DNA from: Escherichia phage EC148
Sequence record: NC_106721.1
DNA: 64,000 nucleotides
Reading direction: 5' to 3' (one strand)
In this document: positions 1 to 64,000 of the stretch, piece after piece
How the letters are laid out: each line of letters opens with the position of its first letter
Position numbering within the stretch: the first letter of the stretch is position 1
Program-made: the position numbers and the translations under genes
The notes under the pieces: generated by a model
What the model saw: only the letters and a program-made list of their open reading frames with translations
What the model was told of the DNA's origin: nothing
The model's database searches: none

Positions 1-537
1 TAATCAGCTTGCATCCAGAGATTACGAAGAGATCGAACATTGCCCAAATTCCAGAATTTCCACGGAACTACCTCTTCATTGGTTCCAGCATGGAATGTGT
101 TTGCAGAGTAGATAGTCATATCAAACTCTGGGCCATTACCATAATACAAAGCATTTTCGCCTAGAGCCAACTCCATAATATTTTGAGCCATAGAGAAGGC
201 AGCATAGTTTGAGCCAAATTTATTAGTGCAATGATGTTTACCATTTTGGAAGGCAATCAGTTTTGGATTACGTTCCTTCATAGCTTCCATAATGTGAATA
301 GCAGACGGGCTATTTTTAGCTTGATCCATCCAGAATGCTAGAGTAGATGCTGTAACTTTAGCACCAGAATTAAGCTGATCTTGTACATCCAAAGTAACAA
401 ATACTAGATCAGGGTCTTTATCAATTCCATGCATAGCCACAAAAGCGAAAGAAGGCATTGCGATATGAGTAGTACCACAATCTCCTGGAGTTCCCAGAGA
501 TTCAATATCTAGCATACCAAATGGTTTTACTTTCATA
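1..537 (-). CDS. DEDD-family 3'-5' exonuclease (DnaQ-like), C-terminus cut by window edge
   Basis: ORF runs off the left edge; ATG at 537. My hand translation gives MKVKPFGMLDIESLGTPGD with a DxE (DIE) Exo I-like motif and a later YYGNGPEFD segment. Fold assignment is by motif only. Confidence 0.5.
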
Positions 538-564
538 AGTTATCCTTTATTGTGTAGAAAACTA

Positions 565-801
565 TTAAAGAGCTGTCTCTTTAATAGACTCCCACTTCTT
601 GGGGTCTTTAAAACCAGGGAGCATATCCTCACTGACATCCCAGTTCTCTTCCATAGAGAAGTCGGGCCATTCATCCCAACTACCTTCCAACTCTTCATAA
701 CAGGTATCCATTACCTCATGACTAGAAAGTCGTGTATAATCCCTAGCTGACTTATGGGTGGTAGCACGGTTAAAATCATTCTTTGCCACAAAATTACGCA
801 T
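565..801 (-). CDS. hypothetical acidic protein (78 aa)
   Basis: ORF track; GGAG-type RBS upstream; sits in a co-directional early operon. Confidence 0.45.
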   Translation of the reverse strand: MRNFVAKNDFNRATTHKSARDYTRLSSHEVMDTCYEELEGSWDEWPDFSMEENWDVSEDMLPGFKDPKKWESIKETAL

Positions 802-802
802 A

Positions 803-833
803 GTTTCTCCAAATAAGAGGGGCTTTCGCCCCC
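803..833 (-). terminator. intercistronic GAAA-tetraloop hairpin plus U-rich tract (attenuator or processing site)
   Basis: Minus-strand RNA GGGGGC-GAAA-GCCCC then CUUAUUUGG. Confidence 0.4.
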
Positions 834-842
834 TGATTTAAA

Positions 843-1058
843 TCACTTGCCCAGCAGTTTAAGGATATTTTCCATAATAGTTTGGGCAGATTTTTCACTC
901 TTGTTGGTTTCAGCCAACTTTAAAGCGAGTTCTTCCTGCTGTTTCTGAATATCAGCTGCGATTTTTTGATCAGCCTCAATACGAGCTTGAAGCTCATCAG
1001 TGATAGTGGTAAAGGAAGCAACGATTTCAGTAACAGAACGTGGTTTCTTAGAGAACAT
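843..1058 (-). CDS. hypothetical coiled-coil protein (71 aa)
   Basis: ORF track; followed on the minus strand by a GAAA-tetraloop hairpin. Confidence 0.45.
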   Translation of the reverse strand: MFSKKPRSVTEIVASFTTITDELQARIEADQKIAADIQKQQEELALKLAETNKSEKSAQTIMENILKLLGK

Positions 1059-1122
1059 AAAAAATATCCTTGATTAGTTAGAGAATTAGTGGATTGTAGG
1101 GGCTTCTGCCCCTATTTATCTA

Positions 1123-1638
1123 TTACTTCGCTTTACGCTTGCGAGCTGGTTTAGCAGATTTACGAGCAGAATCACCAGTGAACTTAATGCCTACACCGTA
1201 ACACAGAGCGCGAACATTATCTTTACTATACTCTACGCCAAAGATATTTGGCTTAACAGAACCAAACTGTCCACGAGTATCGCGCAATACATCTGCTGTT
1301 GGTTTACGCTTCTGGTTAACTGCCTTCTCGTAGTCTTTCATAGACATACCATTACGAGAGAACAATTCAGCCCCAGCGTTGAAACTCAAAGATACTGGGA
1401 CAGATTTGTGGCCGTAATTTTCTACATACATAACCATTTTGTAGGATTTACGGGTGGCATTTTTAGCTTTAGGCTTCTTACGAATCGGAGCCGGATTATT
1501 CAATGCTTGCGCAGCCTGAGCATCGGTAGGATGCTTACGCAGGTGACGTTCCAGACGAGCTTTGCGATTAGCCTCGGTCTGCGGGAAAGTTTTAACTGCC
1601 GGGGCTGCTTGAGTTTTTGCGTTTTTCTGCTTAGCCAT
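1123..1638 (-). CDS. hypothetical Lys/Arg-rich protein (171 aa), possible nucleic-acid binding
   Basis: ORF track; basic N- and C-terminal tails; T5-type early promoter directly upstream (1677-1705). Confidence 0.55.
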   Translation of the reverse strand: MAKQKNAKTQAAPAVKTFPQTEANRKARLERHLRKHPTDAQAAQALNNPAPIRKKPKAKNATRKSYKMVMYVENYGHKSVPVSLSFNAGAELFSRNGMSMKDYEKAVNQKRKPTADVLRDTRGQFGSVKPNIFGVEYSKDNVRALCYGVGIKFTGDSARKSAKPARKRKAK

Positions 1639-1676
1639 TATTTGTTTTCCTTTTTGTTTATCAATTTATGAAGTAT

Positions 1677-1705
1677 ATTATACGAGAATTTGAAGCGTTT
1701 AGCAA
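1677..1705 (-). promoter_or_regulatory. T5-type early promoter (TTGCTA-17-TATAAT)
   Basis: On the minus strand: -35 TTGCTA, 17-nt spacer, -10 TATAAT, then CATAAATTGATAA initial region. Confidence 0.65.
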
Positions 1706-1713
1706 ATGAATTT

Positions 1714-2163
1714 TTAATTTATTAACTGTAAGCTTCTTTTAATTTCAGACCTTACTTGCATCAAAAGGACTCCTAAAGTATTATCCCCGATGCCTCGGCA
1801 AACACCCCAATATGTATCTCCCCAGGTATTTCCTTCGATCAAAGTTGCATTTTCTGTTGCTAACAGTTTATCTCTTAAATCAGGAATTGCAAACTTTAAT
1901 CGTAAAAGCTCTAGCATTACATCATCTTTTACTTTATCCCAGTCAGAGCGTAGGGTTAATTTACGTCCTCTACGTTTAGCAACTCCTGCATTTAGGGAGC
2001 GGAGTACATGAGCTACATCATCTTTTTGGTCGGATTTCATAGCCTGAAAAGCATGTTCTACAGTATCAGCATGCCATATCTCATTTAGATATTCGAAAGT
2101 AATTGGTGATAAATAAAAGTTAGATAAGAAACTATAAGTACCTTTAAATTCAGTAATCTTCAT
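1714..2163 (-). CDS. NADAR-domain protein (YbiA-like, DUF1768)
   Basis: Motifs FLSNFYLSP, VEHAFQAMKS and GNTWGDTYWGVCRGIGDNTLGVLLMQVR line up with my recollection of E. coli YbiA (FSNF, SEHYFQAQKF, ENDAYWGDGG...LGYLLMELR). Confidence 0.8.
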   Translation of the reverse strand: MKITEFKGTYSFLSNFYLSPITFEYLNEIWHADTVEHAFQAMKSDQKDDVAHVLRSLNAGVAKRRGRKLTLRSDWDKVKDDVMLELLRLKFAIPDLRDKLLATENATLIEGNTWGDTYWGVCRGIGDNTLGVLLMQVRSEIKRSLQLIN

Positions 2164-2444
2164 TTTTTACGCCCCGCATCTTTAGCCTCCTCGGCTGTAT
2201 AGATATACTGATAAGCCCCTTTGGAGTAGGCTGGAGCAGTACACATTTTCTTACGCTCAATCTCTTCTTGAGCTTTTCTTTCGCGTTCCGCTAATTCTTC
2301 GTCCAAATAAACTAAACGTTGTTCTGGAGGAGGTGGAAGACGTGTTTCTGGCTCGCCAATATTAGCCTTTCTTATTTGACGAGGTGATTGTGCACGTTTT
2401 CTCAATGGTTTAAATCCTAATGAATTTGAGTTATAGATCCGCAT
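2160..2444 (-). CDS. hypothetical protein (94 aa)
   Basis: ORF track; ATGA overlap with the downstream gene; T5-type promoter upstream (2472-2500). Confidence 0.5.
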   Translation of the reverse strand: MRIYNSNSLGFKPLRKRAQSPRQIRKANIGEPETRLPPPPEQRLVYLDEELAERERKAQEEIERKKMCTAPAYSKGAYQYIYTAEEAKDAGRKK

Positions 2445-2471
2445 AAAGCCCTCCTCACTTTCAATACGAAT

Positions 2472-2500
2472 ATTATACTAAATTATAGGGCTTTAAGCAA
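2472..2500 (-). promoter_or_regulatory. T5-type early promoter (TTGCTT-17-TATAAT)
   Basis: Minus strand; hexamers and spacing read directly. Confidence 0.6.
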
Positions 2501-2521
2501 GAGAATTTTTTAATTTATTTA

Positions 2522-2998
2522 TCACATCTCAGCCATTTCAGCTTCAGTAATAACTGTATTACATAAGGCGTCTACAGCCTCATTACCACTAATACCAGAA
2601 TGTCCTTTAACCTTAATAAAGGTAGGGTTAGTATTATGAAAGTTGATATACTGCTGTGTTAATTTAAATGCTTCCTGCCAAAGTTCTAGATTAAGAGGAA
2701 CTTCACCATCTGCTTTCTTCCAGCCTTTCCTTTGCCAAGAAAACATCCAACTTTCCATGCCATTTTTGCAATAAGCAGAGTCAGTATAGATAGCAATTGG
2801 TCTATTATCTTTTTTAACAGACCAACGTAGGGCTTCTACGATAGCTGTGAGTTCCATCTCATTATTTGTAGTTTTAGGATTATAACCAGATTTAGAACCT
2901 AAACGATCGTCGTTATCATCATAGACAATAAAACCCCAAGCACCTGGACCTGGATTAGACTTACAAGCACCATCTGTGTAAATGTGGAAAACCGACAT
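2522..2998 (-). CDS. rnhA: ribonuclease H (RNase HI type)
   Basis: Motifs TDGAC, ELTA, YTDS and VKGHSG...NEAVDALC. Start moved to the ATG at 2998..2996 (GGGAGG RBS, TAATG overlap with the upstream gene) instead of the TTG at 3010. Confidence 0.85.
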   Translation of the reverse strand: MSVFHIYTDGACKSNPGPGAWGFIVYDDNDDRLGSKSGYNPKTTNNEMELTAIVEALRWSVKKDNRPIAIYTDSAYCKNGMESWMFSWQRKGWKKADGEVPLNLELWQEAFKLTQQYINFHNTNPTFIKVKGHSGISGNEAVDALCNTVITEAEMAEM

Positions 2999-3279
2999 TA
3001 TACCTCCCAACTAATTTTAAGACCCATGTCTACAAAGGCGGCTTCTCGGTAGTATTGAGAGAGATGATACCCCTTATCCGATAAGGTTTTTAGTACCGAT
3101 TTAGCGGCTCCTGGCATTTCTCTAGGATTATATAGCCACCTAGCGTAAGGATTATCTCGAATAATTACTTCTGTATTTCCAGACTTAGCAGCTTCTACAA
3201 TCTTTTCTTCTATAAACTTTAGAAAAGCGGGTACTTCTGTTAATCCTGCAAGTTCTTGGGCTTCTTTGGCTGAAATCAT
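2998..3279 (-). CDS. hypothetical protein (93 aa)
   Basis: ORF track; translationally coupled to neighbours. Confidence 0.5.
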   Translation of the reverse strand: MISAKEAQELAGLTEVPAFLKFIEEKIVEAAKSGNTEVIIRDNPYARWLYNPREMPGAAKSVLKTLSDKGYHLSQYYREAAFVDMGLKISWEV

Positions 3280-3479
3280 GGCTTTTCACCTTCTGCTACA
3301 CTTCTGGTTTTTGGTGGGATGGGAGGGTTAGGTTTTATAGCCGCTAATTCCCTATCTAAGAATTCCTCTATTGCTCTATCTACAAAGTAGTCATAGGGTA
3401 AATGATAATGTTCTGATAGAGTAAGAAGTTTGTGCTCTTGGCTTTCTGTTAAATAAACTTTCTTTCTAAAGAGTCCCAT
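3276..3479 (-). CDS. hypothetical protein (67 aa)
   Basis: ORF track; a 34-bp perfect palindrome lies immediately upstream. Confidence 0.45.
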   Translation of the reverse strand: MGLFRKKVYLTESQEHKLLTLSEHYHLPYDYFVDRAIEEFLDRELAAIKPNPPIPPKTRSVAEGEKP

Positions 3480-3504
3480 ATGTGTATCTCCAATCTATAA
3501 AATA

Positions 3505-3538
3505 TATTATATTTAAATTTCGAAATTTAAATATAATA
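3505..3538. repeat. 34-bp perfect palindrome
   Basis: TATTATATTTAAATTTCGAAATTTAAATATAATA equals its own reverse complement; centre between 3521 and 3522. Confidence 0.9.
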
Positions 3539-3552
3539 GCCCCGAAGGGCTA
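3525..3552 (-). terminator. intrinsic terminator after thyA
   Basis: Minus-strand hairpin UAGCCC-UUCG-GGGCUA followed by an A/U-rich run. Confidence 0.5.
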
Positions 3553-3558
3553 TTTAAA

Positions 3559-4413
3559 TTACACAGTGAATGGATATGCAATAGCAGGATGGTGTTCGTA
3601 ACCACGAACAGTAAAATCATCCTTATTTACCCAGGTCAATACATCCTCCAGAGTTCGGATATTTGGATTGATTTCTAGAGTAGGAGGTGCAAAGGGTTCA
3701 CGATCAAATTGCTTATGCTCCATCAAAACATTATACTGATCCTCATAGATATGAAGATTGATAATCTTCTGGCGTGCAATCCCTGGTTTAAGGCCTGTAA
3801 TCTGTGCCATTAATGCTAGAAGCGTATAGCACTGAACCATGTTAAATACTTGGCCTAACAGGAAGTCATTAGATCTCTGGAAAGAGTTCAGATATAATGT
3901 ATCTCCCAAAATAGAGAACTGATGAGTATGCATACATGGACGTAAGCAACCCTTTGAGAACTCCCCCGGATTCCAGAAGGTTAGAATTTCCCCACGATCA
4001 TCAATGCCCTTTTTCAGATTATGATAAATCTTGGCTAGTTGGTCAAACATAAGACCATCGGAATTAGTCCACTGACGTCCTTGAACACCATAGACTCGTC
4101 CCATATCATCCTCACCTTTACGGTATGGATTGTCTAGCCAAGCTAAGTTTTCATTTGCATTAGCATTCCATGTGTTAACACCAATAGCGCGGAATTGTGC
4201 TGCTGAATCATACCCACGTAGATACCCAATCATTTCCATTATTGCTTGTTTTGCAAACGCCTTACGAGTAGTAATAAGTGGGAATTCACCTGCACCTACG
4301 TTAAAAGTAAAATCTGCATCAATAATGGTGAGGCAACGAACCCCTGTTCTGGGATTCGTTACCCACTGACCTTCTGATAGAATACGTTTTCCAACTTCTA
4401 TATACTGATCCAT
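3559..4413 (-). CDS. thyA: thymidylate synthase
   Basis: 284 aa; RPCMHTHQF active-site region and [13 protein letters not shown] motif match the ThyA family. Confidence 0.9.
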
Positions 4414-4946
4414 TAATAAGTAACCAATTCCTGTACAAATCGCAGGCTGTTATCACTGTTTGCGCCAGTTGCGTAAACTAAACGAGTAGATTCATAGTTG
4501 TAATCTAGAATCGTATTATCCAGATATACATCTGCCTCTAGTTTTTGATTACTAAAGATTGTGGATACAAAAGCACTTTCAATATGACCATATTGATACA
4601 TTTCTAGAAGAAGGTTAGCACCACCTAGAACTACTGTCTGCTGATCTTTCAGAAATGTAGGTAAAGCATCCCCAATCTTAGAAATTGGGGTGTAAATATC
4701 ATGTGTAATATCATCTGGCAGTGGACGATCAGCACGAATAAATAGGTCAGAAGCTCCAATCATACGTTCTCTAACGGCGTATGGAAGAGCTAAATAAGTA
4801 CCCGCACCAATGATGATGTTATCTGGATTCAACACGTCCAGTTGAGAATAGAAAGCATCTAGTTCTTCTTTGAAGGAACCCCATGGAAGTTTACCGCGGA
4901 GGCCGAACTCCCCATTCGGCCCAACTGCATACATTGCTGTAATCAT
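4413..4946 (-). CDS. dihydrofolate reductase
   Basis: 177 aa; N-terminal GxxGxLPW and internal VVLGGANLL resemble DHFR; sits next to thyA as in T-odd and T-even phages. Confidence 0.75.
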
Positions 4947-6088
4947 AAGAAATCTCCAAATTCATTACCCAGATCTTTCAGAGTATCAGTAGAGGTCTCA
5001 GTTACCTGACCTACACGGTAGGCTGCACCAATCTGGATTTCTTGTGGAGCAGGCTGTAGAGAAGTAGTATCCAACCAGTTCATAATCCACGGAATAGGGT
5101 TTTTGGTGATTACTGGTAAATGACTAGGCCATTCTACACCGATGTGCATAAATGCATTACGTCCCACAAAATACAGATATTCTTCTAGAAGTTCTGCATT
5201 CAAGCCAATCAGACTACGACCTTTGAAAATGAAATGACCCCATTCAATTTCAGTTTTCAGAGTTTTCAGGAGCTGTGCTGGTGCTTTAGCCACTGCTTCA
5301 TCTACCAGATCTTTGTCAAATTGCTGAAACATAATCTGGATGATTGCTTTGGACATCTGAGTGTGCAGAGCTTCATCTTTAGCGATTAATTGCAGATTTT
5401 TAGCAATACCTTGCAGAATATCGTTCTCTGCTAATGCAAAGGTACATGCAAAGGATGCGTAAAACTGCATTGCTTCCAGACCATAGATCGCAAAGTAAGC
5501 GTCTAATAGTTTAGCCTGAGTTTCACGTTTAACTTCAGGGAACTCAGTTTCTGGATATGTATTGTCGCCACGATGATCGCGTACTGCGATGAAATACTGA
5601 CCTAACTGGTACAGTTCATCGAATAGTTCAACAGAATCAGCGATGCGCGCGAATGCTTCTTGGTTTTTGGTTACAGAATCAATAAATTCTGCTGGATCAG
5701 TCAGCACATTACGAATAATATTGCTATAAGCACGACTATGCAGGTCTTCAAAATAGCTCCACTGTTTGAGCATACCTTCCAATTCTGGACGACTTACAAG
5801 CGGCATAATAGCTGCTTCAGGGGCACGACTGATAAAGGAATCAGTTTGAGTTTGCCATGCTAAGTTCAGGAGTGTAATTTCCTGAATTTCTCGTGGGAGA
5901 TTAGGCCATTGTTTCTTATCTGCTTCCAGACTGATTTCAGTTTCAGTCCAAAATTGAGAGCGCTGCAGAAGTGCCAGACGTTCTAGTTCTGGATGTGCTA
6001 CACGTACATAATCTGCGATACCGAGAGAATCTCCCAGGAAAAGGTCGGCGTTAGTATGATCCCAATTCAGGTTTAGTAAAGTAGTCAT
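4943..6088 (-). CDS. nrdB: ribonucleotide reductase class Ia beta subunit
   Basis: 381 aa directly downstream of nrdA; ferritin-like length and position; T5-type promoter and terminator in the nrdA-nrdB spacer. Confidence 0.8.
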   Translation of the reverse strand: MTTLLNLNWDHTNADLFLGDSLGIADYVRVAHPELERLALLQRSQFWTETEISLEADKKQWPNLPREIQEITLLNLAWQTQTDSFISRAPEAAIMPLVSRPELEGMLKQWSYFEDLHSRAYSNIIRNVLTDPAEFIDSVTKNQEAFARIADSVELFDELYQLGQYFIAVRDHRGDNTYPETEFPEVKRETQAKLLDAYFAIYGLEAMQFYASFACTFALAENDILQGIAKNLQLIAKDEALHTQMSKAIIQIMFQQFDKDLVDEAVAKAPAQLLKTLKTEIEWGHFIFKGRSLIGLNAELLEEYLYFVGRNAFMHIGVEWPSHLPVITKNPIPWIMNWLDTTSLQPAPQEIQIGAAYRVGQVTETSTDTLKDLGNEFGDFL

Positions 6089-6119
6089 TGATTTTCCTCT
6101 TTCTCACTATTTCAGGAAT

Positions 6120-6148
6120 ATTATAGCAAATCTGGTAGCGATTAGCAA
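6120..6148 (-). promoter_or_regulatory. T5-type early promoter upstream of nrdB (TTGCTA-17-TATAAT)
   Basis: Minus strand; sits just after the nrdA terminator. Confidence 0.65.
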
Positions 6149-6154
6149 GTAAAA

Positions 6155-6187
6155 TTTCAAAGAAAAAGGAGACCCGAAGATCTCCTT
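6155..6187 (-). terminator. intrinsic terminator after nrdA
   Basis: Minus-strand hairpin AAGGAGAUC-UUCG-GGUCUCCUU followed by UUUUCUUUG. Confidence 0.7.
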
Positions 6188-6194
6188 GTTTTTA

Positions 6195-8525
6195 TTAAAT
6201 AGTACAACCGCCTGATGCACAACCAGCTGCTTCTTCTCCAGCACCACCACCATTTGCGGTGTTGAAGTTAGCATAATACCAAGTTTTCCACCCGTATTTA
6301 ACAGCAGTCATGAAATCACGAACTACTACTGGGCCAGGAATAATTTCATTCTCAAACTTGGTGTAGTCGTAGTACATATTAGTACTAACAGACTGGCTGA
6401 AGAATTTCTGCATAGTTGCTACCCATTTGATCCACTCGATACGATCTACATCATAAGCCAATTTATAGCTCATTAACGTTTCCCAATCGGTTGCACCTGG
6501 AGCAATTGCAATTACTTTATTTACTGCACTACCCTTGATAGATACAATCTTACGAGGTGGTTCGATAGAGTTAGTAACACCTAACAGAACAGAAGAACTT
6601 TCTCCCGGCATCTGAGCAGTCAGAACAGAGTTACGCATACCATATTTCAGAATATCTGCACGCAGAGACTCCCAGTCCATTTCTAGACCTACGGATACCA
6701 GCTCATCAACAGTTTTCTTGTACGTGTCGATTACCAGAATTCCTTTAGATGGTTTAGTACGATCAAACCACTCACATGCACCCTGTTCCTTAGCCAGGCG
6801 TACAGAGGCTTTATGCAGGAAGTAAGACAGTTTTTCAGCCTCACGGTGGATCCAGTTACGAGCTTCAATACCTTCGTAAGCCAGACCTTCTGCTGCCATT
6901 GCACCTGCTGCGTTCATTAGGCCAATACCGACATTACGACGTTTCTTAGCCGTATATTCCATAGTTGGGAACGGATAATCCTGAATTTCAATAATTGTAT
7001 CAACGAATTTCAGAAGGATGTAGCAAGTTTTTTCCCACTCAGCCAGAGATTCCATGCGTCCAAGTACAACACCACCTAAGTTACACAGAGATACTTCACC
7101 AATATCCTCCGGCTTCATTTGATCAAGCTGCTCTTTTGTCTTGTACAGCTCTGTAATGTGATGGAACGGGCGTGTAGGCTGAGTAATTTCAACACAAAGG
7201 TTTGTCATACGGATCGGATCAAGGAAGTTACCGTGACGATTAGATTCCCCAATGTGGTGAGCATACATACGTCCTGTTTCCATTCGGATACGTAGCCAAG
7301 TATCTAGGATTTCTTTTGCAGAGACTTTAGGAGCTGCAGGAACTGTTTTTCCTTCGTGGTCGATCTTTGTAAGAGATGCCACACGTTTCTCCGCTGCCAC
7401 GTAGATTTCTTCAAATTTAGCCTCGTCATCACTATAAAACGCTTCATGAACTTCTGGAGCATAGAAGTATGACATTAGCGTAATATCTTCGTTTTTAAGA
7501 TAACGTTTTAACAAAAGATTGTTAAAGCTCAGAGAATAATCCATCTTATCGATTTTATTCTCATCTGTAGCACGTTGTTGCTTAACCTGCATCAATTGAA
7601 TGATTTCAGGGTCGAAGTATGGATAAGACACTGTAGCAGAACCACCACGAGTTTGCTGAGTATTGGCCTTTACTGAGCGGTCAATGTGTCGATAATACGG
7701 CAGTTTTCCGGAATGCGGGAATGCCCCATTTCGCACCGGATCAGCAATTGATCGGCTTTCAAGATGATACCCGATTCCCGCTCTGGCTGCGACCATTTTG
7801 AAGACGATGTGCTCGGCGGTGTCGATTGAATCCAACGTGTCAGTGGAATCCACGAGACAGCAACTAGCAAATCCACGGTCACTAGAGCGCAGACCAACCA
7901 GTGGCGGCGTAGGAACGTTGATTTTGTGGAGCGACATTGCGTTGTAGAGGTCGATTGCATCTAGAATTGTCCAGTTAGGTTGAGATAACATCGCCATTGC
8001 CATACCCATGTAGGCGAATTGCGGGGTTTCATAAATTTCACCAGTGGCTATATTACGACGGGAATACTTATCAAAGAACTGCTTCAGCCCACCACTAGTA
8101 AAAAGACGGTCACGATCATGGTCGATAACCTGATTCAGAGCTTCAAATTGCTCATCGGTAATCCATGCACTCATGTCTTCCCATGCACCTACGCTAACCA
8201 TGTGGTCATGGAAGAAGCGTAAAGAAGGTGGTTCGAAAGAGTCATAAAGGCGTTTACGCATTTGCGCAAGACGTAATTCCTTTGCTGGCACATCGTATGC
8301 TGGATTATCTTTAATAAGACTTTCAGCAGCTTTAATTAATGCATCCATCAGAGTGTCGGAATCTACAACCCCTTTAGGCAGAGTTTTTTGAGCAGCCATA
8401 GTAATGGCTGACCAGCTTACATCAACTGTTTTGCAACCATACTCTGCCCAACCATTGATTTTTTCAGGAGCAAAGTCTTCTACAGTACCGTCACGTTTAA
8501 TTACTTTTTCAATGCGATGGCTCAT
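6195..8525 (-). CDS. nrdA: ribonucleotide reductase class Ia alpha subunit
   Basis: NLCVEI active-site motif present. Start set at the ATG 8525..8523 (MSHRIEKVIKRDG, AAGGAAA RBS) rather than the ORF-track start at 8630. Confidence 0.9.
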   Translation of the reverse strand: MSHRIEKVIKRDGTVEDFAPEKINGWAEYGCKTVDVSWSAITMAAQKTLPKGVVDSDTLMDALIKAAESLIKDNPAYDVPAKELRLAQMRKRLYDSFEPPSLRFFHDHMVSVGAWEDMSAWITDEQFEALNQVIDHDRDRLFTSGGLKQFFDKYSRRNIATGEIYETPQFAYMGMAMAMLSQPNWTILDAIDLYNAMSLHKINVPTPPLVGLRSSDRGFASCCLVDSTDTLDSIDTAEHIVFKMVAARAGIGYHLESRSIADPVRNGAFPHSGKLPYYRHIDRSVKANTQQTRGGSATVSYPYFDPEIIQLMQVKQQRATDENKIDKMDYSLSFNNLLLKRYLKNEDITLMSYFYAPEVHEAFYSDDEAKFEEIYVAAEKRVASLTKIDHEGKTVPAAPKVSAKEILDTWLRIRMETGRMYAHHIGESNRHGNFLDPIRMTNLCVEITQPTRPFHHITELYKTKEQLDQMKPEDIGEVSLCNLGGVVLGRMESLAEWEKTCYILLKFVDTIIEIQDYPFPTMEYTAKKRRNVGIGLMNAAGAMAAEGLAYEGIEARNWIHREAEKLSYFLHKASVRLAKEQGACEWFDRTKPSKGILVIDTYKKTVDELVSVGLEMDWESLRADILKYGMRNSVLTAQMPGESSSVLLGVTNSIEPPRKIVSIKGSAVNKVIAIAPGATDWETLMSYKLAYDVDRIEWIKWVATMQKFFSQSVSTNMYYDYTKFENEIIPGPVVVRDFMTAVKYGWKTWYYANFNTANGGGAGEEAAGCASGGCTI

Positions 8526-8563
8526 TTGGCTTTCCTTTTTATAGTTATCAGGATTTAAGGAAT

Positions 8564-8592
8564 ATTCTACTTTATTATCGGTCATTAGGCAA
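8564..8592 (-). promoter_or_regulatory. sigma70-like promoter upstream of nrdA (TTGCCT-17-TAGAAT)
   Basis: Minus strand; follows a terminator hairpin. Confidence 0.5.
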
Positions 8593-8607
8593 ATAAAATT
8601 TTCTGAT

Positions 8608-8640
8608 AGAAAAGGCCCGAGTATTTTCATACCCAGGCCC
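8608..8640 (-). terminator. intrinsic terminator upstream of the nrdA promoter
   Basis: Minus-strand 11-bp stem with GAAA loop followed by UUUUCU. Confidence 0.6.
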
Positions 8641-8667
8641 TGTATATTACCAGTCTAGCTTTTTAGC

Positions 8668-8889
8668 TTATTCAATTACTTTAGTTCTAGCTACTTCTTT
8701 TAATAGAATATCTATGGAGGTGCTCAACTCGTTATAATTGAATGGTTTATTTGGATTTGAGGTTACAATTTTCCACGCTAGGGTTGTCTTAGGACTTTCT
8801 TCCCCTTCCTTACGTGTAATCATATTAGCAGCACTCAGTGAAGTACGATGTATTTTAGTTTTACGGCTCAGATGAACGACGTTTCCCAT
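8668..8889 (-). CDS. hypothetical protein (73 aa)
   Basis: Internal ATG at 8889..8887 sits 1 nt after the phoH stop. The longer ORF-track version would overlap phoH by 68 nt. Confidence 0.4.
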   Translation of the reverse strand: MGNVVHLSRKTKIHRTSLSAANMITRKEGEESPKTTLAWKIVTSNPNKPFNYNELSTSIDILLKEVARTKVIE

Positions 8890-8890
8890 A

Positions 8891-9652
8891 TTACACCTTC
8901 CCCATGTCTTTAAAGATGTCATAGAATGCTTTAGACTCAACAGAACGAACGTTATCAATCAATTCGATCATTGAGAATGGGGCATTTTCGTATTTCTCAT
9001 AGACTTCCATAAGGAGTGCTAGACCTGAGTCACCTTTAATGTCTTTCTGAGCTATATCTCCGCAGATAATTAAACGGCAGTCTTGCCCTACACGAGTTAG
9101 AAGACAAATCATTGCCTCAACGGAAATATTCTGAGCTTCATCGACAATTACATAGGAGTTGTTGAAAGTTCTGCCACGAGCATGTTCGACAGCCAAAAAT
9201 TTAATTTTCTGACGTTCGACATATCCCTTATAGGCATGATCGCCGATGGCCCATTTCATACCATCAGCTATTGGCTCCAACCAAGGCTCTAGCTTTTCTG
9301 CTAGATCACCAGGAAGCATACCAAGAGACTTACCTAGAGGTTCATTAGGACGTACGAGGATCACTTGCTCAATATCTGAGTGAATGTCTACGAGTTCCTG
9401 AGCTGCAAGAACGGACGGAATAAAGGTTTTACCAGTACCTGGCTCACCGATGCCCACAGTCACTGTGTTGTTCTTGATCATATTGATATATGATTTTTGC
9501 TCGCGGTTTTTACCTACTAGGGATTTAGCAACTGGGTTAGCGTAATCATTAGAAAAATCAGCCTGAATTACGTTATTCTCATACTTGTTGCCACGCTTTC
9601 TTGAACCATTGCGGTTCTCTCTTTTTTGACGTGCTTTTCCCATAAATAACAC
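8891..9652 (-). CDS. phoH: PhoH-like ATPase
   Basis: 253 aa; Walker A GEPGTGKTF; typical PhoH length. Confidence 0.85.
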   Translation of the reverse strand: MLFMGKARQKRENRNGSRKRGNKYENNVIQADFSNDYANPVAKSLVGKNREQKSYINMIKNNTVTVGIGEPGTGKTFIPSVLAAQELVDIHSDIEQVILVRPNEPLGKSLGMLPGDLAEKLEPWLEPIADGMKWAIGDHAYKGYVERQKIKFLAVEHARGRTFNNSYVIVDEAQNISVEAMICLLTRVGQDCRLIICGDIAQKDIKGDSGLALLMEVYEKYENAPFSMIELIDNVRSVESKAFYDIFKDMGKV

Positions 9653-9716
9653 TCCTATAGTGTACTTCGCTAACAGAGGATCAACAAAAAGATCTTGTTT
9701 ATCAACTTACAAATAT

Positions 9717-9745
9717 ATTATACCAATATATACAGTAAAAAGCAA
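9717..9745 (-). promoter_or_regulatory. T5-type early promoter upstream of phoH (TTGCTT-17-TATAAT)
   Basis: Minus strand; divergent from the nrdD promoter. Confidence 0.65.
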
Positions 9746-9937
9746 CTACAATTTTAAATAAGCCTATGATATTGCATTTAAATAAAAAATTTGCTTGCTT
9801 TTAACGTGAGATGTGTGATACTAGATAATCATTTTATATCGCGTGCACGAGTGCGTGATTATACAATTTTTAATAGAGATTGGCAAATAAAATTTTTTGA
9901 CTCAGATCATGTTACAGAACTTTATAGTAAAATATTG

Positions 9938-9966
9938 TTGACATCCACCCTCGAATGAGTTATAAT
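9938..9966 (+). promoter_or_regulatory. consensus sigma70 promoter upstream of nrdD (TTGACA-17-TATAAT)
   Basis: Perfect -35 and -10 hexamers with a 17-nt spacer. Confidence 0.75.
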
Positions 9967-9995
9967 AGTAGTCTTAGTTAGAGAAGGAGAGTATA

Positions 9996-11870
9996 ATGAA
10001 TCGCAATGAAGAACTAAAGTATAAAGAAATGCAGGCGTTAATTAGAAACTGCAAAGAGATTATCGAAGGGTCAGCAGATGAAGAGCTGCTGTTTAATAAT
10101 GCCAATAAACCCTCAGAACGTTTCCCTACACAGAGGGATATGCTTGCAGGTGAATTGAGTAAGTATCTGATTCTAGAAGAAATGCCAATTCAGATTCGAA
10201 ATGCTCATATGATTGGGGATATTCATTTCCATGATGCTGATTATGCTGCATTAGGCATGACTAATTGTTGTCTGGTAGCTCTGGAAGATATGTTGAAGAA
10301 TGGTATGAAGGTTGGTAATGCTGAAATTAGCACTCCAAACTCTATCACTACTGCGGCAGCTATTACAGCTCAGATTATCACACAGGTTAGCTCCCATCAG
10401 TATGGTGGTACTTCCGTGGATCGCCTTGATGAAGTATTAGCTCCTTATGTTCGTAAATCCTATGACAAAAATCATGCGTTTGCAAAACGTTGGACTAAAG
10501 ATGAGGCCAAAGCATCAGTAATGGCTACGGAGATGACTGAAAAAGAAGTTTATGATGCCTGTCAGGGTCTAGAATATGAAATCAATACCATGTTCAACTC
10601 TAATGGTCAGAGTCCATTTATTACCTTTGGTTTTGGTCTAGGAACTTCTTGGGAAGCACGTCTAGTACAGAAAGCAATACTGAAAGTACGCATGGATGGC
10701 TTAGGTATCAATAAACGTACAGCTATCTTCCCGAAACTGGTATTTGTACTTCGTGATGGCGTTAACATGAAACCAGGAGATGTTAATTATGACATCAAGA
10801 AGTTAGCTATGAAATGTACTGCTGAACGTATGTATCCAGATTATATCAGCTATGATAAGGTTGTGGAAGTTACTGGTGACTATAAAGTTTCTATGGGCTG
10901 CCGTTCATTCCTAGCTGCTACAGAAGATGGTGAAACTGCCGGTCGTAATAACTTAGGTGTTGTTTCTGTAAACTTGCCTAGAATTGCTATCGAAGCTGAA
11001 GGAAATATTGATCTATTCTTTGATTTGCTTGAGCTACGTGTGGATACAGCATTAAAAGCGTTGGAGTGGAGAGTTGATCGCTTAAAATACATTCAAGCTA
11101 AAGCTGCACCCATCCTCTATATGTCAGGAGCCTTTGGACTGCGCTTGGAGCCTGATGAATACGTATTCGATCATTTCTATAACCGTGCTTCTGTATCTCT
11201 AGGATATATTGGTTGTCATGAAATGCTACAGTTCATGTTTGGCAAAGATGTAGACACAATGTCCGAGACCAGCATCAAGTTTGTTCAGCGTGTATTGCAG
11301 TACATGCGAGATAGAGTCGATCAGAAGAAGGAAGAAACTAAGTTAGGTTATAGCCTGTATGCTACACCGTCAGAGTCCCTGTGTGATAGGTTTTGCCGTT
11401 TAGATCGTGAATATTTCCCGGAGCATGAAGATATTCTGTCCAAAGGATACTACACTAACTCTCACCACCTTGATGTGGAACGTAAAGTTGCTCCCAATGT
11501 GAAATTTGATTATGAATCTAACTTTACTCCGATTGCTTCTGGTGGGTGTATTTCCTATGTAGAACTACCGGATATGAAACGATTCCCAGATGCACTAGAA
11601 TGGGTTATTAATTATGCTGCTAGTAAAGTTCATTACTTCGGTATTAATACTCCAGTGGATTCTTGTGGTAAATGTGGATTCTTAGGTGAAACAATAGCAT
11701 CCGAAGATGGATTTAAGTGCCCTATCTGTGGTAATCATGACCCCGAAACTCTTGAAGTAACTCGTCGAGTTTGTGGGTATCTTGGAAATCCAGGTGCTCG
11801 TCCATTTAACCCAGGCAAACAGCATGAGGTTATGGGCAGGGTGAAACATCAGGATATTCGAGCTAAGTAA
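9996..11870 (+). CDS. nrdD: anaerobic ribonucleoside-triphosphate reductase (class III)
   Basis: 624 aa; C-terminal glycyl-radical motif RVCGYLG and Zn ribbon CGKCGF...CPICG; consensus promoter and AAGGAG RBS upstream. Confidence 0.9.
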   Translation: MNRNEELKYKEMQALIRNCKEIIEGSADEELLFNNANKPSERFPTQRDMLAGELSKYLILEEMPIQIRNAHMIGDIHFHDADYAALGMTNCCLVALEDMLKNGMKVGNAEISTPNSITTAAAITAQIITQVSSHQYGGTSVDRLDEVLAPYVRKSYDKNHAFAKRWTKDEAKASVMATEMTEKEVYDACQGLEYEINTMFNSNGQSPFITFGFGLGTSWEARLVQKAILKVRMDGLGINKRTAIFPKLVFVLRDGVNMKPGDVNYDIKKLAMKCTAERMYPDYISYDKVVEVTGDYKVSMGCRSFLAATEDGETAGRNNLGVVSVNLPRIAIEAEGNIDLFFDLLELRVDTALKALEWRVDRLKYIQAKAAPILYMSGAFGLRLEPDEYVFDHFYNRASVSLGYIGCHEMLQFMFGKDVDTMSETSIKFVQRVLQYMRDRVDQKKEETKLGYSLYATPSESLCDRFCRLDREYFPEHEDILSKGYYTNSHHLDVERKVAPNVKFDYESNFTPIASGGCISYVELPDMKRFPDALEWVINYAASKVHYFGINTPVDSCGKCGFLGETIASEDGFKCPICGNHDPETLEVTRRVCGYLGNPGARPFNPGKQHEVMGRVKHQDIRAK

Positions 11871-11878
11871 GCTAATCA

Positions 11879-11910
11879 GCCGGGTTGCTAGTCGACCTGG
11901 CTTTTATTTT
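11879..11910 (+). terminator. intrinsic terminator after nrdD
   Basis: Stem GCCGGGU/ACCUGGC with 9-nt loop, then TTTTATTTT. Confidence 0.65.
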
Positions 11911-11912
11911 AT

Positions 11913-11941
11913 TTGCTTTCAGCCAAAAATTTATATATAAT
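11913..11941 (+). promoter_or_regulatory. T5-type early promoter (TTGCTT-17-TATAAT)
   Basis: Followed by AGATTTATAAATTTGAGAGGAG. Confidence 0.7.
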
Positions 11942-11969
11942 AGATTTATAAATTTGAGAGGAGAAAGAT

Positions 11970-12350
11970 ATGGAATTAAAGCCCTATATAGTTGAATCTA
12001 CATGTGGTAGTTTCCATCTGGGTGTAGATGATATTGCTGAGGCTGTCTTTGCTGCCACAGGTGATTACTCGCATATAGAGGGTGTTGGATACCCTACCAT
12101 TATTGGCGATTGGGTGGGAACAAATCTAGATGTATCGCCTTATAACCCATATTGCTTGTTTGATGAAGACAGAGATGAAGTAAAATGTAATCTTGAATTT
12201 GTGTATAATAGAGTGTTAAAAGTATACCAACGTAGCCCCAATGGGTACGAAGATATTACTTGGAGTATTAAACAGTATCTTAAAGATGTATACTCTAGTT
12301 TTTCTGACGAAGACCTAGAAACAGTTGCAGTGGAGTTTAATAATGACTAA
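11970..12350 (+). CDS. hypothetical acidic protein (126 aa)
   Basis: ORF track; T5-type promoter 11913-11941 and GAGGAG RBS. Confidence 0.5.
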   Translation: MELKPYIVESTCGSFHLGVDDIAEAVFAATGDYSHIEGVGYPTIIGDWVGTNLDVSPYNPYCLFDEDRDEVKCNLEFVYNRVLKVYQRSPNGYEDITWSIKQYLKDVYSSFSDEDLETVAVEFNND

Positions 12351-12549
12351 GAATGTGAAACACCTTAAATATCGCTTAATTTACAACGGACGTATGGAAA
12401 CAGAAGATCTGGCCCAATTAGCTATTAACTCTAATGAGGTTACAGTGCGTGCACTGGCAATTGAAAAGTTGCGTGCCTCTTATGAAAATCGTGTTATGGA
12501 ACTAGAGGAGAAACTTTATGGCATTCTCGAAGCCGATACTACCAGATAA
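12343..12549 (+). CDS. hypothetical protein (68 aa)
   Basis: ATG at 12343 overlaps the upstream stop (TAATG); the ORF-track start at 12325 is less likely. Confidence 0.4.
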   Translation: MTKNVKHLKYRLIYNGRMETEDLAQLAINSNEVTVRALAIEKLRASYENRVMELEEKLYGILEADTTR

Positions 12550-12739
12550 GGGTTTAAACTCCGCTTTGGAAAATGCATTAATGCAGCAGTGGGAAACTGG
12601 CTATAAGGATGGTGTTGAATCCTGCGCTACTATGCTAGAAGTTATTGCTAATACCTTAATGGAGAAAGGCAATAAAGAATTAGCTGAGCTATTAGACAGT
12701 ATTGGGCAAAACTTCAGAGAACAGGTGAAAAATGCGTAG
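12518..12739 (+). CDS. hypothetical protein (73 aa)
   Basis: ORF track; GGAGAAA RBS upstream. Confidence 0.45.
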   Translation: MAFSKPILPDKGLNSALENALMQQWETGYKDGVESCATMLEVIANTLMEKGNKELAELLDSIGQNFREQVKNA

Positions 12740-13568
12740 ATTAATTATTATTAGTGGTGCGGGTTTGAGTGTTGAAAGTGGTGTACGAGCCTTCCGTACT
12801 GATACTGCTAGTGGTAAAGCATTGTGGGATGACTATGATCTAGAAGAAGTATGTAATATTCATGCCTTTCGTGGTAATTTTTATCATAAAACCCATATGT
12901 TTTACAACAAGCGTCGTGAAGAGCTAAAAACTGTTGAACCCAATCTTGCGCATTTGCGTATTGGTGAATGGTATAAACAATATCCAGGTCAAGTAGTAAA
13001 CTTGACTACCAACGTTGATGACCTTATTGAGCGTGCTGGCGTTCCACATAGTGACATTCTGCATATTCACGGATATTTAAAAGAGGTTGTTGTAGCTGAT
13101 AGCTACAATAGTAGCAATAAACGGATTATTGATGTAGGATACAATTCTATTGATCCAGATGATTATAAATGGGTTAAACCTAATGTAATCTTCTTTGGAG
13201 AGCATGCTCCTGCATACGCAGAAATGTATAATGTTTTTGACGGTATTACCAGTCAAGATATGATCATTGTGGTTGGTTGCTCTAACCAAGTAATTAACTT
13301 CTACTGGGAATTATTTCCTGTTCTTAATAGGACTGCTGCGAAATTTATGGTAGTTAACTACTATGATAGTGCCCTCGCGGCGGAACCGGGCTATCAAGGT
13401 ATGACTCGTAGTGAGATGTACCAGCTGGAAGAACGTGGTGTCCCTTACTGGAGTAAAGGTGCGGTAGATGCTTTTAGTGATCCTGATTTTATTGCTCGTG
13501 TAGAAGCTCATTTAGAGGGTAGACCTTATGTGTCGAGAAGCAAGGGAAACAGATATGTCCATAGTTAA
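12732..13568 (+). CDS. Sir2-family protein (NAD+-dependent deacylase or NADase fold) without the zinc ribbon
   Basis: Motifs GAGLSVESGVRAFR, PNLAHLRI, TTNVDDL, HIHG, VIFFGE and IIVVGCS match sirtuin Rossmann-fold signatures; no 2xCxxC Zn module present. Confidence 0.75.
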   Translation: MRRLIIISGAGLSVESGVRAFRTDTASGKALWDDYDLEEVCNIHAFRGNFYHKTHMFYNKRREELKTVEPNLAHLRIGEWYKQYPGQVVNLTTNVDDLIERAGVPHSDILHIHGYLKEVVVADSYNSSNKRIIDVGYNSIDPDDYKWVKPNVIFFGEHAPAYAEMYNVFDGITSQDMIIVVGCSNQVINFYWELFPVLNRTAAKFMVVNYYDSALAAEPGYQGMTRSEMYQLEERGVPYWSKGAVDAFSDPDFIARVEAHLEGRPYVSRSKGNRYVHS

Positions 13569-13737
13569 ATCTGTGTATACACACCCCGATGATATATTTG
13601 TATGGGCGGATGGTAGTTGGTGCTATCGCTGTGAGCTGTGGGAGATGGACTATAAATCCGATGACTATGGTGTTATATATGTTGATACGGTTGAGTATGA
13701 TACGTTCTTAGAAAGGAACAAAAATGGAAATAAGTAA
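13555..13737 (+). CDS. hypothetical small protein (60 aa)
   Basis: ATG at 13555 (MSIVKSVY...); overlaps both neighbours; start uncertain. Confidence 0.35.
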   Translation: MSIVKSVYTHPDDIFVWADGSWCYRCELWEMDYKSDDYGVIYVDTVEYDTFLERNKNGNK

Positions 13738-14230
13738 TACTCCAATTATTTTTCTAGATATTGATGGGGTGCTCAATTCGAGCATCTCCCACCATCATGC
13801 ACCTGATGACGAAAAGATTTTCTTTGGAAGTGATTGGGTTTTCAAACCGCTTCTCAAGGCTTTTCAGGACTTTATTCGTCCTTCTCCGATAATGATTGTT
13901 GGAGTATCCTCATGGTTCTCTGTCAGGAATGAGATGGAGAACGTTCAGATTATGACCGGATTAGGTCTTATCGATCGTTTTCTTGGTACAACGGATTTTA
14001 CTGGGGGTGGATTATCTAGGGGTAATTCTGTTCTTCGCTTCGTTGAAAAGCATAAGCTCAAACATTGGTGTGTTCTGGATGACGCTGGTGCTATGATGTA
14101 CCAGTATCCAACGGTTATAGTCAACGGTAGAACTGGAATAAATCTTCAAGATTTAATGGCTGTTAGCTATATGCTAGAATTTAGTCCAGATCTTGAAATG
14201 TGTAAAGCCCTACAACAATTTAAGGTGTAA
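13724..14230 (+). CDS. HAD-superfamily phosphatase-like protein
   Basis: 168 aa; motif I FLDIDGVLN (DxDG), motif II VGVSSW, motif IV VLDDAG. Confidence 0.6.
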   Translation: MEISNTPIIFLDIDGVLNSSISHHHAPDDEKIFFGSDWVFKPLLKAFQDFIRPSPIMIVGVSSWFSVRNEMENVQIMTGLGLIDRFLGTTDFTGGGLSRGNSVLRFVEKHKLKHWCVLDDAGAMMYQYPTVIVNGRTGINLQDLMAVSYMLEFSPDLEMCKALQQFKV

Positions 14231-14232
14231 AT

Positions 14233-14661
14233 ATGTTCAATAATGTATTCTCTAAAGAAGCTAACCCAATTTTGGTTAACTTTTGGCGTACTCTACCGGC
14301 TAGCCTGTATAATGAGGCTATTAACTCCTTGAAAATATGGTGTGAGAATAACGAAATCTCCTTTGCTTTTAAAGATGATATTGATGAGGCCCCCTGTATT
14401 GGTTTAATTGTGCAGGTAGAGGATGGTCTTGAAGAGATTGTGGGCTGGAAAGAGTTAGACGAAATGGGCTTAGTTTTTGCGTTAAATTATAAGCTGTTTA
14501 TGCCTGCTAAGCATCGCCTTGTTGTTAACTATAAAACTAGTGAATCTCCTGGTTTTCAGGTTAATGAACGTTATGGTTGGTCTTACTCACCGGAAGAAGT
14601 AAATGAGGGGATTCAGAAACTTCGACGTTTCGGGTATATGATCCCAGGTTTAACTGCTTAA
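14233..14661 (+). CDS. hypothetical protein (142 aa), paralog of the next gene
   Basis: Shares ...PC[IV]G...W.EL..MGL[IV].ALN..LF.P...PGL[TN] with 14671..15063. Confidence 0.55.
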   Translation: MFNNVFSKEANPILVNFWRTLPASLYNEAINSLKIWCENNEISFAFKDDIDEAPCIGLIVQVEDGLEEIVGWKELDEMGLVFALNYKLFMPAKHRLVVNYKTSESPGFQVNERYGWSYSPEEVNEGIQKLRRFGYMIPGLTA

Positions 14662-14670
14662 GGAGGCAGA

Positions 14671-15063
14671 ATGGAACAAGTATATTGGCGTCAGATTGAT
14701 CCTAGTTTGGTGAAACGTGCGGAGAAGCTGCTACAACGTTGGTTGGGGGTAAGACAAGCCTCCTTCACTTTTCCGGAGCAGCAAATAGATGATCCCTGTG
14801 TTGGTGTTTTCCTATCCGGCTACGCGGGGGAATGGGAGTTGGATTGGAATGAGTTGTCTGCTATGGGTTTAATTGTTGCCCTAAATTTCTCTTTGTTCCA
14901 CCCACGTGGTTTGGCCATATGTCGTGTGTCGGATGATGGTTGTTCGCCCCATCTTTTACAGGTGGAAGATGATATTTGGGAGTACACTCCAGATATTCTC
15001 AAAGAAGCTAAAGAACAATTAAACCGTGTTGGGATTTATGTTCCAGGCTTAAATGATGAATGA
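14671..15063 (+). CDS. hypothetical protein (130 aa), paralog of the previous gene
   Basis: Tandem duplicate of 14233..14661; AGGAGG RBS; followed by an intrinsic terminator. Confidence 0.55.
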   Translation: MEQVYWRQIDPSLVKRAEKLLQRWLGVRQASFTFPEQQIDDPCVGVFLSGYAGEWELDWNELSAMGLIVALNFSLFHPRGLAICRVSDDGCSPHLLQVEDDIWEYTPDILKEAKEQLNRVGIYVPGLNDE

Positions 15064-15086
15064 TTTTTATTAGCTGAACTCTGATT

Positions 15087-15112
15087 ACCGAGTCATTTTG
15101 GCTCGGTTTTAT
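15087..15112 (+). terminator. intrinsic terminator after the accessory cluster
   Basis: Stem ACCGAG/CTCGGT with 9-nt loop, then TTTTA. Confidence 0.55.
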
Positions 15113-15154
15113 CCGTACTCAAGACCAATGATAGCACCATCCGGAAAATTTTAC

Positions 15155-15183
15155 TTGCAGGATGCCCAAAATCTTGATATAAT
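15155..15183 (+). promoter_or_regulatory. T5-type early promoter (TTGCAG-17-TGaTATAAT) heading a ~500-nt untranslated region
   Basis: Extended -10 TG present; conserved ATTTATATTGAATTGAGAGAC downstream; no ORF for ~500 nt. Confidence 0.6.
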
Positions 15184-15682
15184 ATTTATATTGAATTGAG
15201 AGACATTAGTAAAAATTGATTTTGCTAATTTTTCTTGTTTACAATCCGCGATACGGAACAGTTAGGCTGCCCCATTAAGGGTTGTTTTAACTGTTACGTG
15301 TTAGTTTTTAAACAAATAGTTAATAGAATACTTAGCGATCTGCGTCCCATAGGAACCCTGGTAAGGCCTCGAAGCAACCTAGTATGAGGTGGTTGTGAAG
15401 TGAGATGGGAGGAGTGAAAAACTCCGAGACGTGATTCTGTAAGTTATATTGCATCTAGTATGAGCTAGTATATGAAGCATTAGGTGAGCAAATCTGGCTT
15501 AGCGGCCATCCTCAAGGATTTGTGCGATATAGCAAAGCAGCAGCGCAGCGTGAAAGTGGAAGTTGCCACCCCCCTTCAGTATTTGCGATTAATTTGTTGA
15601 GAAATTGACAGTAACAGTTGTTCTATTCTTTCTGAATAGTCCTAAAGAAAACTTATTTTATTTCCAACACAGGAGTATTGTT

Positions 15683-18472
15683 GTGTTCTCAATCCTACAA
15701 GGTCATGCAGGATTTCATCGCGATTTAGCCACAGGCAATTGGCGAGAAGTTAAAGCAGAAGACTATCTTTTTGCTAAAAGATTTTCCTCAAAGCATCCTG
15801 AAGGTAAACCAGCCTCAATGCCCTTCAAGTTTGATGTAATTGATGAAGTTGATCCTCAAACCCTAGTAGAAATGCTTCCTCTTATGAGACGTTTAACGTC
15901 TGACCCTCATATCGTTGCGGTACGAGGTCGATGTCTTGCACCTAAAAATAATGTGCGACGTAAGAAGGGCAACTTTAATGTATCTAATCCAAGTCATATA
16001 ATTGCAATGGACGTGGATGGTATTGTAGATACAGGTGGTTGTAACAAGTTTGATCTTGTTGGCATGGCTCGACATATTATTAGGATGTTAAATAGTATTA
16101 GTGAGGATATGTTTCCTCTTGATGCAGGGTTTATCGCTCATGCATCGTCTTCGGCTGGGCTAAAACCAGGTATCCGAATGCACTTAATACTAGAATCTAA
16201 TGTTAAAGTAACTCAGGGTCAAATCAAATTCTTATTTACATCTATCAATGAAAGTAGTAGACAAAAGTACGGCTTTGATATTGCCGACTTAGCTTATTAC
16301 TCTTCCGTACAGCTCCATTATTTTGCAGATCCGTTATTTACTGATGGTATAGTAGATCCGTTTAAGGCGGAGGGTGCTTCACGTCTGGTATTTGTTAAAG
16401 GTTCTAAAGTAAATTTACCAAATAATCTGGTTGACTATGAAACAACTAGAGGTGAGTTTAAGGAGGAGTTTTACTCTTTACTCGATCAAATTAAAGGTAA
16501 AAAAGCTGCCTCTGATAAAGTAGAGGAAACTATCAGCGAACTAGAAGAAGCTGAGGATGGGGTGTACTTGCGTATTATCCCCAAACTATACCATAGAGCA
16601 TTAGAGGATGGTGTTGATTTTGCATGGCTAGAAAAAGAAATCCGTCCAGCCTTATCAGAATATATCGCAACTAAAGATAACAGTCGTAATATTCAAGATT
16701 ATTTTAATAACGGTCGTAAGCAGGCTCTGAAAGCGTTTGTTAATAATTCTAAACGCGATATACCCGATATTTTAAAAGGTATTCCACTTAAAAAGCTAGA
16801 AACTAATTCTCTAGAAACTGATAATTTCTTGAAACTAAATACTGTGCCACCAGAAGGTTATATGACTTTTGTAAAAGCGAGTTTAGGCACAGGTAAAACC
16901 ACGGCGGTTGTGCGTTGGTTAGATTCAGGAGTTATTAAAGGTAATTTTTTAGCAATTACCAATACTAGAGCACTGGTATCTTCAAATGCTAAGAAATTTA
17001 GTGCAGGACAATACGATAAGTCTGTAGATATGCTTAATTTTAAGCGTGGTGCTATTGACCGTATGTCCACAACTATTCACTCTTTGCATAAGTTCAAGAG
17101 TTTTATTGGTCAAATTGATGCAATCTTTATCGATGAATGTGATGCAGTAATGAACGACCTATTATTCGCCCCGGTTGTTAAACAACGTCGTGAATGTATT
17201 CAGGTTCTTCGGGATATTCTTGCAACTGCAAAAATCATTATATTATCTGATGGGGATATTAGTGCAGAAACAATTGAAGCATATGGTTCTTTGATTGAGT
17301 TTGATAAACCGGTTGCATTTTATAATCATCACCGTAAAATGCTATCAAAAGCTCATGCTTATGAGTTCCCTGATGAATCCAGTATTTGGGTTGCACTTCA
17401 GACTTCTCTAGAGATGGGTGAGAAATCTATCCTAGTATCTGACTGTGGGCCAGATGAACTGAATGAGAAGGGCATGGCATTGCGTCGTAATACGGGTGCG
17501 TTAGTTAAGGAAATCCACTCAAACTCTACATCTGATGTGGATATTAGACGTATTCTGGATTATACAACTAATGAGCTAATTGACCAACAAATTGATTGCT
17601 TATTATGTAGTCCATCCGTAACGAGTGGAGTTGACTTCAACTATTTTGATAACGTATTTGTTATTACTAGAACTAGTAACCAGGCGCCAAACATGCGTTT
17701 CCAAGCAATCAGGCGCGACCGTGGTGCTCAGAATATTTATTATTTTATTGATAAATCTACGAGTGGATTCTCCGCAGGTTCTGAACAATATAACATTGAT
17801 GAAGGTTGGCTGGAATTAGCACAGCAATTATACGCACGTCGTAGGGAGCTGGAGTCTAGGAACTATACTAGTACTTTACGTTATTACTTGCTTGATCAGG
17901 GTGCAACTATTGATATTTTCAGTGAAAGCTGGGGAAATATCGAAGGTGCAGGAAAAGAGTACACGGAAGAGCGAATCAAAGCCATTTTGTATTCAACTCC
18001 TGATTATTGTGCTCCACGCCATGCAGATGCGTATGAAGCTAAACTACTTCTTGTTCGCTACTATCATCTTGAGTCTATCAAAGATGTAACAGTTGAGCAT
18101 GTTGAACAATATATCAAGGATAAACCGAATGATCGAGCGGCATTCTTCCATAAGATGCACGAGATGTTCTGGGAGGATATTAAGAAGTGTTCAAATGTCA
18201 CTATCAAACCATTCATAGAAGCTCTGAAAGGTAAGAAGAAAGATTTCTTCCTTAAAACAGGTCAAAGTGCTAACCCAAAATATGCCAGAATGTATCTTGG
18301 TATGATGGGTATTGGTAAGGATATGAACACGGAGAATATTGTAGACTGGTACAGAACTTATTGTAAAATCGAGTGTATGCCAATCCCATATAAGTTTATG
18401 ACTGATGAGGAAAAACATATGCATGATGAAGCAATGGCAGAGCTAGGTGCTAGAAATGACAGTGAAGAATAA
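15683..18472 (+). CDS. large replication-initiation NTPase (T5 D2-like, origin-binding-protein/helicase type)
   Basis: Walker A SLGTGKTT and Walker B IFIDECD. Start set at GTG 15683 (AGGAG RBS 7 nt upstream) rather than TTG 15605. D2 equivalence is from position and size only. Confidence 0.6.
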   Translation: MFSILQGHAGFHRDLATGNWREVKAEDYLFAKRFSSKHPEGKPASMPFKFDVIDEVDPQTLVEMLPLMRRLTSDPHIVAVRGRCLAPKNNVRRKKGNFNVSNPSHIIAMDVDGIVDTGGCNKFDLVGMARHIIRMLNSISEDMFPLDAGFIAHASSSAGLKPGIRMHLILESNVKVTQGQIKFLFTSINESSRQKYGFDIADLAYYSSVQLHYFADPLFTDGIVDPFKAEGASRLVFVKGSKVNLPNNLVDYETTRGEFKEEFYSLLDQIKGKKAASDKVEETISELEEAEDGVYLRIIPKLYHRALEDGVDFAWLEKEIRPALSEYIATKDNSRNIQDYFNNGRKQALKAFVNNSKRDIPDILKGIPLKKLETNSLETDNFLKLNTVPPEGYMTFVKASLGTGKTTAVVRWLDSGVIKGNFLAITNTRALVSSNAKKFSAGQYDKSVDMLNFKRGAIDRMSTTIHSLHKFKSFIGQIDAIFIDECDAVMNDLLFAPVVKQRRECIQVLRDILATAKIIILSDGDISAETIEAYGSLIEFDKPVAFYNHHRKMLSKAHAYEFPDESSIWVALQTSLEMGEKSILVSDCGPDELNEKGMALRRNTGALVKEIHSNSTSDVDIRRILDYTTNELIDQQIDCLLCSPSVTSGVDFNYFDNVFVITRTSNQAPNMRFQAIRRDRGAQNIYYFIDKSTSGFSAGSEQYNIDEGWLELAQQLYARRRELESRNYTSTLRYYLLDQGATIDIFSESWGNIEGAGKEYTEERIKAILYSTPDYCAPRHADAYEAKLLLVRYYHLESIKDVTVEHVEQYIKDKPNDRAAFFHKMHEMFWEDIKKCSNVTIKPFIEALKGKKKDFFLKTGQSANPKYARMYLGMMGIGKDMNTENIVDWYRTYCKIECMPIPYKFMTDEEKHMHDEAMAELGARNDSEE

Positions 18473-18689
18473 AAAATGGGAAACAAGGAAGTTCCCAGTA
18501 AAAGAACGTAAAGTTCCTGTTTACGACACTTCGGAAAAGCTATGTAGGGTGGTACCGCATAGATTAGCTGGCATCCCTAATATATCCGAATGGTTACTTA
18601 AACAACGGAAAACAAACGTGTCTCTTCGCATCGGCTTTGAGTTAGATAAAGTCTATGCTGAACTTGCTTCTTTGCTCAAGGAATCGTAA
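18447..18689 (+). CDS. hypothetical protein (80 aa)
   Basis: ORF track; overlaps the 3' end of the D2-like gene; start uncertain (alternative ATG at 18456). Confidence 0.4.
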   Translation: MLEMTVKNKKWETRKFPVKERKVPVYDTSEKLCRVVPHRLAGIPNISEWLLKQRKTNVSLRIGFELDKVYAELASLLKES

Positions 18690-18697
18690 AAATTTAT

Positions 18698-18726
18698 TTG
18701 CATAGTGCAAAAAATTTCTGTATAAT
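18698..18726 (+). promoter_or_regulatory. PN25-like early promoter (TTGCAT-17-TATAAT)
   Basis: The -10 and following 26 nt (TATAATAGATTCATAAATTTGAGAGAGGAGTT) match phage T5 promoter N25 as I remember it. Confidence 0.8.
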
Positions 18727-18757
18727 AGATTCATAAATTTGAGAGAGGAGTTTAAAT

Positions 18758-19462
18758 ATGGCTGGTTCTCGTAGAAAGAAACATATCCATGAAATCCCGG
18801 ATGAAGTCTTTAAAAAGGTTATAGAGCATCTGGAGAACGGTGGTACCAAGAAAGCAGCATGTGAAATGCTCGGCGTATCATCCAATCCAACTATGGAAAG
18901 GATGATTGAAGAATGGCAAGACCGCCAGATTCAAGTGGCTGAAATGAAGAAAAAGAAACGTGGCACACTCATTGAAGGCATTGAGTTAGCTAACGTTATT
19001 GAACAGTATTTGTCTGGTGATTCTTTTGAAGAAATTGCCGATCGTAATTACCGCTCTGTAGCAATGGTTAAATCTGTTCTGGAACGATATGGTGCTCTGC
19101 TTCGTTTGAATGATATTGTAGATCCATTGAATCCTCCAATTATTCCTGATGATGCTGTAGCAGAAGAATTTGCAGTTGGTGAGCTTGTTTGGGTTCCTGG
19201 ATACCAGTGTATCGGTGAAATCAAAAAAGCAATGGATAACCCTGTTGGTTGTTACCGTGTATGGCTTCTATCAGAAGGCAAACAACAGAACGTTCATTAT
19301 ATGAATTACGAGCTGGCTTCTGTTAAACATCTGGAAAAGTTAGGGGTAGACGTAAAATCTCTAGGATATAAGTGGACTCGTGAAGAAATTATTACGTTGA
19401 TTAACGAAGCTGTTAAGGCTGCCCTGAAACTTGATAAAGAAAAAGGAAAACGCCGTGAGTAA
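18758..19462 (+). CDS. helix-turn-helix DNA-binding protein (234 aa)
   Basis: N-terminal HTH-like segment GGTKKAACEMLGVSSNPTMERMIEEW; driven by the PN25-like promoter. Confidence 0.6.
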   Translation: MAGSRRKKHIHEIPDEVFKKVIEHLENGGTKKAACEMLGVSSNPTMERMIEEWQDRQIQVAEMKKKKRGTLIEGIELANVIEQYLSGDSFEEIADRNYRSVAMVKSVLERYGALLRLNDIVDPLNPPIIPDDAVAEEFAVGELVWVPGYQCIGEIKKAMDNPVGCYRVWLLSEGKQQNVHYMNYELASVKHLEKLGVDVKSLGYKWTREEIITLINEAVKAALKLDKEKGKRRE

Positions 19463-19706
19463 GCTAACAGATTTGCTTAAAGATGGGGAAGTAAAAACTC
19501 TATATCGTAGAAGCTGGGATAATGACAATAATGGCTTAGTGTTACTAACTTTAGACGCTGACTCAGATGTAGTTACCCAACATACCTGGGTAGCTGGTAA
19601 TTATCCCTATAGTGAGGTTGTTACGTTAACAGTATGCGAAGCTATTGCTGACGATTGGGAGATTGCCAGCATTGATGATATGCTTGCTGTTGGCCTGGTG
19701 GAGTAA
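19455..19706 (+). CDS. hypothetical protein (about 83 aa)
   Basis: GTG at 19455 with AAGGAAA RBS; the ORF track begins at TTG 19431. Confidence 0.4.
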   Translation: MSKLTDLLKDGEVKTLYRRSWDNDNNGLVLLTLDADSDVVTQHTWVAGNYPYSEVVTLTVCEAIADDWEIASIDDMLAVGLVE

Positions 19707-19723
19707 CTACAGAAAAATTTCAG

Positions 19724-19752
19724 TTGCTTAATCCTATAATTCTTGATATAAT
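19724..19752 (+). promoter_or_regulatory. T5-type early promoter (TTGCTT-17-TATAAT, extended TG)
   Basis: Hexamers and spacing read directly. Confidence 0.65.
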
Positions 19753-19809
19753 ATTCTCATAGTTTGAAAGAACTATTCTGTTTAATTCTTAATTAAGGAA
19801 ATATAAAAT

Positions 19810-20220
19810 ATGACTACTCCAACTCAGTGGACTGATGAACTGTTCGAAAAAATGTCTTCCGAATACGTTGCTCGTATGGAGCAATTCCCAGAGGATGAAC
19901 GTCCGGGTGTTAGCATGGAAATTGTTAGCGAAATTGCTCAGGAAAATGGTGTAACTCCGAACGGTTTTCGTATGAAGTTGACCAAAGCAGGTGTATATAT
20001 CAAGAAAGCTGCTGGCTCTGCTTCTAAATCTAGTGCATCTACTGGAGAAAAAGCTTCTGGTGGTTCTCGCACTTCCAAAGCCCAAGCTCATGCCGATCTT
20101 CGTTCAGCATTCTCTGATGCTGGCCTAGCACCAGATTTTCTGGATGATGCAATTATCGACAAACTGACCGGTAAAGCGGCTGCTCATCTGGCAGAAGCAA
20201 TCCGAGCTATCACTAAGTAA
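19810..20220 (+). CDS. hypothetical protein (136 aa)
   Basis: ORF track; AAGGAAA RBS; T5-type promoter 19724-19752. Confidence 0.5.
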   Translation: MTTPTQWTDELFEKMSSEYVARMEQFPEDERPGVSMEIVSEIAQENGVTPNGFRMKLTKAGVYIKKAAGSASKSSASTGEKASGGSRTSKAQAHADLRSAFSDAGLAPDFLDDAIIDKLTGKAAAHLAEAIRAITK

Positions 20221-20256
20221 TTTTTAGATAAATCCACCAACAAAAGGAACACAGTT

Positions 20257-20553
20257 ATGACCAAAGCTGAAATTATCGCACAATGTGAAAAATTTGGTGA
20301 GTTTTATCTTCATTACGAGAAACTTCGTCAGAAAGGAACCACGTACCTTCAGGGTACGATGGAATTTGATCCAGCCCAAGATAAATATCTGGCTGAGCGT
20401 ATTAAACGTGAACGTATTCGTAAAGCGAAAGATGATGAGATCCTTGTCTTCTCTCGTACTAATGATAGCTTCCGTTTTATTCCTGTCGAGAAAGTCCGTC
20501 GTGTGACTAGCCTCCAATCAGAGTTAGATCGTGCTTCTCCAGTAGGCCGATAA
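20257..20553 (+). CDS. hypothetical protein (98 aa)
   Basis: ORF track; AAGGAA RBS; terminator downstream. Confidence 0.5.
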   Translation: MTKAEIIAQCEKFGEFYLHYEKLRQKGTTYLQGTMEFDPAQDKYLAERIKRERIRKAKDDEILVFSRTNDSFRFIPVEKVRRVTSLQSELDRASPVGR

Positions 20554-20563
20554 GAAACCAATT

Positions 20564-20587
20564 AGCCCCTATATGGGGCTTTTTGTG
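20564..20587 (+). terminator. intrinsic terminator
   Basis: AGCCCC-TATAT-GGGGCT followed by TTTTTGTG. Confidence 0.7.
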
Positions 20588-20603
20588 TATTTGGGATATG
20601 TAA

Positions 20604-20912
20604 ATGAGCGAACAGGTAAATCAAAACTATGAAGGACACGTTGATGACCAGTCCATCATACTTTGGGAGAAGGAGGGGGAACAAGTAAGATTAACAGTAT
20701 CTGAATTTCGTGGGAATCTATACATGGGTATTCGTTACTGGCTTCTTGATATTAATGATGAATGGTTTCCAACGAAATCTGGCTTCTCTTTTCCTTACAC
20801 CCTAGAAACAACATCACAGCTTTTCTATGCGTTTACACAGATTCTTAGCGAATCTGAGGTTTTACATGAAGTACAGAAACGAGCTGAAGAACTCAAAGCC
20901 AAGAATGCCTAG
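20604..20912 (+). CDS. hypothetical protein (102 aa)
   Basis: ORF track; terminator hairpin overlaps the stop codon. Confidence 0.5.
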   Translation: MSEQVNQNYEGHVDDQSIILWEKEGEQVRLTVSEFRGNLYMGIRYWLLDINDEWFPTKSGFSFPYTLETTSQLFYAFTQILSESEVLHEVQKRAEELKAKNA

Positions 20913-20929
20913 TTCTTGGCTTTTTCTTT
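20898..20929 (+). terminator. intrinsic terminator overlapping a stop codon
   Basis: GCCAAGAA-TGCCTAG-TTCTTGGC followed by TTTTTCTTT. Confidence 0.7.
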
Positions 20930-20939
20930 ATAAATGTAT

Positions 20940-20968
20940 TTGCTTTCAACTCAGTTTTGTTATATAAT
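20940..20968 (+). promoter_or_regulatory. T5-type early promoter (TTGCTT-17-TATAAT)
   Basis: Followed by ATTTATATAAATTAATGAGAGGG. Confidence 0.65.
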
Positions 20969-20998
20969 ATTTATATAAATTAATGAGAGGGTTGCAAA

Positions 20999-21271
20999 GT
21001 GAAAAAGATAAGTATAAGTACACTTAAACCTTTCCCGTACATCGGACAGCCTCTTATACTTATGTGGGAGGGGAAGATTAATGGAGAAAAGTATACTAAA
21101 ACTAGAAGTGGGTATAAGCTGATTTCACTTCATTACGAAAAAGAAGTATTAGTAGCTGAAATATACTCTCCGTTGTCAGATAGGCTAGTAAAAACTACAT
21201 ATTTGCATCTTTGCAAAAATTATACATGGCACGGATCCACTAGACAACCCACATACTATGAGGCAGAATAA
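20999..21271 (+). CDS. hypothetical protein (90 aa)
   Basis: GTG start; T5-type promoter 20940-20968. Confidence 0.45.
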   Translation: MKKISISTLKPFPYIGQPLILMWEGKINGEKYTKTRSGYKLISLHYEKEVLVAEIYSPLSDRLVKTTYLHLCKNYTWHGSTRQPTYYEAE

Positions 21272-22243
21272 ATGACCAATGTAAAAGACTTTATTAAACG
21301 TTGCCAAGAAGCATATTATCAAGGTATGTCTTTAATCTCTGATGAAGAGTATGATTGCCTGGTAAAACGCTTTCCGTTAGAAGAAGAGATCGGACCTAAG
21401 GGCGATATTCCACATCTGTATCGTATGTATTCTTTACAGAAAGTTTATTATAATCGTGGAGATAAACCTCCGTTTAACCCGTTAGGTCAAGTAGAAACTG
21501 ATAAGTTAGATGGTTGTGCAATTTCTCTGTTATATATTAATGGCGAATTTGTTCAAGCACTAACTCGTGGTAATGGTATTCTAGGGAATGATGTCACAAG
21601 CAACGTAAGATTGCTGAATATCCCTAAAAAGATTTCCCAAAAAGTACCTACTCAAATCACTGGTGAAGTTCTAATTACAAAAGAAGTAGAAAATAAACGT
21701 AACTTTGCCTCTGGTGCTATTAACCTCAAAGATAGTGATGATTTTGTACAACGTATCGGAGAAGGTGGTTTAATCTTCGTTGCATATGGTATCCAGTGTT
21801 CTGCTGAATCTGTAGGTATTACAGAAGCATATTTAAAAGATATGCTTTGGCTGGAGAATGAGAACTTCTTAACAGTTGTTAATGTGCGTTCCTTCTTTAA
21901 ATGGATTCCGACGGATGGTAAAGTTGTTCGTATTAATGACAACAACAAATTCTTCCGTGAAGGCTGGACTAATAAATTCCCTCGTGGAGCATTCGCTATT
22001 AAAGAGGATGAAGAAGGCGAGGTTACAACTCTTACTAAAGTTGAATGGCAGGTAGGGGCTTCTGGTAAAGTAACTCCAGTTGGTTATTTCGAACCGGTAA
22101 TTATTGATGATGCTACAATTGTTAAAGCGACTCTTAATAACGTTGATTATATTAACTCTCTTGATCTAGAGATCGGTTGCCAGATTCGAGTGATTCGTGC
22201 TGGTGGTGTAATCCCGTGCATAGTAGAGCGAGTATACGAGTAA
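21272..22243 (+). CDS. NAD+-dependent DNA ligase, N-terminal subunit (adenylation and OB domains)
   Basis: 323 aa; KxDG adenylation motif KLDGCA; ends before the Zn-finger region. Confidence 0.8.
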   Translation: MTNVKDFIKRCQEAYYQGMSLISDEEYDCLVKRFPLEEEIGPKGDIPHLYRMYSLQKVYYNRGDKPPFNPLGQVETDKLDGCAISLLYINGEFVQALTRGNGILGNDVTSNVRLLNIPKKISQKVPTQITGEVLITKEVENKRNFASGAINLKDSDDFVQRIGEGGLIFVAYGIQCSAESVGITEAYLKDMLWLENENFLTVVNVRSFFKWIPTDGKVVRINDNNKFFREGWTNKFPRGAFAIKEDEEGEVTTLTKVEWQVGASGKVTPVGYFEPVIIDDATIVKATLNNVDYINSLDLEIGCQIRVIRAGGVIPCIVERVYE

Positions 22244-22293
22244 TACATAACCCTTTGCTACCCATCTACCATATCGGAATTATAAAGTGGTTA

Positions 22294-22322
22294 TTGACAT
22301 TTTCGCCGCTTAGGTATATACT
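22294..22322 (+). promoter_or_regulatory. sigma70 promoter in the ligase spacer (TTGACA-17-TATACT)
   Basis: Consensus -35, 17-nt spacer, near-consensus -10. Confidence 0.6.
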
Positions 22323-22386
22323 AGTATCATTCAGTTGAGGGATAGAAAGTTATGGCGAGGGTAAGCAAAGTTAGTTAAAATTGTAG

Positions 22387-22415
22387 TTGCTAAATGCTTA
22401 AATACTTGCTATAAT
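22387..22415 (+). promoter_or_regulatory. T5-type early promoter in the ligase spacer (TTGCTA-17-TATAAT)
   Basis: Followed by ATTTATATAAATTGATAAGGAAG and the ligase C-subunit start. Confidence 0.7.
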
Positions 22416-22445
22416 ATTTATATAAATTGATAAGGAAGAAATTTG

Positions 22446-23216
22446 ATGAAAATCGAAATTCCAACACAATGTCCCTCTTGTGGTTCTAAGCTAGATCTTG
22501 TCAACGGACAATTATTTTGTCGGAATAAGTCCAACTGTCCAGCGCAATCAAGTAAGTTAATTGAGAACTTCTGTACAAAAATGAAGTTAAAGGGTTTTGG
22601 TCCAAAAACTATTGAGAAGCTGGAGCTGACGAAGATTTCAGAACTATTTTACCTAACCGAAGAAGATTTGGTTAGAGCCGTGGGTAGCAAGGTTGCCGCT
22701 AAGTTAATTAGCGAATTAAATACTAAAGTTCGCGGAGACATTGACTTTGGTTCAGTTCTCGGTTCTTTAGGAATCCCTCTAATTGGAGAGGTTGCAGCAA
22801 AGAAATTATCCCAAAATTGCACTAGCTTCCACGATGTGAAGGCTGACGGCAAGGCTGGAGAAAATTATAAAGCCTGGCTAAATTCCCCACAAGGCAAGGA
22901 TGTTATCGAATTACCGTGGAAATTCTCAACTGGTGCTAAAGCTAAAACCGTCGTTACTGATGATTTAGTTGCCCAGCCAAATGGAATCGCGGTATGTATT
23001 ACCGGATCTTTGCAAGACTTTGCAAATCGAACGGATGCAACAAACTATTTAGAAGGTCTAGGATATACGGTTAAGAAATCTGTTACCAAAGACGTCAAAT
23101 ACCTAATCTGTGAGGATGAATCGAAGCGTTCTTCCTCATCTTATAAGAAAGCCGAAACGAATGGGATAGAAATCCTGTCGATTAAAGAACTATTGGAGAA
23201 AAATAATAATGTCTAA
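22446..23216 (+). CDS. NAD+-dependent DNA ligase, C-terminal subunit (Zn finger, HhH, BRCT-like)
   Basis: Cys4 Zn finger CPSCGSKLDLVNGQLFCRNKSNCPAQ at the N-terminus; ATG at 22446 with AAGGAAG RBS. Confidence 0.8.
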   Translation: MKIEIPTQCPSCGSKLDLVNGQLFCRNKSNCPAQSSKLIENFCTKMKLKGFGPKTIEKLELTKISELFYLTEEDLVRAVGSKVAAKLISELNTKVRGDIDFGSVLGSLGIPLIGEVAAKKLSQNCTSFHDVKADGKAGENYKAWLNSPQGKDVIELPWKFSTGAKAKTVVTDDLVAQPNGIAVCITGSLQDFANRTDATNYLEGLGYTVKKSVTKDVKYLICEDESKRSSSSYKKAETNGIEILSIKELLEKNNNV

Positions 23217-23976
23217 ACTGAACTGGAACGTAGAAGGTGTAACCGAGTCTCTGAAAGCAAAAGCCACTGCTCTGGGTGTTTCTGTAATCTCTCAAGAACA
23301 AGTAGCCGCTATCGCCGCTGAACTGGCTGCTGAAACTGGCAAAGATGTTACCGCCCGCTCTGTTGGCTCTAAACTGCGTAAAGAAGGTTTTGAAGTACAG
23401 AAAGCTAACGAAGTACAGAAATCCCCGTGGACTCCTGAGCAGGAAGCTGAACTGGTTGATTTCCTGAACGCTCATGCTGGTCAGTATACCTATGCTGAAA
23501 TCGCTGCTGCTGTAGCTGGTGGTCAGTTCGGTGCTAAGCAGGTACAGGGTAAGATTCTGAGCCTGGAAATGACCGCTTCTGTTAAACCAACTGAAAAAGC
23601 TGCTGCTGTTCGTTCCTTTACTCCGGATGAAGAAACTGATTTTGTTAATCAGGTTGTTGCTGGTGCTACTATTGAAGCTATCGCTGCTCACTTCGGTCGC
23701 AATATTAAGCAGATCCGTGGTAAAGCTCTGAGTCTGCTTCGTGAAGGTCGTATCGCTGCTATGCCGGTACAGGAAACCTCAAGTGCTAAAACTCGTGAAG
23801 ATCTGTTAGAAGGTCTGGATCTGGTTAACATGACTGTTGCTGAGATCGCTGAGAAAACTGGTAAATCTGAGCGCGGTGTTAAATCTATGCTGTCTCGTCG
23901 TGGTCTGGTTGCTAAGGACTATGATGGTGCCGCTAAGCGTGCTAAACTGGATGCAAAAGCTGCGGCTGCTGAATAA
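23209..23976 (+). CDS. abundant repeat-containing DNA-binding protein (possibly T5 D5-like)
   Basis: 255 aa; host-optimal codons throughout; four internal ~55-aa repeats with an HTH-like core; strong terminator downstream. D5 equivalence is positional inference. Confidence 0.45.
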   Translation: MSKLNWNVEGVTESLKAKATALGVSVISQEQVAAIAAELAAETGKDVTARSVGSKLRKEGFEVQKANEVQKSPWTPEQEAELVDFLNAHAGQYTYAEIAAAVAGGQFGAKQVQGKILSLEMTASVKPTEKAAAVRSFTPDEETDFVNQVVAGATIEAIAAHFGRNIKQIRGKALSLLREGRIAAMPVQETSSAKTREDLLEGLDLVNMTVAEIAEKTGKSERGVKSMLSRRGLVAKDYDGAAKRAKLDAKAAAAE

Positions 23977-23994
23977 TCTGGTAAATTAAACCTA

Positions 23995-24025
23995 AGGGGA
24001 GGGGGCTATGCTCCTTCCCCTTTTT
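23995..24025 (+). terminator. intrinsic terminator after the D5-like gene
   Basis: G-rich stem pairing with CCTTCCCC (one bulge), then TTTTT. Confidence 0.65.
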
Positions 24026-24058
24026 GCATTTAGAAGGCACGAAAGCGTGCAAAGGAGA

Positions 24059-25531
24059 ATGACCTTGTTTAACGTGCAAGCTGTAGTGTTGAAGATGCTT
24101 CTAGCTTCCGAACAGAAGCAAATAGCATTGGAAACATTCTCAAAACTGCATAAAGATCATTTTAATGACGCTTTCTCCTCAATTTACCAAGCCGTCCAGA
24201 ATTATTATAAAAAATATAACACAATGCCGTCCATTGACGCACTTATGCTTGAAGCTAATAGGAACGCCCGCCTTTCTCAAGCCCTAGTCGTCTTAGCTAA
24301 CACTCAAATTCCAGAAGTGAGCATGGAACAGGCACTTGAAGTCCTAGAGGCCGAGTATACACAGGATTTATTCCTGAAGCTTCTAGAAACAGACGTGCTT
24401 CAAGATTTAACAATGCTGGATCAGGGAGAAATTCTCAACCGAGTTGCCTCCCTTCACTTAAAATTAGAAGAGAAAGTAACGAATACTGGAAAAGTATTCA
24501 ACGCAGATAACATGCGTATTTTCCAGAGAGAAGAAGATACCAAACTGAACTTAATCGCTCTTGGTATTTGTAATGAGTTCGATGCTCAAATTGGTTTAGC
24601 TCGCACAGAAACGTTACTGCTTGGTGGTTGGCGTGGTACTGGTAAATCCATTATCTGTTCAAACATACAGGTTCAGCAATATTTGAATGGAGATATTGCT
24701 CCATACTTCTCAATTGAGATGAAAGAACATGAAGTATTTAGACGTAATCTAGCCATGTTAGCCGGGGTATCAGCACTAGCAATGCGTAATAATACTCTAG
24801 AAGGTGCAGCTCTATTGAGATTAGCCAGAACTAGAGCTAGAATGTTCAACGGGGGTGAAGAGCTTTTCGATAACTTCGTTAAACAGTATACAATGGCTAA
24901 GATGAGTGATTTCTACGATATGGAGAGTAAGCTAATAGAGGGGTATGAACTACATACTCCTATGATTATCGTTTATGACCCTGAACTGTCCATTACAACA
25001 GTTGACGTAGAATTAAATAAATTAGTTGCTAGATATGGTGATAAAGTTACAGTAGCTTTACTGGACTATATTAACCAAACCCGACTTCCAGATTCTAAAA
25101 CCATTGATATGTATGACTGGAAGGAACAGATGGTTGTTAGCTCGTCTTTCAAATCCATCTGCCAGAAACATAACGTGGCTGGCGTAGCTCCCTACCAGAT
25201 CGATCAAGATGGTAGAACACGTATGTCAAAGGGGATTCTTGATTCCGCAGACATGGCTGCTAATCTTAATGCTGCTAAAGCTGATAATGGTCAAGGTGCT
25301 ATTATGTTTGACTTTGTTAAGACTCGTTCTTCTGATAGCGTGAAGTTTATGCCTAAAATGAATTGGGAAACTCTGCGAATGGATAATACTACCAACCTAG
25401 CAATGGAAGATATATCTCAAATGGAAGCTGAGTTCGTTATCCCTATTGAGAAGGATAAGCCGGCTCAACCTAAACGTTCTAAGAAAGACAAAACTGAAAA
25501 TTCAACAGGTGAACAGGCCAGCGATATATGA
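24059..25531 (+). CDS. DnaB-like replicative helicase
   Basis: Walker A GGWRGTGKS, FSIEM (DnaB H1a-like) and VALLDY (Walker B-like). Start set at ATG 24059 (AAGGAG RBS), downstream of the terminator the ORF-track start would overlap. Confidence 0.7.
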   Translation: MTLFNVQAVVLKMLLASEQKQIALETFSKLHKDHFNDAFSSIYQAVQNYYKKYNTMPSIDALMLEANRNARLSQALVVLANTQIPEVSMEQALEVLEAEYTQDLFLKLLETDVLQDLTMLDQGEILNRVASLHLKLEEKVTNTGKVFNADNMRIFQREEDTKLNLIALGICNEFDAQIGLARTETLLLGGWRGTGKSIICSNIQVQQYLNGDIAPYFSIEMKEHEVFRRNLAMLAGVSALAMRNNTLEGAALLRLARTRARMFNGGEELFDNFVKQYTMAKMSDFYDMESKLIEGYELHTPMIIVYDPELSITTVDVELNKLVARYGDKVTVALLDYINQTRLPDSKTIDMYDWKEQMVVSSSFKSICQKHNVAGVAPYQIDQDGRTRMSKGILDSADMAANLNAAKADNGQGAIMFDFVKTRSSDSVKFMPKMNWETLRMDNTTNLAMEDISQMEAEFVIPIEKDKPAQPKRSKKDKTENSTGEQASDI

Positions 25532-26418
25532 GTAGAATAACAGAACTACTTGATCTGAAAGGCATTGAATATAAAGACACAGGTGGGGACATCCTCATCT
25601 GTTGTCTCAATCCAGATCATGACGATAAACACCCAAGTTTGCGTATTGATCCTGAAACAGGTATTATGCACTGCTTGAGTTGTGGCTTCGGTAAAGGTAT
25701 ACCGAGCATTTACCATTATTTTAATGAGACTCAGTACCGACAGTCTCCAAGACTATCGCAGGTACGTAAAAAGATTTCAGAGATTAGGAATGGATCTACA
25801 AATCTTGCAATTCCTGAATCTGCTTACCTTTTCGAAGGTGATTTCCGAGGTATAAGTTCTAAGACCTTGAAGAAATACTTTGCTTTCCAACACCAAGCAG
25901 ACTGGGAAGGCAGAATTGTATTCCCAATCACAGATGCTGTTGGACGCAATATCCTATTTTTGGGTCGTTCTATAAACAGTTCTGCCCCTCCTAAATACTT
26001 AGTAAAACCAAAACAAGTTTCACCACCGATTTTCCCTGTACGATATAATACTCCAGTTCTTATTCTAGTTGAAGGTATCTTTGATATGCTGAACCTAGAG
26101 GATAATGGTATAGACTATGCTTCTTGCTGCTTTGGTACACATCAGTTTACTTCAGATAACATTGCAGATAAGTTTAGCCCTTATATTATTGCTGGTGTAA
26201 AAGTTGTTGTTATCTTACTAGATAATGATGCTTCTGGTAATAAAGCTGCACAAGCGTTGGCCAAGCTAATTCGTACAAAAACGCGTTTAACACCTGTAGT
26301 GGCTAACTTTCTTCTACCCGAAGGTAAAGACCCTGGTGACTTAAATAAAGAAGAAATTGATATGTTAGCAAAACGTATTGAAATTTTAGTTGCTGAATCG
26401 CTTAAAGATTTGGTATAA
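25528..26418 (+). CDS. DNA primase (DnaG-like, Zn-binding plus TOPRIM)
   Basis: 296 aa; N-terminal CHC2-type Zn motif (CCLNPDHDDKH...HCLSCG); ATGA overlap with the helicase. Confidence 0.75.
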   Translation: MSRITELLDLKGIEYKDTGGDILICCLNPDHDDKHPSLRIDPETGIMHCLSCGFGKGIPSIYHYFNETQYRQSPRLSQVRKKISEIRNGSTNLAIPESAYLFEGDFRGISSKTLKKYFAFQHQADWEGRIVFPITDAVGRNILFLGRSINSSAPPKYLVKPKQVSPPIFPVRYNTPVLILVEGIFDMLNLEDNGIDYASCCFGTHQFTSDNIADKFSPYIIAGVKVVVILLDNDASGNKAAQALAKLIRTKTRLTPVVANFLLPEGKDPGDLNKEEIDMLAKRIEILVAESLKDLV

Positions 26419-26419
26419 T
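26390..26419 (+). promoter_or_regulatory. sigma70-like promoter inside the primase 3' end, reading into the DNA polymerase gene
   Basis: TTGCTG, 18-nt spacer, TGgTATAAT with extended TG. Confidence 0.5.
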
Positions 26420-26480
26420 ATATTGGTAAGTTAGAGAAGAAACACTGAAGTTATACTTACTTACCAAGAGGAGATTAAAT

Positions 26481-29048
26481 TTGAAAATCGCAGTAGTTGA
26501 TAAAGCTCTAAATAACACTCGTTACGATAAACATTTCCAGCTATACGGCGAGGAAGTTGATGTATTTCATATGTGTAACGAGAAGTTATCTGGTCGTTTG
26601 CTTAAAAAGCACATTACTATTGGAACACCAGAAAATCCATTTGATCCGAATGATTACGATTTTGTTATACTAGTAGGTGCTGAACCTTTCCTGTATTTCG
26701 CAGGTAAGAAAGGCATTGGTGACTATACTGGTAAACGTGTAGAATATAATGGATATGCTAACTGGATTGCAAGTATCAGCCCAGCCCAGTTACACTTTAA
26801 GCCTGAAATGAAACCAGTTTTCGATGCAACAGTAGAGAATATCCACGATATTATCAATGGTCGTGAAAAGATTGCAAAAGCTGGTGATTACCGTCCTATT
26901 ACTGACCCTGATGAGGCGGAAGAATATATCAAGATGGTGTATAATATGGTTATCGGACCTGTCGCATTCGACTCCGAAACCTCAGCACTATACTGTCGAG
27001 ATGGTTATCTGCTTGGTGTTTCTATATCTCACCAAGAGTATCAGGGTGTATATATCGATTCTGATTGTCTCACAGAGGTTGCAGTATATTATCTCCAGAA
27101 AATTCTGGATAGTGAAAACCACACTATTGTTTTTCACAACTTGAAGTTTGATATGCACTTTTATAAGTACCATCTGGGACTTACTTTTGATAAAGCACAT
27201 AAAGAACGCAGGCTCCATGATACAATGTTGCAGCATTATGTTCTAGATGAGCGTCGTGGTACTCATGGCTTGAAATCTCTAGCAATGAAGTATACCGATA
27301 TGGGTGACTATGACTTTGAACTAGATAAGTTCAAAGATGATTACTGCAAAGCACATAAAATCAAGAAAGAAGATTTCACCTATGATTTAATTCCGTTTGA
27401 TATTATGTGGCCTTACGCTGCAAAAGATACCGATGCCACCATACGCTTGCACAACTTCTTCTTACCAAAAATTGAGAAGAATGAAAAACTTTGCAGTCTG
27501 TATTATGATGTTCTAATGCCTGGTTGTGTATTTCTCCAGCGTGTTGAGGATCGTGGTGTACCAATTTCTATTGATCGCTTGAAAGAAGCTCAGTATCAGT
27601 TAACTCATAATCTGAATAAAGCTCGTGAGAAACTATATACTTATCCAGAAGTCGTTCAGCTAGAAAAAGATCAGAATGAAGCGTTTAATCCAAACTCTGT
27701 TAAGCAGCTACGTGTTCTTCTGTTTGATTATGTTGGCTTAACTCCAACAGGTAAATTGACGGATACTGGAGCAGACTCTACAGATGCAGAAGCTCTGAAC
27801 GAACTGGCTACGCAGCATCCAATTGCTAAGACTCTACTAGAGATTCGTAAGCTGACCAAGCTGATCTCTACTTATGTTGAGAAGATTCTTCTGAGTATTG
27901 ATGCAGATGGTTGCATTCGTACTGGTTTCCACGAACATATGACTACTTCTGGTCGTCTGAGTTCTTCTGGTAAACTGAACTTGCAACAGTTACCTCGTGA
28001 TGAATCTATTATCAAGGGTTGTGTAGTAGCTCCTCCTGGGTATCGTGTAATCGCATGGGACTTAACAACTGCGGAAGTTTATTATGCTGCTGTTCTATCT
28101 GGGGATAGAAATATGCAACAGGTATTTATCAATATGAGAAATGAACCTGATAAATACCCGGACTTCCACTCTAACATCGCACACATGGTATTTAAACTCC
28201 AATGCGAGCCTCGTGATGTTAAAAAGTTATTCCCAGCTCTGCGTCAGGCTGCTAAGGCAATTACCTTCGGTATTTTGTATGGTTCTGGCCCAGCTAAAGT
28301 AGCTCATTCTGTTAACGAAGCTCTTCTGGAACAGGCTGCTAAGACAGGAGAACCGTTTGTTGAATGTACTGTTGCGGATGCGAAGGACTATATCGAAACT
28401 TACTTCGGTCAGTTCCCACAGCTTAAGCGTTGGATTGATAAGTGCCACGATCAGATTAAGAATCATGGATTTATCTATAGTCACTTTGGTCGTAAGCGTC
28501 GTCTGCACAATATCCACTCCGAAGACCGTGGTGTTCAGGGTGAAGAAATTCGTTCTGGATTTAACGCAATCATTCAGTCTGCTTCCTCTGATAGCCTCCT
28601 TTTAGGTGCTGTAGATGCAGATAATGAGATCATTTCTCTTGGCCTAGAACAAGAGATGAAGATTGTTATGCTGGTTCATGACTCCGTGGTTGCTATTGTT
28701 CGTGAGGATTTGATCGACCAATACAATGAAATCCTGATTCGTAATATTCAGAAAGACCGTGGTATCAGTATTCCTGGCTGTCCGATTGGTATTGATTCAG
28801 ATTCTGAAGCTGGAGGTTCTCGTGACTATTCTTGTGGTAAGATGAAGAAACAGCACCCATCAATCGCTTGTATTGATGATGATGAATATACTCGTTATGT
28901 CAAGAGTGTATTACTTGATGCAGAGTTCGAGTATAAGAAACTAGCTGCAATGGATAAAGAGCATCCAGATCATAGCAAATACAAGGATGATAAGTTTATT
29001 GCTGTATGTAAAGATTTGGATAACGTAAGAAGGATTCTCGGTGCTTGA
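26481..29048 (+). CDS. DNA polymerase, family A, with 3'-5' exonuclease domain
   Basis: 855 aa; Exo I AFDSETSALY; motif B RQAAKAITFGILYGSG; motif C VHDSVV. TTG start at 26481 with GAGGAG RBS. Confidence 0.9.
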   Translation: MKIAVVDKALNNTRYDKHFQLYGEEVDVFHMCNEKLSGRLLKKHITIGTPENPFDPNDYDFVILVGAEPFLYFAGKKGIGDYTGKRVEYNGYANWIASISPAQLHFKPEMKPVFDATVENIHDIINGREKIAKAGDYRPITDPDEAEEYIKMVYNMVIGPVAFDSETSALYCRDGYLLGVSISHQEYQGVYIDSDCLTEVAVYYLQKILDSENHTIVFHNLKFDMHFYKYHLGLTFDKAHKERRLHDTMLQHYVLDERRGTHGLKSLAMKYTDMGDYDFELDKFKDDYCKAHKIKKEDFTYDLIPFDIMWPYAAKDTDATIRLHNFFLPKIEKNEKLCSLYYDVLMPGCVFLQRVEDRGVPISIDRLKEAQYQLTHNLNKAREKLYTYPEVVQLEKDQNEAFNPNSVKQLRVLLFDYVGLTPTGKLTDTGADSTDAEALNELATQHPIAKTLLEIRKLTKLISTYVEKILLSIDADGCIRTGFHEHMTTSGRLSSSGKLNLQQLPRDESIIKGCVVAPPGYRVIAWDLTTAEVYYAAVLSGDRNMQQVFINMRNEPDKYPDFHSNIAHMVFKLQCEPRDVKKLFPALRQAAKAITFGILYGSGPAKVAHSVNEALLEQAAKTGEPFVECTVADAKDYIETYFGQFPQLKRWIDKCHDQIKNHGFIYSHFGRKRRLHNIHSEDRGVQGEEIRSGFNAIIQSASSDSLLLGAVDADNEIISLGLEQEMKIVMLVHDSVVAIVREDLIDQYNEILIRNIQKDRGISIPGCPIGIDSDSEAGGSRDYSCGKMKKQHPSIACIDDDEYTRYVKSVLLDAEFEYKKLAAMDKEHPDHSKYKDDKFIAVCKDLDNVRRILGA

Positions 29049-29538
29049 TTTCAAATTGCCCGTCTATGCGTTACGGGCGTTTGTATCAATTGAGCAAGAA
29101 GGTGATTATTCCGTAATTACAACAAGATATAATAAATATGTGCTAGATAACAGGAAGTTGCCTGGCACGTTTTCTCAACGTAGGCTCATTCTATTTGAGA
29201 AACGGAAAGAATTACCGTACAAGCTCTATCCTATTAGAGGTAGAATATCAATGTTGTCCCAATTAGTTGGGTCAAAGCGTAGCCAATTTATAGATTCTGA
29301 TGGAAATCTTATTAATTGGAAGAAAACTACGTTCTATGATGTTGTTACCTCTAAAGTTTTGAATTCAGCTAGAATTTATAACGGAAAATACCAATGCTAT
29401 GTAGCTAAAGTTCCATACCCATTTGTATTATCCTATGTTCCAGCTTATATAAGCTATATTCTGGTAAATAATAGCCCTGTTATTTATCAAGTCCATCAAG
29501 AGGAGCCTGAAATTCCTAGACTTAGAATAAAATTATGA
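29041..29538 (+). CDS. hypothetical protein (165 aa)
   Basis: GTG start overlapping the polymerase stop (GTGCTTGA). Confidence 0.45.
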   Translation: MLDFKLPVYALRAFVSIEQEGDYSVITTRYNKYVLDNRKLPGTFSQRRLILFEKRKELPYKLYPIRGRISMLSQLVGSKRSQFIDSDGNLINWKKTTFYDVVTSKVLNSARIYNGKYQCYVAKVPYPFVLSYVPAYISYILVNNSPVIYQVHQEEPEIPRLRIKL

Positions 29539-30887
29539 AGGTTGTTATATCTAATAAAGCCTATTTCAAGCCCGATGATGAACTTTGGGATTATTGTAGT
29601 AAGCAAACCACTTATCACATAGAGACAATGACTAGTAAATACCCTATTATGTATAAGAATAGTGGTGTTGTTGCTAAAGAGATTAAGTGGATTCCTATCA
29701 CGCGTCTGGATTTATTAGATGCTAAAGGAGTAAAATACGAATTAGTAGATAAACGTACATTAGCTCCGGTAGATATACCAAAACCTAAGTTCAAGCTGCG
29801 TGAAGAAGACCAGCTCCCAATATATGAAGAGTGCGATGATACCTGTATTATTAATGGTAAGCCTGGGTTTGGTAAAACTATCCTAGCCCTTGCACTTGCG
29901 TATAAATTTGGCCAGAAAACTTTGGTAATCTGTACGAATACATCCATTCGTGAAATGTGGGCAGCAGAAGTTCGTAAATGGTTTGGGTTTGAACCGGGCA
30001 TTATAGGTTCTGGGAAATACAATATTGATCCACCAATTGTAGTCAGTAATATTCAAACAGTGAATAAACATGCGAATAATCTTTCTAAAGTATTCGGTAC
30101 TGTTATAGTTGATGAAGTTCACCATTGTGTGGCTACAACTTTCACCAACTTCCTAGAAATATCATGTGCTCGCTATAAGATTGGACTATCTGGAACATTA
30201 AAACGGAAAGATGGTCTACAAGTTATGTTCAAAGATTTCTTTGGATATAAGATCTTTAGCCCACCGGTTAATAATACTGTTGCACCTACAATCCATAGGT
30301 ACTCCGTGCCTGTTGAGTTATCAGGAAACCAAAACGTACCATGGGCATTACGTGCTAATGATGTGTATAACCATCCTGAATATCGAGAGACTATTATAAA
30401 CTTAGCACACTTATACGTGAATATGGGGCATAAAGTACTCATTGTAAGTGACAGAACAGAGTTAATCCAAACAGTACTAGAAGCTCTCGCACAGCGTGGT
30501 GTTACAACATATGAAATTATAGGGGCAACCCACTTGGATGACCGATTAAAAATTCAGGAAAATATAGCAAAAGGTGGGCCTTGTGTACTTGCAGCAGCTC
30601 AAAGTATCTTCTCTGAAGGTATTTCCCTTAATGAGCTATCTTGTTTAATAATGGGGAGTCTCATTAATAATGAATCTCTCATTGAACAGCTTGCAGGACG
30701 TGTTCAACGTATTGTCGATGGTAAACTCGACCCTATTGTTGTAGATCTAATTATGAAAGGTGGCACTGGACTAAGACAGGCTTCTGGACGTATGGCAGTA
30801 TATCGTAACAACGGGTGGAAAACTATTACCATGACTCCTGAGAAAGCAGTTCAATTAGCTAAAATTGCATTTGGCAACAGCTCATAA
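29535..30887 (+). CDS. SF2 helicase (T5 D10-like)
   Basis: 450 aa; Walker A GKPGFGKT, Walker B VDEVHH. Confidence 0.75.
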   Translation: MKVVISNKAYFKPDDELWDYCSKQTTYHIETMTSKYPIMYKNSGVVAKEIKWIPITRLDLLDAKGVKYELVDKRTLAPVDIPKPKFKLREEDQLPIYEECDDTCIINGKPGFGKTILALALAYKFGQKTLVICTNTSIREMWAAEVRKWFGFEPGIIGSGKYNIDPPIVVSNIQTVNKHANNLSKVFGTVIVDEVHHCVATTFTNFLEISCARYKIGLSGTLKRKDGLQVMFKDFFGYKIFSPPVNNTVAPTIHRYSVPVELSGNQNVPWALRANDVYNHPEYRETIINLAHLYVNMGHKVLIVSDRTELIQTVLEALAQRGVTTYEIIGATHLDDRLKIQENIAKGGPCVLAAAQSIFSEGISLNELSCLIMGSLINNESLIEQLAGRVQRIVDGKLDPIVVDLIMKGGTGLRQASGRMAVYRNNGWKTITMTPEKAVQLAKIAFGNSS

Positions 30888-30899
30888 ATGATGTATAAT
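30871..30899 (+). promoter_or_regulatory. sigma70-like promoter (TTGGCA-17-TGTATAAT)
   Basis: Overlaps the D10-like stop; followed by ATATACATAAATTTGAGAGAG. Confidence 0.55.
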
Positions 30900-30970
30900 A
30901 TATACATAAATTTGAGAGAGAAAGTTTCGGATTGATAAGAAAGTCCGAAGCAGAAAAATAAAAATTTTAG

Positions 30971-31000
30971 TTGCTAAATTCTCTCGAAATCTAGTATAAT
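30971..31000 (+). promoter_or_regulatory. T5-type early promoter (TTGCTA-18-TATAAT)
   Basis: Second tandem promoter; followed by ATATACATAAATTCGAGGAG with no start codon nearby. Confidence 0.55.
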
Positions 31001-31107
31001 ATATACATAAATTCGAGGAGAAAACAAAAATTAAATTCTTCGATTATGAAAAGCTATACTTACTAGCTAGAGGAAATTCCGACCTAATTATCAAGCTATT
31101 CAAAAGA

Positions 31108-31392
31108 ATGCTTACAGAGCCTGATGCTCATCAATTATTGGTCGGTTCCTCATTCATTTTGAATGAATCAACAATAGTTGATAATCCAAATAAATTGTCT
31201 AATAGACAACTGGCAGAATATCTAGGAATTTTAAGTCTACGAAATTATGCCGAATACAAGTTTACAAACGATCCTAGTTTGGACATACAATATGTTCCAG
31301 TATGGATACCACGTTTAGTAATCGACACTAACCCACTAATCGCAATTAACAAATCGAAATTAATCTTTAAAGAGGAAATAAAATATGGCTAA
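31108..31392 (+). CDS. hypothetical protein (94 aa)
   Basis: ORF track; weak RBS; lies downstream of two tandem promoters. Confidence 0.4.
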   Translation: MLTEPDAHQLLVGSSFILNESTIVDNPNKLSNRQLAEYLGILSLRNYAEYKFTNDPSLDIQYVPVWIPRLVIDTNPLIAINKSKLIFKEEIKYG

Positions 31393-32158
31393 GTCTTGGG
31401 GCGAAACTACTGGCGGTTCTAACGATAAAATCGAATTCCTGAAGTTCAACAACGGTATCACTCGTGTTCGTATCGTTTCTGGTGTTCTTCCACGTTATGT
31501 CTATTGGCTGACTAATAAAGAGGGTAACGTAGCTCCTTTCGAATGTCTCCGTTTTAACCGTGACAAAGAGAGCTTTGTTCGTGGTAAAGCTGATCCGGTT
31601 CATGAGATGGGCTTCTTCGAGAAAGAGCTGGATAAAGATGGTAATCGTGTTCCGCTGAAACCGAAGAAAAACTATATCGCTTTTGTTATCGACCGTTCTG
31701 ATAACAAACTGAAAGTAATGGAAGTCAAGGCTACTATTCTGAAAGGCATCCAGTCTATCATGAAGCAGCTGAGCCTGGCAACTCCGTTTGATATTGATAT
31801 TTCTATCGAGAAAAAAGGTAAAGGTTTCGATACTGAGTATGATGTACAGCAGATTGCTGCTATGCAGTTCCAGATTAAGCTGCAAGATCCTAACAGTGCA
31901 GAATCTAAGCAATATGCTGCAGATGTAGATCTGATCGGTGAAGCTATGTGTGATGAAGATGGCGACATCATTAAGTTCGAAAAAGTTCCTTCTCTGGAAC
32001 AAACCTATCCGGTTCCTACCTATGAAGAGCAGAAAGAAGCAATTCTAGCCTTCATGGAAGGTCGTGAGAATAAAGATGATGATGCCAAATCTGGTAATAG
32101 CAATGCAGGCTCCCAGAAAGGTATTGACACAGAAGCTGCAAGCGATCTGGATGACTAA
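31385..32158 (+). CDS. putative ssDNA-binding protein
   Basis: 257 aa; strongly host-optimised codons; acidic C-terminal tail (EAASDLDD); strong terminator downstream. Function is inferred. Confidence 0.4.
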   Translation: MAKSWGETTGGSNDKIEFLKFNNGITRVRIVSGVLPRYVYWLTNKEGNVAPFECLRFNRDKESFVRGKADPVHEMGFFEKELDKDGNRVPLKPKKNYIAFVIDRSDNKLKVMEVKATILKGIQSIMKQLSLATPFDIDISIEKKGKGFDTEYDVQQIAAMQFQIKLQDPNSAESKQYAADVDLIGEAMCDEDGDIIKFEKVPSLEQTYPVPTYEEQKEAILAFMEGRENKDDDAKSGNSNAGSQKGIDTEAASDLDD

Positions 32159-32164
32159 TAAATA

Positions 32165-32189
32165 GAGGGGCTTCGGCCCCTTTCTTTTT
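32165..32189 (+). terminator. intrinsic terminator after the SSB-like gene
   Basis: AGGGGC-TTCG-GCCCCT followed by TTCTTTTT. Confidence 0.75.
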
Positions 32190-32194
32190 AACCA

Positions 32195-33172
32195 ATGAGA
32201 ATATTATTTAGTGCTGATCATCATATCAAACTAGGACAAGATAAAGTTCCAAAGGAATGGCAGAAGCGTCGCTTCCTGATGCTAGGAGAACGGTTAAATG
32301 ATATATTCCATAATCATAACTGTGATCTTCATATTGCTGGTGGTGATATACTTGATGTTGCCGACCCGTCGTCAGAAGAAATAGAACTGCTTGAACAGTT
32401 CATGTCAAGACTTGACCATCCAGGCAAAATCTTTACTGGAAATCATGAAATGTTAACGAAAACCATTTCATGTCTATATCATTATGCAGGAGTTATTAAT
32501 AAAGTAACGAGTGGTAAGTGGGAAGTAATTACCAAACCATATCGTTCCCCTGAATTTGATATTGTTCCATATGACGAAATCCATAAATCTAAGTGGAAAC
32601 CATCTGAATCAAAACTATGTTTCACGCATGTTCGTGGTGAAATCCCTCCACATGTAAAACCAGAAATTGATCTAACTAAGTACAACTGTTATGATACTGT
32701 AATTGCTGGCGATTTACATTCTTATACTAATAGCCAGACTATCGGATCTACTAGACTCCTCTACCCAGGGTCTCCATTAACTACATCGTTCCATAGAGAA
32801 CGCACAAAAGGTACAAATGGTTGCTTTATCGTTGATACCGACACATTAAAAGTAGAATGGATTGAACTCGGTGATTTACCACAACTGATTCGTAAAACAA
32901 TCGGAGCTGGTGAAGAGATGGAACCTAGTGATTATGATCGTGTAGTCTATGAAGTTACTGGTGACGTTGTTCAATTAAAGTCTATCAAAGACTCTGATTT
33001 ATTAGATAAGAAGATTAACCATCGAGTTACTAAAGACGCTAAGTTAAATCTTGTTGATCTTGATATGTTAGGCGAACTTGAACTTTACTTCCGTGAAGTT
33101 GAGAAGCTATCTCAAGGCGACATTGATAGAATCTTGGCTAGAGCTGCGAAATATGTCAAAGATTACAATTAA
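32195..33172 (+). CDS. Mre11/SbcD-like nuclease (metallophosphatase)
   Basis: 325 aa; motifs FSADHH, GGDILD, GNHE. Confidence 0.8.
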   Translation: MRILFSADHHIKLGQDKVPKEWQKRRFLMLGERLNDIFHNHNCDLHIAGGDILDVADPSSEEIELLEQFMSRLDHPGKIFTGNHEMLTKTISCLYHYAGVINKVTSGKWEVITKPYRSPEFDIVPYDEIHKSKWKPSESKLCFTHVRGEIPPHVKPEIDLTKYNCYDTVIAGDLHSYTNSQTIGSTRLLYPGSPLTTSFHRERTKGTNGCFIVDTDTLKVEWIELGDLPQLIRKTIGAGEEMEPSDYDRVVYEVTGDVVQLKSIKDSDLLDKKINHRVTKDAKLNLVDLDMLGELELYFREVEKLSQGDIDRILARAAKYVKDYN

Positions 33173-34991
33173 GACACTAAAATTTAGTAACGTTATGTCT
33201 TACGGTAAGGACATCGTAATTCATCTCGATAAGAATCCCGTTACTCAACTAATCGGGGGCAATGGGCTAGGGAAATCTACAATTGCTACTGTTATTGAAG
33301 AACTATTCTATAATAAGAACTCACGCGGTATTAAGAAAGATGCTCTGTTCTCTTGGTCTTCTCCGAAAAAAGAATACGATATGCACGCTTATTTCTCGAA
33401 AGATGAGGATGAGTATGAACTGCATAAAGTAGTTAAGTCAACTGCTAAAGTAACTCTTATTAAGAATGGGGAAGATATTAGTGGACACACGGCAACCCAA
33501 ACATACAAGATGATTGAAGAAATTATGGGTGGTGACTTCCAAACATTCACCAAACTGATTTATCAATCGGTGGGCTCCAATCTAGACTTTCTAAAAGCAA
33601 CGGATGCAACACGTAAGGCTTTTCTTGTTAACTTGTTCAATCAAGAACAGTATAAAGAAATGTCAGAAACTATTAAGGCTGACCGTAAAGAAATAGCAAA
33701 TACCTTAAACAATTTGCAAGGCCAAATGGCTGTAATTACGAAAATCCTTAATGGAAAGAATAATCTAGGAACTCTACAGGAACCTGTAGAAGTACCGGAG
33801 TTTGATGAAGAACCATTAGCACAAGAACTTACTGAATCGAAAATTAAGGCGGCATTAGCCAAGTCTCAAGAGGCTAATATTACTAAATTGCGTAATTTGG
33901 ACAAAGCTGTACAAGTTGCCGAACAATCTTTCGAACCTTTCAAAAATTTACCCGCGCCCACCGACCAAAACGAAGAGATCTCAAGTGTTACGCGTGACCT
34001 AACGATTGTGACCTCACGTGCGGGTGAAGTTAAGAAACGTTATCAGAAGTTCAAGCAAGAGGCTTCAAATACTGAATGTCCTACTTGTGGTACTCATCTG
34101 GATACAACTGCCGCTCAAAAAGCAATGGATATGGCTAGAACAGAATATGATCCTCTGTTCAAAGAGAAGCAATCTCTTGAAGCTAAGCTAGAACAGTTGA
34201 GGAAAGAACAACTTGAGTACGTTGCGTATATTAGAGCAAAGGATGCCTTGGATAAAGCAGTGGTAGCTAGGGACGAGTTCAAAAATTCAATGAGTGATGC
34301 TTCTTTTGAAGAACTCAATGTGCAAATCCTACAGGTGCAAATCCGACAATTAGAACAGGAAATCGCTGATGGACGTTCTAAGGTTGCAATTGCCAAAGAG
34401 CATAATGCAAATGTCGAATTAGCCAATGCAAAATATAAAGCGAAACTAGAACAGATTGAGAAAGCTGAAGCAGAAATGTCCGAGATTACTTCCAAATTAA
34501 ATGAAGTATCAGAAGCTGTTGCTGATCTCGATATTCTGATTGCTGCATTGAAGAATTTAGTAGGATATAAACTAGAGCATAGTGTGAAAGTATTTGAAGA
34601 ACTAATTAATAAATACCTTTCTATTATGACTGGCGGTAAATTCGCACTTGGATTTGAACTTGATGAAACAAAATTACAAGTAGTAATCTTCAATGATGGA
34701 AATCGTACCAGTATGGAGAACTGCTCTACTGGTCAACAGAGTCGAATTAACCTAGCAACCCTGTTAGCTATTCGGATGCTGTTAACATCTATTAGTAAAG
34801 TTAATATTAATCTTCTATTCCTTGATGAAGTAATTAGCTTTATTGATACGAAAGGACTTGACACTCTTGTTGAATTATTAAACGAGGAAGAAAGTCTAAA
34901 TTCTATCATTGTTTCTCATGGGCATACGCATCCACTAGCTCATAAGATTACTGTCAAAAAAGATGCAGAAGGATTTTCCTACTTAGAATAA
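33153..34991 (+). CDS. Rad50/SbcC-like ATPase
   Basis: Walker A GGNGLGKST, long coiled coil, signature-like CSTGQQS, Walker B LFLDEV. Start set at ATG 33153 (MSKITIK). Confidence 0.8.
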   Translation: MSKITIKTLKFSNVMSYGKDIVIHLDKNPVTQLIGGNGLGKSTIATVIEELFYNKNSRGIKKDALFSWSSPKKEYDMHAYFSKDEDEYELHKVVKSTAKVTLIKNGEDISGHTATQTYKMIEEIMGGDFQTFTKLIYQSVGSNLDFLKATDATRKAFLVNLFNQEQYKEMSETIKADRKEIANTLNNLQGQMAVITKILNGKNNLGTLQEPVEVPEFDEEPLAQELTESKIKAALAKSQEANITKLRNLDKAVQVAEQSFEPFKNLPAPTDQNEEISSVTRDLTIVTSRAGEVKKRYQKFKQEASNTECPTCGTHLDTTAAQKAMDMARTEYDPLFKEKQSLEAKLEQLRKEQLEYVAYIRAKDALDKAVVARDEFKNSMSDASFEELNVQILQVQIRQLEQEIADGRSKVAIAKEHNANVELANAKYKAKLEQIEKAEAEMSEITSKLNEVSEAVADLDILIAALKNLVGYKLEHSVKVFEELINKYLSIMTGGKFALGFELDETKLQVVIFNDGNRTSMENCSTGQQSRINLATLLAIRMLLTSISKVNINLLFLDEVISFIDTKGLDTLVELLNEEESLNSIIVSHGHTHPLAHKITVKKDAEGFSYLE

Positions 34992-34994
34992 AAC

Positions 34995-35477
34995 ATGGCT
35001 GTAGATAGTAGAGAGAAAGGTAAACGTGGTGAATATCAGGTAAGAGATATTCTACGTGAGCGTACAGGTCTTGAGTGGGAACGTGTTCCTGGCTCTGGTG
35101 CTTTTGGCCAGAGCCACGGACTGAAAGGTGACATCTACCTTCCACCACAAAGCGGACACATTAGTAAATACTGCTTCGAAGTTAAGTGGTATAAAGATGA
35201 TAATATATCAAGTAATTTATTTAATGTTGGTGAATCCACTCTAGAGAAGTGGTGGCAGCAGTGCTCACGTGAAGGTGAGCAGATGAACTCCAAACCTGCA
35301 TTAATATTCAAAAAAGACAGAGGACAGTGGTTAATAGCTTTGGATAGCTCAGACCCAATGGTTGACAACTTAATGAGTCGTACCCATATGGTGTTAAATA
35401 AGAAAGACATGGAAATCGTAATTGGTTTATTTGAACCGTGGCTACATCATGCATCTGTTGAGGACTTAATTAAATAA
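34995..35477 (+). CDS. PD-(D/E)xK nuclease, possible Holliday-junction resolvase
   Basis: 160 aa; GDIY...FEVK pattern fits a PD-(D/E)xK core. Confidence 0.45.
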   Translation: MAVDSREKGKRGEYQVRDILRERTGLEWERVPGSGAFGQSHGLKGDIYLPPQSGHISKYCFEVKWYKDDNISSNLFNVGESTLEKWWQQCSREGEQMNSKPALIFKKDRGQWLIALDSSDPMVDNLMSRTHMVLNKKDMEIVIGLFEPWLHHASVEDLIK

Positions 35478-36352
35478 TGAGTAAATCCTGGGGAAAATTT
35501 ATTGAAGAAGAGGAAGCTGAAATGGCTTCCCGTCGTAACCTAATGATTGTCGATGGAACTAACTTAGGCTTTCGCTTCAAACATAACAACAGTAAAAAAC
35601 CATTTGCCTCAAGTTATGTTTCCACTATTCAGTCTCTAGCAAAATCTTATTCTGCTAGAACTACAATAGTTTTAGGAGATAAGGGGAAGTCTGCATTCCG
35701 CTTAGAGCATTTACCTGAGTATAAGGGTAATCGAGATGAGAAATACTCTCAGCGTACGGAAGAGGAGAAAGCGTTAGATGAGCAGTTCTTCGAGTATTTG
35801 AAAGATGCTTTCGAGTTATGTGAAACTACATTCCCAACTTTCACTATTCGGGGTGTAGAAGCAGATGATATGGCAGCTTATATTGTTAAACTGATCGGGC
35901 ATCTATATGATCACGTTTGGCTGATTTCTACTGATGGTGACTGGGATACTTTATTAACTGATAAAGTATCTCGCTTCTCTTTCACAACACGTCGTGAATA
36001 CCATCTTCGTGATATGTATGAGCATCATAATGTTGACGATGTAGAGCAGTTTATCTCCCTGAAAGCAATTATGGGTGATTTAGGGGATAATATCCGAGGT
36101 GTTGAAGGTATTGGGGCAAAGCGCGGGTATAATATTATTCGTGAATTTGGTAACGTTCTGGATATTATTGATCAGCTTCCACTGCCTGGAAAACAGAAAT
36201 ATATACAGAATTTAAATGCTTCGGAAGAATTGCTTTATCGAAACCTAATTCTGGTTGATTTACCTACCTACTGTGTGGATGCTATTGCTGCTGTAGGTCA
36301 AGATGTATTAGATAAATTTACAAAAGATATTTTGGAGATTGCAGAACAATGA
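35477..36352 (+). CDS. flap endonuclease / 5'-3' exonuclease (T5 D15-like)
   Basis: 291 aa; N-terminal LMIVDGTNLGFR resembles the Pol I 5'-nuclease family; size matches T5 D15 as I recall it. Confidence 0.85.
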   Translation: MSKSWGKFIEEEEAEMASRRNLMIVDGTNLGFRFKHNNSKKPFASSYVSTIQSLAKSYSARTTIVLGDKGKSAFRLEHLPEYKGNRDEKYSQRTEEEKALDEQFFEYLKDAFELCETTFPTFTIRGVEADDMAAYIVKLIGHLYDHVWLISTDGDWDTLLTDKVSRFSFTTRREYHLRDMYEHHNVDDVEQFISLKAIMGDLGDNIRGVEGIGAKRGYNIIREFGNVLDIIDQLPLPGKQKYIQNLNASEELLYRNLILVDLPTYCVDAIAAVGQDVLDKFTKDILEIAEQ

Positions 36353-36795
36353 TTAAAATTAAATTAACTCATCCAGATTGTATGCCTAAGATTGGTTCCG
36401 AAGATGCCGCAGGTATGGATCTGCGAGCATTCTTTGGTACTAATCCTGCCGCAGACTTACGCGCTATTGCACCAGGCAAATCTCTTATGATTGACACCGG
36501 TGTCGCGGTAGAAATTCCGCGAGGTTGGTTCGGTTTGGTAGTTCCTCGTAGTTCTTTAGGTAAACGCCATTTGATGATTGCAAATACCGCAGGAGTGATT
36601 GACTCAGACTATCGTGGAACTATTAAGATGAATCTGTTTAACTACGGTTCTGAAATTCAAACTCTGGAGAATTTTGAAAGACTTTGTCAGCTAGTAGTAG
36701 TACCACACTACTCAACTCATAATTTTGAAATCGTTGACGAACTAGAGGAGACTGATCGTGGGGAAGGCGGATTTGGAAGTTCAGGAAGCAAATAA
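36349..36795 (+). CDS. dut: dUTPase
   Basis: 148 aa; motif GVIDSDYRG. Confidence 0.9.
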   Translation: MIKIKLTHPDCMPKIGSEDAAGMDLRAFFGTNPAADLRAIAPGKSLMIDTGVAVEIPRGWFGLVVPRSSLGKRHLMIANTAGVIDSDYRGTIKMNLFNYGSEIQTLENFERLCQLVVVPHYSTHNFEIVDELEETDRGEGGFGSSGSK

Positions 36796-37021
36796 TTTTA
36801 CTGATCCTAATATGATAGGTATTGATACTAATATGTTAACTTATCAGATTAAAACTGCTGAACCAGAAACGTTTGTGCTAAAAACAGATAAAGAAGGTAA
36901 TGTTACTTTCTGGGACCCTGAAGGTTTTGTAGAGCTTTGTACTAATACGGATAATGAGCATTTAAAACTACTATTAGCTATTTATAATCTTGGTATTATA
37001 GAAGGTTGTAGAAGCAAGTAA
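36758..37021 (+). CDS. hypothetical protein (87 aa)
   Basis: ORF track; last gene before the bidirectional terminator. Confidence 0.4.
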   Translation: MGKADLEVQEANNFTDPNMIGIDTNMLTYQIKTAEPETFVLKTDKEGNVTFWDPEGFVELCTNTDNEHLKLLLAIYNLGIIEGCRSK

Positions 37022-37024
37022 TAG

Positions 37025-37061
37025 AAAAACCCCGGTGGATTTTGTCCACCGGGGTTTCTTT
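37025..37061. terminator. bidirectional intrinsic terminator between the convergent early and late operons
   Basis: AAAAA, 10-bp stem CCCCGGTGGA/TCCACCGGGG with 5-nt loop, then TTTCTTT. Confidence 0.8.
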
Positions 37062-37077
37062 GTACTATGTATATGTA

Positions 37078-39846
37078 CTATGAGTTATCTGGCTTAATAA
37101 GCTCGCTAACAAGTTTCTTCAGTTCGGTTAATTCTTGCTCAAGTTTGTTAACTTTATCAGCTTGATAACGAAATGCGCAAGCTAGATCTGCCATAATGAC
37201 GTTGTTATCAAGTGCTAATGTGTCATCTGCTTTGTCAACAACAATTTGGCGGTCTACATATTCTTCACCGTCATCGTTAACACCTATAACATCTGCAAAA
37301 ATATCTCCACCAGGAATTAATTTTACATATTCCGGGTCTATTTTTAGAAGGTCTTGGGCTATTAAGCCAAATCGCTGTATGTTGCTTCCATTGTATTTAA
37401 ACATTGTCGGAAGCCACTGCATAACGCGATCATAGCTTTCTTTTCCATCTGTATAGATTATATCGTGCTTTAAATCTCTGTCAGAGTTAGCGGCCTTTTG
37501 AAAAATGAAGTTTCCATTTGATGACCATGTGGTTATATCGTTTGAGGCTGGTTGAAACTGGAAGTTACAGAAAAAATTACCATCACCACGAAGTCTTAAC
37601 GAGCAAAAAGGCCAAGCATTATTTCCCTGTGGGATAAGACCCCAAGTTGCACGAATTGGATAACCACCAGTTGATTGTGTACCCCATGAAAGGCCAGGCG
37701 CCCATCCACCATCATTGTTAGGAATAATCTCGCCCCAAACAAGAGCATTACCCCAATAGTTAGGATCATCCCAGCCCATTTGTTGGGTTTTGCCAGTGTA
37801 TTGAGCAGAATGAGTTCTGCCGTCAGGGTAAAACTTGTGCATATAGGACTGTATCCCTGCTTGATACAATTCTATTCCAAAAGATTCAACGTGTGTGTCG
37901 CCTCTTCTGATTAAACCAGCGATAGCGTAATCGTCATACCAGTTGTAACGACTTACACCAGTCCATGTGTTTATTGGTGGATTCATGATTGAGAATAGTT
38001 GTGACGCATTGCGTTCATTCCCGTCTGCATAAATACCAGCCCCAGGAGCTAAGGAAATACTTTTCGCTCCCGAAAAAGTACCATTTTCATTAAACTGATA
38101 ATACTGTGCTAACCCATTATGAAATACGCCTATTGTATGCTTTCCTACGCCTACTTGAGTCTCAAAATACGACTGAGAAGAACCAATATCTTCGCCTTGG
38201 GTATTCTTTAGTTTTGAATGGTATATACCTGCGTTTGCAGTAACTGCATTTTCCGTTTCATTTTCAACATTAAGACTAAGGAACTTTGGCGCATGTTTCT
38301 CACCAAGCCCTATATTATTTCTGATACCATTCGCATCCTTAGCACCTGTACCACCAAATTGAATACCTAGTGGTAGCCATTGATCGGTGGTAGCATCATA
38401 AACGCCCCAATGATCCCCGTCAGCTGGAATGGTTAGATACTTGTTTTTATTTGGAGAATATAAAACTGTTTCTCCAGAATTCTGAAACAGCCTATCAACT
38501 CCTAAATTATATCTAGCACCTTCAGGAGTATCTGCTCCTGTACCCCCAGCCGCAGTTGATAATGGAAGAGTTTCCCATGAAATTCCGTCACCTGTTGCAT
38601 TTCTCTGAAGTACAATAAGACCATCATCTCTAATAACAAATCTATATAATCTATTATGTGAATATAAAAAAGTATGAACCCCATCTTGCACAAGTGAGTC
38701 TATAAGGAGTGTCTGACGAGAAGCATTGATATCCAACAGATCTGAAAGATTATTTTCTTTTAATAACGATTTACTAATGATACCTTCAGCTTTTCCAGCA
38801 GCCACTTCCGCGCGCCCAGCGTCTGTAGATGCGCTTTGTGCGCTACCAGCAGCATTGCTAGCTTGTTGTCCTGCTTCGATAGCGCTATTGCTTGCTTGTG
38901 CAGCGGAAGCAGCAGCAGCATCTTTTAGCGTGGTAGTTTCGGACACAGCAGCGTCCTTAATTCCCTGTGTGTCTATTTTTAGCTGCTCAACGTCTGATTT
39001 TAAAGCTACTGTCTCTGCTACTGCAGTATCCTTAATACCTTGTGTATCTATTTTTAGCTGTTCAACATCTGATTTTAAGCCTTGAATAGTAGTTACTGAT
39101 TGGCTAGCTGAGGCTGCGGAATGGGCTGCATTGGTTTCACTAGTTTTTGCATTGGTTTCACTAGTTTTTGCATTAGTTTCACTAGCTTTTGCATTAGTTT
39201 CCGAGGTTTTTGCAGCGGATGCTGATGCGGCGGCTTGTGCAGAGAATATTTCTGCCCCATCTCTATAGCCTTTAGAATCCGAAGCAGAAGCAGCAGCATT
39301 AGTTTCACTAGCCTTTGCCTTATCTTCACTAGTCTTTGCTGCAATAGCAGAAGCAGCAGCATTAGTTTCACTAGCCTTTGCATTAGTCTCACTAGTTTTT
39401 GCGTTAGTCTCACTAGTTTTTGCGTTAGTCTCACTAGTTTTTGCATTAGTTTCACTAGCCTTTGCCTTATCTTCGCTAGTTTTAGCATTAGTCTCAGATA
39501 TTTTAGCTGCAGCTGCTGATTCCTCCGATTTAGTAGCTGATGCAGCAGATTGAGTAGCAGATGTAGCGGACTGAGTGGCAGAGGCTTCAGAAGCTCCAGC
39601 AGAAATAGCAGCTTCCTGTTCAGAGTTCTTAGCATTAAGCTCCGAAGTTTTAGCCGCTATCTCAGAATCTTTTGCAGCTGCAGCAGACTTAGCTGCAGCC
39701 TCAATAGAAGATACTAACTCACTTGCAGTAATAGAGCTAATAGAATTACCTAGAGTTACTGTATATCTAGGAAACTTACTAGCAGTAGCTTTAGTATCAT
39801 CAATATTTAATATTTGTTGTACAATAATTTTAGTAGTTACTGCCAT
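37078..39846 (-). CDS. ltf: L-shaped tail fibre protein with C-terminal intramolecular chaperone
   Basis: 922 aa; N-terminal K(T/A)SETNA heptad repeats; C-terminal ...NVIMADLACAFRYQ...LEQELTELKK segment resembles self-cleaving chaperone domains. Confidence 0.75.
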   Translation of the reverse strand: MAVTTKIIVQQILNIDDTKATASKFPRYTVTLGNSISSITASELVSSIEAAAKSAAAAKDSEIAAKTSELNAKNSEQEAAISAGASEASATQSATSATQSAASATKSEESAAAAKISETNAKTSEDKAKASETNAKTSETNAKTSETNAKTSETNAKASETNAAASAIAAKTSEDKAKASETNAAASASDSKGYRDGAEIFSAQAAASASAAKTSETNAKASETNAKTSETNAKTSETNAAHSAASASQSVTTIQGLKSDVEQLKIDTQGIKDTAVAETVALKSDVEQLKIDTQGIKDAAVSETTTLKDAAAASAAQASNSAIEAGQQASNAAGSAQSASTDAGRAEVAAGKAEGIISKSLLKENNLSDLLDINASRQTLLIDSLVQDGVHTFLYSHNRLYRFVIRDDGLIVLQRNATGDGISWETLPLSTAAGGTGADTPEGARYNLGVDRLFQNSGETVLYSPNKNKYLTIPADGDHWGVYDATTDQWLPLGIQFGGTGAKDANGIRNNIGLGEKHAPKFLSLNVENETENAVTANAGIYHSKLKNTQGEDIGSSQSYFETQVGVGKHTIGVFHNGLAQYYQFNENGTFSGAKSISLAPGAGIYADGNERNASQLFSIMNPPINTWTGVSRYNWYDDYAIAGLIRRGDTHVESFGIELYQAGIQSYMHKFYPDGRTHSAQYTGKTQQMGWDDPNYWGNALVWGEIIPNNDGGWAPGLSWGTQSTGGYPIRATWGLIPQGNNAWPFCSLRLRGDGNFFCNFQFQPASNDITTWSSNGNFIFQKAANSDRDLKHDIIYTDGKESYDRVMQWLPTMFKYNGSNIQRFGLIAQDLLKIDPEYVKLIPGGDIFADVIGVNDDGEEYVDRQIVVDKADDTLALDNNVIMADLACAFRYQADKVNKLEQELTELKKLVSELIKPDNS
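39128..39505 (-). repeat. two arrays of 21-bp tandem repeats inside ltf, encoding K(T/A)SETNA heptads
   Basis: Units such as GCATTGGTTTCACTAGTTTTT repeat 4 times (39128-39211) and about 9 times with variants (39296-39505). Confidence 0.9.
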
Positions 39847-40268
39847 TATTTAGTTACCCCATCACTGATAAATACTTTACCCTCCATTATACGAAAGGAG
39901 CTAATTGCAGATCCTATAACATCTCTAGTCATAATTATATCATAGTATCCTGCGAATCGCTGACGAGGGTTATATTTATCTCTATCTTTAGATGCTCTAG
40001 CCCCTATATTTTCCACAGATTCTACTGGCAAACTTATAGCTACAGCCCCTTGAGCAGCATCAATAATATTAGTAGTAAAGGATGCTAATATCTCCGCATT
40101 CTCATCTAGGCTATTTTTTATAGTACCCCTTAGAGAATACCCGGTTAAGTTAACGGGGGTATTTGTAGGTGGATAAGTACTATCATCAACATCTAAGAAC
40201 TGCATCATTAAACCATATGGTACTTTCTCATCTATTACTAAATCTATAACTCTATTTTCAGTACTCAT
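39846..40268 (-). CDS. tail collar protein (p132-like)
   Basis: 140 aa; assigned by size and position next to ltf. Confidence 0.45.
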
Positions 40269-40271
40269 TAT

Positions 40272-42344
40272 TTACCTTATATGGATGTACCCGTTTTGCA
40301 GGTCTATCTTCATTCTGTAATAGGCTTCCGGATTATCAGATAATGCAGCGTTTCTATCATAAATAACGTTAACACCGATCTGAGATAAGAAGGCATTATT
40401 TGCTACAATCTTACTGGCGGTTACCGTACCATTAACTATCATATCGCCATGCAGTACCATTGCTGGGTTAACCCAACCGGAACCATTCCATTGACGAGTA
40501 AATGCAGATTGCGGAGCATTACTATTAAACTCTGTCAATACATCATATCTAACTGGAGGACTACCAAAGTTATTCTGGAAGAAGGCATTAGCCTGCCCAT
40601 CATCCCAACCACCAAGACCAGGAATACCTAAGGAATACATTCCAGAACCACGTTGTCCATCATGTCCTATAGTACCTTCAGTACCACTCCACTGAACTAC
40701 ATCAGACCAGCTAGTACCTGCAAGTAGCTTATTAGTAACTGGGTCAAGTGTACCCGTAGTCGCATAGATATTTTGTGTCATATCTGTACGATTAGGTGGA
40801 GTTTTTGACCAACCAGGAGGCGGATAATCTTGTTCTAGTGGCTTTGCTGGAAGTGCAGTTGATATCTTATAAACAAATACTGTTTGCTTGCCCTGTATAC
40901 CTGTTTGGATATCTACATCGCCATTTGGTGTTCCAATTACTACTCCACTAGAAATACGTAGTACATCACCATCATAACGAATCCACTGTGTGGCATTACC
41001 AATGTCTAACTTAGCTTTGGCAGAGGTATTATCCATGCCCATCCAAATACCGGAGTTATTATCCCCCCAAGATTTACCTTGAGTGTAAATTGCTGGATTA
41101 TCCTTACCGGATAAGTTAGTCATGATAAAATTCGCAGCATTAATATCTCTAGTAATTACTTTACCATCAACGTTAACAACACGGTTTATAGGATCAAAAG
41201 AAATAGGTGCTTTTCCCTCTTCATCTAGCAGACCAATGTTAATAGCACCAGTAGCTGCATCGATTAAGAATGTCTGTCTCCAGATTTCTCCATCTTTCAT
41301 GCTGCCCTTAATAAAGGCATAGTTAACATCAATACCAGTCTCATTGACAAAGCTGTTATCTAGAGGAGTATCTTCATTCAATATAAATGTTACAGGAGCT
41401 GATTCTGTTATATCTTGTTTATTTGGTCCCCAGGCAATTGATGATACCTTAAAGGTATGTTCAACTTTCCATGGGAATGATATAATTGTTGCAGCTCTGG
41501 CAGCACCAACGTTTATCTTTTGAGCTTTAGCCCAGCCAGTCTTAGCGTATTCTTCAGAATTTATATATGTAACCAAGAACTCACGAACATTAGCACCACC
41601 ACCGCGTTCCCAATCCCACTCAATTCTAACATCATATCGTTCTTTACCATCAGCAATTCGTGCAGCTTTAAAAACAATATTGATAGGTGCAGTAGGAGGA
41701 ACAAAATTATAAGCTACTGTTAAAATATTAGGGAATTCATAGTACCCAGAAGAATCAACTGTAACACCATCAGGCATAGTTACTTGACCAGATATTCTGA
41801 TCTTATAATCTCCGATAGGAACTCCACCAAATTTAATAGTAGAACCTAAAGCCCCAATGTAATACTTAGTCCAAGGACTGTCTTCAGTAGCTGTACTTTT
41901 TAACTCAATAGTACAGTAGCTTGCTTCACCAGTTGTTTCTACGACAACTATCGGTGCACCTACCCCAACATCCACAGGTTCTGATTCAGATCTTGCTGCA
42001 ACAATTATTGGCTTCTCTTTTGTCCTAAAGTTAGTCTCATTAGAGAGATTGATACCAATCTTAGCCTCTAGCAGTTCAGAATCAATAATAGAGTCGTAGA
42101 AAGCCCCTTGAATCTCGTAAGAGGTTGAAGGGGTCAGGTTATTAATCATTATGAAGAAAGTATCTATACCAGTATAATCACGTCTATCTATACTTTCTCC
42201 TGTCTTTAACCAAAAAGATCTACCAATAACGTCATAGTCAGTATATATAGAGTGCTGGACATATGCCATTGTATATCCAGTCATTATACTATTTAAGACC
42301 ATTTTGGCTGGTGCATTATTCGAAATCATTAAATGGATGCCCAC
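40272..42344 (-). CDS. baseplate/central fibre protein (pb4-like)
   Basis: 690 aa; assigned by size and order; no search run. Confidence 0.55.
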   Translation of the reverse strand: MGIHLMISNNAPAKMVLNSIMTGYTMAYVQHSIYTDYDVIGRSFWLKTGESIDRRDYTGIDTFFIMINNLTPSTSYEIQGAFYDSIIDSELLEAKIGINLSNETNFRTKEKPIIVAARSESEPVDVGVGAPIVVVETTGEASYCTIELKSTATEDSPWTKYYIGALGSTIKFGGVPIGDYKIRISGQVTMPDGVTVDSSGYYEFPNILTVAYNFVPPTAPINIVFKAARIADGKERYDVRIEWDWERGGGANVREFLVTYINSEEYAKTGWAKAQKINVGAARAATIISFPWKVEHTFKVSSIAWGPNKQDITESAPVTFILNEDTPLDNSFVNETGIDVNYAFIKGSMKDGEIWRQTFLIDAATGAINIGLLDEEGKAPISFDPINRVVNVDGKVITRDINAANFIMTNLSGKDNPAIYTQGKSWGDNNSGIWMGMDNTSAKAKLDIGNATQWIRYDGDVLRISSGVVIGTPNGDVDIQTGIQGKQTVFVYKISTALPAKPLEQDYPPPGWSKTPPNRTDMTQNIYATTGTLDPVTNKLLAGTSWSDVVQWSGTEGTIGHDGQRGSGMYSLGIPGLGGWDDGQANAFFQNNFGSPPVRYDVLTEFNSNAPQSAFTRQWNGSGWVNPAMVLHGDMIVNGTVTASKIVANNAFLSQIGVNVIYDRNAALSDNPEAYYRMKIDLQNGYIHIR

Positions 42345-45178
42345 TCCACAGACTGTTCTCCATCATCTCCTTCTGCTCTAATACGAAAATATAGTTTTCT
42401 ATTTATTCCTAGAGCATCACTGTTATGAAGAGCAAAATCTGCCTTATTATACATTAATAAATAGTCATAAGTATACTGATTTTCAATACGTACACTTCTT
42501 AGCATTCTATTCTGGGAGTCATAGATTTCCAGAGTATAGAATATACTTTCTATTATATCTTCTTCTGGTATCCTATCCCAAGCTAGTTTTACATCTGGGC
42601 CTACAAATTCAGTTACATCCCCAGAAGCCGTATTAGTTACCCTAAAATTAGATACTACACTTAGGTTTTTAGCAGAGTTAAGTTCTATAGATAAGGTTAC
42701 TGGAGAACTTCTTCTACCATTTATATCCACAGCCCTTATTTCAAATATCGCTAAGCCTGCAGGCTCTCCAATTATCTCTTGGATCATGCGTTCATTGGGA
42801 TTTGTTTCTAGTTGCTGCACAATATAAGGCTCAGCATGCCCGGAATGCACGATAGAGTAATAAACTACGTTATTAGTTAAGCTTGGAAGCCAAGATAACT
42901 CACCATTTTTTCCTATAGAACCAACTAAACCACCGGGTGTAGGAGTATATTTAAAATCTCTAGGAGGAAGAACGTTGTTACTAATATCTGGTATATCATT
43001 ACCACTATTATCTACTTGATCAGAGTTGATAAATACATCTTCCCCATACTCCTGTAGAGTAACATTTATCTTTCCTTCTCTAGAGTTTTCGACTTCATCT
43101 ACTAAAAAGTACTTCTTATCCCATCCGTAACGGTCGTATGTAAATGCAATAGCATCGTTAGGCTCAATACCAATGAATTGATATGGTAAAGAAAATGAGA
43201 GGGTTCTAGAATACCTAGATTTCTTAAGTTCTCTGTCTGCAAAACTTCTAGCAGTATAGTAGTTAGTTATATTTGCAAAAGATAATTGTAATTTTTTATC
43301 TAAATTTTTATCCTGCTCTTTATATTTAGAGTTATAAAAGGTAATAGAGTTAGTTTTCCAGCTAAGAGCTGGGTCTACTATGGATGCTTGAACTGAGTTG
43401 AATTTATTTCTACCAGTAGTATCTGATAGCTCTAAATCACCATAAGTATCCAGAAAATTAATCTCTAATGGAGTATTAGAATATTTTTCTACAGTAATCC
43501 TATATTGACCAGATAAGTTGTTAATAGCCCCACCGTAGGATTCTAGTAAACCTTGCACATTTTTAAATACTGATTCAGATGTATCTAGAATAGTATTCAT
43601 TTGTACTATTTGTCTATTTTCTGCTAATGGATCAGTCCACCCAACATATCTCCAGTATGGCTGCCAGGATACTTGGTAAGATTCATCTATAATATCTAAG
43701 ATAGCAGCTTCTTGTACCAATTGTTGTAGGGGGAACTGATCAATAGCAATGTTTGCACCATACCTATCTGAAGTTAAGTAGTCAAGTGTTTGCCAAATAC
43801 CATTTAAACTAGTACTATTAGCAGTTACTCTACCATCAGGATGATAGATTTTTATCTTCTTACCCTGAATCTCAGCACTAACTTCTGGAATCTCAGTTCT
43901 ATTTTCATTAATAGTAAAGCGTACTACCGCGTATGCAGTATCTAATAGTTTATATCTAGCATCCCAGTACTCAGGCCCATTACCGTTCATATTTTGGAGA
44001 TAGAACCCACGTTCCTTCGCTATATTTACTAATACTTCAGAAGCCGTTTGATCAGCTTTTCCATGATAAGTCCAAATCCTTATATCACCATTACCATCAT
44101 TATATTTATATTCCTGACCGTGCACAGAAGGACTACTAGAAGATATTCCTGATGCTATTCTTTGCATGGTGTCTCCTGCTACTTTTTTAACACCGAAACA
44201 GGTTCTAGCAGAGCTATCATTAGAGTCCATACAAATCATAGGGTTATCCCCAAAGGAAAAGTCAAGAAAACCGTCTATCTCTCCTTCAGCAAAAGCGTAT
44301 ACTACGTAAACTATATTAGGATTGTGTAATTCCGTATCCGCAAAAATAGGTATTCCCGGTATTTTCTGTACACCATAAACTACTGGTATATACTTAGCAG
44401 CAAGGTTAAAATCTATATCTACTTCTTTAGTAACAGTCTCATAATACTTTTTAAGACTATAACTTCTAGATAGTCCAAATAGCTTTTTCTTAGACTTTAG
44501 CTTGTATCTTTCTTCCTGTACCTGATACTTTGCTAGAATAGAGATACTTTTATTGGCATGAAAGAACCCATAATCTTCCTGGTATTCAAGTCTTTTAGCC
44601 CCGTTAGATGGAACTAATTGTCCTGCTACAACCTCAAGCCCTCTATGAGAAGCATCATCAGTAAACCTACCGTTAACCCTATCAAAATCATAGAATTGGT
44701 TAGAACAATTCCAAGTAATTGTAGAGGTTCCAACCCCAGAAGTACTAATGTTGTCCTTAATACCTCCACCAGTAATTCTCCCTCTAAAGTATAATAAAGG
44801 GCCATTTGTGTCTGGGTCTACAGGTAAAATAGAACCATCCTCTGTAATAATTGCTTGGTGGATTGATACTAGTCTATCTAAAAAGGATACACCATTCTGC
44901 ACTAATTTCAGTACTTCATCCTGTGCTGTACCTGTAATAGTAAAAGATAGGCTGCCAATAGATAAATCTCTATTTTGTTTATGTGTGCTAATAGACTTAA
45001 CTTTACCGGCCTGGTACAAAATACCATTATATAGTACATCTCTAAAATAGTCAGTTAAGTAAATAAAAGCAGTACTAGTACCTGTAGAGCCGGGTAATTC
45101 TAGAGAAATTAGACTAGCAGTTTTTATTCTGCTATTATTTTTTAAGTAGTTTCTAGCACTATCTAATATTTTTTTCAT
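42329..45178 (-). CDS. baseplate hub protein (pb3-like)
   Basis: 949 aa; size and position between the Dit-like and pb4-like genes. Confidence 0.65.
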   Translation of the reverse strand: MKKILDSARNYLKNNSRIKTASLISLELPGSTGTSTAFIYLTDYFRDVLYNGILYQAGKVKSISTHKQNRDLSIGSLSFTITGTAQDEVLKLVQNGVSFLDRLVSIHQAIITEDGSILPVDPDTNGPLLYFRGRITGGGIKDNISTSGVGTSTITWNCSNQFYDFDRVNGRFTDDASHRGLEVVAGQLVPSNGAKRLEYQEDYGFFHANKSISILAKYQVQEERYKLKSKKKLFGLSRSYSLKKYYETVTKEVDIDFNLAAKYIPVVYGVQKIPGIPIFADTELHNPNIVYVVYAFAEGEIDGFLDFSFGDNPMICMDSNDSSARTCFGVKKVAGDTMQRIASGISSSSPSVHGQEYKYNDGNGDIRIWTYHGKADQTASEVLVNIAKERGFYLQNMNGNGPEYWDARYKLLDTAYAVVRFTINENRTEIPEVSAEIQGKKIKIYHPDGRVTANSTSLNGIWQTLDYLTSDRYGANIAIDQFPLQQLVQEAAILDIIDESYQVSWQPYWRYVGWTDPLAENRQIVQMNTILDTSESVFKNVQGLLESYGGAINNLSGQYRITVEKYSNTPLEINFLDTYGDLELSDTTGRNKFNSVQASIVDPALSWKTNSITFYNSKYKEQDKNLDKKLQLSFANITNYYTARSFADRELKKSRYSRTLSFSLPYQFIGIEPNDAIAFTYDRYGWDKKYFLVDEVENSREGKINVTLQEYGEDVFINSDQVDNSGNDIPDISNNVLPPRDFKYTPTPGGLVGSIGKNGELSWLPSLTNNVVYYSIVHSGHAEPYIVQQLETNPNERMIQEIIGEPAGLAIFEIRAVDINGRRSSPVTLSIELNSAKNLSVVSNFRVTNTASGDVTEFVGPDVKLAWDRIPEEDIIESIFYTLEIYDSQNRMLRSVRIENQYTYDYLLMYNKADFALHNSDALGINRKLYFRIRAEGDDGEQSVEWASI

Positions 45179-45789
45179 AGACTTTCCCGTAAATTTAGTG
45201 AGATGTTGGAGTATGTTCCGTTATTATTTAGTGTAGATCCAAAAGCATCACCATTCATGAGTTTTGTTCTAAATAGGATTCCATTAAATACTGGCTTCTC
45301 CGCTCCAGTAGTAGTTATAAATAAATCAGGGTATAAGTTTATAGACCATGTATTACCTGATTTGTTAAATGATGTTATTTTATATACTTTTGGGTGGTTA
45401 GACAGCTTAAATAGATCCCCCGGTTTTGGGGTACCTGTAAGAAACCCTTTTGTATCCATAGTTATATTAGAACCCTTCTGTCCAGCAGGTATATTTACTA
45501 GACTAGTATTACCTCTAACTCTAAAAGCTTCGTATTGGGGTAATATAACATCTATATAACCACCAGTCCTTTTGTATTCTAGAATAAAAGCATCTAGAAC
45601 ACTATATTCATCTGGAAATAATTCTGGATAAGAAATATTTATACCCCAGTATTGAGCAGATACCTTAACTTCGTTAACTTTACCATTTGGTAACTCATCA
45701 CGAATTACTGGGTCATTATCAATCAGGTTAACACTTTCGAATCCTAAGCCTGAAAGTTCTGGATTCGTGTATGGGTCTGGTAATCTCAT
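45175..45789 (-). CDS. distal tail protein (pb9/Dit-like)
   Basis: 204 aa; immediately downstream of the tape-measure gene; own sigma70-like promoter and AAAGAGGAGAAA RBS. Confidence 0.6.
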   Translation of the reverse strand: MRLPDPYTNPELSGLGFESVNLIDNDPVIRDELPNGKVNEVKVSAQYWGINISYPELFPDEYSVLDAFILEYKRTGGYIDVILPQYEAFRVRGNTSLVNIPAGQKGSNITMDTKGFLTGTPKPGDLFKLSNHPKVYKITSFNKSGNTWSINLYPDLFITTTGAEKPVFNGILFRTKLMNGDAFGSTLNNNGTYSNISLNLRESL

Positions 45790-45816
45790 AGTTAATTTCT
45801 CCTCTTTAATAACAAT

Positions 45817-45845
45817 ATTATAATAGTATTAGAAAATTTTATCAA
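45817..45845 (-). promoter_or_regulatory. sigma70-like promoter upstream of the Dit-like gene (TTGATA-17-TATAAT)
   Basis: Minus strand; located just after the tape-measure terminator. Confidence 0.55.
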
Positions 45846-45862
45846 GAAATTTTTATTTTTCC

Positions 45863-45891
45863 ATAAAGAAAAGGAGGACTCAAAGTCCTCC
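45863..45891 (-). terminator. intrinsic terminator after the tape-measure gene
   Basis: Minus-strand GGAGGACU-UUG-AGUCCUCC followed by UUUUCUUUAUGG. Confidence 0.65.
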
Positions 45892-45898
45892 TCCAGTT

Positions 45899-48800
45899 TT
45901 AAGAATTTCCTAATGTTTTCAGACTAGCACCGTTCTCATTCAGAGCTAATTCTACTGCGTCTCTTAGAGCACTACTATTACTAGAAGCAAACTCTCTAAA
46001 ACTTGCAGCATCCATAGCACTAATATTCAAGATGATAGGTCTTCCTGAAGTTGAGTTAGATGAAGTTTTTAGCTCATCATTAGGTGTAGCTTTCATAGGA
46101 ATCATAGGGGTAACTACTTCTGTACCATGCTCACCCATTTGATAGCTAACCCCAGGGTACATATTACCACCCTCAGCACGAGGAACGAAAGAGTTAGCGC
46201 TACCTATACCTTGATCGCCACGAATATAAGACAGTTCACCTGCATTAGCAGACATGGACACATCTATATTCTTCTGACGTTCTCCTAAGGTTAGGTAACT
46301 AGTTGTATCCGCTCCAGAATCTGCAATACTTGACATACCAGATGCAGAAGATGCTTGAGCAAGAGCTAAGGCACCTGCCAAACCTGCCGCCACCATCAAA
46401 GGAATAGAGAACGGGTACGGTACAGCTGTCGCCGCTTGCATTACAGCTACTGCAGTTTGGATGATGATCTGCTTCTTAGCTGCGTCTTGTTGAATCTTCA
46501 ACTTTTCAGCTTCTAGTTTCTTCAACTTAGCTTTAGATGCTTCTGATTTACCATCACGTTTCTGCTCTGCTGCAATAGCCTGATCAATTGCACTAACCTG
46601 TTGACTAGTACTATATTGAATCATAGAGGCCACAGTCTGCATACCTGCTGCGATCGTGGAAGTAGTGTCTAAAGACCCCATAGAGAACTGAATCATAGCA
46701 TTGGTTAAATTACCCATGCTTTGAGCTACAGCAGTTGCTTCGGAATTTAACTCAGATAGTTTAGAAATTGCCTGATCATAAGAAGCCATTCTATTTCCCA
46801 TATCAGCAAAATCTTTATCTTCTCCAGATAGTCCAGTTGTAGGAGTGTACACAGCACCTAAAGAAGATCCAACAGAAGCTTGCATCTCCGCATTTCTCTG
46901 TGCCCTTAAACCTGCTAGTTGTGCCCTAGTTTCAGCTATCTTTTTATTATATTCCGCTTGTGCCGCAGCATTACCTAATGTTTTCTGCTTTAAGTCTTCA
47001 TATAATTTTAGCTGTTCCTGTAAGCGCTCCGCATTTCCCATTAATGGTTTAGCAGTAAATTGTCTTTGCTGTTCTTCCTCTCTACCAGCAGCCATTGAAG
47101 CAATCTGATCTTGGCGGAATTTCCAGATTTCACGTTCAATTTGGGCTTGAGCACGTCTAGACTGTTCCGCCTCTTTCTGTTTATCAGCTTGTTTTGTATA
47201 CCATTCGTACTTCTCTTTTTCAATGGTCAATTCAAGATTTAACTGTGCTAAACGATACTGAGTATCTGTCATAGTACGGTTATTTAAGAGAGCTATCTCA
47301 CGGTCTACACCCAGAATTTTATCTGTATAATCCTTAACTTTCTTCTGAGCTTCCATACCCTGATTGGTAAGCTTAAGTTTCTCCAGCTGAATTTTTTCAA
47401 TCTCTTTCTCAACAGCTTTATTTCCCTGATTAGTTTGAAGTACACGGCGTAAAGCAGCCTCTTGCTCTTCTAACTGTTGGAGTTCTAAACGCCTACCGGC
47501 TTCCTGTGCTTTTTCTTTATCTTTAGTTTGGTTGTATACGTCAGCTATCTTCTGTTGAACTGCTAACTGGTTCTTAGTCTCATTACCGGTTAGTTTAACG
47601 TACTCAGATAAGGCCTGAGACGCAGTTTTCATTTCAGACAGAGTATTATAGCCTAGGTTAAGGTTTTTAACATACTCGTCTGCACTTTTACCAGTACCTT
47701 GAGATAGTGATTCTATATTTTTTATAGCATCTGCTAAAGTAGCACTAGTCTTAGCAGCAGTATCTGTATTCTGAGCAACGTTCTGTATATCATTAGCTAA
47801 GTCACTAGCAGTTTTCTTAGTCTGATTATATGCCTTTTGTTGTTCAGTTAGTCCTTTTAATACAGTAGAGTTAAAATCGTATACAGCATCAGGATCAGTA
47901 GTATCTCTCTGTAGATTAATCTGTTTCTGAAACTCTGGATTAGCTTTTGCAGCAGCAGCTCCAGCAGCCTGATAAGCTGATTTCCAAGCATTGAGGTTCT
48001 CTGTAGAATCCTCTACTTCCTTACCGAGTCTAGTTACTTGTAGACCCATAGCTGCGGTTTCTTCTACAAACTTTTTATTAGCTTCGGAAGCACCCGCGGC
48101 TGCAATACCAACAGGAATACCTTCACCAACTTGACGTATAGCTAGTTTTGTATAGAAATCTGCTTGTTCCATTCGTTTATCGAACTCAGATTTTAGCTTA
48201 TTACGCTTATCAAGAGATTCCTTATACATATCTAGAGCTTTATTATAGCCTTCTTCAGAAGCAGCTAAACTTAAAGCAACAGCACCAACGTTGGTAGGGT
48301 CTATCTGTCTATTAGTTTTTTCTTGAGCTCTAGCTGCCTCAGCAGATATAGAAGCCTGAGATGTATAAAATACTGTGTTGATAGCATCAATTACTGGCCC
48401 TAAATACTTAGCAGCAGCTTGTTGTATTTTTCTTAGTGCAGCATCTGCATTAGCAGCAAATTGCTCCCATGGAGTTGCACGTAGTACTTCATCTAGATAG
48501 CCAAACCGTTTAGTAGATTCAGCAATTACTGCATTAGCATATGCTTGTTGCTTCTGGAAAGTGGTAAGACTATTAACATTATATGTTATACCTGTGTTTG
48601 CAGCATTTAACTGTTTAACATAATCAGCGTATGCGTCATTAAGACGGATAGTGACACCAAGTTCATCCAGAAGTTCGATTTCTTGTTTAGATACGCCCTT
48701 AATTACACGGTTAAGTGCATCAGTCATATCAACGCCAAGAACAGCAGCCGCACGACGAGCTACTAAACCAAATTTATTAAGTTGTTCAGCATCAAATCCA

Positions 48801-49579
48801 TAAGCAGATGCTGAAGATGCCTGTCTCATTGCTTCCTCAAAAGAAATAGCATATCCAGCAGCTTCTTGTAGTGATCTAGCAAGGGTCTGAACAGGAGTAC
48901 CTGTCTGAGTACCTACTATAACACCAAATTTTTCTAGACGATTTAGCTGATCACCTAGTTTAAGTTGTTCAAATGCTGATTGCAAAACGAAGATGTTGGA
49001 AGCAAGAGCTGCGTACATAATAGGTAGACTACCACCGATCTTAGCCATTGCCGCAAAATCACGAGTTGCACCACGTGCTGAACCAGAGGTATTACCAATA
49101 GCTCTAGAAGCTCTACCAGCGGCACCAGCAGTGTCGTTAAAACCTCTAGCTGTACCACCTAATGCTCTATTAGTATCGTATAATCTATCCTGGACTTTTT
49201 CTGTTGCAGCTGCAACATCATTACCCATTGTTTTAACAGATCTAGAAACTCCATCAAATCCAATTTCTAGTTTATCTGTTACTTCAATAAGTTGGATAGC
49301 CAGGTAATCTAGCTTATCACCAATACCATCAATGGATTTAGTAATACCAGCCATACCCCTACTAGCTTGCATTTTAGTAAGACTTTTCGCTGCTCTGTCT
49401 GCTGCCCTCTCAATGGAATAAAGAGTTCTGGGCATTTTACCTAACTGCTCATTTGTCAGTTCGGAAGCAGCAGCAGCATTTTCCAACGCATCAGATACGT
49501 TTTCAATAGACTTTGCAGTACGAGTTGCCCCCTTCTGTTTAACGTCTATTAGTAATTCTCGTATTAGCTTATCAGTCAT
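45899..49579 (-). CDS. tail tape measure protein (pb2-like)
   Basis: 1226 aa; largest tail-module ORF; Ala/Gln-rich, charged, helix-prone composition. Confidence 0.85.
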   Translation of the reverse strand: MTDKLIRELLIDVKQKGATRTAKSIENVSDALENAAAASELTNEQLGKMPRTLYSIERAADRAAKSLTKMQASRGMAGITKSIDGIGDKLDYLAIQLIEVTDKLEIGFDGVSRSVKTMGNDVAAATEKVQDRLYDTNRALGGTARGFNDTAGAAGRASRAIGNTSGSARGATRDFAAMAKIGGSLPIMYAALASNIFVLQSAFEQLKLGDQLNRLEKFGVIVGTQTGTPVQTLARSLQEAAGYAISFEEAMRQASSASAYGFDAEQLNKFGLVARRAAAVLGVDMTDALNRVIKGVSKQEIELLDELGVTIRLNDAYADYVKQLNAANTGITYNVNSLTTFQKQQAYANAVIAESTKRFGYLDEVLRATPWEQFAANADAALRKIQQAAAKYLGPVIDAINTVFYTSQASISAEAARAQEKTNRQIDPTNVGAVALSLAASEEGYNKALDMYKESLDKRNKLKSEFDKRMEQADFYTKLAIRQVGEGIPVGIAAAGASEANKKFVEETAAMGLQVTRLGKEVEDSTENLNAWKSAYQAAGAAAAKANPEFQKQINLQRDTTDPDAVYDFNSTVLKGLTEQQKAYNQTKKTASDLANDIQNVAQNTDTAAKTSATLADAIKNIESLSQGTGKSADEYVKNLNLGYNTLSEMKTASQALSEYVKLTGNETKNQLAVQQKIADVYNQTKDKEKAQEAGRRLELQQLEEQEAALRRVLQTNQGNKAVEKEIEKIQLEKLKLTNQGMEAQKKVKDYTDKILGVDREIALLNNRTMTDTQYRLAQLNLELTIEKEKYEWYTKQADKQKEAEQSRRAQAQIEREIWKFRQDQIASMAAGREEEQQRQFTAKPLMGNAERLQEQLKLYEDLKQKTLGNAAAQAEYNKKIAETRAQLAGLRAQRNAEMQASVGSSLGAVYTPTTGLSGEDKDFADMGNRMASYDQAISKLSELNSEATAVAQSMGNLTNAMIQFSMGSLDTTSTIAAGMQTVASMIQYSTSQQVSAIDQAIAAEQKRDGKSEASKAKLKKLEAEKLKIQQDAAKKQIIIQTAVAVMQAATAVPYPFSIPLMVAAGLAGALALAQASSASGMSSIADSGADTTSYLTLGERQKNIDVSMSANAGELSYIRGDQGIGSANSFVPRAEGGNMYPGVSYQMGEHGTEVVTPMIPMKATPNDELKTSSNSTSGRPIILNISAMDAASFREFASSNSSALRDAVELALNENGASLKTLGNS

Positions 49580-49594
49580 GTTTTATTTTTCCCA

Positions 49595-49628
49595 ATAAAA
49601 AAGGCTCTGGGCAAATCACCCAGAGCCA
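49595..49628 (-). terminator. intrinsic terminator between the chaperone genes and the tape-measure gene
   Basis: Minus-strand GGCUCUGGG-UGAUUUG-CCCAGAGCC followed by UUUUUUAUUGGG. Confidence 0.65.
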
Positions 49629-49662
49629 AGCCTCATCGTGGAACGCCCATTGGAGGAAACTT

Positions 49663-50031
49663 TTACCGTGCACGAGATCTAGCATGTGGCTTAACGTTAG
49701 GAATCCTTCCGTTTTGCGGTTTATGCTGCTCAGCACGCTTACGTGCAGCATCTACAGCTTTAGCATCAAATATATTGATAATGTGTAGAACGAATTCTTT
49801 TTCTATAGGATCAGTAATCCCATAAATATCAAATAAAACACCTAATGCAGCCTTATCCTTACCTATAAAAATAGGGAAGTCACCCGGTATGAAACAGTCA
49901 ATTAGACTGTTATAAATATTCATACTAATAGATACAATAGGTGGAAAATCTTCGAGTTCAACGGGCATAGCCTTAGGATCAGGCTCTATACCCATTGACT
50001 CGCAAAGTATTAAATATTGTTGTTTAGTCAT
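49663..50031 (-). CDS. putative tail assembly chaperone (122 aa)
   Basis: Position immediately upstream of the tape-measure gene. Confidence 0.4.
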   Translation of the reverse strand: MTKQQYLILCESMGIEPDPKAMPVELEDFPPIVSISMNIYNSLIDCFIPGDFPIFIGKDKAALGVLFDIYGITDPIEKEFVLHIINIFDAKAVDAARKRAEQHKPQNGRIPNVKPHARSRAR

Positions 50032-50092
50032 TTTAGATGCTGAGCTTTTAATACATTTGTCTGCAAAATCAGCAACAGCATCTAGGAGTTCT

Positions 50093-50497
50093 TTACGCTT
50101 TTGGGCTACGAAAAGTGTCTAAGTGGAACACTGTTTGGTTGATCCAAGAATCAAACGCAGCAGAGTTCTGCATAAGCATTACAGCATTATCGCGGCTAAA
50201 AGGAACTTCAGTAGCGGGATCAGCATCTGTTTCAATCAGCATCAGTTTTTCAACGTCACCTACAGTCAAACCAGTCCAACCTTTAATAGCTGCGTCAACA
50301 AATGCTTCAATGAACTTATCATCATCCTGCACTTGTATCAGTGTACCATTAACCCATTCGTCACGTTTAGCAGAAGAAATAACACGTTTAGAGGTAGCGC
50401 GAGACATATAGTTAAGTTCTAGTTTAAAGTTTGGCATACCTGGGTAGGAAAGAGTAATAGTACGAGTATCAAGAGTAATATCTTTTAAATTAATCAT
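50093..50497 (-). CDS. putative tail assembly chaperone (134 aa)
   Basis: Position between the tail tube and tape-measure genes. Confidence 0.4.
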   Translation of the reverse strand: MINLKDITLDTRTITLSYPGMPNFKLELNYMSRATSKRVISSAKRDEWVNGTLIQVQDDDKFIEAFVDAAIKGWTGLTVGDVEKLMLIETDADPATEVPFSRDNAVMLMQNSAAFDSWINQTVFHLDTFRSPKA

Positions 50498-51393
50498 TTT
50501 TTAATTTCTCCAAAGAAATCTATTCTCACTGGGTCTGAAGAAGCAGTAGGTATAATATCCCACTCAACTCTATACACATCTGAGAAATCTAGGCGTTTTG
50601 TAATACGTGCTGAAGGAAAATCTATAGAAATATTATTATTTCTTATATTTAAAGGTACATCTACCTCTGGTTCGACATTGTAAACCATATCTCCTGCAAA
50701 ACGTTTTAAGTAATATAGAGAAATAGTTGCCGAAGCATTCATTTCATTTACATAAGCTCTTTTATTATTATAGATTTTATTTATATCAAAAACACTCTTA
50801 TCTTCTCTCCAAGAGCACTGCTGCTGGAAAGATAAAGAGGCAGAGATAAGACCTGGTAAGACGCTACCATTAGTAGAAGCTATTACTGGGCTATAAGACA
50901 TTACTTCACCCTGTATAATAGAACCTGCTTCTCTATATGTAGATACTTCGGAAAATTTCCCCGATTCAATACCAACATTAAGAATTGGTATGTTCTTATC
51001 TAAAGAAAAATCTACCGTAGATACATAACAGTTTTCAAAATATACACAGTTATTATCTTTATTTACTATATAGATATTGAACATAATAGGTTCAATATTA
51101 TTACTATATAGTGGGAGTAAGAAAGTATTACCTTTTCTATCAAAACCTAACCATTCAAAGAAGTTAGCCTCAGTAAGAGTATTACTGAAATTTACTGCTA
51201 GAGAGATAGAAGAGGGGGTTTGAGCATTTATAATAGAGTCTGCATAGTTAGTTCTACGATGAACAGTCCTACGAAGAGTCTTGAATTCCTCGTAGGAAGT
51301 CTGTATATCATAGTTTGATAGGGCATCAAAATGAAATGCCCTACCATCATACTCAACTATAACTTTTGACTCTCTCATTAGAGAGTAGTACAT
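50494..51393 (-). CDS. minor tail protein (p140-like)
   Basis: 299 aa; ATGA overlap with the downstream gene. Confidence 0.45.
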   Translation of the reverse strand: MYYSLMRESKVIVEYDGRAFHFDALSNYDIQTSYEEFKTLRRTVHRRTNYADSIINAQTPSSISLAVNFSNTLTEANFFEWLGFDRKGNTFLLPLYSNNIEPIMFNIYIVNKDNNCVYFENCYVSTVDFSLDKNIPILNVGIESGKFSEVSTYREAGSIIQGEVMSYSPVIASTNGSVLPGLISASLSFQQQCSWREDKSVFDINKIYNNKRAYVNEMNASATISLYYLKRFAGDMVYNVEPEVDVPLNIRNNNISIDFPSARITKRLDFSDVYRVEWDIIPTASSDPVRIDFFGEIKK

Positions 51394-51397
51394 TTAA

Positions 51398-52804
51398 TTA
51401 GCCACCAGCAGTAACTGTAATGCTCTTAGTACCTTCTACACCAGAACCGTCTTTAGCTACAGCTTTGACAGTAACAGAACCTGTCTTAGTAGTGTCCGCA
51501 GTTAATAAACCAGATTCTGGATCAATTGTAGCTGCATCACCACTAGAAATAGACCAAGTTACAGCACTATTAGTAGCATCTGGCGGAGTTACTTCAACAG
51601 ACATCTGTAGAGTATTACTGTTCTGTACTGAAGTAGCATTACCAGCAGATTTAACTGTGATTGATTCAACTAGTTTTGGTGGAGTTTTAGCTCCATCTCC
51701 TGTAGCAATCAGATTAGCCACAGTGGTTTTAGTATACTTGTTAGAGAAACCAAGATAACCTTCATCACCAGTATCCAAATCTGTAGGGATAGCTTTAAAC
51801 TCTACTGAAGTACCAAGTACATCATCAGTCTCAATAGTAGGAATGTTAACGTGAGCCTGTTTAGCAACCAGCACAGCTGCCGGACGTTCATCATCGTATT
51901 CACCACCAAGGATAAGTGCGATTTCAAACTTGTTAACTACCTTCAAGGTTTTGATAAGATCTTTGTACAGTTCCATAGAACCAAGAGATTTATCATTTAG
52001 ATAGGCAGTTAGTGAACCAGTTAATTCAAATGCACCAGTAAATGAACCGATCGGAATATTTACACGGGACATAATATTCGGGGTTAGGTACGTGATGTTG
52101 TTATTAATGGTGAAAGTACCACCAGTAATAGGGATATCATATGCCTTATCAGAATCCATATCCTTAATTTTCAGGATAGTCAGTTTGTTCTTAATATAAG
52201 AACTCTGAATAGTCATATAAGTTTCATCATCAATACCTACAGTATCAGGATCAAATGGTTGCTCATCCAAAGGAATAAGCTGGTTACCATTACCTGACCA
52301 AGTTACACGACCAATATCCTCAATATCAACGTTAACTTCTGCCTGGTTGATCTGGCAAGAGTCGATGTAACTCCATGCTTTGTCAGTCAGGATGTAGATA
52401 TGCAGCATTGCCAGTTCGTGGTACGCGTTATCTTTAAAGTTAACCATAAAATTGGTTTCGTTATTATGTGCTCCTGTGTCACCTTCTAGGTTAAGAGCTT
52501 TACCACTAGAAAGAGCGTGCCATAACATATAGTCAGGAACAATCTGTTTGTTAGTAGTTTTATCTTTATACGGAAGGATATAAGTAGAGAAACTCCACTC
52601 AGCCGCGTTTAAAGAGTCATTAAAACGTTTAGAACCACGAGTTGGACGCGGACCAGCTTCATTAACAGTAATATCTGTTGAGTTACTGTCCTGACCCCAA
52701 GAAATATCATCCTGAACTAGAATCTCTTGCGTGTTGGTCTTATTATGACCAGTCTTAACCGTAGACACGAAGATTCGAGTATTACGTAATAGTTGTAAAG
52801 ACAT
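51398..52804 (-). CDS. tail tube protein with C-terminal Ig-like domain (pb6-like)
   Basis: 468 aa; C-terminal Ig-like segment ...SVTVKAVAKDGSGVEGTKSITVTA; host-optimised codons. Confidence 0.7.
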   Translation of the reverse strand: MSLQLLRNTRIFVSTVKTGHNKTNTQEILVQDDISWGQDSNSTDITVNEAGPRPTRGSKRFNDSLNAAEWSFSTYILPYKDKTTNKQIVPDYMLWHALSSGKALNLEGDTGAHNNETNFMVNFKDNAYHELAMLHIYILTDKAWSYIDSCQINQAEVNVDIEDIGRVTWSGNGNQLIPLDEQPFDPDTVGIDDETYMTIQSSYIKNKLTILKIKDMDSDKAYDIPITGGTFTINNNITYLTPNIMSRVNIPIGSFTGAFELTGSLTAYLNDKSLGSMELYKDLIKTLKVVNKFEIALILGGEYDDERPAAVLVAKQAHVNIPTIETDDVLGTSVEFKAIPTDLDTGDEGYLGFSNKYTKTTVANLIATGDGAKTPPKLVESITVKSAGNATSVQNSNTLQMSVEVTPPDATNSAVTWSISSGDAATIDPESGLLTADTTKTGSVTVKAVAKDGSGVEGTKSITVTAGG

Positions 52805-52830
52805 TTAATTATTTTCTCCTAATCTGTAAC

Positions 52831-53316
52831 TTATCTGCGAAGTGACCTACGTGGAGGCTGATACCTCACTGTTACATTTATTTCTGCTAAACCATATGGG
52901 GCCAGTAGACCCTCATCTGTACTAACTGATGTAATGATCATATCAGTTGCCTCACATGGGAAGATCGATCCATTAGGTTTACTAACAGTATATTCTAAAT
53001 TTCCACCTGTGTCAATAACGGTTTTTATATCCGCTACGAGTTTTTCAAGTTGCTCTTGAATGTCTGTTTTCTCTTTATCGTACACCAGGATTGGAAGTTC
53101 TAAAAACATCCACTGTTGGCCTGAAGGAAGATACTGCCCAGTTTCAGTTCCGATATGAACTGCCACATAAGGAAACTCTCGTATTTCCTCAAATTTATAA
53201 GTTTGACGAGAAACGTTTCCATATAGGTTATTAAAATATTCGTCAGGTTGAGAACCGTCCAACTGTTTAGATATACGGTCAACCAGAGCTTGTGCAATAC
53301 TTGTTCTATGATCCAT
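52831..53316 (-). CDS. tail terminator protein (p142-like)
   Basis: 161 aa; position between the head-completion and tail-tube genes. Confidence 0.45.
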   Translation of the reverse strand: MDHRTSIAQALVDRISKQLDGSQPDEYFNNLYGNVSRQTYKFEEIREFPYVAVHIGTETGQYLPSGQQWMFLELPILVYDKEKTDIQEQLEKLVADIKTVIDTGGNLEYTVSKPNGSIFPCEATDMIITSVSTDEGLLAPYGLAEINVTVRYQPPRRSLRR

Positions 53317-53319
53317 TTA

Positions 53320-54087
53320 TTAGGTTCCTTGATTAACCTTGATTTTATATCTAGAGTGAATCAGGTCTCTTGCAGCTTTTGCTATAGCCTCACCAATAAG
53401 TTTTTGTGGGTTTCTAGCACCTGGGTAGGGTCGTAAAGATAATCTTCTATATGTAGATACTGCTGGATTAAATACAGAATATGGACGTACCATATAATTA
53501 TACGTCACGTTTAGTTCGGGGGCACCTTTACTAGTCTCTGCATCCCTAAGCATAACATCTTTAATTTTTAGAGAATTTGCAAATCTACCAGTTCTAAACT
53601 TTAATGGCGCTCCTGCCTTTTTCATATCTTTTATCAAATATTCCTTAGCAACTATTTCAAGAATAGTACGCATATTACTATTTGATACAAAACGACCGGA
53701 AGCACCTGTTACTGCACCAGAATAACCATCTTCCACATCTCTAGGATCACCGAAGTTTACCTGTACTCTACCTGTAGAACGTTTTTTACCTACAGCAGAT
53801 TTTTTACCAGCGGTTGCTTGTATTAAGTTCTCTAGAGCACCTAAATCTCCCGAAAGATCTAAACTAGAGGATACCGCTTTTAGTATAGAGGCTGTTCTAA
53901 CATCAAGAAGATCTTGTGATACGGGTTTTGAAAACTTAAAAGATACTTGAGCAACAGTACCATCTCTGGTAGGATCTTTTAACCCTGTCTCAACAGAGTA
54001 CACAACAGTATTCTTATTATTTTCAGATCGTCCTGCAGTATCTAGCTGCTCTTTAATAATTTGTTTAGCTAGATCGGAAAGAGACAT
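53320..54087 (-). CDS. tail completion / connector protein (p143-like)
   Basis: 255 aa; assigned by position. Confidence 0.4.
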   Translation of the reverse strand: MSLSDLAKQIIKEQLDTAGRSENNKNTVVYSVETGLKDPTRDGTVAQVSFKFSKPVSQDLLDVRTASILKAVSSSLDLSGDLGALENLIQATAGKKSAVGKKRSTGRVQVNFGDPRDVEDGYSGAVTGASGRFVSNSNMRTILEIVAKEYLIKDMKKAGAPLKFRTGRFANSLKIKDVMLRDAETSKGAPELNVTYNYMVRPYSVFNPAVSTYRRLSLRPYPGARNPQKLIGEAIAKAARDLIHSRYKIKVNQGT

Positions 54088-54599
54088 TATACTCTCCTGT
54101 ATACTTCAATAATAGTACGAATATGCTCTGGAATACCAGACTTAGTGCTATTGAAGGTTACTGTTTCACCACCAATTGTTTTAGCTTGGCGATAATCTTG
54201 TTTATGCCAATGATCTACTAGCATACACGCTGCTAACTTAAGATCTTCAGGCACTGGGTTAAATCCACCTTGTGTATACGCTACGTCCATATAACCTTCT
54301 GGAGGATTAAATTTGAGAAGGATAATACCGTCAGAGTATAGTTTATACTGCTCTGGGTCAATCTCATTATCATTAATCGTCACTTTAGTTACGGAGGTAG
54401 CAGATGGTGAACTCAGAAAATATTTCCTACGTGTAGGTTTTGTATTGATTAACTGGTCTACCGCATCAGCATCATCCATGCCTAGAAGGCTCGTAATCAG
54501 CGCATTGGCAGCAGTAATCATCATTTCTACACCGGATTCTAGTTCAGGTCGCTTTAAGCTACCATATAATCTATAATCTTCGGCTGTAATGATTTGCAT
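54087..54599 (-). CDS. head completion protein (p144-like)
   Basis: 170 aa; immediately downstream of the capsid terminator. Confidence 0.45.
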   Translation of the reverse strand: MQIITAEDYRLYGSLKRPELESGVEMMITAANALITSLLGMDDADAVDQLINTKPTRRKYFLSSPSATSVTKVTINDNEIDPEQYKLYSDGIILLKFNPPEGYMDVAYTQGGFNPVPEDLKLAACMLVDHWHKQDYRQAKTIGGETVTFNSTKSGIPEHIRTIIEVYRRV

Positions 54600-54611
54600 T
54601 TATTTTTCCCC

Positions 54612-54640
54612 AATAAAAAAGGAGAGCCGAAGCTCTCCTT
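54612..54640 (-). terminator. intrinsic terminator after the major capsid gene
   Basis: Minus-strand GGAGAGC-UUCG-GCUCUCC followed by UUUUUUAUUGGGG. Confidence 0.75.
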
Positions 54641-54659
54641 ATCGGCTGAAAAGCCTGTA

Positions 54660-56036
54660 TTAAGATGCAGCGTAAGCACCAGATACAACGCCGTTATTAA
54701 AGTAACGTTGCAGGTTAACACGCTGAGTAACGTAGTACGCATCACGCTGTTTACCAGCTTGGCGCTCACGTTCAACAGTAACAGCACGCTGACGCGGCAT
54801 TACGAAGTTATCTTTATAAACAATAACTGCGAACTCTGCAGAGTTAGCTTTAGCCGGGAAGAACTCAGAAACTACAACCGGCAGACCGTAAATACGACCA
54901 ACCTGACCTTGCAGTTTAACAGCATCATTACCAACTTGGGCAACATCCTGCCATTCTTCATCTTCCAGCAGATCGTAATAAGCATCCATAGATACAATCA
55001 GTACCAGTTTGCTCAGTTTCAGACCATGACGGCCCAGTTTACGGCGCAGTTTAGAGATAGTTTTAGCAGTTACCAGAACAGAACCATCAGCTTTAGCTTC
55101 AGTAATAACTTTAGCACTATCGCCTTCAGCCAGTTTCAGCAGACCCTTAGGCTTACCAGTACCGTCACCAGTCATGAAAGCTTCTTCGATAGAAACAGCG
55201 TGTGCTTCAATCAGACGCTTACGCAGCAGCGGTAGCAGGGAGAAGATTGCATCTTCTTCAGTTTCATCAGTAATGAAGGACTTAGCAGCCAGTTTATAGG
55301 TTTTGAACTGAATTTCAGTCAGAGCACCTTTAACTTCGTCACCAGTAGTAGCATCAGTACCATATGCGCTAGCATCTACCCAAGTAGCTTTACCAGCATC
55401 TGGTTCAACCAGCATAGTAAGAATTTTGCTGGACATTGGCAGTTCTTCAAACAGAGCACCAACTACTAGTTCTTTCTGCAGGTCACGAATAATACGCTGG
55501 GAGAAAATAGTTTCGTAGCTTTCACTAGAAACTTCTACTGAAGAGGACTGGTTTACAGTTTTCAGGTGTCTCTGGCCATGTTCGGTATCAAATACACCTT
55601 TTTCCATCACGTAAGACAGAAGAACCAGTTTTTCAACTTCATCTTCAAAGTTTTCCTGAGTACCGTACAGTGCTTTAGCTACGCTATCACCAACGAAGGA
55701 ACGACCTTCACGAGCTGCTAGCAGAGATTTGATTTCGTCCTGAAGACCAACAATAGTTTCCTGCTGTTTTTCTACAGTCTGTGCAAACAGTTCTGCGCTC
55801 TTCTTAGATTTCTCATCCAGGGATTTAACCAGTTCCAGAGCTTCTTCTAGCTTCTGACGATCTTCGCCAACTGCTTTAGAAACCAGGTCATTCATACGAG
55901 CCAGTTCTTTTTCTTCCTGCTCTTTACGCATACGTTCAGCTTCAGCAGCTTTCTGAGCAGCGGTCAGACCTTCCAGAGATTTAGCCAGATCACCCAGACC
56001 AAGTTCTTCTTTCAGCTTATTAATATCAATAGTCAT
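54660..56036 (-). CDS. major capsid protein with N-terminal scaffolding domain (pb8-like, HK97 fold)
   Basis: 458 aa; coiled-coil N-terminal ~150 aa then capsid-like body; host-optimised codons; strong terminator downstream. Confidence 0.85.
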   Translation of the reverse strand: MTIDINKLKEELGLGDLAKSLEGLTAAQKAAEAERMRKEQEEKELARMNDLVSKAVGEDRQKLEEALELVKSLDEKSKKSAELFAQTVEKQQETIVGLQDEIKSLLAAREGRSFVGDSVAKALYGTQENFEDEVEKLVLLSYVMEKGVFDTEHGQRHLKTVNQSSSVEVSSESYETIFSQRIIRDLQKELVVGALFEELPMSSKILTMLVEPDAGKATWVDASAYGTDATTGDEVKGALTEIQFKTYKLAAKSFITDETEEDAIFSLLPLLRKRLIEAHAVSIEEAFMTGDGTGKPKGLLKLAEGDSAKVITEAKADGSVLVTAKTISKLRRKLGRHGLKLSKLVLIVSMDAYYDLLEDEEWQDVAQVGNDAVKLQGQVGRIYGLPVVVSEFFPAKANSAEFAVIVYKDNFVMPRQRAVTVERERQAGKQRDAYYVTQRVNLQRYFNNGVVSGAYAAS

Positions 56037-56053
56037 TTTTAAATAATTCTCCG

Positions 56054-56686
56054 TTATTCTTTAACGTAGCCTAAAGCTATCGCAAGTTTTTCTAGTTCAG
56101 AAAGATTACGTTCTTGAGCTGGGACAGCTTTAGAACTTATTGCAGTAAAAGATTTACGCCATTCAGTATAATCATGACCATTCATACTCTTAGCGAGATT
56201 GAATGTTGAGTCCTGATTACAAGGTACAGAAACTACCGAAACTTCGTATAGTTCTAAATCTTTAATAATAAATATATCAGTAGCTTCATCCCACTCTGCA
56301 TCTAGGCAGCGGAATCCGATACTAAAAGTTTTCAGTACACCGTTTTTAATTAGCGAAAAGATAGCCGGGTCAGAACTTTCATAGATCTCACATTCGATTT
56401 CGAGACCCATTTCAGTAGGATTAAGATCAATACACTTGCCGATTGGACGACGATGGTCGTGTCCGAAAAGAATAATCGGGTTTTTCATGTAGTTAGCAAG
56501 TGCATTAGATGTTTTCCATGCAGAGGCAGGAATTACATCACCAGCGCGATCTTTACTAATTGTATTAGCGAATCCACGGATTTTTACAACACCCTCTTTG
56601 GATTCGCTATCAATAGATTTAATATAAGCATCTAAATGAACCGGTGCTGATTTTAACTTGTTATAGTCAATAGCAGCTTGTGTCAT
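56054..56686 (-). CDS. prohead maturation protease (HK97-family)
   Basis: 210 aa; FGHDH motif; located between the portal/decoration and capsid genes. Confidence 0.7.
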   Translation of the reverse strand: MTQAAIDYNKLKSAPVHLDAYIKSIDSESKEGVVKIRGFANTISKDRAGDVIPASAWKTSNALANYMKNPIILFGHDHRRPIGKCIDLNPTEMGLEIECEIYESSDPAIFSLIKNGVLKTFSIGFRCLDAEWDEATDIFIIKDLELYEVSVVSVPCNQDSTFNLAKSMNGHDYTEWRKSFTAISSKAVPAQERNLSELEKLAIALGYVKE

Positions 56687-56689
56687 TTA

Positions 56690-57172
56690 TTAGCCTCCAA
56701 CACCGGGATTAACCGTTACTGTGCATGCAGTAGAAGGTTTACTAACTTTCTTGCTATCTGTAACCGTTACTTTATAGACTCCCGAATCATCAGTAGCTGC
56801 TGCAGGCTTAGTATAGGTAGCTCCTGAAGCATCTGGAATAGGAGAACCATCTTTAGTCCATGCATAAGTATAAGGACCAGTTCCGCCGGTTGCAGTAACA
56901 GAAAGTGTTAATGCTGTACCTTCTGTAATAGACATACTAGCAGTTAAATCTTTAGAAAGAGTTAATGGTGGAGCAGGAGGAACTGCTTTACCATAAGCCT
57001 CTACAAATTTCTTCCATACTTTACGGTTAGTATGCGCAGATGAAAGTCCTAGTTCTCTACGCAGAAAAGCATAGCTAGGAACATATTTATGCGCAGCAAC
57101 CGTAGCAAAGAAGATATGAGATTCTGGTAGTTTTTCACCAAAAATGGTCTTTAGACCATTATAATCAATCAT
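56690..57172 (-). CDS. capsid decoration protein with Ig-like domain (pb10-like)
   Basis: 160 aa; C-terminal Ig-like segment ...TYAWTKDGSPIPDASGATYTKPAAATDDSGVYKVTVTD. Confidence 0.6.
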   Translation of the reverse strand: MIDYNGLKTIFGEKLPESHIFFATVAAHKYVPSYAFLRRELGLSSAHTNRKVWKKFVEAYGKAVPPAPPLTLSKDLTASMSITEGTALTLSVTATGGTGPYTYAWTKDGSPIPDASGATYTKPAAATDDSGVYKVTVTDSKKVSKPSTACTVTVNPGVGG

Positions 57173-58386
57173 TCTTTATCTCCCTCGGTGGAACCTTGAG
57201 GTCTGCCACCTTCTTGACCAGATACACCTGTTGCAGAACCAGCAACGTTAGCAGGAATACGAATCTTATCCATCTGCTCATCATCTAAAGGTTCAAGGTT
57301 CAGCTCTAAACGAGCTTCGTTACCAGTCATAATACCATTATTAACCAATGAGGTTAAATGTTTAGCCTCAGCTTCTTTATCTGGTGTTAATGCAGCTACT
57401 TCCTTAGTATTAGGAGTAATCTTATAACCAAAAAAGAAAGTAAGAGAACTAGTCAGTTTGTTCAGCATAGGAATGATAGTCATATAATAGAACAGTTCGA
57501 TATTTGGTCGAATGTTCGCATTATTACCACCATCAAGCAGTACTTGCGGAACACCAAAGGCTAGACAGATAGATTTATTAAATCCTTCAATGTCTTCCTT
57601 GAAGTCTAGGTCTTTAAAAGAGGATATTTGGGAGTACGGTTTAGCTTTCATACCACCATCTAGAATCAGGACAGAGGACTGACCAGTACTAGGATTATAA
57701 TCTAGTTGTAATTCTTCTTGTTTACGCTCACGCAATTTCTTGTTCAGGATTTCATCCGTCTCAAGAATAAGACCAATCACAGTTCCATTATCGAGGAATT
57801 TCTCTTTAAAGTTAAGCATCTTAGAACGCTTCTCAAGAGAGTCAATAACAGTAGCAACACGAGATTGTCCAGAAATTTGAGAATTTGTGCCACACACGTA
57901 ACTGTTATCCTTTATAAAGATAATCTCATCTACGCGATAGTCTATCTGGTTATTAAATATAAATTTTTTGATAAACTTATTGGCATCTGCCTCTACTTGC
58001 ATTAATGCAGCAGGGACATGGTAAAGTGCTGTGCCATCCCAATAGATGTATGCACAACCTTCAAAAAGTAGGTCAGTGACTACAAGTCTACGGAATGTGC
58101 TTATATCCATGAATGGATTAGGTCGTACATTTAAGAGAGTGTCTAGAGTCTTTGCCTTGATGCCATTGGCATACGTGACAATATTATATTTATCTCCGAC
58201 AGTATAAGAACACTCCGCCGCACTATCTATAACCATATTAGCAGTTCTATTGAGAATCTCAATTTTACTGTAGGCTTGTCCAGTGGTAAAAGGCTTACGG
58301 TTAGTGCGATGACTAACTGGTTCCATGTCTCTTATAATACGTTGACCCGGATTTAGCTTTTCAGTAATCCAGCTTTTAAAACCCAT
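57169..58386 (-). CDS. portal protein
   Basis: 405 aa; position between terminase/HNH and the head genes. Confidence 0.7.
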   Translation of the reverse strand: MGFKSWITEKLNPGQRIIRDMEPVSHRTNRKPFTTGQAYSKIEILNRTANMVIDSAAECSYTVGDKYNIVTYANGIKAKTLDTLLNVRPNPFMDISTFRRLVVTDLLFEGCAYIYWDGTALYHVPAALMQVEADANKFIKKFIFNNQIDYRVDEIIFIKDNSYVCGTNSQISGQSRVATVIDSLEKRSKMLNFKEKFLDNGTVIGLILETDEILNKKLRERKQEELQLDYNPSTGQSSVLILDGGMKAKPYSQISSFKDLDFKEDIEGFNKSICLAFGVPQVLLDGGNNANIRPNIELFYYMTIIPMLNKLTSSLTFFFGYKITPNTKEVAALTPDKEAEAKHLTSLVNNGIMTGNEARLELNLEPLDDEQMDKIRIPANVAGSATGVSGQEGGRPQGSTEGDKE

Positions 58387-58823
58387 TATAAGAACCTTGC
58401 GAATCCTGATTTTGTTTCAGTCTTGACTTGTGTCTTTTCTTGAGGATTCTGTAATTTGTCTTTCTGCTTTTGAACCCACACTTTTTGCTTATTAGCAGAA
58501 AATAAAGGAGGTTCTTTTGTGTAAACCTTATGTAATAATTGGTGATGGTGTACACAAAGGGTAACAGTGTCTTCTACTAGCTCATGCCTATATCGATCAT
58601 AGAATGCCGTCCTATTTGAAAGGACTATTTCTTCGTCAGTGAAATCCAATTGGAGTTCTTTAGCAAATTTTTTAACTAGTAGAGACACCGTATGGTAATG
58701 ATGAAGCTCTAATTCTTCAGCACAACCGCAGATAGCACATTGAGAGTCTTTTTTATATTGACTTTTTATTCCGTCTCTCATAAGGGATATAGCATCGCGT
58801 TTATATTTTATATTGCTTGCCAT
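58386..58823 (-). CDS. HNH endonuclease
   Basis: CAICGCAEELELHHYH ... CVHHHQLLHK (HNH/Zn motif). Start set at ATG 58823..58821 (GAGGAG RBS) instead of the ORF-track start at 58910. Confidence 0.7.
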   Translation of the reverse strand: MASNIKYKRDAISLMRDGIKSQYKKDSQCAICGCAEELELHHYHTVSLLVKKFAKELQLDFTDEEIVLSNRTAFYDRYRHELVEDTVTLCVHHHQLLHKVYTKEPPLFSANKQKVWVQKQKDKLQNPQEKTQVKTETKSGFARFL

Positions 58824-58937
58824 AGTGTTCTCCTCAACTGTATGAATATAGTATACATAATCGTATCGAATTTGTAAAGGGGATTTTAAAATGCAGGAAT
58901 GGGATACCAACTGAGTAGTATCCCTTCCTATACTTAT

Positions 58938-60254
58938 TTATTTACCACGGGAAATAGAGTAAATTCCATAGCGCAGAGCATCACAGAGGTGAGAGTTAGC
59001 ATCATGACGTGGTTTTTCACGTGATAATTTTTCTTCACCTTCTTGGAAATCCCACTTGTAATTCTGCAATGCGTGAATTAATGAGGAACATGAAGCATCC
59101 ACAATAATCTTGCCTTGTTGGAATAGTGCTTGTAAACATGCTAATCCATCTAGGACAGATTTTTTAGCTGGAGCCGATGCAATTTCATGTTCATAAGCTA
59201 AGTCCTGACGGAACTGAGCTGCGGCAGAGTCAACAAAAACACGATCAACTTTATAACGATCTATACAGTGCTGAATGTAAGCCGCATGCTGAGCTGTGGT
59301 TTTCTCCGCCTGCTGGTACTCTTCTAATACATAGTAGGTATCTGTATCATAGTGGTACTTAATAGTAAGAACTGCTGTAGGATCACGATAACCAACGTCA
59401 ATACCAAGCAACGTTTCGAATGCTTCATCATCTTTAAAGAAGTGACGCATACCTTTAAGGTCTTTAACATGGTCTATAGCATTAAAGGTATCAAAGATCT
59501 GACCTTCGAATACAGAGAAGTCAGCCTCATATTCCTGACGAAAGTAGTTTTTACTAACTGTACGACGTGCTTCTTCGATATCATTCAGATCAGCACGTGG
59601 GTTATCACGATACGTACCATGAATAGATACCCAGTTAGGTAATGTATCATCAAATCCATAGGCATAAAACTCTTTAAACCAGTTACCACCACGAGGAGTA
59701 GAGATAAATAGAGCCTTAGAGTTTGGTTTATCTAGGGTAGGACGCAACTGAACTCTAAAGGCATCACCACCCACATCGGAAATTGCCGCCTCATCAAAGA
59801 TGATAAAGTCATATGAACGCCCAACTGCGGAGTCAGCCTGCGCCGCAGAAGCTAGTTTAAACAGAGAACCATTAGCTAACTCAATCTCTTTATCTTTAGC
59901 ATTCTCACGTTCGGTTTGTAGGCCATATTTTTTAATAAGACCACGAATCTGAGACCATCCGATGTTGGCCAGTGAGTAGTTAGGAGCAACTACTAGCACC
60001 TTTACGTTAGGCTCCAGCAACTTTAGAAACCCAAGTGTGTATGCGATGAAGGATTTACCTACACGGCGTGATACACACGCCGTTACAAAACGATGTCTAG
60101 GGTCTTCTAGCGCATTGATAATCGCTATTTGAGGACCATTAGGTGTAATACCCTCTTGAGCTAGTATTCCTGAAACAGGTAGACGAAAGAAACGTTTGTC
60201 TATTCCGAAATCAATAACATCAACTGTGTTAACGTAGGGTCTTGATACTTCCAT
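58938..60254 (-). CDS. terminase large subunit
   Basis: 438 aa; P-loop VSRRVGKSF; C-terminal nuclease-like half. Confidence 0.85.
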   Translation of the reverse strand: MEVSRPYVNTVDVIDFGIDKRFFRLPVSGILAQEGITPNGPQIAIINALEDPRHRFVTACVSRRVGKSFIAYTLGFLKLLEPNVKVLVVAPNYSLANIGWSQIRGLIKKYGLQTERENAKDKEIELANGSLFKLASAAQADSAVGRSYDFIIFDEAAISDVGGDAFRVQLRPTLDKPNSKALFISTPRGGNWFKEFYAYGFDDTLPNWVSIHGTYRDNPRADLNDIEEARRTVSKNYFRQEYEADFSVFEGQIFDTFNAIDHVKDLKGMRHFFKDDEAFETLLGIDVGYRDPTAVLTIKYHYDTDTYYVLEEYQQAEKTTAQHAAYIQHCIDRYKVDRVFVDSAAAQFRQDLAYEHEIASAPAKKSVLDGLACLQALFQQGKIIVDASCSSLIHALQNYKWDFQEGEEKLSREKPRHDANSHLCDALRYGIYSISRGK

Positions 60255-60736
60255 TACTTCTTACCTCCAGTAGCTAGGGAAGTAATTAAGTCCATGTAGT
60301 TTTGATCCCCAGCTCCAGCAATAATATTATTCTGGATATTGGTCTGATTAGCAGGAGCACGGACGGCAGCTTTAGCTTTTTCTAGCTCCACCATCATTTT
60401 CATCTCTTCCATCTTCATTTTATGTGCCTTCCAGAGAATATCCATAATATCCTGGTCAGAACCCATGCCAGTTTCTTCCAGTTCCTCCAGCTTACGTTTA
60501 ATAACTTCATCTAGAACACCGAACAAACGATCTCTGTTACGGAATCCACTCTCCATAAAAATATCGTTCAAGTAATTCTTAACTTCACTACGATTCATAA
60601 TATCTCGGAAAGCAATTTCAGACATTCCAAGACTACGTGCGGCAGAAGGCACATCGCTACCGCACTGTAAATAAGCTTCAATCACATCCATCCCTTCAGG
60701 GGACATAAGATCTGGTACTAATACATCATTTGCCAT
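60254..60736 (-). CDS. terminase small subunit (putative)
   Basis: 160 aa; N-terminal HTH-like segment; immediately upstream of the large subunit with ATGA overlap. Confidence 0.55.
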
Positions 60737-60746
60737 ATTTCCTCCT

Positions 60747-62504
60747 TTAGGTAAGGCGTTGAACTGTTACTCTTAATCTAGGTAGAAAAACTGCACTACC
60801 TAAACTTACGTGCATAACTACCCCTAACTCTACATTTCCATTCCCCAGATTTTTAGCAGTATATATAAAACTATTTCTACTTAGGGCATTGTTAGGTGTG
60901 TATCTAAAAGCAGATGTAGTATGAAAAGGTACTAAATACCCTACTGGTAATGTTAAAATCTGGTGGAATATCGCGTCACCATTACTATAACTATATGCTC
61001 TTCTTCCTTGCACCTGAAACACACCGTTATTCCATGTATTAGCAGGGACACCTGCACAGTTAAGATTACCTGATATAACTTCAGTGGTAAGAATTACTGT
61101 AGCATTGCCACCCGGTATACCTAGCCCAATAGTTGATAAACCAACGTATCTATCTCCTGTTCCTGGGTAGCTGGGGGTAATATCATCTCCCATATAAGAA
61201 CTACCTACATTTCCACCAAAAAGTCGTAATGGAACTGCTGATGGTCCCCAAACAACCCCGTGTTCATTACCGATAGTATTATCATTAGAGTTTACGTACC
61301 ATTGCTTACCAGCTCCGAATTTGTAAATACTAATTTGAGACTTAGCCCCTCCATAGTCCACAGGAGACCATAAACTCCCGTTACTAGAACCTACAAGTTC
61401 ACACCTTGCGGTGGTATCCCCAAAGGCCCCAGTATATGCTGCATTATTTCCAATATATTCCATATCTGGTCTATAACCTAAGTTACCGAAAGCGTTCTGG
61501 TTAATAAACTTGTATCCAGTATTGGGAAGACTAACCCCTTTAATTATGAAATTAGAAGGAGATATAAGAATATCTGAACCAGTAAAAGGATTACCAGAGA
61601 TACTCATACCACCATTTGAGTATCTTAAATTCAAAACGTACCAAATAACTTTAGTAGGAGTTATGTTATACCAATCTTGTAGTATTGTAGAATCACCAGA
61701 TTGATTAGCTAAATTAGTTGTAGAACCCCTACAAACAAACCTATTACCCCCATCATGATACATAGTATTTACATTACCAGGAAGACCTTGTCTTACCCCA
61801 CCATACCCACGTATGTTAGAGTTACAAACATAGAACCAATCGTGCCCTCTGTGTGCTGATCCTAAAGGAGACATCCATCCTGGGTCCCAGTAATTTTGGT
61901 TATTCCCATCTATAGGTACTGTACTACTATTAGTAGGGAATCCTAACTGTGCAAAAGCTTCTGCAACAGTAACCCCTACTGGAGCTCCTGCACCTGGCCT
62001 AACTATACCATGATACGTACTATGTAGGGTAGTTCCACCAGTACCATTCCTAGAAATAGATTCTTCATGCCCTATAGATGGATTATAGTTATATGTACCA
62101 GATGCCAGGCTATTACCAAATGCAAATCCACTAGTCTGGGAAACACTAGCAAAAGATCTAAAAGGATCTGCTTGAGTGGCAACTATAGTTTGACCCACCT
62201 TACTCTGAGTACCATTAAGAAAAGCTCTGTGAGTACCATTAATCTCAATAGCAGTTAATATAACTCTACCAGGATCGTTAGATTTAATATTTATTATGTC
62301 AGAGGGCATCTGACATACAAAAAACCCATTTCCGGCATTTCCTAACCCAGCCTCATAAGTACCATCAACTAGGACAAATGGCATATCACTATGAAAAATA
62401 CTATTGGCATTTGGACTATAGTGACGATTAATGTCACCACCAGATTCAGTATTTAAAGATAGTACGGTCTTACCATCGCTATATTTTCCAGCGAAAAAAC
62501 CCAT
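60747..62504 (-). CDS. receptor-binding tail protein (pb5/Oad functional analog)
   Basis: 585 aa; Gly/Asn/Ser/Tyr-rich; divergent from an llp-like lipoprotein gene as in the T5 oad-llp arrangement. Confidence 0.6.
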
Positions 62505-62529
62505 ATAATCTCCTATTATAAAAATGTAT

Positions 62530-62558
62530 TTGCTTTCATCCCTCTATTTTGCTATAAT
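62530..62558 (+). promoter_or_regulatory. T5-type early promoter driving llp (TTGCTT-17-TATAAT)
   Basis: Followed by AGATTCATAAATTAGAAATGGAGAG and the llp ATG. Confidence 0.7.
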
Positions 62559-62589
62559 AGATTCATAAATTAGAAATGGAGAGATAAAT

Positions 62590-62856
62590 ATGAAAAAGTT
62601 TGTGATTGCACTAGTTGCCGCAGTTATGTTATCTGGTTGTGCACCTGCTCCCAAACCATTTTGTACTGGATTTGTAAAATCTTTTGGTGGTGCGGGAGAA
62701 GAACATTACGGCCTCAAGGTTCAAAAAGTTCGTATTAAGGGAGATCGCTTCCCAGTAGTACAGCTCCGTACTAAGTTTGGATGGTGGGATCTCAGTCAGT
62801 TTGACCTTAAATATGGTGATTGTAAATTTAAACTAGAGCAATCTAACTACCTGTAA
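62590..62856 (+). CDS. llp: receptor-blocking lipoprotein (Llp-like)
   Basis: 88 aa; signal peptide with lipobox LSGC; T5-type early promoter 62530-62558. Confidence 0.7.
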   Translation: MKKFVIALVAAVMLSGCAPAPKPFCTGFVKSFGGAGEEHYGLKVQKVRIKGDRFPVVQLRTKFGWWDLSQFDLKYGDCKFKLEQSNYL

Positions 62857-63034
62857 TTAGTATAAAGCAAAAAGACATCTAAGTAAACTAAATTTTTTAT
62901 TTTTTGGATGGTATATTGGCAGAAACCACTATGTAAGAAAATGAGAAGTCCTTCTAGGAAGTCACAAGCATGGTTGGTTATATACAAATTATAAAATATT
63001 TTTAAAATACCATACTCATAGGAGCAAGAAAGAT

Positions 63035-63163
63035 ATGTCAAATAAAAGAAAGAACAGACGCGGAGAAGTGTACGAAGCGTGGATTAATATTTACGGATTT
63101 GGTTTTGTATTATTCCTAATCTTCGTAGGTTTTTGGTTAGCAGCTATGGCGGGGTGGATTTAA
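63035..63163 (+). CDS. small membrane protein (42 aa)
   Basis: Found by hand (below the ORF-track cutoff); AGGAG RBS; basic N-terminus then one hydrophobic helix. Confidence 0.4.
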   Translation: MSNKRKNRRGEVYEAWINIYGFGFVLFLIFVGFWLAAMAGWI

Positions 63164-63318
63164 TGGAATGGGTAATTATTGGCATATTCGTCTTATTGAT
63201 ACTTCTCTTTGTAGGCTTACGTGTAATAGATACCTCTGTAACCCAAACAGAAATTAAATTAATGCAGTTGAGTAATAGATTATCTAGAATTGAAACTTTA
63301 TTAGAGGAGCGTAAATAA
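63163..63318 (+). CDS. small membrane protein (51 aa), MEWVII family
   Basis: ATG at 63163 overlaps the upstream stop; N-terminal TM helix and C-terminal SRIETLLEERK. Confidence 0.45.
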   Translation: MEWVIIGIFVLLILLFVGLRVIDTSVTQTEIKLMQLSNRLSRIETLLEERK

Positions 63319-63425
63319 TGGAATGGGTAATTATTGCACTACTGGGGATTGTGATTATTGGGCAATGTATTTTAGATAATCATTTAGCTAGAATTGAAAC
63401 CTTACTATCGGAGAAACGTAAATGA
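63318..63425 (+). CDS. small membrane protein (35 aa), MEWVII family
   Basis: Found by hand; MEWVIIALLGIVIIG...ARIETLLSEKRK; paralog of the previous gene; TAATG overlap. Confidence 0.4.
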   Translation: MEWVIIALLGIVIIGQCILDNHLARIETLLSEKRK

Positions 63426-63616
63426 TGGAAGTGGGAATTACACTAATAGTAATATTAGTCTGGGTAATCCTCATTGTCTCTCGTATCGTGTATCTCCGCC
63501 TAAAAACTCTAGAAGCTCAGGTGAAACAACAACAAGTTATTCTAGAAAAGTTAGTACTACTGCAACGTTGTGATAGCACCCGTATTCTGCAAATTGAGAG
63601 GGAATTAGATGTTTAG
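63422..63616 (+). CDS. small membrane protein (64 aa)
   Basis: ORF track; N-terminal TM helix then predicted coiled coil; ATGA overlap. Confidence 0.45.
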   Translation: MMEVGITLIVILVWVILIVSRIVYLRLKTLEAQVKQQQVILEKLVLLQRCDSTRILQIERELDV

Positions 63617-63854
63617 TATTGTAATTGCTTTTATTATCGGGATACTTGCGGGAGTTTTCGGGACAACTGCGGCAATCAACAAGCATCGTAAATATATTGC
63701 GGAAGTATCGCGGGAGATTGCGGAAAGGGAGCGGAAGTTTGACGAGAAACGTGCGGAGTTTGAGCGGGAGTGGTCGGACGGATCTCGGGCGTCGCGGAAG
63801 AGATTCCGTGAGTTCAGACCAGAACACAGGTTTGATGACCATTCTATGCGCTAA
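63609..63854 (+). CDS. small membrane protein (81 aa) with charged GC-rich C-terminal half
   Basis: ORF track; N-terminal TM helix; C-terminal Arg/Glu-rich region encoded by unusually GC-rich DNA. Confidence 0.45.
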   Translation: MFSIVIAFIIGILAGVFGTTAAINKHRKYIAEVSREIAERERKFDEKRAEFEREWSDGSRASRKRFREFRPEHRFDDHSMR

Positions 63855-63967
63855 TTTGACTTTTGCCAAATTTCATAAGATTACACATGGAGGTGTGTCC
63901 AGTGGGTCGGGGGAGAATACTTAGTCTGCTAACCGCCACCCCCCGTTACTATTATCATGGTAATTGT

Positions 63968-64000
63968 TTCACCCTGCAACCATTTTAATTGCAGGGTGAA
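63968..64000. other. 12-bp perfect inverted repeat (hairpin) at the window edge
   Basis: TTCACCCTGCAA (63968-63979), 9-nt loop, TTGCAGGGTGAA (63989-64000). Confidence 0.7.

What the first reader, a model, noticed from the sequence alone, without database searches (positions are those of the whole stretch)
14233..15063. Tandem paralogous genes at the end of the accessory cluster
The 142-aa and 130-aa proteins share a clear motif skeleton (PC[IV]G...W.EL..MGL[IV].ALN..LF.P...PGL) but are otherwise diverged, which points to an old tandem duplication kept under selection. Diverged tandem paralogs in phage accessory regions often mark specificity-type functions such as inhibitors with different targets.
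Basis: seen in the sequence. Interest (0 to 1): 0.45.

Follow-up and report, generated by a model that had tools for sequence, protein, structure and literature searches.

The report
Tandem DUF7415 paralogues in phage T5
Two neighbouring early genes of a T5-like phage are real, ancient duplicates of a small acidic protein family of unknown function (Pfam DUF7415); since duplicating, each copy has kept a different half of the ancestral protein, but what they do is still not known.

Summary
ORF A (14233-14661, 142 aa) and ORF B (14671-15063, 130 aa) are paralogues: 32% identity, E = 7e-21, z = 28 against shuffles. They are T5.106 and T5.107, the last two genes of the early Sir2/HAD operon.

Both belong to Pfam DUF7415 and PHROG 2502, families of unknown function. 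The "exonuclease" and "tail tube" labels in some GenBank records have no support.

New details:
- Each protein probably contains two DUF7415 modules plus a C-terminal helix.
- About 521 Markadamsvirinae and Sugarlandvirus genomes carry both genes. More distant T5-like phages (Slocum, My1, metagenomic contigs) carry one.
- Divergence was complementary. B keeps the family-wide motif of the second module. A lost it but keeps the ancestral first module and C-helix.
- Both genes are under purifying selection.
- B carries a sharply bounded hypervariable cassette in its first-module hairpin.
- The confident AlphaFold models match no solved structure.
- All family members are acidic. Relatives lie in early, replication or nucleotide-metabolism modules, and some are fused to nucleotide enzymes.

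Function remains inferred: most likely non-enzymatic protein-binding modules. The "inhibitors with different targets" idea is neither shown nor excluded.

Side finding: a covarying, uncatalogued ~450-nt RNA leader lies downstream.

The parts
12732..13568 (+). Sir2-family gene (T5.102 orthologue). This is the upstream operon member whose linkage to DUF7415 genes is conserved in all T5-like phages examined.
   Evidence: Pfam SIR2 E = 8e-25. Sir2 is followed directly by the DUF7415 gene in Slocum and in L008.
13724..14230 (+). HAD_SAK_2 phosphatase-like gene (T5.105 orthologue), immediately upstream of A. It is mislabelled 'Sir2' in several records.
   Evidence: Pfam PF18143 E = 4e-20. It is absent from Sugarland, Slocum and L008.
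14222..14227 (+). Shine-Dalgarno-like AAGGTG for gene A, lying inside the 3' end of the HAD gene.
   Evidence: Read from the sequence.
14233..14661 (+). Gene A (142 aa; T5.106 orthologue), the derived paralogue.
14275..14418 (+). A, first DUF7415 module (residues 15-62): helix followed by a beta-hairpin.
   Evidence: This half alone scores 69.4 bits against Pfam PF24187, whose gathering score is 27. AF2 elements H23-36, E42-46, E55-62.
14437..14568 (+). A, second DUF7415 module (residues 69-112), degenerate. Family-invariant residues are replaced: H to M90, R to V98, D to G71, N to K73, S to D76, G to K93, D to R113.
   Evidence: Pfam 55 bits. Only 31 bits against a profile built from single-domain members, compared with 75 for B. 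Column table.
14590..14628 (+). A, C-terminal helix (residues 120-132), followed by the conserved PGLT tail.
   Evidence: AF2 model. The region is A-like in single-copy relatives.
14662..14666 (+). Strong Shine-Dalgarno GGAGG for gene B, immediately after A's TAA stop codon.
   Evidence: Read from the sequence.
14671..15063 (+). Gene B (130 aa; T5.107 orthologue), the paralogue that keeps the canonical motif.
   Evidence: Called 'Fit', marginally, in the CRISPRi-ART T5 screen.
14677..14832 (+). B, first DUF7415 module (residues 3-54).
   Evidence: Pfam 58.8 bits on this half alone. AF2 elements E2-4, H11-25, E29-33, E45-49.
14749..14856 (+). B hypervariable cassette (residues ~27-62: first-module hairpin plus linker, often strongly acidic).
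   Evidence: Column entropy is 1.2-1.7 bits here, against 0.2-0.5 elsewhere. Nucleotide identity to JLBYU43 falls from 86-97% to 50% in block 14733-14832.
14839..14964 (+). B, second DUF7415 module (residues 57-98), canonical. It keeps D58, W59, N60, S63, G66, L67, N72, H77, P78, G80, L81, A82, R85, G90 and S92 (and beyond it D100, W103, Y105).
14989..15030 (+). B, C-terminal helix (residues 107-120).
   Evidence: AF2 model.
15087..15112 (+). Intrinsic terminator that closes the operon (ACCGAGUCA-UUU-UGGCUCGGU followed by a U-tract).
   Evidence: Fold energy -14.8 kcal/mol, z = -2.6. Conserved across T5-like phages. Annotated in T5 and Sugarland.

Best explanation
A and B come from one old tandem duplication of a gene that encoded a small acidic protein, probably made of two DUF7415 modules (each strand-helix-hairpin) and a C-terminal helix. 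Shown: the duplication predates the split of Markadamsvirinae and Sugarlandvirus, and more distant T5-like phages still have one gene. Shown: the copies then diverged in a complementary way. B kept the family-wide conserved motif of the second module ([IVL]DWN.LS..GL...IN...LHP.GLA..R[DN]P.TG.S). A lost most of that motif but kept the ancestral first module and the C-terminal helix and tail. Both remain under purifying selection. B's first-module hairpin has become a swappable hypervariable cassette. Inferred: the proteins are non-enzymatic protein-binding modules of the early infection programme. They probably act on a partner linked to DNA replication or nucleotide metabolism, either phage-encoded or from the host. 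They may well work together as a heteromer descended from an ancestral homomer, with B supplying the canonical binding site and the variable surface.
For: - Paralogy.
- Two modules per protein: each half matches PF24187 on its own at 51-69 bits against a gathering score of 27. Five of ten N-halves from distant relatives also match. The AF2 models show the same order of elements twice.
- Age and copy number: the A-type clade has 96% bootstrap support and includes Sugarland A. About 521 genomes carry both genes. Single-copy genes occupy the same syntenic slot in Slocum, My1, L006, L008 and L009.
- Complementary divergence: the residue table; a single-domain profile scores B 75 bits and A 31 bits; single-copy genes are B-like in module 2 and A-like in module 1 and the C-helix.
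- Selection: dN/dS 0.06-0.30.
- Cassette.
- Binding rather than nucleic-acid contact: every member is acidic, pI 4.0-4.95.
- Early, replication or nucleotide setting: the gene lies between nrdD and nrdG in Jiaodavirus, after replication gene A in P2-like phages, and beside a Toprim primase in an integrative element. The module is fused to thymidylate kinase, dATP/dGTP pyrophosphohydrolase and ASCH/DUF3850.
- Translational coupling: A and B have their own ribosome-binding sites inside one operon. In Sugarland the two genes overlap by 4 nt.
- Fitness: T5.107 was called 'Fit' and T5.106 'Not Fit' in the CRISPRi-ART screen (PMC11879866 supplement).
Against: - The internal repeat is not proven. My own profile of 116 single-domain members does not detect the first module (E > 0.2). 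hhalign supports the expected register only weakly (P = 0.0025, probability 12%). The Pfam model may contain both module types in its seed.
- Heteromer formation was not tested; the fused-sequence alignment failed.
- The invariant N, H, R, D and S residues could form a catalytic or ligand-binding site rather than serve as fold determinants.
- The CRISPRi-ART call for T5.107 is marginal (score -2.90, p = 0.02), and that screen also scored the origin-binding helicase 'Not Fit'.
- The tree is neighbour-joining on about 134 columns, and the B-type and single-copy branches are unresolved. Horizontal acquisition of one copy cannot be excluded.
Confidence: 0.5

Rival explanations
1. One reading: A and B are inhibitors (anti-defence or host-takeover proteins) that each block a different host target, as other small acidic phage early proteins do.
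For: The proteins are small and strongly acidic; B variants reach a net charge of -20 to -24, with runs of D and E in the variable loop. B has a hypervariable cassette that is exchanged between near-identical phages: JLBYU43 has A at 98.6% identity but B at 70%. The genes are expressed early. One remote fusion (P0123) weakly matches a PHROG annotated as a RecBCD inhibitor, E = 4e-7.
Against: The pair is nearly universal in its lineage and sits at a fixed syntenic position. A is very conserved, with dN/dS of 0.06-0.13. The family has a near-invariant motif across very different phages and mobile elements, and is fused to nucleotide enzymes. There is no hit in PADLOC or any known anti-defence family. 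T5.107 scored as (marginally) fitness-relevant on a laboratory E. coli host.
Confidence: 0.25
2. The DUF7415 module is a very small enzyme or small-molecule (nucleotide) binding domain whose site is built from the invariant N, H, R, D and S residues. B would be the active protein and A a catalytically dead regulatory paralogue.
For: N (99%), H (93%), S (99%), R (79%) and D (86%) are near-invariant across 138 modules. All are kept in B, and H, R and D are lost in A. The module is fused to thymidylate kinase and dATP/dGTP pyrophosphohydrolase, and lies beside nrdD/nrdG, Sir2 and a HAD phosphatase.
Against: A module of about 55 residues is very small for an enzyme. Most conserved residues lie at helix caps and tight turns in the models (HP.G after the helix, DP.TG.S and DG in hairpin loops), which fits fold determinants. 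No enzyme family matches by sequence or fold.
Confidence: 0.12
3. The proteins are dedicated partners (regulator or immunity-like subunits) of the phage Sir2 enzyme encoded upstream.
For: The Sir2-then-DUF7415 gene order holds in every T5-like phage examined. The two genes overlap in L008 (11 nt) and Slocum (1 nt), which suggests coupled translation.
Against: Single-module relatives in T4-like phages, P2-like phages and integrative elements have no Sir2 neighbour. In the window a small ORF and the HAD gene separate Sir2 from A. Fixed gene order within one phage family can simply be inherited.
Confidence: 0.1
4. The similarity is a chance or annotation artefact, or the genes are decaying remnants.
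For: None beyond the lack of a known function.
Against: E = 7e-21 and z = 28. dN/dS is well below 1. Both models are confident, with pLDDT 87.5 and 92.4. The genes are conserved in about 521 genomes.
Confidence: 0.02

Closest known systems
Pfam DUF7415 (PF24187) / PHROG 2502, two-module proteins of T5-like phages (T5.106, T5.107)
   Same: The window genes are these genes. The window is 100% identical to phage T5_ev212 and about 93-95% identical at protein level to T5.106 and T5.107. Both match the family models far above threshold.
   Different: Nothing differs in sequence. The databases record only 'unknown function'. The probable internal two-module structure, the asymmetric loss of the motif in A and the B cassette do not appear in the literature searched.
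Single-module DUF7415 proteins (PHROG 3954, 33705, 1812), for example the 77-aa protein between nrdD and nrdG of Jiaodavirus phages, and RB43 and Morganella MP1 homologues
   Same: They share the ~55-residue module and the same invariant motif that B's second module keeps. They are also acidic and also lie in early or nucleotide-metabolism gene blocks.
   Different: They have one module only (60-110 aa), with no first module and no PGL tail. They would presumably have to pair with themselves, whereas A and B carry two modules in one chain.
P2-type orf91 (DUF3850/ASCH + DUF7415) and other fusions (thymidylate kinase, dATP/dGTP pyrophosphohydrolase)
   Same: They contain the same module, encoded in early or replication operons (directly after replication gene A in L-413C and P37).
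   Different: There the module is an appendage of an enzyme or RNA-binding-type domain. In T5 it stands alone, doubled within each gene and duplicated as a gene.
Small acidic phage early proteins that bind host proteins (a functional analogy recalled from general knowledge, not tested here)
   Same: Size, strong negative charge and early expression. B also has a variable surface loop.
   Different: No sequence or fold similarity to any such protein was found. A and B are core genes of their lineage, not sporadic ones.

Membership tests
Pfam DUF7415 (PF24187) | Match to the family HMM above the curated gathering score (27 bits). | tested here: met
   A scores 120.8 bits and B 107 bits. Each half alone scores 51.5-69.4 bits.
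Pfam DUF7415 (PF24187) | The family-wide motif of the module (DWN.LS..GL...IN...LHP.GLA..R[DN]P.TG.S) is present. | tested here: met
   Fully present in B's second module and only partly in A's (W72, G79, L80, N85, P91, S105 kept; H, R and D lost).
PHROG 2502 | Full-length match to the PHROG profile. | tested here: met
   A E = 1.3e-62 and B E = 7.3e-61, covering nearly all 134 profile positions.
Phage exonuclease ('ACLAME 70' label in T5_ev212 and other records) | Similarity to a known nuclease family or fold. | tested here: not met
   No nuclease family in Pfam, NCBIfam or PHROGs. No PDB relative by sequence or fold.
Phage exonuclease ('ACLAME 70' label) | Nuclease activity. | not testable with these tools
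   Needs a biochemical assay.
Tail tube protein (label on B orthologues in several records) | Similarity to tail tube families, and location in the structural (late) gene block. | tested here: not met
   No structural-protein family matches. The gene lies in the early Sir2/HAD operon next to the replication helicase. BFVD fold hits are only other DUF7415 proteins.
Known anti-defence proteins / defence-system components | Match to a catalogued family. | tested here: not met
   No PADLOC hit at E <= 1. PADLOC holds defence systems, not anti-defence proteins, so the test is incomplete.
Known anti-defence proteins / defence-system components | Sporadic presence among close relatives (accessory behaviour). 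| tested here: not met
   521 of 524 matching records carry a full-length copy, with about two places per record.
Tandem paralogues from one duplication | Significant pairwise similarity, adjacency on the same strand, and orthologues of each copy forming separate groups in other genomes. | tested here: met
   The A-type clade has 96% bootstrap support. B types are not resolved as one clade.
Internal tandem repeat (two modules per protein) | Significant similarity between the two halves, shown independently of the curated model. | tested here: inconclusive
   Pfam hits both halves and the secondary-structure order repeats. BLAST between halves finds nothing. My single-domain profile misses module 1, and hhalign gives P = 0.0025 at 12% probability.

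The most novel reading that the evidence does not exclude
DUF7415 is a new protein fold that serves as a portable protein-binding module of phage and mobile-element early programmes. In T5-like phages the duplicated pair has become an obligate A:B heteromer. B would supply the ancestral binding site plus an exchangeable specificity cassette, and A the scaffold. The complex would control a replication or nucleotide-metabolism step or a host factor, which would explain why T5.107 affects phage fitness.
Probability: 0.18. Interest if true: 0.6.

Novelty: already known. Interest (0 to 1): 0.35.

Why it matters
The genes are already catalogued: T5.106 and T5.107, both in Pfam DUF7415 and PHROG 2502. 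The finding as stated therefore adds no new entity.

The analysis adds a concrete, testable picture of an uncharacterised family found in hundreds of T5-like, T4-like and P2-like phages and in integrative elements:
- a probable two-module build;
- a confident predicted fold with no solved counterpart;
- a clean case of complementary divergence after duplication;
- a hypervariable cassette confined to one paralogue.

Together with the marginal fitness signal for T5.107 in a published knock-down screen, this makes B (T5.107) and its cassette reasonable targets for a first functional study. It also corrects misleading "exonuclease" and "tail tube" labels that are spreading through GenBank.

Tried and rejected
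- BLAST between the N- and C-halves of A and B found nothing significant.
- hhalign of the halves of alignment A1 paired only the N-terminal helix with the C-terminal helix, at 21% probability.
- NCBIfam and PADLOC gave nothing.
- PDB sequence searches, with single proteins and with a 44-sequence profile, gave nothing.
- The search for related loci with the single-module alignment failed because no stretch was conserved enough.
- A heterodimer test by folding the read-through or linker fusion was not possible.
- Read-through fusion of A and B was considered because they share a frame in the window, separated by TAA plus 9 nt. It was rejected because the Sugarland genes overlap in different frames.
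- A link between HAD_SAK_2 and DUF7415 in T4-like phages was checked in Proteus phage Pm5461; no DUF7415 gene lies nearby.
- PHROG scans of the fusion partners returned mostly unknown function.
- Literature searches for DUF7415, T5.106/T5.107, P2 orf91 and T5 Sir2 found no functional study.

Full report
**What is there**

The window matches Escherichia phage T5_ev212 at 100% identity over 13700-15400, and 524 phage records match that stretch by megablast, chiefly T5-like phages. ORF A (14233-14661, 142 aa) and ORF B (14671-15063, 130 aa) are adjacent on the + strand. In the T5 reference they are T5.106 and T5.107.

They are the last two genes of an early block that runs nrdD, two or three small ORFs, Sir2 (12732-13568), a small ORF, a HAD_SAK_2 phosphatase-like gene (13724-14230), then A and B. 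Each gene has its own ribosome-binding site: AAGGTG for A, and GGAGG directly after A's stop codon for B. A hairpin terminator follows at 15087-15112. It is conserved in relatives and annotated in T5 and Sugarland.

**Check of the observation**

- BLASTP between A and B gives 32% identity over 124 residues, E = 7e-21.
- The local alignment score is 28 standard deviations above shuffled sequences.

**Family**

Both proteins match Pfam DUF7415 (PF24187) and PHROG 2502, both of unknown function. NCBIfam, PADLOC and the PDB give nothing.

The labels "Phage exonuclease (ACLAME 70)" and "tail tube protein" found on these genes in several GenBank records have no support from any library, any fold search or the genomic position. 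I treat them as propagated errors.

**Internal architecture**

The Pfam model is only 53 positions long and hits each protein twice. Scanned separately, all four halves pass the 27-bit gathering score:

| Half | Score (bits) |
|---|---|
| A residues 1-64 | 69.4 |
| A residues 65-142 | 55.0 |
| B residues 1-53 | 58.8 |
| B residues 54-130 | 51.5 |

. N-halves of five out of ten distant relatives also pass.

The AlphaFold models are confident: A has pLDDT 87.5 and pTM 0.82; B has pLDDT 92.4 and pTM 0.86. Both show the same order of elements twice (strand, helix, hairpin), followed by a C-terminal helix.

Independent tests are weak:
- BLAST between the halves finds nothing.
- A profile built from 116 single-module relatives does not find the first module.
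- hhalign aligns the first module in the expected register only at P = 0.0025 and 12% probability.

I therefore rate "two modules per protein, four in the locus" as likely but not proven.

**Wider family**

An exhaustive profile search found 161 representative proteins at E <= 0.001. Only about 20 are two-module proteins. The rest carry a single copy of the second-module type. Some are stand-alone proteins of 60-110 aa. Others are fused to:
- thymidylate kinase;
- dATP/dGTP pyrophosphohydrolase;
- DUF3850/ASCH;
- regions of unknown function.

A few large repeat proteins in the list are false positives.

Genomic settings of the single-module relatives:
- In Jiaodavirus (T4-like) phages the gene lies between nrdD and nrdG.
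- In P2-like phages the module is the C-terminal part of orf91, overlapping the end of replication gene A.
- In an integrative element it lies beside a Toprim primase, AlpA and an integrase.

All members are acidic: pI 4.0-4.95 for two-module proteins, and a median of 4.6 for module cores.

**Age and copy number**

tblastn with A finds 524 phage records, with 1035 places and 521 full-length matches. That is essentially two genes per genome in Markadamsvirinae and in the Klebsiella Sugarlandvirus group.

More distant T5-like phages have a single two-module gene in the same slot, after Sir2 and before the terminator and helicase:
- Serratia phage Slocum;
- Pectobacterium phage My1;
- three metagenomic contigs.

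In a neighbour-joining tree the A-type genes of T5-like and Sugarland phages form one clade with 96% bootstrap support. B-type and single-copy genes form the unresolved remainder. This fits one duplication before those lineages split, with A as the fast-diverging copy. Transfer of one copy cannot be excluded.

**Complementary divergence**

Across 138 modules the near-invariant pattern is [IVL]DWN.LS..GL...IN...LHP.GLA..R[DN]P.TG.S...DG.WEY. B's second module keeps every one of these residues. A has replaced D, N, S, H, G, R and D (for example H to M90 and R to V98). A profile made only from single-module relatives scores B at 75 bits, A at 31 and Sugarland A at 8.

Conversely, single-copy genes are B-like in module 2 (47-81 bits against the B model, 12-33 against the A model). 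Where module 1 and the C-terminal helix can be assigned, they are A-like and never B-like. For example, P0049 scores 42.7 vs -0.7 in module 1 and 35.3 vs 0.3 in the C-helix. Each paralogue has therefore kept a different part of the ancestral protein.

Both genes are constrained: dN/dS is 0.06-0.13 for A and 0.10-0.30 for B.

**B cassette**

B residues ~27-62 (first-module hairpin and linker) are hypervariable, at 1.2-1.7 bits of column entropy against 0.2-0.5 elsewhere. Several distinct, often very acidic versions exist.

The boundaries are sharp. Against JLBYU43 the HAD-A stretch is 86-97% identical, the block 14733-14832 drops to 50%, and the rest of B is 72-85%. Eps7 and STG2 have A proteins 97% identical but B proteins only 70% identical. 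This is recombinational mosaicism, diversifying change, or both, and it is confined to B.

**Experimental context**

In the CRISPRi-ART T5 screen (PMC11879866, supplementary files):
- T5.107 is one of 17 "Fit" genes, described there as being of entirely unknown function.
- Its score is marginal (-2.90, p = 0.02).
- T5.106 is "Not Fit" (-3.28, p = 0.17).
- The helicase T5.108 is also "Not Fit", so sensitivity was low.

No paper in the searched library discusses DUF7415 or these genes further.

**Mechanism**

Shown: an old duplication, complementary divergence, purifying selection, the B cassette, acidity, the early operon position and no known fold.

Inferred (about 0.35-0.5): the proteins are non-enzymatic protein-binding modules of the early programme. 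They would act on a partner tied to replication or nucleotide metabolism, and possibly work as an A:B heteromer that descends from an ancestral homomer.

The rivals are listed with their tests: inhibitors with different host targets (0.25), a tiny enzyme or ligand-binding domain with A as a dead paralogue (0.12), and dedicated partners of the phage Sir2 (0.10). An artefact is excluded.

**Verdict**

However, the genes and their family are already catalogued, and the function remains unknown. Interest is moderate to low (0.35).

**Side finding**

The most interesting thing seen in passing is downstream of B. The 619-bp gap before the helicase gene holds a conserved promoter and a ~450-nt leader with long-range helices supported by compensatory changes:
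- 96.6% of cells are paired, against 32-57% when partners are slid.
- 24 pairs have changes on both sides, against 2-6 in the slid controls.
- 0 of 500 shuffles reach the observed values.
- One helix pairs with the helicase Shine-Dalgarno sequence.
- There is no Rfam match.

Noticed in passing
window 15064-15682 (leader about 15184/15230-15682): The 619-bp gap between B and the origin-binding helicase (start 15683 by the T5_ev212 annotation) contains a conserved promoter (-35 TTGCAG at 15155-15160, extended -10 TGaTATAAT at 15175-15183) and a ~450-nt leader. The leader has strongly conserved anchors around a central part that exists in two very different versions. RNAalifold predicts 72 pairs in 11 helices, including long-range helices and one that pairs UCCU with the AGGA of the helicase Shine-Dalgarno sequence. 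With this structure 96.6% of cells are paired, against 32-57% when partners are slid; 24 pairs change on both sides, against 2-6 slid; and 0 of 500 shuffles reach the observed values. There is no Rfam family at E <= 1. Only about three independent sequence types were available. It looks like an undescribed structured leader or riboregulator of the helicase gene.
   Followed up: partly
window 15333-15632, compared with L005 (T5), L015 (STG2) and L006: The central part of that leader is mosaic between close relatives. The window is only 42-54% identical to T5 here, while the flanks are 85-100%. It is 89-96% identical to the otherwise more distant STG2, and similar to the metagenomic L006.
   Followed up: partly
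window 13724-14230: The gene upstream of A (T5.105 orthologue) is labelled 'Sir2 (NAD-dependent deacetylase)' in RefSeq T5, Eps7, STG2 and other records. It is actually a HAD_SAK_2 phosphatase-like protein (Pfam PF18143, E = 4e-20). The real Sir2 is at 12732-13568. PHROG 18062, named Sir2, seems to carry the mislabel.
   Followed up: partly
L023 (JLBYU43) about 3505-3600 and L016 (phiR2-01), alignment A5 columns 171-266: JLBYU43 and phiR2-01 share an insertion of about 97 nt just downstream of the conserved promoter in the same intergenic region. It is absent from the window, T5, Eps7 and STG2.
   Followed up: no
L006 6390-6650: In the metagenomic T5-like phage with a single DUF7415 gene, an unrelated 86-aa ORF with no Pfam match and no DUF7415 signal occupies the position where B would be.
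   Followed up: partly
window 9938-9966 and 11878-11902: A perfect sigma-70 consensus promoter (TTGACA, 17 nt, TATAAT) lies upstream of nrdD, and a strong terminator-like hairpin follows nrdD. Transcription of the Sir2-HAD-A-B genes therefore probably depends on read-through or on a separate promoter, as annotated in T5.
   Followed up: no

Follow-up and report, generated by a model that had tools for sequence, protein, structure and literature searches.

The processing stalks of bacterial ribosomal RNA precursors and the RNase III sites of phage early transcripts, such as the R sites of T7 and the lambda N leader, are imperfect duplexes. In the ribosomal RNA precursors the flanks of a folded RNA pair at long range, whereas the phage sites lie ahead of genes in polycistronic early messages. 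Models of transcription-dependent origins, namely ColE1 RNA II, the T7 primary origin and T4 ori(uvsY)/ori(34), combine a strong constitutive or early promoter with a transcript of ~500 nt near replication functions, a fold that is kept while the sequence drifts, and an A/T-rich end. The large 'ornate' RNAs GOLLD, ROOL, OLE and raiA, known from phages and bacteria, are several hundred nt long, contain many covarying helices and invariant loop nucleotides, and are usually free-standing genes, often near tRNAs. Riboswitches, T-boxes, HK022 put and lambda nut are structured elements at the start of an operon that are read into the genes on the same strand.

Here we describe an element of T5-like phages that resembles each of these systems in part. 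The DNA analysed, which we call the window, is a 64,000-nucleotide stretch of Escherichia phage EC148 (NC_106721.1), in which a 619-bp gap (15064-15682) separates a DUF7415 gene on the left (an ORF of 130 aa, 14671-15063) from the D2 helicase gene on the right. Judged from its sequence and from those of its relatives, this gap encodes a large structured RNA on the plus strand, here termed the pre-D2 RNA, and we consider it very probable that this is a genuine functional RNA. The gap consists of a terminator, a T5-type early promoter and then ~490 nt without a conserved ORF, with the following predicted features:

15087..15112, plus strand: intrinsic terminator of the upstream operon, stem ACCGAG/CTCGGT and then a T-run
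15143..15183, plus strand: T5-type sigma-70 early promoter, with an A/T-rich tract upstream
15198..15236, plus strand: HP1, a 5' stem-loop of 16-19 bp that begins ~8 nt past the start site
15250..15275, plus strand: conserved single-copy 5' motif GAUACGGAACAGUUAGGCUGCCCCAU, outside the P1 stalk
15288..15332, plus strand: 5' strand of the P1 stalk, including AACUGUUAC at 15289-97; pairs with 15578-15620
15333..15577, plus strand: core domain of 245 nt, multi-helix, closed by P1
15335-45/15543-51, plus strand: P2, a core helix
15346-15409, plus strand: P3 domain of the core (P3a, P3b, P3c)
15411-25, plus strand: P4 hairpin of the core
15426-33, plus strand: motif GAGACGUG in the core
15438-54/15523-39, plus strand: P5, a core helix, with P5a at 15455-68
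15489-94/15517-22, plus strand: P6, a core helix
15496..15507, plus strand: mini-hairpin GGCUUAGCGGCC inside P6, stem GGCU/GGCC, loop UAGC
15554-59/15571-76, plus strand: Plast, the terminal hairpin of the core
15578..15620, plus strand: 3' strand of the P1 stalk, including GUAACAGUU at 15611-19; pairs with 15288-15332
15623..15639, plus strand: 3' hairpin CUAUUC-UUUCU-GAAUAG, directly abutting P1
15640..15685, plus strand: A/U-rich linker, Shine-Dalgarno sequence (SD) and D2 start codon

The promoter is composed of a -35 element TTGCAG (15155-60), a 17-nt spacer, an extended -10 TG (15175-76) and a -10 element TATAAT (15178-83), and we take transcription to start at ~15190, by analogy with the T5 promoter PN25. 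The same hexamers and spacing class (TTGC..17..TATAAT) occur at this position in all enterobacterial relatives examined, and the counterpart in phage T5 (AY587007) is annotated 'putative early promoter T5P32', which bears out the position (15155-15183) given in the original prediction. That prediction had also described about 570 bp of non-coding DNA with its own promoter, and the promoter stands, within a gap that measures 619 bp. The terminator of the upstream operon, which was missed by a simple scan because its loop is 9 nt, has annotated counterparts at the corresponding site of both T5 (AY587007) and phage Lindwurm. At the other end of the gap, the segment 15620-15669 is 74% A+T, and the D2 gene begins with GTG at 15683 behind the SD CAGGAG (15670-75), a start position that agrees with the annotations of T5_ev212, Lindwurm and T5. 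D2 itself, a bipolar helicase of SF2 with kinship to herpesvirus UL9, is initiator-like (PMC3632103). Pfam finds only Herpes_ori_bp in the protein (residues 394-533) and PHROGs only phrog_3712 ('replication origin binding') in the same half, and neither database gave a further domain clue. For the N-terminal domain, a homologue search yielded just two near-identical proteins, too few for an alignment.

Several cues that had first drawn attention to this region proved to be incidental to its special character. It had been called visibly more GC-rich than its surroundings, but its GC content peaks at 0.45 (15400-15599) vs 0.46-0.48 in the coding DNA just upstream. The repeat TAGTATGAG does occur twice (15380-88 and 15456-64, in two different RNA hairpins), which is not unusual, as 22 of 100 shuffles gave at least two matches in the 64-kb window. 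Likewise, the C-tract GCCACCCCCC is present at 15565-74, but it merely fills the loop and the 3' side of a single hairpin, and the T5-type allele described below lacks it. The claim that no ORF exceeds a few codons was too strong, in that mechanical ORFs can be read in the gap, one of 50 aa that starts with TTG (15235-15387) and others of 38-40 aa; none of the ORFs was found to be conserved in frame or position among relatives. Cross-lineage peptide matches were confined to patches where the nucleotide sequence itself is conserved and came from every frame of either strand, and the longest stop-free frames differ from lineage to lineage.

What is conserved is the predicted architecture rather than the sequence. 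In T5-like phages of Escherichia, Salmonella, Klebsiella, Pectobacterium, Providencia and Proteus (including the genera Tequintavirus and Epseptimavirus), the same arrangement was found with differing helix sequences, in every relative upstream of D2 and on the same strand. The core measures 236-250 nt in 8 of 8 lineages, and HP1, P1, P2, P3, P6, Plast and the 3' hairpin recur, again with differing sequences, in up to 9 lineages. HP1 forms 14-18 pairs in each of 8 lineages and is predicted by RNAalifold in both of the alleles considered below. P1, an irregular long-range stalk of ~45 bp in which an inverted-repeat search identified a perfect 9-bp core, differs in sequence in every lineage, is predicted in both alleles and has 42-56 pairs per lineage (4-13 of them G-U); in 6 of the 8 lineages its long-range duplex has a z between -3.7 and -6.9. 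The 3' hairpin, after which no T-run was found, takes the form CUAUC/GAUAG in Sugarland, CUUUCC/GGAAAG in DU_PP_V, UACUAU/AUAGUA in L043 and UUCUUU/AAAGAA in PR1.

Against this drift in the helices stand a few nearly fixed sequences. The loop sequence CUUAGCGG is identical in every lineage that has a core, down to 57% D2 identity, while the outermost pair of the mini-hairpin covaries (GACU/GGUC in My1). The 5' motif GAUACGGAACAGUUAGGCUGCCCCAU is kept in both Tequintavirus alleles, DU_PP_V and My1 and is looser in Sugarland and L043, and RNAalifold suggests a candidate pseudoknot (GGCUGC:GCGGCC) of this motif with the mini-hairpin. A pattern scan with GAACAGTN{220,250}CTTAGCGG returned at least 120 stretches; among the matches listed were nine T5-like loci with a neighbouring GGCTGC, their eight distinct contigs being seven close T5 relatives and My1, and the remaining matches listed look like chance. 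Two relatives depart from the common layout. Serratia phage Kamaji has only a 325-nt version without the invariant loop, and in Proteus phage Stubb the RNA is separated from D2 by ~300 additional nt and a promoter of consensus type, TTGACA-17-TATAAT, so that D2 in this phage need not depend on the promoter of the RNA. As far as shown, the pre-D2 RNA is confined to the Demerecviridae of enterobacteria. Vibrio T5-like phages have 650-750 nt of ORF-poor DNA before the D2 homologue, in which a significant long-range duplex or folding signal was sought and none was found, and we do not claim homology for these regions.

Within this conserved architecture we distinguished two core alleles, which are only 30-54% identical to each other over 15283-15583 in phage genomes that are otherwise 85-100% identical. 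When the predicted folds of the window-type allele (type A) and the T5-type allele (type B) were compared, 58 of 97 pairs coincided within 4 nt, relative to 0-22 in shifted controls. The occurrence of sequence-divergent alleles that share a fold in near-identical genomes suggests that selection acts on the pre-D2 RNA. The region is also 94-98% identical between phages whose flanking genes are at only 60-80% identity.

Covariation was evaluated with alignments made within each allele and with anchored, alignment-free tests; a global MAFFT alignment with RNAalifold across lineages misaligned the helices. For type B (19 sequences), RNAalifold predicted 152 pairs with 99.8% of cells paired, and two-sided compensatory changes were present in 13 of the 152 pairs, relative to 5.5±1.3 in shuffled alignments (none of 500 reached 13) and 0-1 in slid controls. 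For type A (14 sequences; 160 pairs), compensatory changes fell in 6 pairs and 22 cells; the cell count was well above that of the shuffles (6.1±1.8; none of 500 reached 22) and of the slid controls (0-1), whereas the pair measure was weaker (6 vs 4.4, reached in 61 of 500 shuffles). The double changes were located in P2, P3, P4, P5 and Plast in type A, and in the inner part of P1, P2, P3c, P5, P5a, P6 and Plast in type B, and an anchored-window test of P6 gave a combined p = 2.6e-4. Because 21 of the 152 consensus pairs in type B are G-U, and would be C-A mismatches on the opposite strand, the fold appears to be specific to the plus strand, which is also favoured by the direction of the promoter and by one-sided U-G to U-A changes that preserve pairing in P1. 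Minimum free energy (z = -2.5) and the fold advantage of the plus strand (13-50 kcal/mol) were discarded as evidence, since coding DNA of the window gave z values of -2.3 and -3.3 and was just as asymmetric. We also set aside a covariance model of the P5-P6-Plast subdomain of type B: it matched the type A copy of the window (15449-15571, E 0.67) and Sugarland (E 4-5) at homologous positions, which is not significant because false matches score alike.

The pre-D2 RNA matches no catalogued family, and no description of it was found in a full-text search of the literature. Rfam 15, which covers GOLLD, ROOL, OLE, HEARO, raiA, RNase P, 6S, tmRNA, riboswitches and the T-box, gave no match to any of these: there were 0 matches in the whole window at gathering scores, none in the region in ten relatives at E<=1, and only four chance-level matches (E 1.7-9.5) in a permissive scan of 14500-16500, the sole one inside the RNA being 16 nt long. 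A suspected resemblance to RNase P RNA received no support from Rfam, and mimicry of the host was rejected, as a blastn comparison with complete E. coli genomes found nothing similar in any of them.

The original prediction had offered a structured non-coding RNA, a regulatory leader for D2 or a replication-origin region. Its structural part is upheld by the compensatory changes, which in type B exceed both kinds of control, the long-range stalk, the architecture shared across T5-like lineages and the lack of a conserved ORF. As to function, we tentatively favour a main role in the cis control or processing of the D2 message, as a processed leader RNA, though we would put this at somewhat below an even chance. 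In this leader model, the element would work as RNA, for the most part in cis. The stalk P1, which we liken to the processing stalks that flank ribosomal RNA, would be cut by a double-strand-specific nuclease such as host RNase III, freeing a stable folded core RNA and leaving a D2 message with the 3' hairpin at its head, followed by an A/U-rich unstructured ribosome-landing region and a weak GUG start. Such processing would set the amount and timing of D2 early in infection, with the invariant loop and the 5' motif as possible points of contact, either with a conserved protein partner or within a tertiary fold.

The leader model draws on the placement of the RNA and D2 on the same strand and on the terminators: none is predicted between the fold and D2, and the next strong one on the plus strand is at ~20564, suggesting that the RNA forms the 5'-terminal ~490 nt of the D2 mRNA. 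The transcription start, the read-through into D2 and any processing are points that we infer. P1 as modelled is, like RNase III stalks, a duplex of at least ~20 bp that flanks a folded RNA, cleavage being our proposal, and like the flanks of ribosomal RNA precursors its strands (15288-15332 and 15578-15620, ~45 bp) pair at long range. However, the RNA that it encloses is neither rRNA nor tRNA, and the T7 and lambda sites are local hairpins of ~20-30 bp that enclose no conserved 245-nt core. The pre-D2 RNA is likewise much larger than put or nut, and differs from riboswitches and T-boxes in that no expression platform was found, neither a terminator/antiterminator nor a conserved helix that would mask the SD or the start codon. 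We likewise found no conserved pairing of the RNA with the ribosome-binding site of D2, candidate helices at the SD and start (15248-54 with 15676-82; CACAG/UUGUG at the start codon) being confined to the Tequintavirus group. A switch-like pairing of 15253-64 in the 5' motif with 15288-99 in P1 was rejected, as neither the other lineages nor most type B sequences preserve it. We also rejected a role in antitermination, which would be unneeded because the first strong plus-strand terminator downstream lies at ~20564. Standing against the leader model are a 245-nt core with invariant loops that far exceeds the needs of known phage mRNA leaders, the separate D2 promoter of Stubb, and the short version in Kamaji that lacks the invariant loop.

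In a rival reading, the P1-closed domain (~330 nt) would be cut out of the early transcript or accumulate alone as a stable RNA acting in trans. It would be a ribozyme, the scaffold of a ribonucleoprotein, or a decoy that diverts a host factor or a defence system, and its adjacency to D2 would reflect shared early transcription only. The size of the RNA, a closed domain that joins its 5' and 3' ends and its invariant loop nucleotides are more like those of autonomous RNAs than of leaders, the strong promoter and the stabilising 5' hairpin are consistent with accumulation, D2 in Stubb has its own promoter downstream of the RNA, and two divergent alleles with the same fold would fit selection on shape and a few contacts, possibly in an arms race. 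We nevertheless regard this reading as rather unlikely, since the RNA has no terminator or defined 3' end beyond the fold, always lies directly upstream of D2 on the same strand, and has no Rfam family or similarity to host DNA that would hint at a mimicked partner. The pre-D2 RNA is fixed in the leader of one gene, in contrast to GOLLD, ROOL, OLE and raiA, whose Rfam models it does not match. A little more doubtful still is a transcription-dependent origin, in which the early transcript would serve as pre-primer or form an R-loop near its A/T-rich 3' end, T5 DNA polymerase would extend it, and D2 helicase would load on the displaced strand beside its own gene, with the conserved fold controlling formation of the hybrid. 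A strong early promoter followed by a predicted structured transcript of 493 nt, ending in 74% A+T (15620-69), would suit this reading, and ColE1 RNA II is of similar size to the ~490-nt transcript. The origin transcripts of T7 and T4 do without an elaborate fold, however, and, unlike ColE1, the pre-D2 locus has no promoter-like site for an antisense RNA of the RNA I type on the minus strand (15190-15700), and a self-paired RNA whose ends are locked in a 45-bp stalk would be a poor invader of DNA. The initiator-like nature of D2, with its kinship to UL9, also speaks for an origin, as does the location of the site at 48.5-49.0% of the T5 genome: a preprint, citing older electron microscopy, places the T5 origins near the centre of the molecule (bioRxiv 10.1101/866236), although this mapping is coarse. 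The DNA features of the gap give the origin no support, as it holds no iterons and no tandem repeats (its direct repeats number three, of 11-15 nt and with two copies each), no DnaA boxes in 15064-15682 (TTATNCACA with up to 1 mismatch; window-wide count 73 vs 84±11 expected) and no local GC-skew switch, and the C-rich tract is allele-specific. If the region is an origin, as the original prediction proposed, it would more probably be one of an RNA-primed form.

That the element is purely a DNA-level site, such as a double-stranded origin or an operator for D2 or another protein, with the RNA fold incidental, we consider highly improbable. Two islands are strongly conserved as DNA (15250-75 and 15496-15507) and AAC[A/T]GTT occurs three times (at 15258, 15289 and 15613), but these AACNGTT copies are not conserved beyond the Tequintavirus group, no array of repeated binding sites is present, and the helices are kept by compensatory and G-U-compatible changes amid sequence divergence, unlike DNA-binding sites, with the 21 consensus G-U pairs making the fold strand-specific. 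Least probable of all is decayed or unannotated coding sequence, or a neutral spacer with chance structure. Mechanical ORFs of 38-50 codons exist and tiny ORFs are annotated here in some genome records; yet no ORF is kept in frame or position, indels are not multiples of three, covariation exceeds the controls, the region is more conserved than its flanking genes, and those who annotated Stubb remark on absent Shine-Dalgarno sites and on an 'empty low gene density area'.

Annotators now put spurious small ORFs in the pre-D2 region. Large structured RNAs with invariant loops are rare, and most of those that are understood have proved to be catalysts or ribonucleoprotein cores. We think it possible, though not likely, that the pre-D2 RNA represents a new class of large phage RNA (~330 nt, stalk-closed, with the CUUAGCGG loop) that is active in T5-type replication initiation. 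It could then serve as a folded pre-primer or as the RNA partner by which D2 helicase is recruited to a central origin or loaded there, and the two interchangeable core alleles would be a determinant of specificity or of an arms race; a ribozyme or a self-assembling RNA particle may be a further reading. T5 has been a model phage for 70 years, yet neither its replication origin nor the control of its initiator-like helicase D2 has been defined. An RNA of ~430-490 nt that is supported by covariation and lies directly before D2, near the centre of the genome where origins were mapped, offers a concrete object for mutation, probing and pull-down, and the swapping of same-fold alleles between near-identical genomes provides a natural experiment on which of its nucleotides matter.

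The gap upstream of the D2 helicase gene belongs to a T5-like phage, is 100% identical to that of Escherichia phage T5_ev212 (LR597659), and matched 534 phage records. Its landmarks are the following:

14671-15063, DUF7415 ORF of 130 aa, left of the gap
15064-15682, the gap, 619 bp, between the DUF7415 ORF and D2
15087-15112, terminator hairpin with which the gap begins, carrying that annotation in T5 and phage Lindwurm
15155-15183, promoter with -35 TTGCAG (15155-60), a 17-nt spacer with an extended -10 TG, and -10 TATAAT (15178-83), with an A/T-rich tract upstream
15670-15675, Shine-Dalgarno sequence CAGGAG
15683, GTG start codon of D2

The original prediction had placed about 570 bp of non-coding DNA with its own promoter at 15113-15682, and both the coordinates and the promoter proved to be real. 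By analogy with the T5 promoter PN25, we take transcription to start near 15190. The promoter is the counterpart of the 'putative early promoter T5P32' in AY587007, and one of the same type heads the gap in every enterobacterial lineage. D2 itself is a 929-aa 'replication origin binding protein', an SF2 bipolar helicase and the proposed T5 initiator (PMC3632103). A weaker promoter-like site (TTGATT-18-TACAAT, 15216-15245) is embedded in the 3' arm of the 5' hairpin HP1, and is kept in both forms of the gap because the segment itself is conserved. Two adjacent DUF7415 paralogues (14233-14661 and 14671-15063) lie directly upstream of the terminator, and a Sir2-like ORF is found at 12732-13568.

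Of the 64-kb window's internal stretches free of ORFs of 70 aa or longer, only two exceed 500 nt, and the gap is one of them. The claim that no ORF exceeds a few codons was overstated, as mechanical ORFs reach 50 codons. The described rise in GC content exists but is modest (maximum 0.45, versus 0.46-0.48 in the gene just upstream). The tract GCCACCCCCC is present at 15565-74 and the 9-mer TAGTATGAG occurs twice (15380-88 and 15456-64), but as a signal this repeat does not hold, two copies being within the window's chance expectation (22 of 100 shuffles reached at least two matches). The other of these two long stretches, 62857-63536 (680 nt, 33% GC), has an ordinary folding energy and no Rfam match.

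In all 32 IMG/VR relatives, no ORF reaching 80 aa occurs in the 533-886 nt before D2, and the equivalent DNA is likewise free of such ORFs in Pectobacterium phage My1 (590 nt) and Serratia phage Kamaji (433 nt). The window phage and T5 hardly differ over the initial ~110 nt of the transcript and over its final ~75 nt, whereas they share only 30-54% identity in the middle (15283-15583), with flanking genes at 85-100%; total lengths are nonetheless 2 nt apart (496 versus 494). The converse holds for the related phage L014, whose gap is 94-98% identical to that of the window but whose flanking genes are only 60-80% identical. This diverged middle between similar flanks, together with its converse, indicates that two core 'alleles' circulate in Tequintavirus and Epseptimavirus genomes: type A, the window's form, in 162 records that have at least 80% of the query at a single location, and type B, T5's form, to which most of the ~300 records with a two-piece match at 80-90% identity belong. 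When a covariance model was made from type B only, it placed type A and Klebsiella phage Sugarland at the right positions but with non-significant E values of 0.7-5, reflecting how little sequence the alleles have in common. The 8-mer CUUAGCGG (15498-15505) is invariant in every core-bearing lineage, down to a D2 identity of 57%.

Nine lineages, each folded independently by minimum free energy, shared one plan, whose elements on the + strand of the window are:

15198-15236, HP1, a 5' stem-loop directly after the start site
15250-15275, conserved motif GAUACGGAACAGUUAGGCUGCCCCAU
15288-15332 with 15578-15620, P1, a long-range stalk with the perfect core AACUGUUAC/GUAACAGUU
15333-15577, core enclosed between the P1 strands, with helices P2-P6 and the terminal hairpin Plast
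15623-15639, 3' hairpin abutting P1

For type B, RNAalifold predicted 152 pairs from 19 sequences (99.8% of cells paired), and 13 pairs had changed on both sides, versus 5.5±1.3 in column shuffles (0/500 reached 13) and 0-1 in controls with partners slid by 1-3 columns. These double changes were located in inner P1, P2, P3c, P5, P5a, P6 (four pairs) and the terminal hairpin. Type A (14 sequences, 160 pairs) showed double changes in 6 pairs and 22 cells, values reached by 61/500 shuffles for pairs and 0/500 for cells, with slid controls again at 0-1; four of these six pairs (two in P2, one each in P4 and P5) co-change in a single four-phage clade (L004, L036, L037 and L039) and are therefore not fully independent events, while the P3 and Plast pairs vary in sequences outside it. 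Across the diverged alignment columns 110-420, 58 of the 97 type A pairs are matched by a type B pair whose two partners both lie within 4 nt, versus 0-22 in shifted controls.

The sequence of P1 differs in each lineage (AUUAUUAUACAG/CUGUAUAAUAAU in DU_PP_V, GGUUAUUAUAUAAC/GUUAUAUAAUAACC in My1, CUAACCACAUA/UAUGUGGUUAG in PR1), and its duplex, evaluated in fixed windows around the invariant 8-mer, had z of -3.7 to -6.9 in six of eight lineages (-2.0 in relative L043, -1.2 in Sugarland). Core length was 236-250 nt in 8/8 lineages, and the spacing of four short conserved motifs stayed within 10 nt among the five lineages carrying all four. Arms of differing sequence, whose full pairing was verified by script, form P2 (CUGCGU/GCGCAG, CUACAC/GUGUAG, CUGUA/UACAG, UUGCUA/UAGCAA), P3 (CCCAU/AUGGG, CCCGU/ACGGG, GCCGU/ACGGC, UUCGU/GCGAA, UGCGG/CCGCG) and, around the invariant loop, P6 (CAAAUC/GAUUUG, AUAGAAAU/AUUUCUAU, CCACA/UGUGG, GUGGU/ACCAC, AUACG/CGUAU and others; combined p 2.6e-4 in an anchored-window test against shuffles). 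The invariant 8-mer folds into a mini-hairpin (GGCU-UAGC-GGCC) with covariation at the outer pair (GACU/GGUC in My1). Covariation and a fold common to both alleles and to several lineages thus bear out the predicted structured RNA; the proposed Rfam scan (Rfam 15) matched no family in the window or in ten relatives, and no conserved small ORF was found.

The fold belongs to the + strand, because its G-U pairs (21/152 type B consensus pairs) and one-sided P1 changes (U-G to U-A) would be mismatches on the - strand, and the promoter faces the same way. The free-energy z-score (-2.5) and the large excess of + over - strand energy were discounted, since coding DNA of the window shows both. A protein gene was rejected, as inter-lineage peptide matches in all six frames fell only at nucleotide-conserved patches, and a host origin of the RNA was rejected for want of blastn similarity to any complete E. 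coli genome. Nor is a riboswitch or attenuator recognisable in the gap: no terminator is predicted between the fold and D2, and pairings that would mask the Shine-Dalgarno sequence are not conserved beyond the Tequintavirus group.

The fold was found in the following phages:

Tequintavirus and Epseptimavirus (E. coli and Salmonella phages)
Klebsiella phage Sugarland and ~78 relatives
Pectobacterium phages DU_PP_V and My1
Providencia phages PR1 and PSTCR5
Proteus phage Stubb and ~9 relatives
one metagenomic contig

A shorter version of 325 nt, lacking the invariant loop, occurs in Serratia phage Kamaji. In Vibrio T5-like phages, a promoter and then 650-750 nt of ORF-poor DNA precede a D2 homologue (L048 300-1041, JSF12; L049 1215-1871, Achelous; L050 1320-2000, D252); the same architecture could not be demonstrated in this DNA, which may encode a separate large RNA. 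This DNA is G/A-rich in JSF12 and Achelous, which share GUGACUAACCRACC; a sigma-70-type promoter precedes it in Achelous and D252, and the tiny ORFs annotated in D252 look spurious.

Several relatives differ around or within the gap. Three phages (L012, L025, L034) carry a 97-nt insertion, equivalent to just after window position 15228 and flanked by the 8-nt direct repeat TTTTTCTT, that directly follows the 3' arm of the HP1 inner stem; the U-run of the outer stem is the repeated TTTTTCTT. Phages of both core types carry near-identical copies of this insertion (one C/T difference), which may represent either a small mobile insert or an additional RNA module. In four relatives (L004, L007, L010, L034) an additional 170-270 nt separates the promoter from the preceding gene, so that their gaps span 788-886 nt. 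AKFV33-type phages (L008, L015, L022, L041, L045) lack the usual upstream promoter region and have a different promoter, TTGCAAGGGAGTATTATTTTATAGTATAAT, with the RNA kept from about +5 onward; L008, L015 and L022 also lack the two DUF7415 genes, their nearest upstream ORF being one of 168 aa. In Stubb (L053/L178; MH830339 52741-53560) the gap is 820 nt, and its depositors noted an 'empty low gene density area' and ORFs without Shine-Dalgarno sites.

Following an early promoter and immediately preceding D2, the gap carries an RNA fold that is conserved and strand-specific, and we infer from its sequence that this RNA makes up the initial ~490 nt of the D2 message. Our preferred reading, which we hold tentatively and at somewhat less than even confidence, is that it is a cis-acting, processed leader of D2. 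By its look, P1 may be a processing stalk of the rRNA type, at which a double-strand-specific nuclease would cut and free the folded core. The remaining D2 message would then open on the 3' hairpin, which a 74% A+U linker separates from the weak GUG start, and such cutting might fix D2 dosage early in infection. However, the core is far more elaborate than this task requires, nothing links the fold to the ribosome-binding site, and in Stubb a consensus promoter of its own (TTGACA-17-TATAAT) lies between the RNA and D2, ~50 nt from the latter.

The closed-domain architecture, the invariant loop and the swapping of alleles would instead suit a free, trans-acting RNA serving as a scaffold, decoy or catalyst, which we consider rather doubtful. 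An RNA-primed replication origin, unlikely in our judgement, would fit the initiator-like neighbour D2 and the position of the gap at 48.5-49.0% of the T5 genome, in agreement with T5 origins mapping near the centre (10.1101/866236), but the RNA ends are locked and DNA-level origin features of any sort are lacking. The DNA-level origin raised in the original prediction was likewise not upheld, with neither iterons nor DnaA boxes found in the gap; a purely DNA-level site and a coding or neutral explanation are, even jointly, highly improbable.

Large structured phage RNAs and RNA leaders are already known as kinds, whereas this family is absent from Rfam and, as far as we could find, from the literature. 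The novelty lies in its architecture, in its constant position ahead of the D2 helicase gene and in the existence of two interchangeable alleles. The gap RNA is a real feature, and is worth experimental follow-up.

Follow-up and report, generated by a model that had tools for sequence, protein, structure and literature searches.

Split ligase genes flank a conserved promoter region in Escherichia phage EC148

In the window analyzed here, a stretch of 64,000 nucleotides from Escherichia phage EC148 (sequence record NC_106721.1), two adjacent genes, ligA and ligB, carry the parts of an NAD-dependent DNA ligase. It is very likely that ligA and ligB of T5-type phages together encode one NAD+-dependent DNA ligase that is made as two polypeptides. 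Both the split ligase and the two promoters between its genes are already known, and what the preliminary description of this DNA had pointed out is real, correctly read and ordinary; its coordinates and assignments for both open reading frames agree with the annotated ligA (21272-22243) and ligB (22446-23216). A passage of PMC1684257, which cites Wang et al. 2005 for the T5 genome, names the split T5 ligase, as does PMC3632103. Beyond these two papers, our literature search found nothing on the structure 9HU3 or on the P-K28 promoters, and it found no biochemical data on the T5 LigA and LigB proteins. The features of the locus are as follows.

20940..20968, + strand: promoter of T5 early type, TTGCTT-N17-TATAAT, upstream of the 90-aa ORF and ligA (pattern match)
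20999..21271, + strand: 90-aa ORF with no assigned function, phrog_35018 (ORF list, PHROGs match)
21272..22243, + strand: ligA (Pfam and PDB matches, annotation)
22244..22445, no strand: ligA-ligB gap of 202 bp (stops in three frames, no Rfam family)
22294..22322, + strand: P1, distal promoter, TTGACA-17-TATACT ('promoter P-K 28b' in the T5 reference annotation)
22387..22415, + strand: P2, proximal promoter, TTGCTA-17-TATAAT with an extended -10 TG ('promoter P-K 28a')
22432..22438, + strand: Shine-Dalgarno-like AAGGAAG, 7 nt 5' of the ligB ATG (read from the sequence)
22446..23216, + strand: ligB (Pfam and PDB matches, annotation)
23209..23976, + strand: gene of the D5 DNA-binding/regulatory protein (ORF list, annotation)

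On sequence grounds, the window comes from a T5-type phage. The window as a whole, its ligA-ligB region included, is 100% identical to Escherichia phage T5_ev212, and 427 phage records cover at least 80% of the region. In EC148, its relatives and the T5 reference (NC_005859), ligA and ligB are followed by the genes of D5, a DnaB-like helicase and a primase, and the two ligase genes are annotated as subunits A and B in T5-type genomes. The D5 gene begins, with its ATG, within the last 8 nt of ligB, which makes ligB the probable first gene of the unit under P1 and P2. Upstream, the stop of the 90-aa ORF abuts the ligA start (TAAATG), and these two genes are therefore probably co-transcribed. The T5 reference lacks this 273-bp ORF between the upstream promoter and ligA, and the promoter sequence at 20940..20968 is also found there within a stretch annotated as promoter just upstream of ligA. 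A coincidence of the gap with one of the classic single-strand interruptions (nicks) of T5 was considered and dropped, as the locus lies at about 54.6% of the T5 reference genome, presumably not at the position of a major nick.

The catalytic part of the enzyme would be carried by LigA (323 aa), which matches the Pfam families DNA_ligase_aden (PF01653, E 2.2e-23) and, at residues 252-321, DNA_ligase_OB (PF03120, E 3.1e-22), the OB fold following the adenylation domain. The motif-I lysine (KxDG) is K78, within the KLDGCA motif that the preliminary description gives for the adenylation and OB domains of the first gene. The stretch of residues 4-42 (AYYQGMSLISDEEYDCL), with a YY and an ISD-EYD-L pattern, can be aligned to the Ia region of Thermus LigA, the score of this segment alone not being significant, and it is strongly conserved with PDB chain 9hu3_A; the N-terminus of LigA may correspond to domain Ia, which in the LigA family binds the NMN moiety and confers NAD+ specificity. 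The whole protein matches 9hu3_A with an E-value of 3.3e-103, and full-length bacterial LigA structures were also matched. LigB (256 aa in EC148 and 259 aa in the T5 reference, with an alternative in-frame TTG start at 22443) contains a Cys4 zinc finger (C9, C12, C25 and C31) and a BRCT match (Pfam, E 8.9e-8), and it matches 9hu3_B with an E-value of 1.5e-81. Its HHH_2 match is weak (24.6 bits against a Pfam gathering cut-off of 27), and the HhH assignment therefore rests on the alignment to full-length LigA, in which residues 3-248 correspond to 400-653 of Thermus filiformis LigA (1DGS, E 1.6e-10). With this qualification for HhH, the zinc finger, HhH and BRCT-like content proposed for the second gene was recovered.

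Both halves align collinearly to Thermus LigA and belong to one ligase family. When the C-terminus of LigA was artificially joined to the N-terminus of LigB, the product gave one unbroken alignment to Thermus LigA 328-498 with a 6-residue gap at the junction. The alignment to a full-length bacterial LigA, which had been proposed as a check, places the break in the short stretch linking the OB fold to the zinc finger, with no domain apparently lost, and the break point is identical in all relatives examined. The domains that other members of the LigA family carry on one polypeptide are here distributed over two ORFs in different frames, 202 bp apart.

Among the closest known systems are those of other T5-like phages. 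T5 ligA (T5.116) and ligB (T5.117) in NC_005859 are the same genes as in EC148, and their break point and both promoters are also shared. An orthologous two-gene ligase from a T5-like phage (Providencia phage vB_PreS_PR1 / PSTCR5) is represented by PDB entries 9HU3/9I5I, in which separate chains are named 'DNA ligase (NAD(+))' and 'DNA ligase subunit B'. Both chains were matched over their full length, and in a search with 244 aligned residues chain B did not differ from LigB of Providencia phage PR1/PSTCR5 at any of them. The Providencia subunits share about 52-56% protein identity with those of T5, and their loci have the same tandem promoter layout upstream of ligB, although the hexamers differ (TTGACG / TTGCCT). 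Since this orthologue was deposited as a two-chain entry, LigA and LigB may, by analogy, associate physically.

In single-chain bacterial LigA (e.g. E. coli 2OWO, Thermus filiformis 1DGS/1V9P), the domains follow one another as Ia, adenylation, OB, zinc finger, HhH and BRCT, an order that T5 appears to match if its putative domain Ia is counted; it shares the KxDG lysine and the Cys4 finger with T5, the joined T5 halves being collinear with it across the junction. However, bacterial LigA is one polypeptide of about 670 aa, whereas T5 has two chains with a total of 579 aa, a shorter adenylation region and an OB-to-zinc linker that is 6 residues shorter. Other phages also have split replication genes, such as those of T4 topoisomerase (gp39/gp60) and, split by endonuclease genes, nrdA and the DNA polymerase of Aeromonas phage Aeh1. 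As proposed for the T5 ligase, these are essential DNA-metabolism enzymes encoded by two adjacent genes whose products reassemble; their splits are tied to an inserted endonuclease gene or a bypass element, whereas the T5 interval is a promoter region where an endonuclease is rare and apparently secondary.

The best two sigma-70 matches in 20900-23500 both fall in the gap on the coding strand (P1 with 11/12 and P2 with 10/12). Loose matches were no commoner in this interval than chance would give (8 found, 6.9 expected), and the case for the promoters therefore rests on position, conservation and reference annotation. P-K 28b and P-K 28a are annotated in NC_005859 at exactly the positions of P1 and P2, so the two promoters noticed in the spacer correspond to annotated T5 promoters, and 201 of the 202 gap positions are identical to NC_005859. 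A P1-equivalent match was present in nine of the ten Demerecviridae lineages aligned, while P2 has zero polymorphic columns in 29 Tequintavirus sequences and carries the 'ATATT' discriminator of T5 early promoters (consensus taken from PMC7472727). Just upstream of ligB, a sigma-70 match of at least 10/12 was found in all 59 split loci examined, comprising those of nine of the ten aligned Demerecviridae lineages and at least eight distinct uncultured lineages (33-45% protein identity). The promoters of the uncultured split loci match at 11-12 of 12 positions and are confined to the final ~42-75 bp ahead of the ligB start. The whole gap measures only 59-74 bp in eight of these lineages, and in the most distant split relatives such a gap is essentially one consensus promoter.

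Counted from the ligA stop up to the ligB ATG, the gap measures 202 bp; the 199 bp given previously hold only when counting to the TTG at 22443. Each of its three frames contains 5-7 stop codons, and the only listed ORF of at least 30 aa lying mostly in the gap is an out-of-frame one of 53 aa (22177-22338), which begins within the final part of ligA. Scanning 21900-22800 against Rfam with E up to 10 gave two chance matches only (E 3.8 and 7.3), well below gathering scores. The description of the spacer as containing neither an intron-like element nor an endonuclease ORF agrees with these results, and the end of LigA and the start of LigB together match a continuous LigA with nothing extra. Among Tequintaviruses, 8.9% of the columns are polymorphic in the gap, while ligA has 36.6% and the 5' part of ligB 19.2%. 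Compared with the coding DNA that flanks it, the T5 gap shows higher conservation, and it is a strongly conserved, working regulatory region.

Every Demerecviridae genus sampled has the split, and so do uncultured relatives at 33-45% identity. Those that retain it are Tequintavirus, Sugarlandvirus, Novosibvirus, Thalassavirus, Pogseptimavirus, Shenzhenvirus and the two Providencia phages PR1/PSTCR5, besides the uncultured relatives. A set of IMG/VR loci (L043-L063) appeared in tblastn as fused genes with one continuous match; inspection showed split genes and short promoter gaps in all of them but L059, which is a single ORF of distant bacterial type. Single-chain 'compact' ligases of phage type, ~555-578 aa long, do exist among uncultured sequences (e.g. 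P0031, P0052 and P0099). Like the T5 pair, they have roughly the summed size of LigA and LigB; unlike it, they are continuous ORFs, and a linker of 10-20 residues takes the place of the T5 gap. The identity of their C-terminal halves to T5 LigB is 34-41%, a range also seen for many stand-alone LigB clusters and little higher than that of the bacterial-length LigA matches (32-36%). In a rough neighbour-joining tree, most compact ligases fall near the base and a few among the split forms. The comparison with relatives suggested earlier thus yielded both single-chain forms of ~560 aa and, in two Salmonella phages, an endonuclease-bearing interval.

These relatives bear on the suggestion, also made in the preliminary description, that the gap is the scar of a lost mobile element. 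Such an element, for instance a free-standing homing endonuclease gene or an intron, would once have interrupted a single ligase gene and left two genes behind when it was lost. Single-chain relatives of ~560 aa are consistent with such an origin, and the interval does accept insertions. In Salmonella phage SP3 and one other Salmonella phage, a GIY-YIG endonuclease gene starts at the ligA stop, and the last ~216 nt of SP3 ligA are only 69-76% identical to T5 (86-100% for the remainder), a typical homing footprint. In other relatives the interval contains a NADAR gene, small ORFs or, in Vibrio phage Cody, a DprA-like gene, but none of these intervening ORFs matched any homing endonuclease family. 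Moreover, the endonuclease occurs in just two distinct phages (three database records) of roughly 470 Tequintavirus records and lies upstream of an otherwise intact promoter pair that is 99% identical to T5; for these reasons its gain is more parsimonious than its retention, and the GIY-YIG gene looks like a recent acquisition and not evidence of a scar in T5. The T5 gap itself holds no ORF remnant in the ORF list and no intron-like RNA in Rfam, the constraint on it is stronger than that on coding DNA, and the short gaps of the most distant split relatives leave little besides a promoter. The scar origin is therefore improbable, though less so for the distant past, and found no support here, the gap being a conserved regulatory region with a promoter layout common to the family. 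Homing endonucleases were also considered for the interval in Vibrio and Proteus phages, where Pfam and PHROGs gave DprA-like, crAss001_48-like or NADAR matches or nothing; among the interval ORFs scanned with these two databases, the GIY-YIG gene of SP3 was the only one.

It is still less probable that the ligase is decaying, so that one half has become a functionless remnant and what matters is the other half alone or the host LigA. E. coli, as the host, has a LigA of its own, and there are phages that lack a ligase, which would permit such a loss. Nevertheless, both halves are intact in all ~60 loci examined (proteins 33-100% identical), all catalytic and zinc-binding landmarks checked are present, and clustering at 50% identity gives more than 100 clusters of stand-alone LigB-like proteins. 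Both genes also show the third-position excess of change typical of purifying selection, the fractions of polymorphic columns at the three codon positions being 0.24/0.17/0.69 in ligA and 0.09/0.07/0.41 in ligB.

That a single polypeptide is still produced across the gap by RNA splicing, translational bypass, frameshifting or stop read-through, an idea that stems only from the halves being adjacent and collinear, can practically be dismissed given the stops in every gap frame, the different frames of the two genes, the lack of an Rfam intron or other family, the Shine-Dalgarno sequence, ATG and two promoters that ligB has of its own, the gaps of relatives, which vary from 59 bp to more than 1 kb in length and also in content with whole genes inserted, and the deposition of the PDB orthologue as two separate chains. 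The subunit A/B annotation and the two-chain orthologue, together with the exclusion of single-chain routes as far as nucleotide data can tell, favor the two-polypeptide reading put forward at the outset.

Zinc finger, HhH and BRCT domains of single-chain LigA clamp the nicked duplex. In the two-polypeptide enzyme, LigA (putative NMN-binding domain Ia, adenylyltransferase with K78 and OB fold) would self-adenylate from NAD+, and LigB (zinc finger, HhH and BRCT) would supply the DNA-binding part. Through non-covalent assembly, either on DNA or away from it, the two may restore the usual LigA clamp, and the assembled ligase would seal nicks during T5 replication and repair. As for expression, consensus scans and annotation suggest that ligA is the last gene of the upstream unit and that the tandem early promoters P-K28b/P-K28a start the ligB-D5 unit and probably also the transcription of the helicase and primase genes beyond. 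No intrinsic terminator was found after ligA, and ligB is therefore probably transcribed by read-through as well as from the strong promoters it has of its own.

Whether the fission is linked with the promoter instead of a mobile element can be answered only tentatively: the sequences make this conceivable, and we consider it somewhat doubtful. If it is true, the ligase was cut, or has been kept cut, because the start of D5/replication transcription sits in the OB-to-zinc linker, the DNA-binding and catalytic subunits would get separate dosage or timing, and the locus would illustrate cleanly how a regulatory element can drive or maintain gene fission. For discovery itself little is added, as the split and both promoters are in the reference annotation and the structure of an orthologue has been solved; the case demonstrates that gene fission and real promoters are recognisable from raw sequence alone. 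The additions made here are the family-wide pairing of split and promoter, the constraint on the gap, the ~560-aa single-chain relatives and the occasional GIY-YIG invasion, which could help the study of split-enzyme evolution and co-regulation.

The leader transcribed from P1 was also considered as a conserved RNA structure. In T5 this leader has an unusually stable fold (-29.4 kcal/mol, z = -4.26), but the equivalent leaders of eight other genera gave z values of -0.2 to -2.3, and this candidate was rejected. Small hairpins adjoining the P2 -35 box recur across the leaders, as judged by eye.

The preliminary description proposed that an NAD-dependent DNA ligase is split into two genes, and this was confirmed; the split ligase is already known and annotated, being mentioned in PMC1684257 (with reference to Wang et al. 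2005) and in PMC3632103. A sequence search with positions 21000-23400 matched 469 records (coverage ≥80% in 427), with 100% identity to Escherichia phage T5_ev212 and 90-98% identity to hundreds of Tequintavirus genomes. The coordinates first given for both genes agreed with the ORF listing, and the locus is organized as follows:

20999-21271: 90-aa ORF (phrog_35018), function unassigned, between the upstream promoter and ligA
21272-22243, plus strand: ligA
22294-22322, coding strand: distal promoter P1, sigma-70 match TTGACA-17-TATACT
22387-22415, coding strand: proximal promoter P2, sigma-70 match TTGCTA-17-TATAAT with TG
22446-23216, plus strand: ligB
23209-23976, plus strand: D5, DNA-binding/regulatory protein gene

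LigA (323 aa) matched the NAD-ligase adenylation domain (E 2.2e-23) and OB fold (E 3.1e-22), and K78 in KLDGCA is its motif-I lysine. A domain-Ia pattern (AYYQG…ISDEEYDCL) is found at its N-terminus, where the alignment to Thermus LigA is non-significant by itself. In LigB (256 aa), positions 9, 12, 25, and 31 are cysteines, a BRCT domain was matched (E 8.9e-8), and residues 3-248 align with residues 400-653 of Thermus filiformis LigA. To the full-length enzyme we also aligned an artificial chimera of the last 68 residues of LigA and the first 95 of LigB, which formed one unbroken segment on Thermus LigA 328-498, the sole interruption being a 6-residue deletion at the join. Therefore, the cut maps to the inter-domain linker between OB fold and zinc finger with no part apparently lost, and the ligase appears complete across both genes. 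Judged from sequence, two intact, selected genes jointly hold every LigA domain.

The proposal that the ligase functions as two polypeptides was also supported. Each frame of the 202-bp gap (22244-22445) contains 5-7 stop codons, the reading frames of ligA and ligB differ, an Rfam scan detected no intron or other RNA family in the gap, and ligB carries a Shine-Dalgarno sequence and an ATG of its own. This sequence thus does not allow a single ligase polypeptide. Moreover, a two-chain orthologue has been solved: PDB entries 9HU3 and 9I5I each contain a "DNA ligase (NAD(+))" and a "DNA ligase subunit B" chain, which correspond along their full lengths to LigA (E 3.3e-103) and LigB (E 1.5e-81), respectively. 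Across the 244 aligned residues searched, chain B does not differ from the protein of the T5-like Providencia phages vB_PreS_PR1 and PSTCR5. A literature search found no biochemistry on the T5 ligase itself. A truncated ligase fragment with Ia, adenylation, and OB domains retains self-adenylation (PMC1684257). Based on this truncation and established LigA enzymology, LigA would form the enzyme-AMP intermediate, LigB would clamp DNA via its zinc-finger and HhH domains, and the two would reassemble for nick sealing.

The two promoters between the genes, also reported earlier, proved to be the best two sigma-70 matches of the region, and the T5 reference genome (NC_005859), identical at 201/202 gap positions, has precisely this pair annotated as "promoter P-K 28b" (P1) and "promoter P-K 28a" (P2). 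P2 is a member of the T5 early promoter class. The pattern TTGCT-N15-TGnTATAAT occurs nine times in the window versus 0.33 expected; the eight copies other than P2 are at:

1677-1705, 2472-2500, 6120-6148, and 9717-9745, minus strand
15155-15183, 19724-19752, 20940-20968, and 62530-62558, plus strand

Those at 1677 and 19724 look similar to PH207 and PD/E20, two classic promoters. In addition, P2 carries the "ATATT" discriminator common to all known T5 early promoters (PMC7472727). No terminator-like site was found 3' of ligA. The gene order continues from ligB to D5, a DnaB-like helicase, and primase; the stop of ligB and the start of D5 share 8 nt (ATGTCTAA, 23209-23216), which suggests translational coupling of both genes, and ligB is therefore probably the first gene of the unit driven by P-K 28b/a. 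Transcription of ligB would have two inputs, read-through from the ligA unit and its own promoters, which could uncouple the amounts of LigA and LigB.

Across 29 distinct Tequintavirus sequences, 8.9% of gap positions are polymorphic (0% in P2), compared with 36.6% in ligA (third positions 69%) and 19.2% in the 5' part of ligB. The gap is therefore a regulatory element under constraint rather than neutral filler. Within Tequintavirus, the 64-nt stretch separating P1 from P2 is conserved to the same degree as the promoters themselves (6% polymorphic). The predicted P1 leader RNA (22329-22460) forms a long hairpin (-29.4 kcal/mol, z = -4.26) in which sequence following P1 pairs with the -10 region of P2; in eight other genera, no leader fold was significant. 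A tiny ORF, ATGGCGAGGGTAAGCAAAGTTAGTTAA (22353-22379), preceded by a GAGGGA motif, also lies in this leader region.

The split occurs at the identical break point in every Demerecviridae lineage sampled, with the following ligA-ligB gaps:

Tequintavirus: 202 bp
Sugarlandvirus: 199 bp
Providencia phages PR1/PSTCR5: 192 bp
Novosibvirus: 344 bp
Shenzhenvirus: 178 bp
Vibrio phages: 437-1048 bp, extra genes inside

Of ten aligned lineages, nine keep the tandem promoter position irrespective of other insertions, with the -35 box starting 144 to 154 nt (distal) and 51 to 59 nt (proximal) before the ligB start. In four of these nine (Sugarlandvirus, Thalassavirus, Shenzhenvirus, and that of locus L036), the proximal promoter falls below the 10/12 threshold and is visible by alignment only. 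Uncultured relatives are likewise split, with gaps of just 59-74 bp, and all have a consensus promoter (11/12 or 12/12) in the last ~42-75 bp before ligB.

Relatives with an intact or endonuclease-interrupted gene had been suggested for comparison, and both single-chain ligases and, rarely, an endonuclease gene between ligA and ligB were found. LigB was searched against the full set of 1.84 billion representative proteins, which gave >100 stand-alone LigB-like clusters (about 240-260 aa). The search also recovered about a dozen proteins of 555-578 aa in a single chain; in their C-terminal halves, identity to T5 LigB is 34-41%. The compact uncultured NAD+ ligases among these (P0031, P0052, P0085, P0096, P0099, P0101, P0109, P0113, P0117, and P0122) resemble T5 LigA and LigB joined via a 10-20 residue linker. 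In a rough neighbour-joining tree, most fused forms lie near the base and a few among split forms.

Salmonella phage SP3, a Tequintavirus, and one close relative (two distinct phages, three records) carry a 213-aa GIY-YIG endonuclease gene starting at the ligA stop (MG387042 64022-64660, L034 1699-2340; equivalent site directly after window 22243); the promoter pair lies downstream of this gene and is intact. In SP3, ligA is 86% identical to T5 in its first 108 nt and 96-100% from there to its last ~216 nt, where identity is only 69-76%; past the insertion it is 98-99%. Such a drop is the usual footprint of endonuclease-driven exchange. The interval tolerates insertions: it holds a NADAR-domain gene (E 1.8e-31) in a Proteus-type phage (IMGVR_UViG_2974547928, L040 1653-2309), a DprA-like gene (phrog_768, E 6e-49) in Vibrio phage Cody (L005 1284-1844), and small ORFs without known function in other relatives. 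The alternative that the spacer is the scar of a lost mobile element is not shown by the endonuclease, which is rare and looks recent.

Upstream of ligA, the T5 reference genome lacks the 90-aa ORF, so that the promoter abuts ligA, and Tequintaviruses such as oldekolle have a different, 201-bp ORF at this spot. Some matching T5-type records are named after Listeria or Campylobacter, including OR848168.1 ("Listeria phage LM 4-14-1"), whose LigB is 100% identical to that of the window; contamination with T5-like contigs, or their misattribution, is the probable cause. LigA of Proteus phage vB_PMC-PL1 (L004 658-1656) is publicly labelled "DprA-like DNA recombination-mediator protein", while a family search detected ligase adenylation and OB domains, and D5 of phiLLS (KY677846) is labelled "portal vertex protein"; both are likely annotation errors.
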